DNA of 39,037 nucleotides from a virus (Duplodnaviria; Caudoviricetes): IMG/VR virus record IMGVR_UViG_3300027956_000022, positions 1-39,037 of that record; one strand, written 5' to 3'. The translations under genes were made by a program, and so were the position numbers. Below are positions 1-39,037 of this stretch, one piece after another. The notes beneath the pieces are model-generated. The model made no database searches. It was not told the origin of the DNA and worked only from the letters and a program-made list of their open reading frames with translations. Position 1 is the stretch's first letter; every line of letters starts with the position of its first letter.

Positions 1-14
1 CGCGAAAATTTCAA
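1..14. repeat. terminal direct repeat CGCGAAAATTTCAA (left copy), putative cos region
   Basis: Identical to 39024-39037; the junction falls between HNH and terS, where HK97-like phages carry cos. Confidence 0.85.
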
Positions 15-55
15 CAAAGCGACGTTTGACCGGGGTGCCCCCCTCTTTGGGTCTC

Positions 56-427
56 TCATGACCCACCGTGCTGGGGCTTGGCATACCCGCCCTGCTCTCG
101 TCCGGTTCGCGCCGAGTGACAGCGCCTGCACATGGCGCGCAGGTTGCTCCAGCCGTACCGAAGGTCGGGCCGTTCCTTGGCGCCAATGATATGGTCTACG
201 TCTTGGGAGGGGCGCCCGCACCCCGGGACACAGCACACGGGATGTTGACGACGGAAGGCGACGGATAGTCCGCGCCACTTGCCGTCATAAATCGCGTTGT
301 TGGCGCGCCCTCGGCGTTGATAGTCCAAGCGATTGGACTTGGACCTACAAGCGGGGCAGCGTCCTAGACCCTGCACTAGGGCCCGGCATCCGGCTCCAGT
401 GCAGGGGTGGGGTGAGGCGTTAGGCAT
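56..427 (-). CDS. HNH endonuclease, terminase-associated (HK97 gp74-like)
   Basis: CCVPGC...DVDHII...NLRAMCRRCHSART motif; directly upstream of terS on the circular map. Confidence 0.9.
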   Translation of the reverse strand: MPNASPHPCTGAGCRALVQGLGRCPACRSKSNRLDYQRRGRANNAIYDGKWRGLSVAFRRQHPVCCVPGCGRPSQDVDHIIGAKERPDLRYGWSNLRAMCRRCHSARTGREQGGYAKPQHGGS

Positions 428-433
428 GTCCCC

Positions 434-461
434 CGCATATGCGAGGGACAGCCACGGTCAA
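434..461 (-). promoter_or_regulatory. putative late promoter copy 1 (TTGACC-N16-TATGCG)
   Basis: Motif repeated six times; the -10-like box ends 6 nt before the HNH ATG, suggesting a leaderless transcript. Confidence 0.7.
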
Positions 462-471
462 GGTAGCAGAC

Positions 472-762
472 TCAGGGATCGCCGTAAGGGTCTTTGAAGA
501 CAGCGGAACCGACAATGCCGTCAATGTATTCGTCGTCAGGAGACCACCCGACGACCGCCCTTAGCATACGCCACAAGGACGCCAGATCTGCCGCCGCGCG
601 CTCTAGGCGCTCATCTTTCATGGCCTGCCATGCAGCATAGGCCTTATCGTCCCCTTCGACATGTCGGGCGATTCGCTCCATGGTTCGCTCTACAGGTGGC
701 GTAGAATGCGCGAGCAGTCTGTCCAAGATGCGGTGTAGGCGGGCCGTTTCTTTCTTGGTCAT
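472..762 (-). CDS. hypothetical protein
   Basis: ATGA overlap with the upstream ORF; visibly more AT-rich than its neighbours. Confidence 0.65.
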   Translation of the reverse strand: MTKKETARLHRILDRLLAHSTPPVERTMERIARHVEGDDKAYAAWQAMKDERLERAAADLASLWRMLRAVVGWSPDDEYIDGIVGSAVFKDPYGDP

Positions 763-1247
763 GGCAGGATCCTATCGTCTGGGGTCATGTTTGCAGCTAG
801 ACGCAGGGGGTTGTCATCCCCCGTGTCTGTGTCCATGTCCGGTTCGATGTCCGGTCGCCCTCGCCGCTTGGCCCTACGCTGAGAGGGAGAGAGCACCTCG
901 GCTGGTTGGCTATCCTTGGGCGGGGTATACCAAGGCATGCGGGACAAGTAGCGGGCGCCGAGCGTACAACCCACGCACTGGAGATGCTTGGGGGACCCCT
1001 TGCGCTGCCCGCTCGGCCACCGGGCCGACTGGAGGTCGGCGCACCGCACCGCGAACAGGGTACCCCCGAGCCTGCACCGCACCTCGTCACAAGGCCTGAG
1101 CCAGAGAGAGGGCTGATAGGGCGGAGGGCGGTAGGTGTTGCCCTCGACACGGGGGGCGGCTTCGGACAGGAGGAGGTCTAGGAGTTCCAGCGCGTTGGGC
1201 GCTCGGCGGATACGGACGAGTTCCACAATCCGAACCGAGCGGCTCAC
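759..1247 (-). CDS. hypothetical protein, Cys-containing
   Basis: 4-bp overlaps at both ends; CVGC motif. Confidence 0.6.
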   Translation of the reverse strand: MSRSVRIVELVRIRRAPNALELLDLLLSEAAPRVEGNTYRPPPYQPSLWLRPCDEVRCRLGGTLFAVRCADLQSARWPSGQRKGSPKHLQCVGCTLGARYLSRMPWYTPPKDSQPAEVLSPSQRRAKRRGRPDIEPDMDTDTGDDNPLRLAANMTPDDRILP

Positions 1248-1504
1248 GCTTCACCCTCCCAGATAGACATGTGATTTTCCAGGTTCTCAGGGCTCCTGCG
1301 AAGCAGCGACGTTCCCACTCGGCAGGATCGGCAACCACGCGTTCGTTTACACCTAAGGTTGGATCCTTCCACGACCGCCTCGCCACCACATCGATCACAC
1401 CGCACCCGAAAAAAAGACCGTCGCGTGGGGTGGGGCACCCGCTCCAAGACAACCCACATCCCAAACCGAGTCCCAGCTGCGATGTCCTTTGCAGGCCTAC
1501 CCAT
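1244..1504 (-). CDS. small Cys-rich protein resembling the N-terminal domain of phage HNH/AP2 endonucleases
   Basis: GTRFGMWVV...RCDRCG...NLR...TRGCRSC pattern; GGAG SD before ATG 1504. Confidence 0.6.
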   Translation of the reverse strand: MGRPAKDIAAGTRFGMWVVLERVPHPTRRSFFRVRCDRCGGEAVVEGSNLRCKRTRGCRSCRVGTSLLRRSPENLENHMSIWEGEA

Positions 1505-1895
1505 GGCTAATCTCCTTCCGCCTCGCCGCAACGAGGCCGATGACGACATCCCGCCGACGGAACGTCACCCGGTCATGACATACGCGGCAGATACCGGTCT
1601 TGTTCGGCCGGCCCTGACCAAGGGGGCCTTTGCTGAACTGCTCTCGGCATAGGGCGCAGGTGTCTGTGTCCGTCCACGTGCTCAACGGCGGGGCGTCGAT
1701 GGGCCATCCATCAAGGCCGAACCGGCCGGGGATAGGGTTCCGGGGCTTGGGGTTGTACCGGGTGCCGTCTGCGGAGGGGGTTCCACACTGGCGGGCCAGC
1801 CGCTCGCGGGCGAGCTCGTCGTCGAGGGCGATACGGGCGTACCCGCGACAGGTGGAGAACCGGGCCTCGGGGCTGGGGGTGGGGTCGAGCATCAT
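1497..1895 (-). CDS. hypothetical zinc-finger protein
   Basis: CALC...CRVC; ATGA overlap with the RusA stop. Confidence 0.6.
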   Translation of the reverse strand: MMLDPTPSPEARFSTCRGYARIALDDELARERLARQCGTPSADGTRYNPKPRNPIPGRFGLDGWPIDAPPLSTWTDTDTCALCREQFSKGPLGQGRPNKTGICRVCHDRVTFRRRDVVIGLVAARRKEISHG

Positions 1896-2257
1896 GCCAT
1901 CTCCTTCGCGGCCACGGTAACGCCGGGCTTGTCGTCCTCGCCGCACATGAGCTTGAACACCCGCAACTCGACCACCTGTGAGTCATCCCCCCACACCTTC
2001 CCGTTGCAGGCGTCCAGAATCGGCTTAGCGGGGCCGTCGATGTCCTGACGGGGGTTGGTGAGGAGGAGGGTGAGATCGACGCTCAAGGGGCCTTCCAGGG
2101 GCCTTAGGCCACGGGTTGCGCGGGTGGCGCAGGCCTTCACTGCATCGTGAAAGGCTCGATACTCGGGGGAGAGCCGGAAGGTGCGCCCCACGTAGCGCCG
2201 GTTGACAGATACCGGCTTGAGGGGGACATGGAAGCTGATGCCCCGGGGCACGCTCAC
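1892..2257 (-). CDS. rusA: RusA-family Holliday junction resolvase
   Basis: PVSVNRRY...DIDGPAKPILDA...VWGDDSQVVEL motifs. Confidence 0.88.
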   Translation of the reverse strand: MSVPRGISFHVPLKPVSVNRRYVGRTFRLSPEYRAFHDAVKACATRATRGLRPLEGPLSVDLTLLLTNPRQDIDGPAKPILDACNGKVWGDDSQVVELRVFKLMCGEDDKPGVTVAAKEMA

Positions 2258-2595
2258 GGGTGCCGCCTCCCCTCAAGGTCGCTGACGAGGGAGCCGATCT
2301 CGTAGTAGCGAGGAATCCCCATGTCCGCGGCCATCGTCTCCTCGCGGTCGGCTCCGGGGCTGTGCCCGGGTAGGCGCAGGAAAACGTCACACGCCTCCAG
2401 CCACGCGAAGTCTAGGGCCATCCACGTCTCGTAGGGCCTCGGGGTCTGGGCGTCCCAGTAATGGGACAGGTGTGGGACGTAGGGGGCGAACCCGGCGTCA
2501 AGGAGGCGGGACGCGGCGTCGAGGGCGGTTCGCACGTTCTCCTCGCGGTTGCCCTGGGTGAGGGGGCCCGCTACGTAGACGCGAATTGGCTTCAC
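2254..2595 (-). CDS. DUF4406-like / nucleoside 2-deoxyribosyltransferase-fold protein
   Basis: VYVAGP...PYVPH...WMALDFAWLEACD...LPGHSPGADRE pattern; GTG start overlaps the upstream stop. Confidence 0.75.
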   Translation of the reverse strand: MKPIRVYVAGPLTQGNREENVRTALDAASRLLDAGFAPYVPHLSHYWDAQTPRPYETWMALDFAWLEACDVFLRLPGHSPGADREETMAADMGIPRYYEIGSLVSDLEGRRHP

Positions 2596-2891
2596 GGCCG
2601 ACCCCCGCACTCCTTGCAATTAAAACGGCCGCAGTCGCAGGGCTTAACCTTGCCCTCCCCGCGACAAAAACGACAGGCGGGATCGTAGGGGCGGATGAAC
2701 ACCCGAACATCACCGCCGCACTCGGGACAGGGGGTGAGCCAGCCCCCCATGCGCCTCCCCGTGAGATCGATCACGTTGTCCTTGCGTGGGGGGAGGTCGT
2801 AATCCTCGTCGTCCCAGAAATGGGCGGCGATGAGGATCGCCGAGGAGCCCACGGCCAGCAGGATTCCGAAGGCGTAGAGCAGGGTCAGCAT
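2592..2891 (-). CDS. membrane-anchored zinc-finger protein
   Basis: Hydrophobic N-terminus (MLTLLYAFGILLAV...), then CPECGG, CRFCRGEG, CDC and CKEC. Confidence 0.6.
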   Translation of the reverse strand: MLTLLYAFGILLAVGSSAILIAAHFWDDEDYDLPPRKDNVIDLTGRRMGGWLTPCPECGGDVRVFIRPYDPACRFCRGEGKVKPCDCGRFNCKECGGRP

Positions 2892-2901
2892 TCGTCGCCC
2901 C

Positions 2902-3048
2902 CTATTCCGCCCAAAACCGCAGGGTAACCGCGTTGAGCAGGGCCATGGCGAGCGAGACGGCCGAACTGGTCCACTTGCCCTCAATGGCGTCGTGAATGGT
3001 CACCATCACCAGCGCCCCAACCATACCAGCCACAATTAATCTCATCAT
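2902..3048 (-). CDS. small membrane protein (48 aa, not in the ORF track)
   Basis: Hand translation MMRLIVAGMVGALVMVTIHDAIEGKWTSSAVSLAMALLNAVTLRFWAE; AAGGAG SD; two hydrophobic segments. Confidence 0.6.
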   Translation of the reverse strand: MMRLIVAGMVGALVMVTIHDAIEGKWTSSAVSLAMALLNAVTLRFWAE

Positions 3049-3203
3049 TCGTCCGTCTCCTTTTCGGTGTCACACCATGGTTTCGGCGGCAACCTCTCGG
3101 CGGTCGGCTTCGGTTCGGCTGGATCCAGTGCTTCCTCCCTTGCTCGGCGGAGGATCTCCCGGATGCGGTCGAGGGCGGATTGCGTCTCGGTCATTTCTGT
3201 CAT
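3045..3203 (-). CDS. small hypothetical protein (52 aa, not in the ORF track)
   Basis: Hand translation MTEMTETQSALDRIREILRRAREE...KETDE; ATGA overlaps at both ends. Confidence 0.55.
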   Translation of the reverse strand: MTEMTETQSALDRIREILRRAREEALDPAEPKPTAERLPPKPWCDTEKETDE

Positions 3204-3961
3204 CCCGGCTCCGTGACTCCGTAGCCCTCGTTTTGGCCGCAGAATAGGCCGCAGTCGGGAAGGTCTAGATCCTCGTGCCGTCCAGCGTCGGGCCGCAGGT
3301 CCCGGAGGCTGGTGCCTTTGAGAACCGTCGCCCCGATGCGGGCCTCAAGATCGGCCATCCGGGCGAACACGTCGGGAAAATCTTTGCGGATCTTGTTCCA
3401 GTAACCGGCCCCACCCTTCACGCACCCGATGCAGTTGGCGTTGTGGTATCCGAGCCGGTACATCGCTGGGAGTTCGATGCCAGCGTTCTGGAGCACACGA
3501 AAGCAGTGTGTCTTATTCATCCCCCGGTCGATGAGGGGACAACTCACGTTGAGCACTTCCGGGTTATGAGCCTTGAACCGCTCCAGCCGCTCCCGCTCCT
3601 CGACCGTGTAGCCGAACACCTGGGTCACATCGGGATCGTCACAAAACGCACGCCGAACCTTCTTCTTCATCTCGACGGTGCAGAGGGCGCCGCCGGGAGA
3701 GTTCAGAAAGCGGCGCTTCTCCCACACGTCCCAACAGTCAGCGTACTTGTGTGAACTGAGGTTCAGGATCTTCCGGCCGAGCCACCGCTCCACGTCTGCC
3801 GCAAAGCGGTCGTTGTCCGGGTGCTCATTGGCGACGATGCACCGGGCAATGGTAGCAGTGGGGTCCCGCTCAAGTGTCAGCTTTGCCGCCACGGCGCTGG
3901 CTGCTCCACACGAGAACCAGACAATAGATTTAGTCATATCTAGGGCTGTGGGCTCAGGCAT
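3200..3961 (-). CDS. PAPS reductase-like / adenine nucleotide alpha-hydrolase (PP-loop) protein
   Basis: WFSCGAASAVA PP-loop-like start; NANCIGCVKGGAGYW and terminal CGLFC cysteine motifs. Confidence 0.75.
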   Translation of the reverse strand: MPEPTALDMTKSIVWFSCGAASAVAAKLTLERDPTATIARCIVANEHPDNDRFAADVERWLGRKILNLSSHKYADCWDVWEKRRFLNSPGGALCTVEMKKKVRRAFCDDPDVTQVFGYTVEERERLERFKAHNPEVLNVSCPLIDRGMNKTHCFRVLQNAGIELPAMYRLGYHNANCIGCVKGGAGYWNKIRKDFPDVFARMADLEARIGATVLKGTSLRDLRPDAGRHEDLDLPDCGLFCGQNEGYGVTEPG

Positions 3962-4886
3962 CGAACCCCTCCACCGGCATGGACTCCTTCACTACTTTGG
4001 CGATCCACGACACCATGCGGGGGCGGGTATCCCTCTCCCGGACGGTCCGAGCGATGAAGGCATAGACGGGTCCAGGGCCGCCTCGAAGAGCGATAACGCG
4101 CTCGAACTCCTCGGCCTCGGCCTGCGACTGGAGGGGGACTAGGCCCGTGCCCATCCCTGCCTCGATGTTTCGGATAAGTTCGGCGCCGAGAATGCCAAGC
4201 CCCATGCGTCCGCTCCCGCTCGCCCGCGCTTCCTCGTCATGCGGCGGGGCGGGGCGTGCCTCGACGGGACGGGCCTCCCCTCCACTCCCCGGGACGGGAA
4301 GGGGCGGGGCGGGAAGGGCCTCCACGGGGCGGGGCGGGGCGGGGCGGGAGAGTGTAGACTTTTGCCCGCCGTTTGCCCGGTCGGGCCCCTCGTTTTCTGG
4401 GCAAACGCCCGCCGTTTGCCCGTTAGTTGCCGAACGGTTGCCGGTCAGTTGCTTGGCCCGGCCCTTTTTGCCCGCCGCCGAACGAAGCTCAGAGAGGGAT
4501 TCTCCCTTTGCCTCCCGCTCCGCTTCCCGCTTGGCTCGGCGCTCCACGAATTCCGGGGCGTGGTCCCAGAGGTCATGAACCCGATACGTGCCCGGCCTAC
4601 CCTCCGGCCATGAGTCGTCGCCCCCCTCGTCGATGAACCCCGCCAACCCCTCTCCGCCGGCTCCGAGCAGGGCGGCCAAGAGCACCCCGTCACGGCCCCG
4701 CCAATGGGCGGCGGTCTCCACGTCCACCCGGTCTCCGATATAGTCGTCTGCGGCCTCGTAGGCGGCATCCCAGAGGAGTTCTAGGGCCCCCCGAGCCAGG
4801 ATCTCGCCGAACCCGACCTGAACGTCATCGAGGGCGCGGGCCAGCCTGCGGAACTTCCGGTCCATCGTTAGGCCGATGCGAGCCAT
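3954..4886 (-). CDS. putative replication initiator
   Basis: KFRRLARAL...LELLW...VHDLWDH N-terminal domain, low-complexity linker carrying DNA repeats, position in the early operon. Confidence 0.6.
   Translation of the reverse strand: MARIGLTMDRKFRRLARALDDVQVGFGEILARGALELLWDAAYEAADDYIGDRVDVETAAHWRGRDGVLLAALLGAGGEGLAGFIDEGGDDSWPEGRPGTYRVHDLWDHAPEFVERRAKREAEREAKGESLSELRSAAGKKGRAKQLTGNRSATNGQTAGVCPENEGPDRANGGQKSTLSRPAPPRPVEALPAPPLPVPGSGGEARPVEARPAPPHDEEARASGSGRMGLGILGAELIRNIEAGMGTGLVPLQSQAEAEEFERVIALRGGPGPVYAFIARTVRERDTRPRMVSWIAKVVKESMPVEGFDA
4361..4474. repeat. iteron-like repeats, putative replication origin
   Basis: TTTGCCCG at 4361, 4372, 4415, 4467; TTGC phased at 11 bp (4416, 4427, 4438, 4449); 16-bp repeat at 4364 and 4407. 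Confidence 0.6.
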
Positions 4887-5107
4887 TATGCCCCCCCGCC
4901 GTCTGTATCGGAGGCCCACGCGGCTACGATGTCGGCCACACGGCGAAGGTCAGCCGCTATTTCGGCTGCCGTTTTAGGGTCTCCGGTTACGAGGTCCCCC
5001 TCGTCGTCCTCGATGCTATAGAACGCCTGACCCACCGCGTTAGCAGTCACGCGAAACACCATCGTCTCGCCGCGGTCCGATACCGGAATCCCGATTTCCG
5101 TAAACAT
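4886..5107 (-). CDS. hypothetical protein
   Basis: GAGGGG SD before ATG 5107; stop overlaps the initiator start. Confidence 0.6.
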   Translation of the reverse strand: MFTEIGIPVSDRGETMVFRVTANAVGQAFYSIEDDEGDLVTGDPKTAAEIAADLRRVADIVAAWASDTDGGGA

Positions 5108-5118
5108 AATCACCCCTC

Positions 5119-5224
5119 AAAAGCCGACACCCTCACCCCCGTGGGCAAGCACGGGAGGAGGGTGTCTTGTGGGCAACGCGCGAGCGCCACCCGAGAACCT
5201 ATCACGGAGTCTTGCCACTCCATG
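5119..5224 (-). ncRNA. structured leader RNA: three hairpins with complementary loops, the last terminator-like
   Basis: Stems 5203-5224, 5171-5192, 5126-5166; mismatches are G-U only on the minus strand; loops GGCAAG and CUUGCC are complementary; GGCUUUU follows. Confidence 0.7.
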
Positions 5225-5231
5225 GGAGAAC

Positions 5232-5261
5232 ACACTACCACGCTGCTAGGGCAGGCGTCCA
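5232..5261 (-). promoter_or_regulatory. putative sigma70-type promoter (TGGACG-N18-TAGTGT, extended TG)
   Basis: Predicted start near 5224-5225, at the base of the first leader hairpin. Confidence 0.5.
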
Positions 5262-5262
5262 T

Positions 5263-6093
5263 CTACGCCCCCTCCCCTTCGCTGGACGCCCCGAGGAGCG
5301 ACCCCTGGACTCCCACGGGCTCGACGGACATCGGGATCCGCAGCTGCTCCCGAGCCGCACGAAGCCGCTTCACGGCCACGTCAAAATACTTGGGCTCACG
5401 CTCCCAGCCGATGAAGCGGCGGCCGAGGCGGATGCACGCCACGCCGGTTGTGCCCGAGCCCGCGAAGGGGTCGCACACCAGTTCGCCGGGGTCCGTGAAG
5501 TCGGAGACGAGCGCCTCCATCAGGGCGAGGGGCTTCTGCGTAGTGTGGACGCGCGCATCCTCGCCCTGTCGACCGGGACGCGAGACCGCCACGGGCAGAG
5601 GGTAAAGGCCCTGCTTACCACCCCCATTCCACCGCTTGCGGCCGGGTGGGTGGCAGACCGTGATCGCCTCGCACGCCACGGCTGGTCGGTCTCCGGTGAA
5701 TTGAGGGGCGCCGCAGACCTTGTGCCAAAAGCAGGTGCGTGCATATTCGAGGCCTCCGCCTCGGAGTTCGTCGGCCCAAAGATGCGATCCCTCGGTGTCC
5801 GAAAAGACAAGGCTCCAGCGGGTCGAGATCCGGCCGCAATGCATCCCAACCTCGTTCCGCGTCGCCCCCGTGAGGGCATCGAATCCGAGTGGGGCGATCG
5901 AGGAGATCACGCCGCTTCGCCAGCCCTGTTCGCCGCGCCTCACCGACGCGTGAACGTGCTCCGAGTATGGCGGGTCCGTAATCACGTGGTCGACGCTCTT
6001 GTCCGCGAGTGACGCCAATCCGTGCTCCGGGTCGAGACAATCGCCACACGTCAACCGCCACCCCGGCCCCTCGGTTACCTCGGGGGCGCTCAC
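5263..6093 (-). CDS. DNA methyltransferase, N4-C/N6-A, beta class
   Basis: ITDPPY catalytic motif before HTTQKP and the DPFAGSGTTG SAM-binding motif. Confidence 0.92.
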   Translation of the reverse strand: MSAPEVTEGPGWRLTCGDCLDPEHGLASLADKSVDHVITDPPYSEHVHASVRRGEQGWRSGVISSIAPLGFDALTGATRNEVGMHCGRISTRWSLVFSDTEGSHLWADELRGGGLEYARTCFWHKVCGAPQFTGDRPAVACEAITVCHPPGRKRWNGGGKQGLYPLPVAVSRPGRQGEDARVHTTQKPLALMEALVSDFTDPGELVCDPFAGSGTTGVACIRLGRRFIGWEREPKYFDVAVKRLRAAREQLRIPMSVEPVGVQGSLLGASSEGEGA

Positions 6094-6362
6094 GGCCGCA
6101 CCCCCTCACACCGGTACAGAGAGTCAGGACGGCTCACGAGGACGACGGAGATCGCGCCCTCGGAGCGCAACGCGCGCATCACGCGGTCCGCGCTGGACGG
6201 GGAGCCGCCGCACCTCGCGGTCACGTAGTCCGCGAGCTCCCCGGCGTGGAACTCCTCGCCCGTGTGGAGCCTACAGAACGCGATCACCGCCTGCGCGATC
6301 TTGCCCCGGACGCGCTGCAACTCGGGGTGCTGGACGGAATCCCAGAGGGAGGGTTGCATCAT
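6090..6362 (-). CDS. putative winged-HTH protein
   Basis: FHAGELADYV...SADRVMRALRSEG pattern; 4-bp overlaps. Confidence 0.55.
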   Translation of the reverse strand: MMQPSLWDSVQHPELQRVRGKIAQAVIAFCRLHTGEEFHAGELADYVTARCGGSPSSADRVMRALRSEGAISVVLVSRPDSLYRCEGVRP

Positions 6363-6607
6363 GGCCCCCGCCTCACCTTCGGCCCCTCGCCGATGTTCGC
6401 GGGCTCGCAGACCCACGGCCCCGCTACGCCCTCGTCGGTCAGGCCGTGGAGGATGTACAGGTGCCGCTCGACGACGCGGACCTCCGCCATCGGGTCCGGT
6501 AGAGGGGGGCGGGGGTCACGGCGAGACGCGGCCCACCCCGCGGCGACTATCCCGGCAACGGCAGTTAGGAGGAGCGCGCCGACGACTCCAAAGTGGCGGT
6601 CGGTCAT
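6359..6607 (-). CDS. hypothetical membrane-anchored protein
   Basis: N-terminal hydrophobic helix; ATGA overlaps. Confidence 0.55.
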   Translation of the reverse strand: MTDRHFGVVGALLLTAVAGIVAAGWAASRRDPRPPLPDPMAEVRVVERHLYILHGLTDEGVAGPWVCEPANIGEGPKVRRGP

Positions 6608-6828
6608 GCGGACCCCCGGCCGTGCCCCATCGCAAGGGCGAGCGCGGCATAGTCGCGGGTGAGTTCAAGCGCGACGGGCGCCGCCAATTGGTCCAGCGCC
6701 CCGCGCGAGAGGGTCAAGCGCAGCGCCGCAACGTTGGCGCACGCCGCAAGGTCCCACGCATCCGCCGCGCAGAGCGGTGGGGACAGGGGACCGTCGAGAA
6801 GCACGCCTTCCTCGTCCCGCCACCTCAC
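6604..6828 (-). CDS. hypothetical protein
   Basis: AAGGAGG SD; GTGA overlap with the HTH stop. Confidence 0.5.
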   Translation of the reverse strand: MRWRDEEGVLLDGPLSPPLCAADAWDLAACANVAALRLTLSRGALDQLAAPVALELTRDYAALALAMGHGRGSA

Positions 6829-7037
6829 GGCCGATCCTCCTTGCGCCACACGTCCACCGGGATCCCGGCCTCGTCCCTGATGCGCAAGGCTAGGGTGAGC
6901 CCCGGGGAGCGGGTACCCTGGACGATACGGGAAACCTGCGCGTGGTCAACGTCGAGGATGCGGCCGGCCTTGCGAGGGCCGATCCCCTGCGTTGACATCC
7001 ACTCCTTGAGCATCTTTCCGCCTGTGTTTCGTGCCAT
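6825..7037 (-). CDS. Cro/CI-type (XRE) HTH regulator, 70 aa
   Basis: PRKAGRILDVDHAQVSRIVQGTRSPGLTLALRI HTH; first gene of the leftward arm. Confidence 0.85.
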   Translation of the reverse strand: MARNTGGKMLKEWMSTQGIGPRKAGRILDVDHAQVSRIVQGTRSPGLTLALRIRDEAGIPVDVWRKEDRP

Positions 7038-7043
7038 GGGTCT

Positions 7044-7072
7044 TGTATATAGGACCCCTCTCGGTGTGTCAA
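7044..7072 (-). promoter_or_regulatory. leftward early promoter (TTGACA-N17-TATACA)
   Basis: Perfect -35; the -10 ends 6 nt before ATG 7037, suggesting a leaderless transcript. Confidence 0.75.
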
Positions 7073-7084
7073 TGGTCGCCGCGC

Positions 7085-7114
7085 TTGACACCGTACCCGG
7101 GGTGGGCGTAGAAG
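7085..7114 (+). promoter_or_regulatory. rightward early promoter (TTGACA-N18-TAGAAG)
   Basis: Perfect -35, back-to-back with the leftward -35, forming GTGTCAA-N12-TTGACAC. Confidence 0.65.
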
Positions 7115-7121
7115 GGATGCC

Positions 7122-7154
7122 GTGACTGAGTACGACAAGGAGACCAAGCCGTGA
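7122..7154 (+). CDS. 10-aa leader mini-ORF MTEYDKETKP
   Basis: GTG at the predicted transcription start; GTGA overlap with 7151. Confidence 0.4.
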   Translation: MTEYDKETKP

Positions 7155-7477
7155 GCGTGAGCGACACCATTGAGCGCATCAAGGCGTACCGCAACGAGCA
7201 CCCCGGTTGTAGCCTGCTGGAGGCCAAGAACGCCGTTGAGCACCCGGACAAGCCGCGCTGCCAGCACGGGGAACTGACCGAGCGCGAGTGCCTGCGTTGT
7301 GACAACGATCGACTTCGCGCGCGACTGGCCGAAGTTGAGGGGGCGTTGGCGGACCTTCTGGAGTCCGGGAAGCCCATCACGGGGGGCGGCGGCGTATGGG
7401 TGTTTTACGGAGACTGGACCGACGCCCGCGCGGTCCTCTCCCGCACCGAGGGTCGAGAACCGGAGGTGAAGCCGTGA
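7151..7477 (+). CDS. hypothetical protein
   Basis: AAGGAG SD; IKAYRNEHPGCSLLEAKNAVE resembles an L7/L12 C-terminal-like motif; CQH/CLRC. Confidence 0.65.
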   Translation: MSVSDTIERIKAYRNEHPGCSLLEAKNAVEHPDKPRCQHGELTERECLRCDNDRLRARLAEVEGALADLLESGKPITGGGGVWVFYGDWTDARAVLSRTEGREPEVKP

Positions 7478-7932
7478 GCCTCGAACTAGTCCCCTGTACG
7501 GTGCGTGACGCCATGTCGTTCGTGGGCCAGCACCACCGGCACCACCGGGCCCCTAACGGAGGGTTGTTCGCCGTGGCTTGTGCCGACGATGCGCGCGAGG
7601 TCGCTGATGCGCTGATCGGGGTCGCCATCGTGGCCCAGCCTGTCGCGCGAATGGCGATGGATGGATGGACCGCCGAGGTCATCCGCCTGTGCGTGCTCCC
7701 GGGACACCCCAACGCCTGTTCGATGCTGTATGGCGCATGCTGGCGAGCTGCTCGCGCCCTCGGGTGGCGGCGGCTGATCACGTACACGCTTCCCGAGGAA
7801 GGCGGGGCGTCCCTCCGCGCTTCCGGCTGGCGCTGTCTTGGCGAAGCGGGCGGAGGCAGGTGGACGCGGAAGAACCGCCCCCGAGTGGACCGACACCCAA
7901 CGCAGGTGAAGATCAAGTGGGAGGCGGAATGA
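7474..7932 (+). CDS. XF1762-family protein (Mom-like / GNAT-fold, putative DNA modification)
   Basis: HHRHH...GVAIVAQPVAR...EVIRLCV...NACSMLYGACWRAARALG...ITYTL...GASLRASGW. Confidence 0.8.
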   Translation: MSLELVPCTVRDAMSFVGQHHRHHRAPNGGLFAVACADDAREVADALIGVAIVAQPVARMAMDGWTAEVIRLCVLPGHPNACSMLYGACWRAARALGWRRLITYTLPEEGGASLRASGWRCLGEAGGGRWTRKNRPRVDRHPTQVKIKWEAE

Positions 7933-7967
7933 CCCCGCGCCCCGATGACAAGGAGGCGAAGCGATGA
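7929..7967 (+). CDS. 12-aa coupling mini-ORF MTPRPDDKEAKR
   Basis: GGAGG SD; ATGA overlaps at both ends. Confidence 0.4.
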   Translation: MTPRPDDKEAKR

Positions 7968-8215
7968 TCGCTGGCAAGGTTGGTGACGAAGTGATGTGGG
8001 TTAGCCAGAGCGCGGGATTCGTAGCTGCTAAGCGCGGCGTCATCGAGGCCCTAGTGCCCGCCGGGATGCGTCCTGAGAAAACCAGCAAGAACCCCGCACC
8101 CGGAGCGGCGCGAGGCCACCTTTCGTATCTGGTTCGCGTGAAGGGGCACGGGCTCTACTGGCCCCGCGTGTCGCAGTTGTCGTTGGTGCCGCGCCCCACG
8201 GAGGACGGACGATGA
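7964..8215 (+). CDS. hypothetical phage protein
   Basis: KVGDEVMWVSQS...SYLVRV...LYWPRVSQL, SH3-like pattern; strong SD. Confidence 0.7.
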   Translation: MIAGKVGDEVMWVSQSAGFVAAKRGVIEALVPAGMRPEKTSKNPAPGAARGHLSYLVRVKGHGLYWPRVSQLSLVPRPTEDGR

Positions 8216-8892
8216 CGCGAGCAGAGAGAGTCGAGGAGGCGTTGCGGGAACTGCACACCGCATCGGCACCGCACCCGGCCCACGTTCGGGCGTGTACGTG
8301 CCCGGTCTGCTGCGCCCGTGAGATCGCTGCCGCCACCCTCGCGCTCCCCGAGGACGAGCCCGCGACGGGCGGCAAGCCGTGCGCGTGCGGCCAAATGGTC
8401 ATCCTCCCCGGCTTCAGGTTCATGCGGGCGGGTAGGCGTGAGAGCACCCTGCATACTGAAGGCGGATGCACGGTCCAGCCCGATAAGCTTGCGGGCGCTG
8501 CTGCGCGCATCATCTCGGACGACCTAGAAGAGTGGCAGACCGAAGTTGGCAGGTGGGTCGGGAGCAGCGCCCCCTCCCCGTCCGCCCCCACGACGGGAGG
8601 AGCGGCGACGGCCGCCATCATGATTTGCACCTGTGCCGATGGCGGTGAGTGCCTGATCCACGACGAGGAGGAGGCCCCCGCCTCCCCGCCCTCCGTCACC
8701 CCGGGGACGCCCGCCATGGACGATGGCGACTCGGGGGTTCTGGCGTGGGACCGCGCGCCCGCCCCGGCCCCACAGGAGCCCGCGACGTGCCCGGAGTGCG
8801 AGGGGAGCGGTCGAGGCGAGGGTACGCCAGAATACGAAACGTACTGCGCGGCCTGCGGCGGTACCGGCCGCGTGGGAGGGGACCATGGGTGA
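8212..8892 (+). CDS. mosaic Cys-rich hypothetical protein
   Basis: Several Cys clusters; C-terminal DnaJ-type CPECEGSG/CAACGGTG. Confidence 0.6.
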   Translation: MTRAERVEEALRELHTASAPHPAHVRACTCPVCCAREIAAATLALPEDEPATGGKPCACGQMVILPGFRFMRAGRRESTLHTEGGCTVQPDKLAGAAARIISDDLEEWQTEVGRWVGSSAPSPSAPTTGGAATAAIMICTCADGGECLIHDEEEAPASPPSVTPGTPAMDDGDSGVLAWDRAPAPAPQEPATCPECEGSGRGEGTPEYETYCAACGGTGRVGGDHG

Positions 8893-9079
8893 CGCCCGTT
8901 GGACGGAGGAGGTCGCCTTGGCGTGGGTGGCGGACTGCATGCGCTGGCGGGGGCGGGTTCTGCACGGGGAGAGGATGCACTGGTGCTGCGATTGGGACGA
9001 GCTTCCGGTGGACGACACGACGCGCGAGGCGGGCGCGTGCGGTTGTTTCGAGCGCATGAGGGGAGGGGACCATGGGTAA
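8885..9079 (+). CDS. hypothetical protein
   Basis: GGAGG SD; HWCCDWD...CGC. Confidence 0.6.
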   Translation: MGDARWTEEVALAWVADCMRWRGRVLHGERMHWCCDWDELPVDDTTREAGACGCFERMRGGDHG

Positions 9080-9299
9080 GAGAAAGCCGATGCTGCCCAC
9101 GGCAGCGTGGTTCGTGTCTGCGTTTGGGGAGGAGTCAGAGGAGCGGCGACAGGCAGAGGTCGAACTCCGTGCCGCCGAAGCCGTGATCCGGGCGGCCATG
9201 AAGGCGGGGCCCTACGTGTCGACGAAGGACGACTTGGCGATGGGCCGCGCCCTCGCGCGCCTCTCGCGCGTGACGGGCGCGAAGGGAGGCCGCAAGTGA
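9072..9299 (+). CDS. hypothetical protein
   Basis: GGAGG SD; overlap-coupled. Confidence 0.6.
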   Translation: MGKRKPMLPTAAWFVSAFGEESEERRQAEVELRAAEAVIRAAMKAGPYVSTKDDLAMGRALARLSRVTGAKGGRK

Positions 9300-9595
9300 G
9301 CGACAAGTGCAGGATGGATCCCACGTGCTACTGGCGCGGGCACTACGACACGCTTTTCGAGGCGAACATGGAGCAGATCGCCCGCGCGCAGTCCGCCGAG
9401 GCGCGAGCGGAGCGGGCGGAGGCGGAGTGCGCGAGGCTGAGAGCGGAGGGGGAACGGTGCTGGCTAGTCGCGGGTGAAGTTGGGGGCCTCACGGGGGTGT
9501 TGTGCTCATCTCGGGAGCGCGCCGAGAAGGTCGCCGCCAAGGCTGGCGGGCCCGTGGTCCCCGTCCGCGTCGTGAGGGAGGAGCCCAAGCCATGA
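9296..9595 (+). CDS. hypothetical coiled-coil protein
   Basis: GTGA overlap; AEARAERAEAECARLRAE. Confidence 0.55.
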   Translation: MSDKCRMDPTCYWRGHYDTLFEANMEQIARAQSAEARAERAEAECARLRAEGERCWLVAGEVGGLTGVLCSSRERAEKVAAKAGGPVVPVRVVREEPKP

Positions 9596-9804
9596 CGCTT
9601 CGTGACCGAATCCGCTGTCTCCGTGCGGTACTCCGCGACATCGACCGCAAATGCGCCGACGGAGTGTTGATCTGCCCCGGGTGCAGCTACGAGGACCCTA
9701 TGTCGGACCTAGACATCCGACTCGACATCAAAGCCGCGCTCCGGGCGGACGACAGGGCGGAGCAGCGGCAACGCAGGCTGCGCGTCGTGAGGGAGGGCGA
9801 GTAG
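9592..9804 (+). CDS. hypothetical protein
   Basis: ATGA overlap; CPGC. Confidence 0.55.
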   Translation: MTLRDRIRCLRAVLRDIDRKCADGVLICPGCSYEDPMSDLDIRLDIKAALRADDRAEQRQRRLRVVREGE

Positions 9805-9897
9805 CCCCTGCCGGGGAGGGTCGTTGCGTATGACCCTGGGTCCCCGGAAACCCCGGAACGGCCGCGCGTAAGTGTGCGGAATCTCTGTCGCCCCCGC

Positions 9898-9913
9898 TGG
9901 CATGGCGCTAGCA
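9898..9913 (+). promoter_or_regulatory. putative sigma54 (-24/-12) promoter TGGCATGGCGCTAGCA
   Basis: Matches TGGCACG-N4-TTGCW at 10 of 12 defined positions with correct GG-N10-GC spacing; intergenic, 42 nt before ATG 9956. Confidence 0.55.
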
Positions 9914-9955
9914 ATACGTAGCCTCAACAACGCAGCGCACACGGAGACGCAAGCC

Positions 9956-10171
9956 ATGACGACGACCCGCTACGACGCATCGTTCCGACTAATCAAGGTG
10001 TCCTCTGGTCTGTACCGTTCCGAGGATGGGCGCGTCACCGTTATGCGACTCCCTTGGCTGGCGCCAACCCCTTGGCGCGCGACATGGAAGGGCGCCCTTG
10101 GGTCGGTGCAGGGAGCGCACTTCTCCACCCTATCCGCGTTCCGACGCGAATGGCGAGCCGGACGCATCTAG
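9956..10171 (+). CDS. hypothetical protein
   Basis: GGAG SD before ATG 9956. Confidence 0.55.
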   Translation: MTTTRYDASFRLIKVSSGLYRSEDGRVTVMRLPWLAPTPWRATWKGALGSVQGAHFSTLSAFRREWRAGRI

Positions 10172-10264
10172 GTCCCCTCCTTTTGTGACTCGATCTCGGA
10201 ATCAGCGCCTAACCCTACCCTGGCGCCGCCAGTACGGGGCGCCCCTCTCCCACGGAGACACACC

Positions 10265-10543
10265 ATGTCCCTACAGACAGCCGAGTCCCTGAACGAGATC
10301 ACCGGCGGCATCGAGATGGCCCTCAACGCTATCCGCTACAACAACCCCGCCCTATGCGTCGAGGTCGTGCAGGAGCTCCGCCGCTACGTCGCCGGCGAGG
10401 TGGCCGCGTGCGTCGACCTCGCCCTCTCCTCGGCCCGCACCGGGGATCAGGCGACGGCCCGCACGGTGCTGATCGCCCTCAAGCAGAAGCTCGACATCGA
10501 AGCCCGCATGGCCGCTGCGAAGCGCGCTGCCCGCGCCTACTGA
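10265..10543 (+). CDS. hypothetical protein
   Basis: GGAG SD; strong GC3 codon bias. Confidence 0.7.
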   Translation: MSLQTAESLNEITGGIEMALNAIRYNNPALCVEVVQELRRYVAGEVAACVDLALSSARTGDQATARTVLIALKQKLDIEARMAAAKRAARAY

Positions 10544-10557
10544 TCCGAGGACCCGCC

Positions 10558-10881
10558 ATGACTACCGACGACATGATCCGCCTGCTGATGGTTGCCCACG
10601 ACGACCTGCGCGCCGAGATCCAGAATCACCCGGACATCTCCTACGCCACGCATGGGACCGCAGTCCTGATTCAAGGGGCCTTGCTCGTCGCCTCGAAGAT
10701 GCAGCCGGGCCTGTGCCAGCGCCAGCACCTCGCCACCATCGCGCAGATCGGCGCCGACACCCTCGCGGCTGCGTTCCTGCACCGGCCGCACCTCGTCGAG
10801 TCGGCCAAACTGCTGCACGACATCGCGTCGTCCCTCCAGATGATCGCGGACGCGGCTCGGCCGGGCGTGGAGGCCGCATGA
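10558..10881 (+). CDS. hypothetical protein
   Basis: GAGG SD before ATG 10558. Confidence 0.65.
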   Translation: MTTDDMIRLLMVAHDDLRAEIQNHPDISYATHGTAVLIQGALLVASKMQPGLCQRQHLATIAQIGADTLAAAFLHRPHLVESAKLLHDIASSLQMIADAARPGVEAA

Positions 10882-11192
10882 ACCGGCACCGCACGCTAGA
10901 GACCGGCTGGGAGGACGACGCCGGAGAGTCGTACCGCGTCACCCTCGAATACTCCCCCGGCTCCCCGGGGCACCGCGAGGAGGCGCCGAGCGGCCCCGAA
11001 ATCTGGATCCGGTCGGTTCACGAGGACCGCCCCGGTGGCGAGGCGCGGCCCGACCTCATCCCGCAGGTTGAGGCGGAGCTCGATGGTCCATGGTGGGACG
11101 AGGCGGCCGATTCCATCGCCGAGGCGGAGGAGGCGTCGTACCTCGATTGGGCCGATCGCGAGATGGACCGAGCCCGCGAGGAGGAGGTGTAG
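10878..11192 (+). CDS. acidic hypothetical protein
   Basis: GGAGG SD; ATGA overlap; very Asp/Glu rich. Confidence 0.65.
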   Translation: MNRHRTLETGWEDDAGESYRVTLEYSPGSPGHREEAPSGPEIWIRSVHEDRPGGEARPDLIPQVEAELDGPWWDEAADSIAEAEEASYLDWADREMDRAREEEV

Positions 11193-11194
11193 CC

Positions 11195-11371
11195 GTGGCG
11201 CGCATCGAATTCGACTTCATCCCCGGATCCATCATGCCCGTGGTCCGCATCACCGAGGACCCGCCCCGGCGCGAGGAGCCGCGCGACCCGCCACCGGAGT
11301 GCGCGTGTCAGGGCCGGTGCGATAACTGCGAGTGCCGCAATTCCAGGCCGCACCCGGGATCGGCCCGGTAG
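11195..11371 (+). CDS. small Cys-rich hypothetical protein
   Basis: GGAGG SD before GTG; CACQGRCDNCEC. Confidence 0.5.
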   Translation: MARIEFDFIPGSIMPVVRITEDPPRREEPRDPPPECACQGRCDNCECRNSRPHPGSAR

Positions 11372-11374
11372 CGG

Positions 11375-11418
11375 GGCGGGCCGGGCGGTTCGCGTCGTTG
11401 TGTGTCGCCCGGCCCGTC
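11375..11418 (+). other. GC-rich intergenic hairpin upstream of the AAA ATPase
   Basis: GGCGGGCCGGGCGG / TCGCCCGGCCCGTC inverted repeat. Confidence 0.45.
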
Positions 11419-11443
11419 AGTCTCTCTCACCCGAGGTTTTCCA

Positions 11444-12451
11444 ATGGCTCGATTCATGAAGGCTGCCCCCCAGCAAGCTCGCCTCAAGGTCTCCATCTAC
11501 GGCCCCCCGGGGTCGGGCAAGACGTTCTCCACCCTCCTGATGGCGGAGGGGCTCGCGAAGGTGCGTGGGAAGCGGGTCGCATACGTCGACACGGAGCGCG
11601 GAACCGACTTCTACGCGCAGGCTGTCCCCGGCCGTTCGGTCCACCCCGAGGCGTTCGACTTCGACGCGCTCTATGAGCGGTCCATCAAGGAGGTCTCCGA
11701 CGCGGTGTTCTCCCTCGACCCCAAGGAACACGGGGTCGTGGTCCTCGACTCGATCTCCCACCTGTGGGAAGCGGCGATGGATGCGTACCAGGGGCGCAAG
11801 ACGAAGATCGACTCCATCCCGATGCACGCATGGGGAAAGATCAAGCGGCCGTACAAGGACCTGCTCAAGTACCTGATCGCCGCCCCGCTGGACGTGTTCA
11901 TCCTCGGTCGTCAGAAGAACGTCTTTGAGGACGACGAGAACACGGGGGAGATGAAAAAGGTTGGTGTGGCGATGCGCGCCGAGGGCGAGACAGCCTACGA
12001 ACCGCACATCTGCATCCGCATGGAGTCGCGGATCAACCCCGACAAGACGACCCAGAGCGTATACGTCGCCTACGTCGAGAAGGATCGCACCGGCGTTCTA
12101 TCAGGCCGCTCCATCGTCAACCCCGCGTTCACTATGATCCAACCCCTGCTCCCGCTCCTCGGGGAGGTGCAGGCCCCAGCGGAGAACGAGGAGGAGCGGA
12201 TCGCCAAGGATGGAGAGCTGCTCGATAAGGCCGACGAGAAGGCGAAGGAGAAGGAGGAGAAGTCAGCGGGCCTTTTCGCGGACCTTCAAGCGCAGGTTTC
12301 CGGCTGCGTCGATCTCGCCGCGCTCAACTCGGCGGCGGACGCCATCGCCAAGGCGAAGCGGTATCTGACCGAGGAGCACATGGGGGCTCTGCGCGAGGTC
12401 TACAAGTCGAAGCGGGATCGGCTCATCAGCGACACGAGTAAGGCGATCTAA
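11444..12451 (+). CDS. AAA ATPase, Sak4-like single-strand annealing recombinase
   Basis: MARFMKA...YGPPGSGKT Walker A, VDTERG, VVVLDSISH Walker B, EKDRTG. Confidence 0.8.
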   Translation: MARFMKAAPQQARLKVSIYGPPGSGKTFSTLLMAEGLAKVRGKRVAYVDTERGTDFYAQAVPGRSVHPEAFDFDALYERSIKEVSDAVFSLDPKEHGVVVLDSISHLWEAAMDAYQGRKTKIDSIPMHAWGKIKRPYKDLLKYLIAAPLDVFILGRQKNVFEDDENTGEMKKVGVAMRAEGETAYEPHICIRMESRINPDKTTQSVYVAYVEKDRTGVLSGRSIVNPAFTMIQPLLPLLGEVQAPAENEEERIAKDGELLDKADEKAKEKEEKSAGLFADLQAQVSGCVDLAALNSAADAIAKAKRYLTEEHMGALREVYKSKRDRLISDTSKAI

Positions 12452-12633
12452 TGATCCGCCTCGACCCCGTTGAGCAGAGGGCATGGGCTGCGGCGGAGTA
12501 CGCGCTCCGCCGGGCCCGAGAGGAGCTCGAAACCGGGACGGATGTGGGGTTCATGCTGCTTGACATCGAAGCCGCATCCGAGGACCTCGCGTTGGCCGCC
12601 AAGGAGATCCGCCGCAGGCTGGGGAGGGAGTGA
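12451..12633 (+). CDS. hypothetical protein
   Basis: TAATG overlap; helical. Confidence 0.55.
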   Translation: MIRLDPVEQRAWAAAEYALRRAREELETGTDVGFMLLDIEAASEDLALAAKEIRRRLGRE

Positions 12634-12893
12634 TGGCAATCGACCCGAAGAAGTTGGCCGAGCAACGATGGGGTAAGGGGCGCCTGCCACCAGAGACCAT
12701 CTGCGCCTGCGGGACCCGGACCCGGGACGCCTCGGGTAAGTGCAGGGCCTGCCGGATCGACCTCCCCAAGGTCGCGAAGATGAGCACGGAGAACCTGATC
12801 CGCCTCGCTACGATTGTTGGGCAGGAGATCAAGGCGCGGCATTCGGCGATGGAGCAGGCGATCAACGGGCTGAGGGTGGGAGGTGCCAAGTGA
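12630..12893 (+). CDS. small zinc-finger protein
   Basis: CACG...CRAC; coupled overlaps. Confidence 0.6.
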   Translation: MMAIDPKKLAEQRWGKGRLPPETICACGTRTRDASGKCRACRIDLPKVAKMSTENLIRLATIVGQEIKARHSAMEQAINGLRVGGAK

Positions 12894-13213
12894 ACGCCAC
12901 CGAAACCGCGAAGCTGCTGCGCCGCCTTGGCGCCTGCGAAGAGGCCCGCAATTGGGTCCAGGGCCACACGCTCGCGTGGGCGTGGGAGAAATGTGAGCGC
13001 GCCTACTGGCTGGAATGGCTCGCGAATGCGCTCGGCGTCAGGATGACCGACTCGGCGCGGGCCGAGTACGACCGCGTGGAGGCAGCGGCGTGGGCCAAGT
13101 ACAACCGCGGGAGGGCAGCGGCGCAGGCCGAGTACGACCGCGTGAGGGCACCGGCCTACCGCGCGGCCGTGCCCTACGCGGAGATCCTCAAGGCCGCGAA
13201 GGAGAGAGCGTGA
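12890..13213 (+). CDS. hypothetical protein with 11-aa Ala/Tyr repeats
   Basis: LGACEEARNW N-terminus; ARAEYDRVEAA/AWAKYNRGRAA/AQAEYDRVRAP repeats. Confidence 0.7.
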   Translation: MNATETAKLLRRLGACEEARNWVQGHTLAWAWEKCERAYWLEWLANALGVRMTDSARAEYDRVEAAAWAKYNRGRAAAQAEYDRVRAPAYRAAVPYAEILKAAKERA

Positions 13214-13623
13214 TCCCCGCGATGCGAAGCCTCCCCAGCGACCTCTGCGCCGAGTGCTGGGGCAAAATCAAGGCCGCTGCGAAGGCGGAGAAGGAGCGCC
13301 GCAGGGAGAAGAAGCGGCCGCGCGTGGAGGCGAAGCGAGGCCGGTCGCTGAACGAGTGGGAGAGGTGGGTTGCTCTCAAGACCCAGGCCATGCTGCGCGA
13401 CAGTTGGACCTGCGTCATGTGCCGGACGCCCGTGGGGCTCGACTGCCACCATCTGGAGCCCGGCGGGGCGAAGCACAGGAGGGAGCGGATCGAGAACGTG
13501 ATCACCCTTTGCCGGTGGTGCCACGATGCGTATCACGCCAACGTGTCCCGGTTTGCGCCGGCCATTAAGAACTGGTGCGACGCGCACGGATACCCGTATC
13601 CCAACCGGAAGGAATACCGATGA
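13210..13623 (+). CDS. HNH endonuclease
   Basis: RDSWTCVMC...DCHHL...NVITLCRWCH. Confidence 0.8.
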   Translation: MIPAMRSLPSDLCAECWGKIKAAAKAEKERRREKKRPRVEAKRGRSLNEWERWVALKTQAMLRDSWTCVMCRTPVGLDCHHLEPGGAKHRRERIENVITLCRWCHDAYHANVSRFAPAIKNWCDAHGYPYPNRKEYR

Positions 13624-13844
13624 CCGACGCACCTGAGATTCGACAAGCGGCAACGGCCGAGGACATGATCGCGGAGCTCACCCGCGAGCGTGACGAGGCC
13701 CGGGGCGAGTACCTCGGCGCCTCACGGGAACGGGACGCGCTAAGCCGGGAGGTCGTACGCCTCCTTGTGGACAACGACGGGCTCCGGCGGAGGATTCGCC
13801 TACTGGAGGCCGAGATCGACGAGATGCCTCACCTGGCCGAGTAG
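13620..13844 (+). CDS. coiled-coil hypothetical protein
   Basis: ATGA overlap; heptad pattern; last gene of the rightward arm. Confidence 0.6.
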   Translation: MTDAPEIRQAATAEDMIAELTRERDEARGEYLGASRERDALSREVVRLLVDNDGLRRRIRLLEAEIDEMPHLAE

Positions 13845-14005
13845 ATCACCCGGTCCCCCGCGATCCTCCTAACCTCCCGTTCCGCAAGCCGCTCGGCTTC
13901 GGCGCGGGAGGTTCCCTTCCCATCGAACTGGATCCGGGCGGCGATCTCGTCCCACCACTCGCGCCAGTCGAGATCCCATTCCCGGGGGTCGGGTCCGAGG
14001 GTCAC
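13829..14005 (-). CDS. hypothetical protein
   Basis: EIAARIQFDG...SRAEAE motif; GTGA overlap; converges on 13844. Confidence 0.55.
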   Translation of the reverse strand: MTLGPDPREWDLDWREWWDEIAARIQFDGKGTSRAEAERLAEREVRRIAGDRVIYSAR

Positions 14006-15063
14006 GCCGCGCGCTCCCGGGCCCGGAGCCATGACAGGTACGCGGCCCCCTCCTCCGGGTCCCAGAACGGTTTGATCAGGTCGGGGTGGTCAGCCGGCAG
14101 CCGTGGGTCGATGACGGTTAGCACCGCCGGGCCGAGGTGCTGATCCCGGAACCCCTTCTCCAGCGCGAACCGGTCATGCCGCTTGTAACTCGCCACCTTG
14201 ATCGCGTGGCAGACGATGCCCGACTCGGGGTCCTTCAAGACGCCATAGGCTGACTCGTGGGTGTGGCCTGCGATCGCGAGGTGGTCGCGCACGCCGAGAA
14301 AGATCGCCTTCATCGGTCCGTGCGCGGGATTCCACTGTGAGCGCCCCGCGAAGTCGTGGCGGCAGTTGATCCGCACCTCGCGCTTGCCCGGGAACCGGAG
14401 CGCGATCCGCACCTCGGAGTCCTGATACAGGGCGCCGATCTGGGATGTGATCCAGCGCATAGGGTCCCCGGACCCGGACCAGGCGTCATGATTCCCGCCG
14501 ACGATGTAGATCCAGTCCCGGACCTGCTCAACGAACCATTCCGCGAGCTGCCACGCGTCGGCCTGCGTCGTGCTCTGCGCCGAGTAGAGCCGCGCGAGTC
14601 GGCCGATCCAGTTGTTCGTCGTGTCGCCGACCGTCGCGCCGTACAGGCCCGGAGTCTCCCGGACAAGCCGCGCGTGAGCCTCCAGCAGGCTGATGTCCGT
14701 CCCGTCATCGTCGACGTGCGGGTCCCCGAAGTGCAGGATTCCGATGGGGTCCGACTTGGAGAGCTTCACCGGGATCAGGTGACGCGACTCCATGTGGGCA
14801 TCAAGGCGGGCATACCGCCGCTTGCGCTCCTCGACCAACTCCTCCTTGGTCAGGCCCGAAGGCGTTGGGCGGGTGATCTCGGGCTGCTCCCCCCGGCCAA
14901 GAAGTTGGGCGTACTCGATCCCCAGCGCGCGGCAGGCGTGATGGAAGGACGGGACCGTAATGCCGAACCGCTTTGCCGCCTCAGGGCCTGACGCGCTGGC
15001 CCGAATCGCGGCCTCCAGATCCTCCCGCTGCTCCGGCTTCCACCGATACGGTCGACAGGCCAC
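14002..15063 (-). CDS. calcineurin-like metallophosphoesterase with N-terminal HTH
   Basis: GDPH, GDTTNN, GNHD and GHTH motifs; GPEAAKRFGITVPSFHH HTH-like segment. Confidence 0.85.
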   Translation of the reverse strand: MACRPYRWKPEQREDLEAAIRASASGPEAAKRFGITVPSFHHACRALGIEYAQLLGRGEQPEITRPTPSGLTKEELVEERKRRYARLDAHMESRHLIPVKLSKSDPIGILHFGDPHVDDDGTDISLLEAHARLVRETPGLYGATVGDTTNNWIGRLARLYSAQSTTQADAWQLAEWFVEQVRDWIYIVGGNHDAWSGSGDPMRWITSQIGALYQDSEVRIALRFPGKREVRINCRHDFAGRSQWNPAHGPMKAIFLGVRDHLAIAGHTHESAYGVLKDPESGIVCHAIKVASYKRHDRFALEKGFRDQHLGPAVLTVIDPRLPADHPDLIKPFWDPEEGAAYLSWLRARERAA

Positions 15064-15276
15064 TTACCTCCCCCTCCTATCCGCTTCCTCCACCGGGGGA
15101 GTGTCCATCGGGATCACCCCGCCGCCTGCCACAACGTCCGTGTTGAAGCCCATCGGCTGCCGACCCTTGCGCCGCTTCGCGCGTTTCGTTTCCTTTACCA
15201 AGCGGATCAGTTGGTCAACCTTCTCCTCGACCGCCGTAAGCTTCGCCCATAGCAGATCGTGATCAGTGGGGGGCAT
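15064..15276 (-). CDS. hypothetical protein
   Basis: Fills the gap in the late operon; short coiled coil. Confidence 0.5.
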   Translation of the reverse strand: MPPTDHDLLWAKLTAVEEKVDQLIRLVKETKRAKRRKGRQPMGFNTDVVAGGGVIPMDTPPVEEADRRGR

Positions 15277-15278
15277 GG

Positions 15279-17246
15279 CTAGGAAAGGGCGTTAAGTCGG
15301 CAGGTCCCAACCCCAACAATGGCTCCAGACGCAAACGCACTTACAAACCCGGCCCGGCTTTTCTGGGAATCCGTTGCGCTGATCGTCTGCGCGTTGTCCA
15401 CCCGGGTTACCGTGATTGTCGTGGATGTCACATCGACGCGGAGTTCAACGGTGCTCCCCGTGGTTATCGCGTTCCATGTCGTGGTTGCGATCTGCGTACC
15501 AGAGCCGGCGTTTACGCGCTCCAGAGAGACGGTGCCGTTTTGGCGGTAAAAGAAGTTGTAGCCGTTTCCGCTAGTGGCCGTGCCGTAGATCGATGTTCCC
15601 GCGTCGTTGTCCCCAGGCCTGCCGATGCGGATCCCGATGTAGCGTGACGCATCACTTGACGCGGCAACGCACTTGAGGTTCATCGTTAGCGACCAAGGAG
15701 CCTCGGGGGTGCGGATACCGGGATAGACTACAGCAGACGCGCTGCCGTCTGCCGCGATGTCGAATGTGGCCCATCCACTGAGAACCTTGAACGTCCCGCC
15801 CGCTCCAGCCCTCCTGCCGCGCCAACCGGACCCCACCGTTCCATACGTGGCCGAAACCCCGGTATCGATTGTCCCGAATGATCCCGCAACCGGAACGGCT
15901 AGCGCAAACCCCAGGGGAGTGCCTTCGTCACGCCAAAGCATCTGTGTCATGTAGGCTGGGTCATCAGTCAGGATCCCGTCGACACCCAGAGCAATCCACT
16001 CATCAGCTTTTTGAACGTCGTTCACAAAGAACAGGAACACCTTAAGCCCGGCTGCCTTGGCGTCCGTCACCCATTCGGCAGTGGCCTCTCGCCAACTCGT
16101 GGCGATCCCCCATGCGTGATGCGCCGTCGCCGTAGCAACAACGGCAGTCGTCAGGTCGTTACCAACCAGAACCGTGCGAATACGGGGATCGGTCGCGTAC
16201 ACCTCGTCTAGAACCGTGGTGCTAAAACTTTGGATTACAACGGTGCGATACATCCCGGCCCGACTGATGCGCTCCAGCGTTTCCAGCCTGACGGCGCCGG
16301 GAGTGTCATCCTCCAACTGCGGAAACGTAAGGTGCTTCCCACCGTAGCGGCTAAGGAACTCGTGTAGCGTCGGGATCTCCAGCCACCGATAAGGCGTCAG
16401 TGTGGCCCACGGTTCATGGGCCGCCGCGTTCATTCGGCGCAGGTCGTCGAACCTGACTTCCGCGACCGTCGCAGTAACCCCCGTGGTCCGCGTCGTGGTT
16501 AGGTCGTGCATCCCGATGACGATGCCGTCAGCAGACGCGCGACCGTCGATCTCGAAGGCGGCGCCCGTGGCGGCTGCCTGCTCGAACGCCTCCCATGTGT
16601 TCTCGGGGGCGTACAGATCCAACATTCCGCGATGGGCGACGATATATGGCGTCTGGTCCCAATCGGGAAAATCGAACGGCTCCAGCCAGTCCGACAAACT
16701 GCGCGCCGTCGTGCGCCCCGTCGCCGTGACCGTCGCCGCTCCCAGCGACGCCGCTCCGGTGCCTCCCTGCGCTTCGGGGAGTGGGGCAGCGAGGTGCGTT
16801 GCGGTGACGGTCGGAGCGTCCGCCGTGCCTCCGAGGTCGTTCGTCAGGCGGATGCCGCCGCGCGTTGTGGACGTCGCGGCCGGGAGCCCCAGCGCCACCC
16901 CGGGAACCACGGACAGGCGCGGCACGTCCCCGATCGCCACCGTCGCGGGCGAGCTCGCGAGCTGCCACTTCTCAGGGGTTCGAGAGTGATACCGCTGCCC
17001 GTCTGCCGTAGCACCGTCGATCACCACATTCCAGTAGGTTCCCGCCGGAGTCAGCGCGTCATTGGCTGCAAGCGACAGCGACGAAACGGTGCCGTTAGCG
17101 ATGAGGCCAACGACTTTGCCAACCACCCGCGACCCGTCTGGCGCGCTAGCGGGCTGCGACAACTCCGCCACAATGGTGCCGGCGGTGAGGCCGACACCGT
17201 CGCCGGAAACCGCGCTACCGTTGACCTCGATCACCGTCACGGCCAT
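15279..17246 (-). CDS. tail fibre / receptor-binding protein with glycerophosphodiester phosphodiesterase (GDPD) domain
   Basis: Fibre motifs (GIRLTNDLGGTA, LPEAQGGTGA, TARSLSD); GDPD motifs AHRG, PENT, EID, MHD, GVDGILTD; C-terminal beta-sandwich. Confidence 0.8.
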   Translation of the reverse strand: MAVTVIEVNGSAVSGDGVGLTAGTIVAELSQPASAPDGSRVVGKVVGLIANGTVSSLSLAANDALTPAGTYWNVVIDGATADGQRYHSRTPEKWQLASSPATVAIGDVPRLSVVPGVALGLPAATSTTRGGIRLTNDLGGTADAPTVTATHLAAPLPEAQGGTGAASLGAATVTATGRTTARSLSDWLEPFDFPDWDQTPYIVAHRGMLDLYAPENTWEAFEQAAATGAAFEIDGRASADGIVIGMHDLTTTRTTGVTATVAEVRFDDLRRMNAAAHEPWATLTPYRWLEIPTLHEFLSRYGGKHLTFPQLEDDTPGAVRLETLERISRAGMYRTVVIQSFSTTVLDEVYATDPRIRTVLVGNDLTTAVVATATAHHAWGIATSWREATAEWVTDAKAAGLKVFLFFVNDVQKADEWIALGVDGILTDDPAYMTQMLWRDEGTPLGFALAVPVAGSFGTIDTGVSATYGTVGSGWRGRRAGAGGTFKVLSGWATFDIAADGSASAVVYPGIRTPEAPWSLTMNLKCVAASSDASRYIGIRIGRPGDNDAGTSIYGTATSGNGYNFFYRQNGTVSLERVNAGSGTQIATTTWNAITTGSTVELRVDVTSTTITVTRVDNAQTISATDSQKSRAGFVSAFASGAIVGVGTCRLNALS

Positions 17247-17249
17247 TCG

Positions 17250-17594
17250 CTAACCTCTCCCCTCGTCCGCATCGCGCCGTGACCGGCGATTCCGTTCGTC
17301 TGCGGAGGCGGCAAGTTGCCCCTCCATCCGAGCTAGCCGCTCACGCATGTCCTCCACTTTTGCGTTAAGGTCGGCTTGCCATTGGCGCTCGTCCTCCTCG
17401 TGCCGCGCAAACCGCTCCGCGATGCCCGACTGTAGAGCCGTCAACGCACCCGTAACCTGGGCGAACTCGCTTTGCAGCCACCGATAGGCGCTGAGAACCT
17501 TAAGCACGATGCCCACGACAAGGCCCGCTGCCGCTACGAGTGAAACCGCCACAACGAGAACCGTCCGCGCGTCGTTTGGGGAAAGTGGACCCAT
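17250..17594 (-). CDS. single-TM coiled-coil membrane protein (lysis cassette)
   Basis: N-terminal TM followed by a coiled coil; GAGG SD. Confidence 0.6.
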   Translation of the reverse strand: MGPLSPNDARTVLVVAVSLVAAAGLVVGIVLKVLSAYRWLQSEFAQVTGALTALQSGIAERFARHEEDERQWQADLNAKVEDMRERLARMEGQLAASADERNRRSRRDADEGRG

Positions 17595-17603
17595 GCCTTC
17601 ACC

Positions 17604-18128
17604 TCACCACTCAAGCCGCAGCGCGGCGCCGAAGATGGGGGCCGGGTTCGATGACGGAGCCGCCGCGACCCGAGCCCCGAGCCAGAGACCACCGACAATG
17701 CGGCGATCAGCCTCCACCATGAACCGATAGCCGGAACGGCCGGGCTCCCATAGACCACCCACACCCAGAGCCCAACCAGGCCGCCCCGAGGTCGTGACGG
17801 TCTCCCGCTGCGTAGTTGCGTGCGAGGTCGTGGCCGTCGTCGCGGCCCCGCTCGCCCCGCTGGACCCGCTCGCCGTCGTGACCGTGTCTCGGGTCTCGAC
17901 CCGCTCCACCGGCTTGCCCTCGGCGTAGATGGTTCGGATGAGGACCCGGGTCTTGGTCTCGCGCTGCCACTGCGCCCGCGCCTCGGCAACGGCATGCGTG
18001 ATCGCGGACTCGTCGCGGATCGTCGTCACCTTCTCGCGCACATCGACCGGCGCAGAGAACCGGCCGGCGAGGAACGAGGCCACGAGGAACACCACGCAGC
18101 ACGCGCCGATGATCACCCGGCGCTTCAC
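17604..18128 (-). CDS. putative spanin-like protein
   Basis: Basic-hydrophobic N-terminus, helical/Thr-rich middle, amphipathic beta strands ending LRLEW. Confidence 0.55.
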   Translation of the reverse strand: MKRRVIIGACCVVFLVASFLAGRFSAPVDVREKVTTIRDESAITHAVAEARAQWQRETKTRVLIRTIYAEGKPVERVETRDTVTTASGSSGASGAATTATTSHATTQRETVTTSGRPGWALGVGGLWEPGRSGYRFMVEADRRIVGGLWLGARVAAAPSSNPAPIFGAALRLEW

Positions 18129-18562
18129 GGCGCCCCCGGGGGAGACCAGATCGACCGCTGCGGGAACAGGAAGAATGCGGAGACCGCACCGATCACAGCA
18201 ACGACCGGAGGCCACCGGAGCCAGAGCGTTACCGCCGGCCAGTAGGCGCGGTTGGGGTCGAAGATATCCGCGAGCAGGTACGCCGCGCCGATTGCCCACC
18301 ACACCACCGCCGCGACCGCGCCCGCTGTGTCACTCCAGGGGAGTCGCCTCCACGTCACGAAGAAGTGAACCGACAGGCCCGTGAGAAAGAACGCCAGAGA
18401 AGGGAGGCCGCGATAGGCGAGGCTCCGCGCCTCCTGCGAGATCAGCCGCACATCCCACCCCCGACGCTGGAGCCAGATCAGCGCTAGCTCCCACGCAGCC
18501 CAGAGGATGAAGGGACCCAGCACGACCCACCGGGTGATCAGGTTGATGCCTCGCTCCGTCAT
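18125..18562 (-). CDS. multi-pass membrane protein (holin/antiholin candidate)
   Basis: About four hydrophobic segments from MTERGINL; ATGA overlap. Confidence 0.6.
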   Translation of the reverse strand: MTERGINLITRWVVLGPFILWAAWELALIWLQRRGWDVRLISQEARSLAYRGLPSLAFFLTGLSVHFFVTWRRLPWSDTAGAVAAVVWWAIGAAYLLADIFDPNRAYWPAVTLWLRWPPVVAVIGAVSAFFLFPQRSIWSPPGAP

Positions 18563-18765
18563 GGCTGCTTGTCCTCCGGGGGCTTGCCAGCAAACTTCGC
18601 GCCCACGTTGCCAGCGATCACGAGCCCCGAGATACCCACGACCCCCGCGACATACGAGGCATAGAGGACGAGCCCCGCCGCAGGGAACGAGATCGACAGC
18701 CCCAAGCCGAGGAGGAGCATCGACAGGGCCACGAGGCCGAAGGCCGTCTTGCGGTGCCCTCTCAC
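18559..18765 (-). CDS. putative holin (2 TM)
   Basis: 68 aa, two TM helices, charged C-terminus, directly after the endolysin. Confidence 0.6.
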   Translation of the reverse strand: MRGHRKTAFGLVALSMLLLGLGLSISFPAAGLVLYASYVAGVVGISGLVIAGNVGAKFAGKPPEDKQP

Positions 18766-19259
18766 GCGCCCACCAGGGCCCGCGCCTTATGCGGGGTGTA
18801 CGGGTGGTACGTCTTGCCGTCCGAGGTCCACAGGGCCTGACGACGGGGCGGCCGATACGACGGGGAACAGGAGACGTGGATCCACGCGGACCCAACCGCC
18901 TCGAAGATCAATTGGTCGTAGGGGAGGTCACTGAGCCAGACAGCCTCAAAGGCGTCGGCGATCGGGATTCCCACCGGCACGATATCCGCAGCCTGACCCC
19001 GAGTGTGCTGCGAGGCGCGGATCGGATCCCCCGGCTTCGCGCCCTGCAACCCGCGCTGGACCACCTCCGAGCGGTAGCCCGAGTTGACCCGCACCGGGCA
19101 TCCCCACAACGCTCGGATCGGTTCGAGGAGGAAGCTACACAGGTGGAACAATTCCAGCCGGGCGCCGAACGGAGGATGGTTCGGAAGCAACTCGCCGTCC
19201 GGGCCGCGCTGGTCCGTGTGCGTCATCTCCTCCAACGAGAAATGCTCCGTCACCAACAC
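18762..19259 (-). CDS. endolysin, peptidase M15 family
   Basis: HFSLEE, SGYRS, SQHTRGQAADI and WIHVS motifs. Confidence 0.88.
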   Translation of the reverse strand: MLVTEHFSLEEMTHTDQRGPDGELLPNHPPFGARLELFHLCSFLLEPIRALWGCPVRVNSGYRSEVVQRGLQGAKPGDPIRASQHTRGQAADIVPVGIPIADAFEAVWLSDLPYDQLIFEAVGSAWIHVSCSPSYRPPRRQALWTSDGKTYHPYTPHKARALVGA

Positions 19260-19340
19260 GGGCGCCCCCTCGCGAAAATGGAGCCGGCGCCGTCGGGGCC
19301 ACTGTAGGGCGAGGTCGATCGAGCGGGGCTCACGGGATCC

Positions 19341-19368
19341 TGCATATCCGCCCCGCTGCCGTGGTCAA
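19341..19368 (-). promoter_or_regulatory. putative late promoter copy 2 (TTGACC-N16-TATGCA)
   Basis: Intergenic, upstream of the endolysin. Confidence 0.7.
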
Positions 19369-19377
19369 CCTCCGGGG

Positions 19378-20991
19378 CTAGTACCGGGTGCCCGCCGTGG
19401 CGTTCAGGGGGAGCTGCTCGATGCGGAGGCCGCTGATTCGAGTGCCGACCTTTGGGTTGGCTCCGCCGTCGTCAACGGTCCAAGAGGTATAGACCTGTTC
19501 AGCGGATGCACTAGTTACCCACGGAACGTGCTTCGCCATGCCAAACGGAAGCAACTGGTACGGCTGCGCCACGGTGTCAACCGCAACCCGCGTTGCCGTA
19601 GCGGCGAGCGCCTTGGTGCCAGATTCATCTGTCCACGAATAACACAGATCAACATCGGCATCGATTGCGTAGTTGTGGTACGCGGTGCTGAACAAGGGAG
19701 TGCCTACCGCGCCGTCGGCAAACGCAAACAACCTGGTTCCCTGAACTTCGATGTCGTTGTCGATGGGTGTTCTGGTCGGGGTTGTGTCCTCTTCATGTGG
19801 GGAGACCCACCTACAATCGCAGATCAGACAGCGGAGACCCCGCTTGCTCCACATCCACACCATGTTTGCTACCAACGACGAACGCTGCGCCGCGGTGATG
19901 TAGCTGCCACCGGACATATTCCCGTTGTCGTTTGGAGTAAACGACGCCGGAACAGACTCTGCCCCGGGCAACGACAACGAGGAGCCGGTTTCCCATAGGG
20001 TCACGGAGGCAACCCACATGGCGTCGGCCGTAGAAGCTCGTTCAACCGTTACTTCAACGGCAGTCGTGGCGTCGAACGGAGTTATAGAGATTGTTGCCGT
20101 GTACCACGCAAACGTCGTGGCGGTTACGGATATGGTGGCAGCCGTAACGCCGTCGATTTTGATCAAGAGAGAATAGGTCCCGGCCCCAGAGTTTCCGGCC
20201 AATACTGCGACCTTCAAGGCCGAAACCCGAGCCCCGATTAGGACTTTGTAGATCCCCAGGTTAACCCCAGCGTCGTTGCGCGCGAACAAGCCCAGGTGCG
20301 AGGCGACACACTGGGGCGCTCCGCGTGAGGCAACGAACAAGTTAGCGTGTTGTGCCAGCCACCGCGCTAGATATCTAGAGTCGGGGCGATCCGCAGCGGC
20401 CCAGGCTTGACTGACCGCTCCCCACGCGGCAGGCGCCCACAGGGAGGTTGGAACCCAATACGAACACACCGACTCCACGGCGTACGCGTCCCCGGAACTG
20501 GTTGTTGCCCACAATTCCCACACGTCCAGTGGATCCGTTGGCGTGTCCACTGACACCCACCCTGCATAAAACCCCAGCGCCGCGTAGGTAACGGTAACGC
20601 TACTCGTAGCTAGCGTGCGGGTGTTCTTGAGCGTCAGTGTCGCGGACGTGGTGGCGCCGAGCGTCAGATAAAACCACCATCTCACCGAGGCCGAGGCGCC
20701 GCGGTGAGATGGGATGGAATAAACGCCGATACGATCCGACGTTCTTGTTAGGTACGGAAGTACCGGCGCCGTTTGGGCCGCGTTGTGATAGTCGTTGGTC
20801 CACGCGTTGAGGGCCCGCGCAACGTTGCCCATGAAAATCTTAGTATCCCACGGCGAGGCGGGGAGGTCGGAGTTGTAGGTGTAGTTTTCCCAGTCCATCA
20901 ACGCGCGCCATGAGGTCGCCATTTCTGGAGTACCGGGACCAAACTCGTCGCTGGAAAACGTCCGCCGCGTCTCGGGGTAGGTGACGGTCAT
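19378..20991 (-). CDS. tail tip / minor tail protein
   Basis: Position after the hub gene; Thr/Ala/Trp-rich beta character; visibly lower GC. Confidence 0.6.
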   Translation of the reverse strand: MTVTYPETRRTFSSDEFGPGTPEMATSWRALMDWENYTYNSDLPASPWDTKIFMGNVARALNAWTNDYHNAAQTAPVLPYLTRTSDRIGVYSIPSHRGASASVRWWFYLTLGATTSATLTLKNTRTLATSSVTVTYAALGFYAGWVSVDTPTDPLDVWELWATTSSGDAYAVESVCSYWVPTSLWAPAAWGAVSQAWAAADRPDSRYLARWLAQHANLFVASRGAPQCVASHLGLFARNDAGVNLGIYKVLIGARVSALKVAVLAGNSGAGTYSLLIKIDGVTAATISVTATTFAWYTATISITPFDATTAVEVTVERASTADAMWVASVTLWETGSSLSLPGAESVPASFTPNDNGNMSGGSYITAAQRSSLVANMVWMWSKRGLRCLICDCRWVSPHEEDTTPTRTPIDNDIEVQGTRLFAFADGAVGTPLFSTAYHNYAIDADVDLCYSWTDESGTKALAATATRVAVDTVAQPYQLLPFGMAKHVPWVTSASAEQVYTSWTVDDGGANPKVGTRISGLRIEQLPLNATAGTRY

Positions 20992-20994
20992 GGG

Positions 20995-23283
20995 CTAGAT
21001 CGCGTGCCTGTGGGGGGGATCATTGGCAGTCCCGAGGGCCGGGGTCGCGTCGGCGAGGTAGCCCCACCGTGCGCGCTGCGCCGCCGTGGCGGAGTCGTAG
21101 GAGGCTGGCATCACCACGTCGCCGGCCGTGGTCCCGGCGGGGACCGCCGCCATCGCCAGATCCAGCGTCGTCCCGCCGTCGGTGACTCCGGTCAGCGTCG
21201 CGGTGCCGCGGCTGGTCAGGAGGGTGGACGTCCACACTTCGATCACGTCCCCGGTCGAGAACAGCTCCGCCGCGAACAGGGCGCCGTCCGTGTCGGTGAT
21301 CCGAATGACCCCCGCCGCAGTCGAGGCGACCGGCTCCCCGGGGGCGATGAGGCGCGTTTCCGTCGCCGGGGTCCGCATGACTGTGAACGCCACCACTCCC
21401 CGAGCGTCGTCGACCTGCTTTGCCAGCACCTCACAGAGAACAGTAGTGAGTCCCGCCCCGCCAGAGTCGGGATTGGGCACGTTCTCCACAGTCAGGTAGA
21501 TCAGATCCCCGACGTTCACGGACAGGTAGGCATACGAACACTCGATACCCATCTTCGGGTAGGGTCGAGCGTAGCGATCCCTGAGTGTCTCAAAGTAGCG
21601 GAGGCTGGAGTTCTTAGCGTCCGTCTGTAGCGCCGCTCCGAAGAATCCGACGGCGCCGGGGTCGTTCCCGGTGTATTGTCCCCGCGCCTCTACCTCGACG
21701 GTCAGATACTGCCCGGCATAGAACTCCTGGGCTTCCGTCCCCTGCCCCTGCATCTCGCCGTAGAAGGTCTGTCGGAAGTCGTCGGCGATGGCGTCGTAAT
21801 CGCAGCGCCAAATCATCTTGCCGATCACGTCGGCGATGTTGGCGTTCCACTCCGGGGCGGCGGTAAGAGCGTCAGCCCCAACGACCTCGACGGTGTCTCC
21901 GGGGATCGGGGGGTTCAGCCTACGCACGGTGAGGCTGTCACCGAGCAGGGACACAGGGAAACAGAGGTGGGGGCGGAGGATCTTCGCAATCTCATCCGAG
22001 AGGCGGAACGGTTCCGTGTAGAGCCAGAGGTGACGAACGCCCGGCAGCCACTTGTCGCGGAGCGCCTCGATCCCGGCGATGTCGATCCGGGCCTGATCGA
22101 TCCCGGCCCCCCACCCGCTAGGCAGGGTGTCATAGGTCCCGTTGGCGCCGTCGCCCTCCCGTGAGGTGAGGAGCGCAAGGAGAATCTCTAGCGGGTGGTC
22201 CCCGGCGGTGAACTTGGAAAACCGATACTCAGCCGTCCCGGCCGCATCATAGGCCCCAGTCCAGAACGCCTCGGCGAGCTCCGCGCCTGGTTGATGCTGC
22301 TCCGCCGTCGTCGTGAACAGGCCGCGCCCGTCGACGTCGATATAGGACCCGACCGCGTCCGATGCGACCGTGCCGCAGAAAAACTCATCTTCCACCTTGA
22401 CGATCAGCGTCTGGCCGTTTGTCCAGTCTCCCGAAATGGACTCGGCAACGATTCTAAGCTTTGTAGTCTCGGGGTCGGGCTCAAGAACGCTGGCGGCCTC
22501 GTACGTCCCGGCCCCGTCCTTCATTCCAGCATACAGCTTCGCGCGACGCTGGCCAGCAAAGACGGTGGCCCGCAGGTCCGAATCCACCGACTCCATGGAT
22601 AGGACGAGGGCCGTTCCGCGAAGCGTGGTCTTGGCTCCCCGGATCGTGCCGGCCCACCGGATCACCTTGTTCGCATCGGTGCCGTCGAGGGTCGTGATGA
22701 GCGCAGCCGTGCGCGTGGCGATGAACCGGGGGTAAGGAGTGATCAGATCCCCGGTCGTGTGCAGGTATGTGGCACTCCGCCCGGGGAGCGCATACATCCC
22801 GCGCGTCACGCCGGAGAAGGTCCCGGCTGCGTAGCTCGTATAGGTGAACGTCTCGCGTCCGCAGTAGAACGTGCCCCCGCCCGCCGGAAACTGCGCGGCA
22901 TCCGGGGTGCCCGTGTACGCGAGGGTGGTGATCGCGCCGGTCGCTGCAACATCCTCGTTGAGCACCAACCGATAGTCGGTGCGCGCAGTCCCGGCCACGA
23001 GGCGGAGCACCTCGCCCGCCGCGTCGAACACGAGGGTCGCCTCATAGGCCCCCACCGTGCTGGTCCCGTCTAGTGGCCGAGCCTCCTGGTCCACGCCGGA
23101 AGGCGGCCCGAGGAGAACCGGCTTGACGCCGAGCCTTTCCTCGTCCGTGTCCCGCGCCGCAAACCAAGACGCCGCGCGTTCCGTCAGGCCGAACGCCCAC
23201 GGGATCCCCTCGATCTCAACCCAGAGATCGACGGCCACCCCAGGTTGGGCGATGCTCGTTAGGAACGCGGCCGGGATGGTCAT
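20995..23283 (-). CDS. tail tip hub-like protein
   Basis: 762 aa, second gene after the tape measure; SVNVGDLIYLT C-terminal hub-type motif. Confidence 0.6.
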   Translation of the reverse strand: MTIPAAFLTSIAQPGVAVDLWVEIEGIPWAFGLTERAASWFAARDTDEERLGVKPVLLGPPSGVDQEARPLDGTSTVGAYEATLVFDAAGEVLRLVAGTARTDYRLVLNEDVAATGAITTLAYTGTPDAAQFPAGGGTFYCGRETFTYTSYAAGTFSGVTRGMYALPGRSATYLHTTGDLITPYPRFIATRTAALITTLDGTDANKVIRWAGTIRGAKTTLRGTALVLSMESVDSDLRATVFAGQRRAKLYAGMKDGAGTYEAASVLEPDPETTKLRIVAESISGDWTNGQTLIVKVEDEFFCGTVASDAVGSYIDVDGRGLFTTTAEQHQPGAELAEAFWTGAYDAAGTAEYRFSKFTAGDHPLEILLALLTSREGDGANGTYDTLPSGWGAGIDQARIDIAGIEALRDKWLPGVRHLWLYTEPFRLSDEIAKILRPHLCFPVSLLGDSLTVRRLNPPIPGDTVEVVGADALTAAPEWNANIADVIGKMIWRCDYDAIADDFRQTFYGEMQGQGTEAQEFYAGQYLTVEVEARGQYTGNDPGAVGFFGAALQTDAKNSSLRYFETLRDRYARPYPKMGIECSYAYLSVNVGDLIYLTVENVPNPDSGGAGLTTVLCEVLAKQVDDARGVVAFTVMRTPATETRLIAPGEPVASTAAGVIRITDTDGALFAAELFSTGDVIEVWTSTLLTSRGTATLTGVTDGGTTLDLAMAAVPAGTTAGDVVMPASYDSATAAQRARWGYLADATPALGTANDPPHRHAI

Positions 23284-23286
23284 GGA

Positions 23287-24369
23287 CTAGACGAACTTCC
23301 GCATGGAGAGGGTGTAGGCGTAGAGTTGCATCTTGTCGTCGCGGCCCGGAGAGAACCGCTTGAGCGCCTCCCCGTCCAGCGCGACATCGATATAGGTGCC
23401 CTCGACCGTCGCGTCGGGCCAGTAGCGGAAGCGGGCGTAACCGTCCCGCCAGAGCCGCTCTAGCGCCTCATTCGTGTGCGTCCCCTCGCGGGCGATCTTG
23501 GTCTTCCACTCGGGGAGCCACGCGAAGTCAACGCGCCGCGTCTCCTGCGGCGAGCCGTAGACGACGGACTTGATCGCGCCGGAAAGCGCCACGGTCCCTG
23601 CCGCGACGCGCTCGTACTCCTCTCGGGAGTCGAATACGCACGGGCGCTCGGGATACCAGCCGCTTTGATGCTGGAGGGTCCCGGTGTGCGTCGTACCGCT
23701 AGCGGTGTCGACGGCGCCGAAGCCGAGGATGTCGCGGGCCGAGGTGGCTGCGTGGGTGCCGGTGGAGAACAGGATCGAGAACGGCGCGCCGGCTCCGATT
23801 CCGATCGTTACCCGGCCCGCGCTACTAACCGAAACGGCCCACGCGGCCGTGCCGGGAGTCGAAGGCAGAGTGTCGGCCGTAAGGGTTTGAGCGGCGCTGG
23901 GCTCGACGGTCCACCCAGCAACTGGCCACGCCGAGTTAGGATCCGTCAGGTAGGTGGGCTTCCATGTCGAGGCCGGCAACAGAGACTGAATCCTGATCTT
24001 ACCGCCAGTGCCGATCGTGCCAGCGTAATAAGCGAGGCCCCCGCTGGCCAATTCCATCTTGTAGGCCAACTCCTGCGCCAGTCCGAGGACAGTATAAGAC
24101 CCAGGGGTGATGATGGTGGCGGTAGGTGTTCCGTTCTCCAACCACTCTATGGCTGTCTTGTCTGCCGGAACCGTCACGACCGGAGTGGGCGTATACGCAG
24201 CAACCAGTTTGGCAAGCAGGTCCGTGGCGAGGGCCGCCGCCGAGTAGTAGACGCCCGCCGTGAGCCGCGGTGCGTAGGTCGTGCCCTCAATGGTCAGGTC
24301 CACGTAATCGTTGACCCCGGCGGTGACGGTCAACGGCCAGAACGCCTTGGGGGGTCGAGAGAGTGCCAT
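23287..24369 (-). CDS. distal tail-like protein with inserted domains
   Basis: Directly after the tape measure; duplicated internal motif. Confidence 0.55.
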   Translation of the reverse strand: MALSRPPKAFWPLTVTAGVNDYVDLTIEGTTYAPRLTAGVYYSAAALATDLLAKLVAAYTPTPVVTVPADKTAIEWLENGTPTATIITPGSYTVLGLAQELAYKMELASGGLAYYAGTIGTGGKIRIQSLLPASTWKPTYLTDPNSAWPVAGWTVEPSAAQTLTADTLPSTPGTAAWAVSVSSAGRVTIGIGAGAPFSILFSTGTHAATSARDILGFGAVDTASGTTHTGTLQHQSGWYPERPCVFDSREEYERVAAGTVALSGAIKSVVYGSPQETRRVDFAWLPEWKTKIAREGTHTNEALERLWRDGYARFRYWPDATVEGTYIDVALDGEALKRFSPGRDDKMQLYAYTLSMRKFV

Positions 24370-24372
24370 CGC

Positions 24373-25788
24373 CTACGTCGCCTCCGCACCGCGCATGTAC
24401 CCGAGCCGCTCCGCCGCTGCGATGCTCCGCGCCGTCACCCGGGCGATCTCTGCCTCCGTGAACCCACCGGGGGCGATCACGTACACCGTCTCTCGCTTTG
24501 TGATCTCGCTGTCCGAGCCCGTGATCGACGACGACCCCAGTGACGACTGATTCGCATTCCGTGCCGCCTCGACTTGCTGCTTTTCCGATGCCGTCATCCC
24601 TCGGTTCTGGCCGATCGCGTAGGCCGCTCCGCCCGCGACTCCAGCCACAACTCCGAACGCCGCTGCCGCAGCGCCGTGCTGCGCCGCCGCCTTGTAGTTA
24701 TCGACCGCGAGCGACGCCAGCGCCATCGCTCCCTCGAAGATCGCCCGCGAGGCCGCCTCGACCGCGAGCGCCGCCAGCGCGTCCTGCGCCATCTTCGCGT
24801 AGGCAGCCCCCGAGGTGTCCCCCATCGTCTCCGCTGCGCCGCCTGCCTCCTCCATAGCGTCCGTGAAGGATGCCGCCTGCGTAAGCATCGGGGAGAACGA
24901 CTGCGCGAACGAATTGGCCATCTCGCGGCCGGCAGACTCAAGCGCCCCCTGCACCTCCCCAATAGCCGTCTTCCACTTCTCCATGGCCACCATGGAGTTG
25001 TAGATGTCGTCGTCCATCTTGGGAACGGCCACGGCCCATGTGCCCGACACAACCTCTTTAGCGAGACGATCCAGCGTTTCCGACAGGCCCTTAGCCGCGT
25101 CGGCGGTCGCCTTCATCTCCACGAAATCAACAGCATTGCCAAGGGACGCCTCCCCAGGCCCCTTGTCGAGTTCCTTGAGCAGCTTTTTGTATTCGATCTG
25201 CTGCCGAAGTCGCTCGTTCTCAGCTGCAAGGTTCTGGATCTCATCCAGGCGTAGCTGCGCCGTGCGGAGTTTGGCCCCGTGGAGCCCCACCATTTCCGCC
25301 TTAAGCCTGGACACCTCCTCCCGATGCTCAACCTCAGCGTCGGTTAGCCCTGCCAACTCCCCCTTAAGCCTGCGGTTGGCTTCACGAACGGAATCCCGGG
25401 CGTCGCCGACAACGCGAAGGGAACGGGTTGTAGCCGCCGCCTCTTTTTCAGCCGCAGCCTCCCGCTCCTTAGCGGCCTTTTCGGCGGCCTTGGCCTCCTC
25501 CTCCCACGCATCAACGAGAAGTCTAACGCCGGCCTGCGCCAGACTGAGGGCCAGGAGCACTCCGCCCCCGCCCATAATCGCCCCGGCGATGCCCGAAAGC
25601 GCGATCTGCGCAGTGCGCCCCTGTGGCCCGAACTCGCCGAGCGCCTGGGTGAAGAACATGGCGGACTCGCGAGCCCGGCCCATGCCCTGCTTCATTTCAT
25701 TGAGCGCGCTTCCGGCTTGATTCAGCCCGGCCTTGAGCTGTGAGGTGTCAGCGCCGATCTTGACAACGACGGGATTGGGGCCAGCCAT
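24373..25788 (-). CDS. tail tape measure protein (short, 471 aa)
   Basis: VVKIGADTSQLKAGL N-terminus; Ala-rich helical; follows the chaperones. Confidence 0.8.
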   Translation of the reverse strand: MAGPNPVVVKIGADTSQLKAGLNQAGSALNEMKQGMGRARESAMFFTQALGEFGPQGRTAQIALSGIAGAIMGGGGVLLALSLAQAGVRLLVDAWEEEAKAAEKAAKEREAAAEKEAAATTRSLRVVGDARDSVREANRRLKGELAGLTDAEVEHREEVSRLKAEMVGLHGAKLRTAQLRLDEIQNLAAENERLRQQIEYKKLLKELDKGPGEASLGNAVDFVEMKATADAAKGLSETLDRLAKEVVSGTWAVAVPKMDDDIYNSMVAMEKWKTAIGEVQGALESAGREMANSFAQSFSPMLTQAASFTDAMEEAGGAAETMGDTSGAAYAKMAQDALAALAVEAASRAIFEGAMALASLAVDNYKAAAQHGAAAAAFGVVAGVAGGAAYAIGQNRGMTASEKQQVEAARNANQSSLGSSSITGSDSEITKRETVYVIAPGGFTEAEIARVTARSIAAAERLGYMRGAEAT

Positions 25789-26075
25789 TAACGGACCCCG
25801 CTTTCAGCCGCAGAGAGATCGGACTCCAGAGCAGCAAGGCCCGCCTCATCCAATGGCTTTGCCCGCGACGAATCGGCAGCCTTCCAGCCGGCATGGACTG
25901 CCAACACCTCAAGCAACTCGGCCGCCGGAGGATGGCGCTCCCAGTAACCGGACAAGTCGCGCCACTCCCGCACCGTCATTCGCTTTGCCTCCCGAGGTGT
26001 GACCCCACACCCGTTGACGATGCGCCCGTAGACGCCGCGAAAGTTCGGCGGTCCTACGGGCGCGGCGCTTCCCCC
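25788..26075 (-). CDS. tail assembly chaperone, frameshifted (GT) portion
   Basis: The -1 frame is open from the GGGGGAA site through ATG 25979 to 25788; TPREAKRMTVREW...YWERHPP. Confidence 0.75.
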   Translation of the reverse strand, partial: GGSAAPVGPPNFRGVYGRIVNGCGVTPREAKRMTVREWRDLSGYWERHPPAAELLEVLAVHAGWKAADSSRAKPLDEAGLAALESDLSAAESGVR

Positions 26076-26365
26076 GGTGCCGCCTCCCCGTCAACGATCC
26101 CGGAGGCGACGTAGACATCACGCACAGCGGCCGCCAGCGCGGCCTCCTTGCGCATGGCCCGGAACGGAAGGGCCCGCTTGACCGCATCCGCGTCCAGCCC
26201 GGGGTTGGCAGCCGAGGCAAGGAGCAGGATGATCTCCACCGCCCGATCCCAAGGCTTCTCGTCGTCCCGCAGCGGGCGAGCCTCGATGGCCGCGACCCGC
26301 TCTGCGTCGAACAGGGTAGCGTCGGGGATCTCGATCTCCAGTTTGCCGATCCGAACCTTACTCAT
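26054..26365 (-). CDS. tail assembly chaperone (G)
   Basis: Between tail tube and tape measure; slippery site near the 3' end. Confidence 0.75.
   Translation of the reverse strand: MSKVRIGKLEIEIPDATLFDAERVAAIEARPLRDDEKPWDRAVEIILLLASAANPGLDADAVKRALPFRAMRKEAALAAAVRDVYVASGIVDGEAAPGEAPRP
26069..26075 (-). other. programmed -1 frameshift site G GGG GAA
   Basis: In-frame CCG GGG GAA; the -1 frame joins the downstream ORF. Confidence 0.7.
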
Positions 26366-26367
26366 GC

Positions 26368-27111
26368 CTAGGCCCCATGCAGCGTCTTGAAGAGGATCCC
26401 GTTAGCGTCGGGCATCGCCGTAAACGAAAGCTCGAACGAAGCAAAGTCCTGAGGGGTCAGGGGGAGGGACAGGCCCGGGATCACGACGCGCGGGAGATGG
26501 ATGCCGAACGTCTTACCCTTGGTCGTGTTGTAGGCCCGGAGCGCGTAGTAGGTGCTGGGAGCCTCAACGATCGCGTTGGTGCCGGTAACGGTCGAACCGG
26601 TCGTCTCCGTGTAGTCGTAGGTGATGGTAACGCTGTGGGCCGTGTCAGCGGCCGCGAACGTGTAGACGCCGGCGGAGACCGAATACTCGCCGGTATTGGG
26701 GGACGACGCGACCTCAAGCAGGCGAATCCCAGCCGTATTGTCGACGATCTGGAGAGTCGAGGCGTACTTGGCGGCATTCGTGACCGTCACCTGATAGGGC
26801 GTCGCAGGAACGGTGCTGGTCTCGCTGGCGAGGTGATACGACCCGGTAGCCTTGGCCGTACCGGGCAGAGCCGACAGGAGAAGCTCGGGGGTGATCTTGG
26901 CAAACTGCACCTTACCGGAGCACGCGAGGGTCTTACGGGCGACCTCCTCAACGTAGTAGTTCTCTCCGCGGAGCTCAGCCAGATCAACGGCAAAGTCAAC
27001 AGTCAGGCCGCGGAGCACGCCGAGCTTCTCGCCCTCGACGTTGGAACCCGGCGGGACGATGAAGCACGACCCCAGATTGAAGATGCTTCGCGCGAATTCA
27101 AGACCAGCCAT
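26368..27111 (-). CDS. major tail tube protein
   Basis: Position; ELRGENYY...CSGKVQFA...FELSFTAMPDANG; GAGGAG SD. Confidence 0.8.
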   Translation of the reverse strand: MAGLEFARSIFNLGSCFIVPPGSNVEGEKLGVLRGLTVDFAVDLAELRGENYYVEEVARKTLACSGKVQFAKITPELLLSALPGTAKATGSYHLASETSTVPATPYQVTVTNAAKYASTLQIVDNTAGIRLLEVASSPNTGEYSVSAGVYTFAAADTAHSVTITYDYTETTGSTVTGTNAIVEAPSTYYALRAYNTTKGKTFGIHLPRVVIPGLSLPLTPQDFASFELSFTAMPDANGILFKTLHGA

Positions 27112-27134
27112 GTGTATGTCTCCTCGTTAAGCCC

Positions 27135-27162
27135 CGCATATCAACGGGGCACGGAACCGCAA
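27135..27162 (-). promoter_or_regulatory. putative late promoter copy 3 (TTGCGG-N16-TATGCG)
   Basis: Intergenic, upstream of the tail tube gene. Confidence 0.7.
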
Positions 27163-27165
27163 GGC

Positions 27166-27633
27166 CTACGCGGCATAGGCCAGAACCGAAAGCGGAATGA
27201 CTGCGACCCCTTGACCCGTCAACTCGCCCGGCACCATCTCCACCACCCCGGAGATCCAACACCGGACAAGCGCCCCGGCGAATGCCCAGAACCTCTCATC
27301 GCCGGCCTCAAGGTCGGGATCCTCCTCGGTTCCGAGCACCAAGGCATCCTCGACCTGCTGAATAATCAGGTTCAGCTTCGCGTCGGGAGTCTCGTCCTCC
27401 TGAGTCGTGGTCACGTAGACAACGAGTTGGAGCCCGATTTCCCAGAGGACCGGTAGACCCACAGCGTTGGTCGGGGTTTGCGAATCGCAAACTAGCACGC
27501 CGAACGGCTGGACCCGACGCACGGCCGTATCTGGCGGCACCCATCGCCGAGACCAAGCCCTGATATCAGGGCACCGGGCCTGGAGCCGGTCGAACAGGGC
27601 AGCGACGATCGCCTCTCTATCAAGCGCGGCCAT
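27166..27633 (-). CDS. tail terminator / completion protein
   Basis: REAIVAALFDRL...QGVAVIP pattern; directly before the tail tube. Confidence 0.65.
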   Translation of the reverse strand: MAALDREAIVAALFDRLQARCPDIRAWSRRWVPPDTAVRRVQPFGVLVCDSQTPTNAVGLPVLWEIGLQLVVYVTTTQEDETPDAKLNLIIQQVEDALVLGTEEDPDLEAGDERFWAFAGALVRCWISGVVEMVPGELTGQGVAVIPLSVLAYAA

Positions 27634-28207
27634 TCGTCTCCTTAGCGGCGCGATTGAGGGCGCCCATGATCATCTGCGCCCACCACCCCTGCGCCTCGGC
27701 CTGAATCGGCGGAGCGATCGGGTGGGGGTACAGAACGTGATCCCGATACCGCTTATCGGTGACGATCGAACGAACGCGGTACTTCATCCCGCCCTCCCGC
27801 ACCGTTCGGCTAGACTTCTTGGTCACGGTGTAGGTGATCTGCCGGCGGGGCCACCCCCAACCCAGCATGTAGGCGTAATCCCGCTTCGGAAACACCATGA
27901 TCGAAAGTGCACGGCTCCGACTCCTGAACGACGCCCCTGGCTTGTCCACCCGATATTGAACGCTGGCCCGAGCTCGCCCCGTCGCCTGCCCCCTTTTCTT
28001 GGTGGGGTTCCCGGGCGCGTCCCATGACTCGCCCCGCAGCGGCATCTTCGATTGCAGGCGAGCCTTGAGAACCGAGCCCACATAGTCGGCCGTGCCCATC
28101 AATTGCTGCTGAACCGCTGGCTCAAGCGCGTGGAAGTAGCGTGCCGCCTCCTCGGCCCCCTTGATCTCGATGCTGATCGCCTGCCGGCGAGCGGCCGAGA
28201 GAGCCAT
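27620..28207 (-). CDS. neck / tail completion protein (HK97 gp10-like)
   Basis: Basic protein with a TGRARAS motif; start at ATG 28207. Confidence 0.55.
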   Translation of the reverse strand: MALSAARRQAISIEIKGAEEAARYFHALEPAVQQQLMGTADYVGSVLKARLQSKMPLRGESWDAPGNPTKKRGQATGRARASVQYRVDKPGASFRSRSRALSIMVFPKRDYAYMLGWGWPRRQITYTVTKKSSRTVREGGMKYRVRSIVTDKRYRDHVLYPHPIAPPIQAEAQGWWAQMIMGALNRAAKETNGRA

Positions 28208-29073
28208 TACCCCACCGAGATCCGGCGATAGCGGTCGACAATCGCCATCGCGTTGGCGAATTGCGCCCCGGCGTCGTATTGCACCGTGTCGCCGTTGACG
28301 CTCAGGGACGACTGTCCGGGCGCATCGGCTCGCCGGAACTTGAGCACGACAAGTTGAATGACTGCGTCCTCCAGATCCGTCGGCACCGTCGCATAGCCGG
28401 AGGAGTAGACGATCGCAACGTTGCCGGTGCCCTTGGTGAAGGTGTACCCGTAAAGGCACACCACGTTGCCGTCTAGGTAGTATCCCGCCTCGGTGGCCGA
28501 CGGCTGCTCGGGGACCGCGGTCCCGTCCACCGTGACGCTAGTCACGGAGGCGACCGGGAACTCCGTAAGGTGCCACCGGGTCCCGCCGTCCCCGTCGAAC
28601 CTGTCGGTCTTGGACGCGGCCGGCACGTCGAGGGCCCGGTCGGTGGCCCTGCGAACCTCGGCGGAGACAGCCTTGATCGTGCGCGAGAGCTCGGCGTCAA
28701 ACGTCCCATACGCCGGATCGGAAAACTCCCTTCGCATGTAGCTCTTGACGTTGGCGAGGGTCGTAAGGTCGCCACGGGAGGCGGCATCGGTGACAGCGAC
28801 CTCGCCATACCACGTAGACTGGAGCAGGCCCGACACGGCAACGAGGGAGGCGTCCAACATGCCGGCCGTGTTGAGGTCGCCTGCGTCGATCGTCACCGTG
28901 ACCACGTTCCCAGCCGCGGAGACATCCCCGCCCGCGCTGGTCTTGGCGAGTGTCCCGGCCGTGAACGTCAGAGCCCATGCCGTGAGGTCGGGCGAGGTCC
29001 CATCCGTGTTGTAGACGGTCAGGACAAGGGAAGCTGAATCGCCCCTGGGAACCGAGAATGAAAAGTCGCTCAT
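28207..29073 (-). CDS. head-tail adaptor with N-terminal Ig-like (BppU-like) domain
   Basis: RGDS...DLT beta domain, then LTTLANVKSYM...PVASVTSV...YSSGYATVPTDLEDAV...DRYRR adaptor motifs. Confidence 0.75.
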   Translation of the reverse strand: MSDFSFSVPRGDSASLVLTVYNTDGTSPDLTAWALTFTAGTLAKTSAGGDVSAAGNVVTVTIDAGDLNTAGMLDASLVAVSGLLQSTWYGEVAVTDAASRGDLTTLANVKSYMRREFSDPAYGTFDAELSRTIKAVSAEVRRATDRALDVPAASKTDRFDGDGGTRWHLTEFPVASVTSVTVDGTAVPEQPSATEAGYYLDGNVVCLYGYTFTKGTGNVAIVYSSGYATVPTDLEDAVIQLVVLKFRRADAPGQSSLSVNGDTVQYDAGAQFANAMAIVDRYRRISVG

Positions 29074-29082
29074 TTGACCGCC

Positions 29083-29110
29083 TGCATATCCCAATGGTTG
29101 TTAGTGTCTA
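29083..29110 (-). promoter_or_regulatory. putative late promoter copy 4 (TAGACA-N16-TATGCA)
   Basis: Ends 9 nt before ATG 29073, which has no SD. Confidence 0.65.
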
Positions 29111-30516
29111 CAGCGGTGCGGCACCCAGCCGGAACGACCAGTCGACACGGAACACGGGCCCCTGCCCCCCGTAGACTCAAAGTCTCCCGCCCGCGTTCCA
29201 TAGGCCCGATACACCTCGGCCACTGAGTCCGTGGAAACCCAATCAATCGCCAACACAAACGCGATTCCGTATGCGGTGGCGGCCTCGATGCACCCAAGCA
29301 CATCCGCCGCAGCGACCGCCCCCGCCACGGTAATGTTCCCGGATTCGCCAAGCGCCAACGAATCCGACGCATACCCGGACACGTCCCCGGACGCAGTGCC
29401 TGTCTCGTTGTAGTTAACGCCGCCGATCGCGTCCGCGGCGGTGACTACGCCGTCGCCTGCCGCGGTAGCCGTCTCCACCACGCCGGCAGTGTCCGCCGCC
29501 GTGGTAGCGCCCGCGCCAGCCACCGAACCCGACTCACCCGAGCCCCCGGTGTCCGTGGCCGTGGTAGAACCAGCTCCGGCCGCCGTTCCGGCCCCGGACA
29601 GGGTCGCTACGTCCGCGGCCGCAACGGATCCATCCGCAGAGGCCGTTCCCGTCTCGATGTAGTTCTGGGCCGTCGGCCCCGTGTCCTCGGCGGTAACCGA
29701 CGCCTCACCGGAAGCCGAGCCTGTTTCAACCAATGACCCCGCGTTAGCGGCCGTGACCGAGGCGTCCCCGGCCGCCGCGCCGGATTCCACGCGGGTTGCC
29801 ACGTCGGACGCGTTAACGGCACCCTCGCCCGCCGCTGTCCCGGTCTCCGCGTAATTACTGCCCGACGCTGGCGCGACTGCGAACGTGTACGAGATCCCGG
29901 CGTACGTGGTCTGTGACGCTTGGAGGGCCCGGCTAATGCTGCCCGTGGCGGCGGCCGTGCTCTGGACGCACGTGGCGACGCCCATGGCGGCGTCTGACCC
30001 GCCCGTGGTCCCGTTGCTAACGCCCGTCCATGTACCGCAGTTGGTACCTCCGGTAGTAGTTCCGAACCCGTCCGTTTCCGAGTTGGTGATGCAGTCCTTC
30101 GTGCCGCCGAAGAACACAACCAACGACCCATCGACCGTCGGGGTAACGCCCGCGTTGGCGTAGGGGTTCGCTGTCTCTGCCTCCTGCGCGCCAGCAACGA
30201 ACGTGGAACTAGCCCCAGGGACCTTGCAGATCCGGGCGAGCCGGGAGTTTCCGGTCCCGGTCGCGGCGCACGAAACCGTGGCCGTGCCCTCGCTGCCCGT
30301 CGCGACCTTGTAGAAGATCGCGTAGGTTCCGCTGGACGTGACCGCAGCATTCTTGTGCGTGCTCCAGCCTGCCGGCTGGGTCCAACTCGTTAGTTGGGCG
30401 TAGTCGTAACAGAAACACAGGAGCAGATCGCCCGCAGCCGGGCTAGGCTGCGCGGGGGTAAGGGTCCCGGTCGTCCCGACAACGACCGCCCCCCAAGTGA
30501 CGGTCCCGATCGCCAT
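29101..30516 (-). CDS. putative head/neck fibre with about ten 20-aa repeats
   Basis: N-terminal beta domain (GDLLL...PAGWS...IFYKVATGSE), then ETGTAAGEGAVNASDVATRV-type repeats. Confidence 0.65.
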   Translation of the reverse strand: MAIGTVTWGAVVVGTTGTLTPAQPSPAAGDLLLCFCYDYAQLTSWTQPAGWSTHKNAAVTSSGTYAIFYKVATGSEGTATVSCAATGTGNSRLARICKVPGASSTFVAGAQEAETANPYANAGVTPTVDGSLVVFFGGTKDCITNSETDGFGTTTGGTNCGTWTGVSNGTTGGSDAAMGVATCVQSTAAATGSISRALQASQTTYAGISYTFAVAPASGSNYAETGTAAGEGAVNASDVATRVESGAAAGDASVTAANAGSLVETGSASGEASVTAEDTGPTAQNYIETGTASADGSVAAADVATLSGAGTAAGAGSTTATDTGGSGESGSVAGAGATTAADTAGVVETATAAGDGVVTAADAIGGVNYNETGTASGDVSGYASDSLALGESGNITVAGAVAAADVLGCIEAATAYGIAFVLAIDWVSTDSVAEVYRAYGTRAGDFESTGGRGPCSVSTGRSGWVPHRCRH

Positions 30517-30531
30517 CTGCCGGGGGTGCCC

Positions 30532-30951
30532 TTACGAAATGTGAATGTCGGTGATCTGCTCCGTCATGGTGTCCGCCGTGGTCAGCGACCGGGTGGCGGA
30601 CAGTGCGCCGTAGCAAATGATCTTGCCGGCCGTGCCGGAGGCAACGGTACACAGGAACCAATGCGTCGCGTTCGTCAAGGTGATGCTAGTCCCCCACGTC
30701 ACAGCGGCAGACATGGACGCCACGCCGGCCGCCGACACGCTCCAGTTAGCGGAGGTGACATTCTTTCTCGCGTAGCCCCCGGAGGTCGTGTGCTCTGTAA
30801 CCGTCGCCAGGGTCGTGGTATTGCTAGGCGCCGCAGTGGCAAGGCCGATCCATGTCTGGTCCGCCGCAATGGTGCCGCCCTCCACGGCCTGCGTCAGCAG
30901 ATACTGACTGCCCTCTTGCGTGAAGTTCGCCACTTGTGCCTCCTGCGTCAA
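30532..30951 (-). CDS. small virion protein (fibre-associated)
   Basis: WIGLATAAP...GGYAR...ATHW...YGAL pattern seen in small phage structural proteins. Confidence 0.6.
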   Translation of the reverse strand: MTQEAQVANFTQEGSQYLLTQAVEGGTIAADQTWIGLATAAPSNTTTLATVTEHTTSGGYARKNVTSANWSVSAAGVASMSAAVTWGTSITLTNATHWFLCTVASGTAGKIICYGALSATRSLTTADTMTEQITDIHIS

Positions 30952-31457
30952 TTGAAGTGCAACACAGCTCGCGCCACAACATCCGTACCCGCCGCCACCG
31001 TCTGAATGCAGTGGCCGATCTCGTGGTTATGCATCGTGACGCCTGCTCCTGAGTTGTCGGGCAGGCTTGCCGCAGCTCGCGCCCTCCCGTCTACCGCGTC
31101 GGATGACCCGACCCAGTAACCGACCGTCGGCGCCTGTCCGTCTGCAAACAGGATGTCGGCAACGCCAGAGATGACGACGTAACAGGCCGTACCATCGTCA
31201 GCGCCAACGGTCCAGATCGCGCCGATGGCATTGGGCACGCCGGCGGAAGTATTGATGACTGAGTTGGCCGCGCTCCCCGTCGTGACCAGTTGCCCGCGAA
31301 CGGTACGCGCGCCGGTCTTGTTTGTGAATGCTCTAGCGAACCCGCCGCACGGAGTCAGCGCGATCCCGACCGTGGGGAACTCGATCAATCCATCATCGTC
31401 GACGGAAATAACCGTCCGCCCGTATCCGTCGGTGATGGTTTCAACAGAGTTTGCCAT
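30948..31457 (-). CDS. putative capsid decoration / fibre-base protein
   Basis: NKTG...GQLV...AIG...VVISGVA...IG pattern; position after the capsid gene. Confidence 0.55.
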   Translation of the reverse strand: MANSVETITDGYGRTVISVDDDGLIEFPTVGIALTPCGGFARAFTNKTGARTVRGQLVTTGSAANSVINTSAGVPNAIGAIWTVGADDGTACYVVISGVADILFADGQAPTVGYWVGSSDAVDGRARAAASLPDNSGAGVTMHNHEIGHCIQTVAAGTDVVARAVLHFN

Positions 31458-31471
31458 GGTGGACCAGTGAA

Positions 31472-31497
31472 GCCCGGGGCGGCGGACCGCCCCGGGC
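31472..31497 (-). terminator. hairpin after the capsid and decoration genes
   Basis: GCCCGGGGCGG-N4-CCGCCCCGGGC perfect 11-bp stem; weak U tail. Confidence 0.55.
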
Positions 31498-31506
31498 CCC
31501 TATCCC

Positions 31507-31950
31507 TTAGACGAAGGTGGGATCCAGCACCATCGAGACGGTGCCAGCGATGACGGCCGTGGCGCCGCCACCCTTGAGGGCGAGGCCGGCTGAGTAATAC
31601 TTGGTCATGTCCGAAACGTAGGACAGCGGGATCTCAACCTGATACTGCGAGTCGCCCGCCGGGGTGGTGAACTCCGTCGTGGTCCCCGAGATGAACGCCG
31701 CGCCGGTACCGTTCGCGTCGCTGCCGGTCAGGAGACCGACTTGGAGTCCGGTCGGGCTGCCCGTGAGTGCGCCAGTCGCAACACCGATCAGAAGGGACCG
31801 CCCCTTAGGCATCGCAGAACCGAGGATCCAATCCCCCGTTCCCGCGTGAACGATGCCGGAATAGTCGCTCTCGTCCGCGACGGAGACGGGAGCAACGTCG
31901 AACTGAGTAGCCGAAACCAGCGGGACGCTGTACTTGGTCGTAAGAGCCAT
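31507..31950 (-). CDS. putative capsid decoration protein
   Basis: Directly after the major capsid gene; AAAGGA SD; beta-rich. Confidence 0.6.
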   Translation of the reverse strand: MALTTKYSVPLVSATQFDVAPVSVADESDYSGIVHAGTGDWILGSAMPKGRSLLIGVATGALTGSPTGLQVGLLTGSDANGTGAAFISGTTTEFTTPAGDSQYQVEIPLSYVSDMTKYYSAGLALKGGGATAVIAGTVSMVLDPTFV

Positions 31951-31976
31951 GATCGTTTTTCCTTTCTAGGCCCTAG

Positions 31977-33305
31977 TTAGGACCGCGAAGCCTGGAGGCA
32001 GACGAGGTTGGACACGTAGCTAGAGCCCGAGGACGCGCGAGCGATCTTCGCCGAGAGCGTCGGGGCGCCGCCCATGCGAACGGAAGCGCGGAACGACTGA
32101 AGCTGCTGGTCGAACGCCCACGCGATCGTGCTGGCGGTGTTGACGCCGCCGTTGAGCGCGAGGATGTAGCCGTTCGGAACAACGAGGTTGATGTCATTCT
32201 GCGCGTTGAAGATCGGGCACGCCTCCGAGGAGTAGACCGGCAGACCGAGGAGAGCGCCCTCGGGAGACTGCCGCATGTCGGGCGAGTAGAGCGGGTAACC
32301 GGCAGTAGCGTCCGACTTGAGCGCCCAGATCATCGGGAGCACGGTCGGGTTCACGAGCCAGAACGCGCCCGTCCCCTTGAGGGACGAGGCCTTCATGTTA
32401 AAGATGTCCTCAGCCGCGATCACGGACGCAGTGGAGGCGAGATCCGAGAGAACGAGGAGGCCCGGGGCGTACTTGATGCCGAGCGGCTCATCCTCGCCGG
32501 TCCCGTTCATCACGTAGTTCTCCATCTTGTAACGGATCTTCTCGGCCATCTTGTTCTGGACGAACGACGCCAGGAACGGCATGTCCGACAGCGACTGCTC
32601 GGACACGGAGACGAGCGAGGAAATCGTGTGGAGAACGATGTTCAGCTTCTTGATCGCAGGCTTCGACTGGGTGATCGCGGCGCCTTCCGCGGTCTTGGCT
32701 CCAGTGATGCCGGTGGCCGCCCACGGAACGTCCTCGTCCTGAGGAACCACGAGCATATTGCTCGAAGTCTGGATCGGATTCAGGGCCGTCAGGAACGAAT
32801 CCTCGGCCATGACGGCAGACATGATGCCGGCCGCATACTGCGGAGGAAGCGCGAAGCCGCCATCGGCGCCGACGGTCTCGCCTCCGAACGTCGAAACCGC
32901 GTTGACGAGGAGGCGGGGATCCGTGTGATTGCGGATCGCACTCTCGCGAACCGCCATCAGGAACTCGCCCATGCCCTTGGTAAAGCCGTGGTTCGCGTGG
33001 TTATGAGCAACGACGGCGCCGCGGGCCCCCTCGTTCGCGTAGACCGGAACCGTACCGGCCGGAGCGGTATTGAGCGGCTGAACGACGCGGGCGACGGGCT
33101 GAGCAATCTTGGCCTTGGCCTGCTCCACGCGCTCGATGTTGGCGATCTCCTGCTCCGTCTTGGCGAAGTCCGCCGAGAACTTGTTGAACTGCGCCTGCTC
33201 CTCGTCAGTAAGCGCGCGGTTCTCCGCCGCCGCCGCCGCCGTCAGAGCCTCCATGCTGCCACCGAGCTGCGAGAGGAACTGGTTAAGCTGCTCCTTGCGA
33301 TCCAT
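31977..33305 (-). CDS. major capsid protein, HK97 fold
   Basis: Coiled-coil delta domain, DGGFALP, GTGEDEPLGI, LLGLPV. Confidence 0.93.
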   Translation of the reverse strand: MDRKEQLNQFLSQLGGSMEALTAAAAAENRALTDEEQAQFNKFSADFAKTEQEIANIERVEQAKAKIAQPVARVVQPLNTAPAGTVPVYANEGARGAVVAHNHANHGFTKGMGEFLMAVRESAIRNHTDPRLLVNAVSTFGGETVGADGGFALPPQYAAGIMSAVMAEDSFLTALNPIQTSSNMLVVPQDEDVPWAATGITGAKTAEGAAITQSKPAIKKLNIVLHTISSLVSVSEQSLSDMPFLASFVQNKMAEKIRYKMENYVMNGTGEDEPLGIKYAPGLLVLSDLASTASVIAAEDIFNMKASSLKGTGAFWLVNPTVLPMIWALKSDATAGYPLYSPDMRQSPEGALLGLPVYSSEACPIFNAQNDINLVVPNGYILALNGGVNTASTIAWAFDQQLQSFRASVRMGGAPTLSAKIARASSGSSYVSNLVCLQASRS

Positions 33306-33331
33306 GTGGTGATCCTTTCCGGCCGTGCCGG

Positions 33332-34150
33332 TCACTTCCCGTTGACTGACTTACCCGGCTGGCCGGGGCGCTGCGTTCCAGGGCTGGCCCCGGAAAACTT
33401 TTCATTTAGGGCGCGGGCCTGAGCGCGCGCCAGATCGGCAACCGCACGAGGCGAGGCGACGCTGCGGGCCTTCGCCGCCGGCCCCGCGGGCTTCTCTTCC
33501 TTCTCGGGCGCAGGCGGGTCGGCCCTGCGCACCTCATCGGCGAAGCCGCGCGCGAGGGACTCGTCCGCAGACATCCACGTCTCGTCGGCCATCCACGCGC
33601 TGATCTCGGCAATGCCGCGCCCGGTCGCGTTCGTGTAGATGTCGAGGAGGGTTTCCCGGATCTTGCGAAGCGCGTTAACCGTCTTTCGCGCCTCGTCCTC
33701 GATCATGTCCGCGTTCCCGAAGGCGAAAACGCCGCCCATCGGGTCGTGAATCATGAACATTGAACCCTCGTTCATGACGACCCGATCTCCGGCCATCGCA
33801 ATGATGGACGCAATCGATGCAGCGAGACCATCCACGTAAACCGTGCGCTTGCCATCGAACGCCCGAATAGCGTTGAAGATGGCCATGCCATCGAAAACGA
33901 ACCCGCCAGGACTGTTGATGTGGACCGCGAGTTCGTCGGCCCCCTTAGCCTCAGCGATGGCTGCAACGACATCGGATGGATCAACGCCCTCCCCGGTCCA
34001 GGGGTCCTTGCCGATGGCGTCGTAGATGTAGAGCTCCGCGACCGCGCCGCGCTTGGCTGCCGCAAACGGGCGCCCCACGGGCGAAGCGACGCGGGCCGCG
34101 ATCTCCCGGGCCTTGACCCACGACGGAGGAGGAGGGGGGCGGAGCATCAC
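33332..34150 (-). CDS. prohead protease, ClpP type
   Basis: INSPGG, DGLAASIAS, FMIHDP, ETWMSA. Confidence 0.92.
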   Translation of the reverse strand: MMLRPPPPPSWVKAREIAARVASPVGRPFAAAKRGAVAELYIYDAIGKDPWTGEGVDPSDVVAAIAEAKGADELAVHINSPGGFVFDGMAIFNAIRAFDGKRTVYVDGLAASIASIIAMAGDRVVMNEGSMFMIHDPMGGVFAFGNADMIEDEARKTVNALRKIRETLLDIYTNATGRGIAEISAWMADETWMSADESLARGFADEVRRADPPAPEKEEKPAGPAAKARSVASPRAVADLARAQARALNEKFSGASPGTQRPGQPGKSVNGK

Positions 34151-35058
34151 AGCACCTCGCGCCAGTCGACAGAGACAACGGCCTGCCACGTGCCGGTAGC
34201 TGGAACGGTGGCCCGGATGACGAATCCCTCCTGCGTCCCGAGGTTGAGCGGATACCGCTGCTTTTCCGGGGACCACAGGTTATGCTCGGCAAGAGCAACG
34301 GTCTGAACAGCAGTCCCCACCGTGAACTGAACGGAGGCGAGGGCGTCGGAGTCCAGAGTCCTCGTCCCCGCGGTAAGCGCCAGCGTGTTGGAGATCACCC
34401 CGGAACACGCCGAGGAGGCATCGCTGGTGCGACGCTTGCCGCCGTTTCCAGTCAGGGCGAGAAGGGTGCCTGGCGTCGTGGCTGAGGGCGGGCTCCCGGC
34501 CGTGCCGGCCGCCGTCGTCTGGGTGTAGCTGCCGTCGGCGTCCTCGAAGTACGAGGTATAAACGCCGGTCGTGGTCCCAACGTAGATCCGATAACCGGTG
34601 GCCCCAGCGTAAGCGGTACACACGTGCGCGATCGACGACGTAGCGCCGGTGGTGGTGACGTTGCGCTCAGCGCTTGGGGCAGTCTCGCCCCATGCCCCCA
34701 GCGCGGTAACGACGAAATAGTAGGTTGCGGCCGGAATGGTCCCGCCCGTACCTGACCCGACCGCCGAGGTATAGGCTGCCGCCGCCCATCCACCCTTGTC
34801 CGCCGCGGTGAATGCCCGGGCAGCCACCATGTCGACGAGACCGACCCCGGCTGCGAACCCTGCGGCAAGGGACCCCACAGACACGGAAACCCGGTCCACG
34901 AGCGCCCGCGCTCCGGTCTGCGACGCGACGTGGCGGAACGAGAAGATCGGAGAGGCGGCCGACGCCCCGGCCGCAATGGTTCCGGTCTTAGCCGCCGCGC
35001 TGTAGGCGCCGAGCTGCTGATTGTACCTGCCCGCTCCAACGAGGTCGCTCACGTGCAT
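34147..35058 (-). CDS. putative virion protein with an inserted FN3-like domain
   Basis: ATYYFVVTALG...GETAPSAE...GATGYRIYVGT motif; lies between portal and protease. Confidence 0.6.
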   Translation of the reverse strand: MHVSDLVGAGRYNQQLGAYSAAAKTGTIAAGASAASPIFSFRHVASQTGARALVDRVSVSVGSLAAGFAAGVGLVDMVAARAFTAADKGGWAAAAYTSAVGSGTGGTIPAATYYFVVTALGAWGETAPSAERNVTTTGATSSIAHVCTAYAGATGYRIYVGTTTGVYTSYFEDADGSYTQTTAAGTAGSPPSATTPGTLLALTGNGGKRRTSDASSACSGVISNTLALTAGTRTLDSDALASVQFTVGTAVQTVALAEHNLWSPEKQRYPLNLGTQEGFVIRATVPATGTWQAVVSVDWREVL

Positions 35059-36689
35059 AGCCTTTCCGCCGCAAGGTGCGGGGGCTCACCGGCGAGCACC
35101 GCATCCGCGATCGTCTTGACCCGCATATCCATCTCGGGGGTATTGTCACAAGTGGCCGCGCGACACTCGGCAATCAGCGCCGGTTCAATTCTCGCGCGAA
35201 GATCCGCCAGGTTGGCCTCGGCCTTTTCCGGCGCGTTCTTCTCAATGTCGCGGCGACGAGCAGACATCGCCCGCTCGAAGCGATCCAAGGCCACGGCAAC
35301 GCGCGCCACGTCGGCGGATCGGCGCGGCGGAGGCGCATCGTCCTCGGACTCCTCCTCCTCGTCAGCCTCTTCGGGCGCTGCGCCCGGAGCAACGACGGGC
35401 GGGGGGGGAGGCTTGAGCGCATCTTCGAGCCGGCGGATGGAGGACCCCACCACCAAAACATCCCCGTCGTCGCCGATGGAGTTGTCACCAAGGATTGCAC
35501 GCGCCTCGTTGCGCGTCTTGAGACCACCCGCAACGGCCTGATCCAGAGACGCCACCTGATCCTTGAACGACCCCATGACAAGACGGGTCAGGTCGTGAGC
35601 CACCTCGCGCCATGGCGCCCGCTGGGGGAACAGCTTGCGGGTAGCCTCGGCGTCAAACCGCTCCGCCCACGGAAGCAGGGCATTCCGGTAGAAGCCAAGA
35701 TACAGCTCAGAGAGGTTTGTCCACGCCTCGTTGTCGGCAAGTAGCGTGGTAGGAACCCCGAAGAAGCGCGCGATCTCGGCAACCTGAAACCGGCGCGACT
35801 CGACAAGTTGAGACTTCTGCGCATCGTGGTTGATCGGGGTGTAGTCGAGGCCCTGATCCAGAATCGGCGTTCCGTATTGCTTGCCGGCCCCGGAGAAGTT
35901 ACTGCGCCACCCCTCGCCAAAGTTCTTTTTTTGCTCCTGGGTTAGTGGCTTGTCCGTCTTGAGGATCCCGGCCATGACGGTGCCGTTCGCGAAGTACGCT
36001 GCCGCAAACACCTGCGACGCCTGCGCAATACCGACAGCCTTGGCTGCGCGATACAGAGTCGCGTCCCCAACCCACCCGTAAAGGCTGGGCCCGCGCAGAT
36101 GGAACATGTCCATCGGGTCAACACGCGCGACCCCGCCCTCTGGCTGCTGGACCTCGTAGAAGTACCCGGACTCGTCTCGCTTGGGGGTGACCCTGCCCGG
36201 TTCAATCGGCCACAGTGCGATAGGGTTTCCCGCGCGATCCCGCTGAATCTCGGCGTACCCGTTCCCATCGTTCGTGAGCGCCGGCCAAAAAAGCCCCTCC
36301 TCGATCGCCTGCGCTGTAGGGGCGTCAGGATGGAAGTCGATTCGCGCCCCATAGTTCAGCACCCGAGAGACAGGGTCGTTATGGAGCAGTTCCCGCTGAC
36401 CGTTGGCCTTCACCTCGTAGACCCGGATCGGCGCCGCCGCGAGCGAATCCACGATCAGGCGGCAGCACCCATAGAGCGCCGAAACCTGTAGCGCGTTCTC
36501 CGGTGTGACTGGCACGCCGGCCTCTGAAAGCCAGGGGTGCCTGAGCAGCCAATCCGGCGACCCGGGGTTGAGGTTCCCGGCGTTGCGCGCAGCCGCTCCC
36601 CCACGACGGGAGCGGGTAGACAGAACGCGAGTATGGGACTTGACGGTGATCGTCTGCTGCCGGGCAGGCGCCCGCTTCCGACGACTCAT
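35049..36689 (-). CDS. portal protein, HK97 family
   Basis: ALQVSALYGC, GNGY, LWPIEP, FHLRG, YFANG, IARFFGVP, TRNEAR. Confidence 0.95.
   Translation of the reverse strand: MSRRKRAPARQQTITVKSHTRVLSTRSRRGGAAARNAGNLNPGSPDWLLRHPWLSEAGVPVTPENALQVSALYGCCRLIVDSLAAAPIRVYEVKANGQRELLHNDPVSRVLNYGARIDFHPDAPTAQAIEEGLFWPALTNDGNGYAEIQRDRAGNPIALWPIEPGRVTPKRDESGYFYEVQQPEGGVARVDPMDMFHLRGPSLYGWVGDATLYRAAKAVGIAQASQVFAAAYFANGTVMAGILKTDKPLTQEQKKNFGEGWRSNFSGAGKQYGTPILDQGLDYTPINHDAQKSQLVESRRFQVAEIARFFGVPTTLLADNEAWTNLSELYLGFYRNALLPWAERFDAEATRKLFPQRAPWREVAHDLTRLVMGSFKDQVASLDQAVAGGLKTRNEARAILGDNSIGDDGDVLVVGSSIRRLEDALKPPPPPVVAPGAAPEEADEEEESEDDAPPPRRSADVARVAVALDRFERAMSARRRDIEKNAPEKAEANLADLRARIEPALIAECRAATCDNTPEMDMRVKTIADAVLAGEPPHLAAERLCT
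35122..35149 (-). promoter_or_regulatory. putative late promoter copy 5 (GTGACA-N16-TATGCG), inside the portal 3' end
   Basis: Same motif and spacing; about 64 nt before ATG 35058. Confidence 0.6.
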
Positions 36690-36727
36690 TGCACGCCTCT
36701 CCCGCGCGGAGGATTCCTCACGCGCCC

Positions 36728-36755
36728 CGCATATCCGAGAGACAATCAAACGCAA
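36728..36755 (-). promoter_or_regulatory. putative late promoter copy 6 (TTGCGT-N16-TATGCG)
   Basis: Intergenic, between terL and portal. Confidence 0.7.
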
Positions 36756-36759
36756 GGGG

Positions 36760-38553
36760 CTAGACAAACGTCAACGAGTCGCCCTCGTGCCTCCCGCCGG
36801 CCGAGTCTTGTCGCATTGCACCCGCAAGCGCCATGACGATCGCTACCACCCCGTCGATCTTGTTCTCTGGGCGCTCCTTGCGTGGATAAATGTTGTCCTT
36901 CGCGTCCCGGTGGCAGACAACGTTCCCGACCATCCACCGAAGAACGGGGTTAGCGTCGTGGTGGAACCGGCCATCTAGGACGAGCGCCTCTAGTTCCTTC
37001 ATCGGCCCGGAGAAGTTTTGGACCGTAGGGCGCATCTCGACCATGGGCAACCCCTCGGCTTGGAGCTCCGCCGCCAATTGAGTCGCCTGCCAAGGGTCGA
37101 AGTCCACCTCGCGGACCTCGAACCTCGCCCCATCGTCCAAGACGGCACGCCGGATCTCTCCGAAGTCGAGCACCTCCCCGGGCGTGGTAGCCAGTCGCCC
37201 ATCCCTCTCCCACCCGGAATAACTAGCGTTGCGCCCGTCAACAACCGCGGCCTCCGGCAGATAAGAGTCAAGGAAAGCGTAATAGTGCCGCTCAACCTCG
37301 CCAGCCTCGGCTTTCACCGCGTCCCGGTGCGGGAGGTCGCGCCAGAACAGGAGGACGCGCGCCGCAATGTCGGTCTTGCTGGCAAGATCAAGCCCCACCG
37401 TGCAGGCCTCGCCCGCGAAATCCTCGCGGGTCAACTTCGCGTCACCCGCGCGCTCCCATGCGGCCATGCTCATCCACGCTTGGTCGGCGTTGACCCACAC
37501 GTTGAGGTGTTTGGTGAGAAAGGCATTCTGCGCGCTAGCGACCTGCTGCGCCTTGCGGGCGAGTTGCGCGATCACGTCAGGCTGAACGCTGACCCCGTAG
37601 TTGGGGTTTGCCTTCCTCCATGTAGCCTCGGCCGTCCAGTCGTCGCCGTCATCCATCTCCCAGATCGCTGCGAACAGGGAGTCGTCCTGCACGTCACCGA
37701 GAAGCACCCGCCGCGCGTAGGAGTAGACCTCATGGCCGATCCCGGACGTGTCGCTTCCAGCCGTCGAAATCGTCCATAGCAGGGACCGAGACCGCTTGCC
37801 CGTGCCCGTCTCCATCACATCGTAGACTTCGCGCGTCCGGTGCGCGTGCAACTCGTCGAGAATCCCGCAGTGGATGTTGAGGCCGTCGAGGTTGTCGGCC
37901 TCGCGCGAGAGGGGGCGGAAGCTAGACCCGCTCGCCGCCTGGTAGATGCTGGACGCGGTAGGCGCCGATGGCGAGGTAACGCCCATCGTGTTCGCCAGCG
38001 CGGTCCCGTGTGGCGACTTGTTCAGCATCTGCCGCGCGGAGTCCCACACGATCCGCGCCTGCTCCCGCGTCGTCGCCGCCGCGTAGACCTCGGCGCCCCC
38101 CTCGCCGTCGGCCGCCAAGCAGTAGAGCCCGACCCCGGAAGAGAGAGCCGACTTGCCATTGCCGCGCGGAACGTAGATCGTCACCCGCCTGAACCGCCGG
38201 AGCGCCGTGCCGCGCCGCACCCACCCGAACGCGCCAGCGATCACGAAGCACTGCCACGGTTCCAGGCGGATCCGTTGACCGGCTAGGTCCCCCTTCACGT
38301 GCGGGAGCGCCTCTAGAAAGCGGCACGCCCGACCGGCGAGCGCCTCGGAGAACTCATAAGGCCACGCGGCGTCGGACCTCGACCGCTCCATGTCAGCGAG
38401 TTGGCGAGCACACGCGGCCACAGCCAGCTTGTTCGCCACGATCTCGCCAGCCACGACCGCCCGGCAGTAGTCCGTCGCCTTGACCACGTGCGGGTCGGCG
38501 AAGATCGACGACGCCGGAGCCTTCCGCTTCCGAGGTCCGCGCTTACCCGCCAT
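36760..38553 (-). CDS. terL: terminase large subunit
   Basis: LEPWQ, PRGNGKS Walker A, ILDELH Walker B, ISTAG, GLDLA, KIDGVVA. Confidence 0.96.
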   Translation of the reverse strand: MAGKRGPRKRKAPASSIFADPHVVKATDYCRAVVAGEIVANKLAVAACARQLADMERSRSDAAWPYEFSEALAGRACRFLEALPHVKGDLAGQRIRLEPWQCFVIAGAFGWVRRGTALRRFRRVTIYVPRGNGKSALSSGVGLYCLAADGEGGAEVYAAATTREQARIVWDSARQMLNKSPHGTALANTMGVTSPSAPTASSIYQAASGSSFRPLSREADNLDGLNIHCGILDELHAHRTREVYDVMETGTGKRSRSLLWTISTAGSDTSGIGHEVYSYARRVLLGDVQDDSLFAAIWEMDDGDDWTAEATWRKANPNYGVSVQPDVIAQLARKAQQVASAQNAFLTKHLNVWVNADQAWMSMAAWERAGDAKLTREDFAGEACTVGLDLASKTDIAARVLLFWRDLPHRDAVKAEAGEVERHYYAFLDSYLPEAAVVDGRNASYSGWERDGRLATTPGEVLDFGEIRRAVLDDGARFEVREVDFDPWQATQLAAELQAEGLPMVEMRPTVQNFSGPMKELEALVLDGRFHHDANPVLRWMVGNVVCHRDAKDNIYPRKERPENKIDGVVAIVMALAGAMRQDSAGGRHEGDSLTFV

Positions 38554-38968
38554 CGCCGCCCCCGGGGCCAAACTCGGCCAGATCGTTTTTCGGAGCATCC
38601 TTGCCGGCGGACATCACCCTCGCCCTCGACGCGGGGTCGAGACCGAACCGCTGTAGGAACGACGACGCCACCTGCATGAGCCGTACCGCCGCGGTCGCTG
38701 GCATGTCGGACAGGTCCGAGTCCGCCATCGCCACGCTTTTGACCGCAAGCCGAAACGAGGTGTAGTCCGAGAAGGTGTAACAGCCCGTCGCGTCCACTTG
38801 GGCCGCAAGCTCAACCCAAATCGCCCGCTCGCCGGGCCCCAGCGACTTGGGAGGCGGCGGAACCACGGCCCGGTCAAGCACCGGCTCCCCGGTGTTGACG
38901 CGACGCGCATCAAGCGTGCCAGCCATCGCCTTGAGCGCCGTGGGCTTTCTGTTGTGTCCGCCCCTCAT
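38543..38968 (-). CDS. terS: terminase small subunit (P27-like)
   Basis: RKPTALK...PPKSL...W...FGLDPASRAR motifs; directly before terL. Confidence 0.85.
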   Translation of the reverse strand: MRGGHNRKPTALKAMAGTLDARRVNTGEPVLDRAVVPPPPKSLGPGERAIWVELAAQVDATGCYTFSDYTSFRLAVKSVAMADSDLSDMPATAAVRLMQVASSFLQRFGLDPASRARVMSAGKDAPKNDLAEFGPGGGDGG

Positions 38969-39023
38969 GGGTGGGTGATTATACCCTCAGGCACGCAAAT
39001 ACCCGAAACCCCGTTGGTGCGTG

Positions 39024-39037
39024 CGCGAAAATTTCAA
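39024..39037. repeat. terminal direct repeat CGCGAAAATTTCAA (right copy)
   Basis: Identical to 1-14. Confidence 0.85.

What the first reader, a model, noticed from the sequence alone, without database searches (positions are those of the whole stretch)
5119..5261. Kissing-loop leader RNA / attenuator in front of the replication operon
Seen: after a plausible promoter the minus-strand RNA reads CAUGGAGU-GGCAAG-ACUCCGUG, then GGGUGGCGC-UCGC-GCGUUGCCC, then GACACCCUCCUCCCGUG-CUUGCC-CACGGGGGUGAGGGUGUC-GGCUUUU, followed at once by the SD and ATG 5107. Loops 1 and 3 are exact reverse complements, and all stem mismatches are G-U only in this orientation. Known: P1 C4 and P4 CI RNAs control termination by short complementary pairing. 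Inference: this is an RNA switch gating replication genes, possibly providing immunity in a phage with no CI protein.
Basis: partly seen in the sequence, partly recalled or inferred. Interest (0 to 1): 0.8.

Follow-up and report, generated by a model that had tools for sequence, protein, structure and literature searches.

The report
Kissing-loop leader gating phage replication
Just ahead of this uncultured phage's DNA-replication genes lies a 105-base stretch predicted to fold into three RNA hairpins whose first and third tips are exact complements, two other phages keep that match with different letters, and it is likely an uncatalogued RNA switch that sets how much replication protein is made.

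Summary
In detail: three hairpins on the minus strand (5224-5126; fold z = -4.9), loops GGCAAG/CUUGCC. Two homologues turned up in other phages (L267, L347). Their loops are GGCCAG/CUGGCC and UGUCGG/CCGACA, so 18 of 18 loop-loop cells pair and 4 of 6 pairs change on both sides. In all three, a promoter-like site precedes hairpin 1 and a replication-initiator gene follows, directly or after one small ORF; the initiators are different proteins. No Rfam family matches. The kissing RNA is therefore very likely real. Its output is untested. Most likely (about 0.45) it is an attenuator in which the loop-loop contact opposes full closure of hairpin 3, as in guanidine-IV riboswitches. The U-tract is weak (GGC then 3-4 U) and the ribosome site is predicted to be occluded, so a translational switch is a serious rival (0.25). 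Immunity is poorly supported: no integrase, no CI, no C4 match, no second target sites. The element is optional: none of 125 loci related through the window's initiator gave a credible match. Earlier AI notes of this scan report similar leaders in many other phages.

The parts
5256..5261 (-). -35-like hexamer TGGACG
   Evidence: TGGAC kept in 3 of 3 members at 17-18 nt from the -10-like hexamer; the L347 version is called by the consensus scan, 9 of 12; not called in the window
5232..5240 (-). extended -10-like element (TG, then TAGTGT)
   Evidence: TAGnnT in 3 of 3, the TG extension in 2 of 3; function inferred
5203..5224 (-). hairpin 1 (8 bp), starting with CAUG at the inferred transcription start
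   Evidence: 5 of 8 pairs change on both sides across 3 members
5211..5216 (-). loop 1, GGCAAG, one half of the kissing helix
   Evidence: 18 of 18 cells pair with loop 3; 4 of 6 pairs compensatory
5193..5202 (-). 10-nt linker ending in UCUC, which is predicted to pair weakly with the ribosome site
   Evidence: UCUCGG invariant and linker length gap-free in 3 members; pairing predicted
5171..5192 (-). hairpin 2 (6-9 bp across members)
   Evidence: its 3' arm can alternatively pair with the tail and ribosome site in L267 and L347
5126..5166 (-). hairpin 3 (17 bp, one bulge), candidate terminator hairpin
   Evidence: -31.7 kcal/mol, z -5.8; strongest hairpin followed by 3 or more U in the window (1st of 59 listed) and in G532 (1st of 35); 40-41 nt in all 3 members
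5144..5149 (-). loop 3, CUUGCC, other half of the kissing helix
5119..5125 (-). GGCUUUU tail (short U-tract)
   Evidence: GGCUUU in 3 of 3; in L347 this was imposed by the search pattern
5110..5223 (-). possible leader ORF of 37 codons from the AUG at the foot of hairpin 1, ending just before the next start codon
   Evidence: open in 3 of 3 members, stops at -5, -2 and -9 from the next ATG, but 5 of 9 frames end that close: weak
5113..5118 (-). SD-like GAGGGG of the next gene
   Evidence: sequence; predicted cost of opening 2.7-3.7 kcal/mol here, 7-18 in the homologues
4886..5107 (-). 73-aa orphan ORF, first gene behind the leader
   Evidence: no credible relative
3954..4886 (-). replication initiator (310 aa) with internal iteron-like 16-nt repeats at 4364-4379 and 4407-4422
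   Evidence: model matches predicted replisome-organizer, DUF1376 and primosomal proteins (E 3e-5 to 6e-4); weak PHROG hit; repeats; no significant PDB match
5263..6093 (-). N6/N4 DNA methyltransferase gene directly upstream (context, not part of the element)
   Evidence: its homologue also precedes the element in L267 but not in L347

Best explanation
This is a three-hairpin leader with a covarying loop-loop match that sits in front of the phage replication module and likely works as a transcription attenuator controlling read-through into the initiator gene. Inferred steps: (1) RNA polymerase starts at about 5225-5223 (or arrives from the early operon) and makes hairpins 1 and 2; (2) as the top of hairpin 3 forms, its loop can kiss loop 1; (3) the kissed, rigid form strains the short tether (10-nt linker, hairpin 2, ACAA) and delays closing of the base of hairpin 3, so polymerase passes the weak GGCUUU tract and transcribes the initiator; (4) without the kiss, hairpin 3 closes fully and a share of transcripts stops, giving a roughly 105-nt RNA. 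The most economical trigger, also inferred, is the leader itself: finished leaders from other copies of the same genome carry a matching loop and could occupy loop 1 of a nascent RNA, lowering initiator output as genome copies accumulate. Shown: structure, covariation, position. Not shown: transcription, termination, sign of the switch, trigger.
For: Loop pairing 18 of 18 cells, 4 of 6 pairs compensatory, slid controls 18-56% paired; whole pseudoknotted structure 97% paired, 14 of 26 pairs compensatory, 0 of 500 shuffles. Promoter-like spacing kept in 3 of 3. Replication module follows in 3 of 3: window initiator with iterons; L267 a 331-aa gene with iteron-like repeats followed by a DnaC-like loader; L347 a DUF1376/primosomal protein followed by DnaB. 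Upstream and downstream genes differ, so the RNA tracks the position, not one gene. Hairpin 3 is the strongest hairpin followed by 3 or more U in both near-complete genomes. There is no room for another promoter between tail and ribosome site, so any stop here gates the genes behind. Helix and linker lengths are kept while letters change, as a geometric constraint would require. Precedent for the geometry: guanidine-IV, where a kiss between the 5' hairpin and the terminator loop opposes terminator closure (PMC7736828 and PMC11611296, passages read).
Against: The U-tract has only 3-4 U and begins 3 nt after the stem; the terminator scan calls it in 0 of 3 members. The ribosome site is predicted to be paired in all three, which points to translation control. 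No upstream sequence forms a convincing classical antiterminator in prefix folds. Only three members; L347 was found with a pattern that fixed the bases at the foot of hairpin 3, so that conservation is circular there. The element is dispensable in relatives: no credible match in 29 virus records and 96 loci related through the initiator, and in 1 of 80 methyltransferase loci only; in L239, L241 and L246 the methyltransferase runs straight into the next gene. No expression data.
Confidence: 0.45

Rival explanations
1. Translational switch: the folded leader hides the ribosome site of the first replication-module gene (through the UCUC linker or the 3' arm of hairpin 2), and the kiss and/or translation of a leaderless 34-37-codon ORF frees it, as the pseudoknot and leader peptide do in IncI/IncB plasmids.
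For: Predicted cost of opening SD to AUG: 2.7-3.7 (window), 7.2-17.9 (L267), 7.1-8.0 (L347) kcal/mol. In L267 and L347 the 3' arm of hairpin 2 pairs with the SD region in the most stable fold. An AUG sits at the inferred start in 3 of 3 although hairpin 1 is otherwise rewritten in L347, and its frame stops at -5, -2, -9 from the next ATG. Weak U-tract. Precedent: PMC4705826 and PMC8053102, passages read.
Against: The SD-hiding register differs among the three, and in the window hairpin 2 stays formed and the alternative fold is 6-7 kcal/mol worse. 5 of 9 frames end within 12 nt of the next ATG, so the ORF pattern has about a 0.17 chance by itself; the peptides are not conserved. CAT is also a common start-site sequence (recalled).
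Confidence: 0.25
2. RNA-based immunity or exclusion of the P4-CI / P1-C4 type: a stable leader RNA shuts down replication genes of incoming phages that share its loop code.
For: No CI detected beside the Cro-like gene in the window or G532. Loop codes differ between phages and cross-pair poorly: cognate -7.7 to -10.1, non-cognate -4.2 to +0.3 kcal/mol. P4 uses an RNA to terminate transcription of its replication genes (PMC4825925, passage read).
Against: No integrase or partition gene detected in either near-complete genome, so no evident lysogenic state. No C4 match. No second target site at a gene start. Loop variation is also what any structural kiss allows.
Confidence: 0.12
3. A stand-alone small RNA (promoter to hairpin 3) with a compact fold that binds a protein or ligand through the conserved junction bases; its position before the initiator is secondary, or it is a riboswitch-like sensor.
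For: Single-stranded UCUC, ACAA and GGCUUU and the helix ends next to them are invariant while the stems are rewritten; between the window and L267 this was not imposed by the search.
Against: Same position in 3 of 3 with different flanking genes; loops, which form the pocket in guanidine-IV, vary freely here; no candidate ligand or partner gene is shared.
Confidence: 0.13
4. The hairpins act as DNA (single-stranded origin or primase site beside the initiator) or the loop match is incidental.
For: Close to the origin region; G-T wobble also occurs in single-stranded DNA; a full 6/6 loop match arose once by chance in 2211 control pairs.
Against: Three different complementary loop pairs; conserved promoter-like site directly upstream and SD directly downstream; iteron-like repeats place the origin inside the initiator gene in the window and L267.
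Confidence: 0.05

Closest known systems
Guanidine-IV riboswitch (GGAM-1; PMC7736828 and PMC11611296, passages read)
   Same: 5' hairpin loop pairs with the loop of a downstream terminator-like hairpin; the kiss is proposed to oppose closure of the terminator base.
   Different: No Rfam match; an extra middle hairpin; loop letters vary freely instead of forming a conserved pocket; sits before phage replication initiators, not sugE-type exporters; weak U-tract; no ligand known.
IncI-alpha / IncB plasmid replication control (ColIb-P9 repY-repZ pseudoknot and Inc RNA; PMC4705826 and PMC8053102, passages read)
   Same: Leader in front of a replication initiator; long-range pairing of an upstream loop; possible short leader ORF ending at the next start; predicted occlusion of the ribosome site.
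   Different: The partner of loop 1 is another hairpin loop, not the stem that hides the SD; no antisense promoter found; the replicon is a tailed phage.
Phage P4 CI RNA with seqA/seqC, and P1 C4 RNA (PMC4825925, passage read; P1 details recalled)
   Same: Short RNA-RNA pairing in a leader upstream of replication genes in a phage lacking a detected CI protein; phage-specific pairing codes.
   Different: No C4 model match; one internal loop-loop pair rather than a processed RNA with two flanking targets; no sign of a lysogenic state.
Kissing-loop leaders before phage replication genes reported in earlier notes of this scan (e.g. e1-10468117; AI notes)
   Same: Promoter, hairpin 1, terminator-like hairpin with complementary covarying loops, replication genes behind; one is also three-hairpin and near a methyltransferase.
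   Different: No shared short words with this family; 6-nt rather than 7-nt loops; GC-rich, probably Anaeromyxobacter-like host; short U-tract; no copy of the loop code over start codons.

Membership tests
C4 / P4 CI immunity RNA | match to the C4 covariance model or another Rfam family | tested here: not met
   no hit at gathering score in the window, only chance hits at E up to 10, RF01695 no hit at E up to 1, none for L267 or L347
C4 / P4 CI immunity RNA | two complementary target sites flanking the RNA | tested here: not met
   within 3-4 kb the other copies of the loop hexamers lie inside genes, none at a start codon or in the leader; no complement longer than chance 10-12-mers elsewhere in the window
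C4 / P4 CI immunity RNA | temperate life cycle that needs immunity | tested here: inconclusive
   no integrase, partition gene or CI detected among 100 ORF scans of the window or 59 ORFs of G532; many ORFs have no family
C4 / P4 CI immunity RNA | stable processed RNA that acts in trans | not testable with these tools
   needs RNA data
Guanidine-IV riboswitch | kiss between the 5' hairpin loop and the loop of the 3' hairpin | tested here: met
   18 of 18 cells pair, 4 of 6 pairs compensatory
Guanidine-IV riboswitch | highly conserved loop bases forming the ligand pocket, and model match | tested here: not met
   loops differ at 4 of 6 pairs; no Rfam hit
Guanidine-IV riboswitch | location upstream of guanidine-export or related genes | tested here: not met
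   replication modules follow in 3 of 3
Guanidine-IV riboswitch | 3' hairpin is an intrinsic terminator | tested here: inconclusive
   strongest hairpin-plus-U site of both genomes but not called by the scan
Guanidine-IV riboswitch | ligand binding | not testable with these tools
   needs in-line probing
IncI/IncB pseudoknot replication control | leader directly upstream of a replication initiator | tested here: met
   directly in L267, one small ORF between in the window and L347
IncI/IncB pseudoknot replication control | translated leader peptide coupled to the next gene | tested here: inconclusive
   ORF open in 3 of 3 with stops at -5, -2, -9, but 5 of 9 frames behave so
IncI/IncB pseudoknot replication control | upstream loop pairs with the arm that hides the SD | tested here: not met
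   loop 1 pairs with loop 3, 26 nt upstream of the SD, not with the UCUC linker or hairpin 2 arm
IncI/IncB pseudoknot replication control | cis-encoded antisense RNA with its own promoter | tested here: inconclusive
   no promoter-like site on the opposite strand near the element in 3 of 3; the scan also misses the sense promoter in 2 of 3

The most novel reading that the evidence does not exclude
A protein-free copy counter for phage DNA replication: the leader's own loop code lets finished leaders from sister genomes out-compete the internal kiss of nascent ones, so initiator output falls as copies of the same phage accumulate, while phages with a different six-letter code are ignored. It would be a ligand-free, self-addressed attenuator, swappable between unrelated initiator genes, in apparently non-integrating phages.
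Probability: 0.25. Interest if true: 0.85.

Novelty: new variant of a known kind. Interest (0 to 1): 0.66.

Why it matters
How lambdoid-type phages without a CI repressor dose their replication initiator is little studied, and RNA control of phage replication is known from very few cases (P4, P1). This element is a compact module of about 105 nt with three natural, mutually non-matching loop codes, so the question can be tested directly with reporters and swaps. If earlier notes of this scan are right, the same design recurs in many unrelated phages; this family would extend it to GC-rich, probably myxobacterial hosts. Orthogonal loop codes would also be useful parts for synthetic attenuators.

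Tried and rejected
Exact-pattern scans of the virus collection for hairpin 1 (15 stretches), hairpin 1 plus loop 3 (36) and hairpin 3 (13) gave only chance or coding matches. L005 shares the 16-nt core of hairpin 1 and has the loop-3 hexamer 39 nt downstream; it scored 17.9 bits with the one-sequence model (circular) and nothing with the three-sequence model: dropped. 14 of the 16 hits of the junction pattern lack the fold. Relatives through the initiator: the single-protein scan found none; the alignment found 29 virus, 80 metagenome (one is the window itself) and 17 genome loci, none with the element. Bacterial genomes around the Anaeromyxobacter genome G001: BLAST in 301 (short chance hits), models in 92 (0, then 1 non-folding hit), junction pattern in 401 (6 hits against 6 in the reversed control); only 40 candidates per genome were scored, so these are 'not found in those searched'. 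Two genome loci with relatives of the L267 initiator lack the element. Weak model hits L357, L355, L169, L124 do not keep the helices or the loop match. Annotated phage and plasmid records: no real DNA match; initiators absent or one distant hit. The 73-aa ORF has no credible relative. Sequencing runs: no RNA holder listed; the single DNA run may be the source and showed no variants. Origin of loop 3 by inverted duplication of hairpin 1 was rejected because the stems are not reverse complements and the loops covary. A sigma-54 reading of the TGGC/TTGC words was rejected on spacing (consensus recalled). The idea from earlier notes that loop 3 also matches start-codon regions was tested and not met.

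Full report
Setting. The window is a 39,037-base virus record with HK97-type head genes, terminase small subunit at one end and HNH at the other, which suggests a nearly whole cos-type genome although its completeness estimate is 49%. A Cro-like HTH gene (7034-6825) heads a minus-strand early operon: small ORFs, a DNA methyltransferase (6093-5263), the element, a 73-aa orphan (5107-4886), a 310-aa gene (4886-3954), PAPS reductase, RusA, HNH. No integrase, partition gene or CI was detected in 70 plus 30 ORF scans. The 310-aa protein is a replication initiator by inference: its model (pLDDT 77) matches predicted replisome-organizer, DUF1376 and primosomal proteins (5 matches at E below 0.001; none in the PDB), and the gene holds perfect 16-nt repeats 43 nt apart. 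Its closest relative among 17 genome loci is in an Anaeromyxobacter genome (58%), which hints at the host group.

Observation. The 108-nt piece folds into three hairpins, z -4.86 on the minus strand against -2.82 on the plus strand. In a simple null, loops of two strong hairpins within 150 nt share a 6-nt complement in 5 of 2211 control pairs and in 1 of 67 pairs in the window. That is unlikely at one locus but would be met often in a large scan, so homologues were needed. Rfam has nothing at gathering score in the window, only chance hits around the element, and no C4 match.

Homologues. Direct pattern scans and 125 loci related through the initiator gave nothing. A scan with the methyltransferase returned 80 loci; a covariance model built from the window alone found one clear match among them, L267:274-384, 75.9 bits, directly behind the methyltransferase stop. 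A pattern from the bases shared by the two gave 16 stretches, of which one was L267 again and one a new member, L347:1953-2059, 49.6 bits. Loops are GGCAAG/CUUGCC, GGCCAG/CUGGCC and UGUCGG/CCGACA. Counted on the plain alignment A8, all 18 loop-loop cells are Watson-Crick pairs and 4 of 6 pairs change on both sides; 7 of 500 shuffles reach this and slid controls pair 18-56%. Neither search used the loop match, and the model cannot score it. With the stems added, 97% of 78 cells pair and 14 of 26 pairs are compensatory, 0 of 500 shuffles; the model-fitted alignment gives 17 of 34 (leans to the model). With three sequences these controls are not probabilities, but three different exact loop matches are hard to get by drift.

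Conserved anatomy. In all three a TGGAC hexamer, 17-18 nt, a TAGnnT hexamer and 6-7 nt precede CATG at the foot of hairpin 1; the consensus scan calls the L347 site (9 of 12; 0.1 expected) but not the other two. Hairpin 1 plus linker align without gaps, hairpin 3 is 40-41 nt, and UCUCGG, CCACAAGAC and GUCGGCUUU are invariant; the last two were imposed on L347 by the pattern. Behind the element lies a replication module each time, but a different one: in L267 a 331-aa gene with iteron-like repeats and then a DnaC-like loader, in L347 a 90-aa ORF, a DUF1376/primosomal protein and DnaB. Upstream genes differ too. G532, the record of L347, resembles the window in plan: terminase at one end, HNH at the other, one Cro-like HTH, no integrase or CI among 59 ORFs scanned. 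Relatives of the L267 initiator occur in 2 of 401 genomes, both in the family of the Anaeromyxobacter genome, without the element. In other phages the same methyltransferase runs straight into the next gene, or an unrelated ORF fills the slot (L083, L239, L241, L246), so the leader is an optional, mobile module.

Mechanism. Shown: fold, kiss, position. The rest is inference. Hairpin 3 is the strongest hairpin followed by three or more U in both near-complete genomes (first of 59 and of 35 listed), yet its tail is GGC and then 3-4 U, and the scan calls no terminator. The one known RNA with this loop-to-terminator-loop geometry that I read about is the guanidine-IV riboswitch, where the kiss is proposed to stretch the linker so the outer terminator pairs cannot form (PMC7736828, passages) and growth of the terminator stem hinders the kiss (PMC11611296, passages); the pointer to it came from earlier notes of this scan. 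Here 8 + 6 + 17 stacked pairs must be spanned by 14 unpaired bases and the foot of hairpin 2; by rough A-form dimensions (recalled) this is possible but taut, and these lengths are what the three members keep. I therefore favour an attenuator with kiss = read-through (0.45). The loops vary freely, so a small-molecule pocket as in guanidine-IV is unlikely; the simplest input is the leader itself in trans, because cognate loops pair at -7.7 to -10.1 kcal/mol and non-cognate ones at -4.2 to +0.3. Against this stands a translational reading (0.25): the SD is predicted to be occluded in all three (2.7-18 kcal/mol to open), and an AUG at the inferred start opens a frame of 37, 36 and 34 codons that ends at -5, -2 and -9 from the next ATG, as leader peptides do in IncI and IncB plasmids (PMC4705826, PMC8053102, passages). 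But the occluding register differs between members, the peptides differ, and 5 of 9 frames end that close anyway. Both levels may operate. Immunity of the P4 type (PMC4825925, passage) fails on targets, model and the lack of any detected lysogeny gene.

Novelty. No Rfam family for any member. Eight full-text searches (listings and abstract starts seen) showed no paper on such a leader in phages; the library lacks most subscription journals. PMC10690425 lists 10,006 candidate viral RNAs, 8,495 from IMG/VR; I read passages and searched 6 supplementary files without a hit, but 3 files, including the largest, were not searched, so the motif may be among those unannotated candidates. Within this scan, 142 notes in at least 137 genomes hold the same key words and the 8 shown describe kissing-loop leaders before phage replication genes; they are unchecked AI notes and share no short words with this family, and none was found for myxobacterial phages. 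I count them as leads, not support. The element works like a known kind (loop-loop attenuator or plasmid-style replication leader) but belongs to no tested family: new variant of a known kind.

Verdict. The RNA and its kiss are very likely real (about 0.93); that it regulates the genes behind it in cis is likely (about 0.7); the level and trigger are open. Interest 0.66: strong covariation, clear and cheap tests, but three members, no expression data and an apparently recurrent design in this scan.

Noticed in passing
L005:1450-1620: Intergenic stretch after a major capsid gene with four hairpins, three with CCUCC-rich loops (GGAGG loops on the other strand, reminiscent of CsrA/Rsm sites, recalled), and the same 16-nt core as hairpin 1 here; not matched by the three-member model.
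   Followed up: partly
window 1-39037 and G532: Both look like nearly whole cos-type genomes with a single Cro-like HTH gene and no detected CI, integrase or partition gene: possibly a group of non-integrating lambdoid-plan phages of myxobacteria.
   Followed up: partly
window 7034-7090: Divergent TTGACA promoters; the Cro-like gene's ATG follows its -10-like region by 6-8 nt with no SD, so it may be leaderless, with the same CCC-ATG context as the ATG at 5223.
   Followed up: no
window 7396-7932 (+), 3200-3961 (-), 2254-2619 (-): Mom-like DNA modification protein, PAPS-reductase-like protein and nucleoside 2-deoxyribosyltransferase-like protein besides the methyltransferase: possibly several DNA-modification functions in a 39-kb phage.
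   Followed up: no
window 20572-20768 (-): Three hairpins each followed by 3-4 U inside the 537-aa tail-region ORF, one at -29.2 kcal/mol, the second strongest such site in the genome.
   Followed up: no
L083:1551-2031: In a related phage the slot between the same methyltransferase and the same initiator family holds a different ORF with an HNH-like motif (read by eye) instead of the leader.
   Followed up: partly
L267:826-931: Four copies of a 12-nt repeat at 21-nt spacing in pairs inside the L267 initiator gene, whose family (54 proteins) has no Pfam or PHROG name: an unannotated initiator family.
   Followed up: partly
window 4886-5107 (-) and L347:2064-2336: In two of three members an orphan ORF of 73 or 90 aa sits between leader and initiator and overlaps the initiator's start; neither has a known family.
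   Followed up: partly
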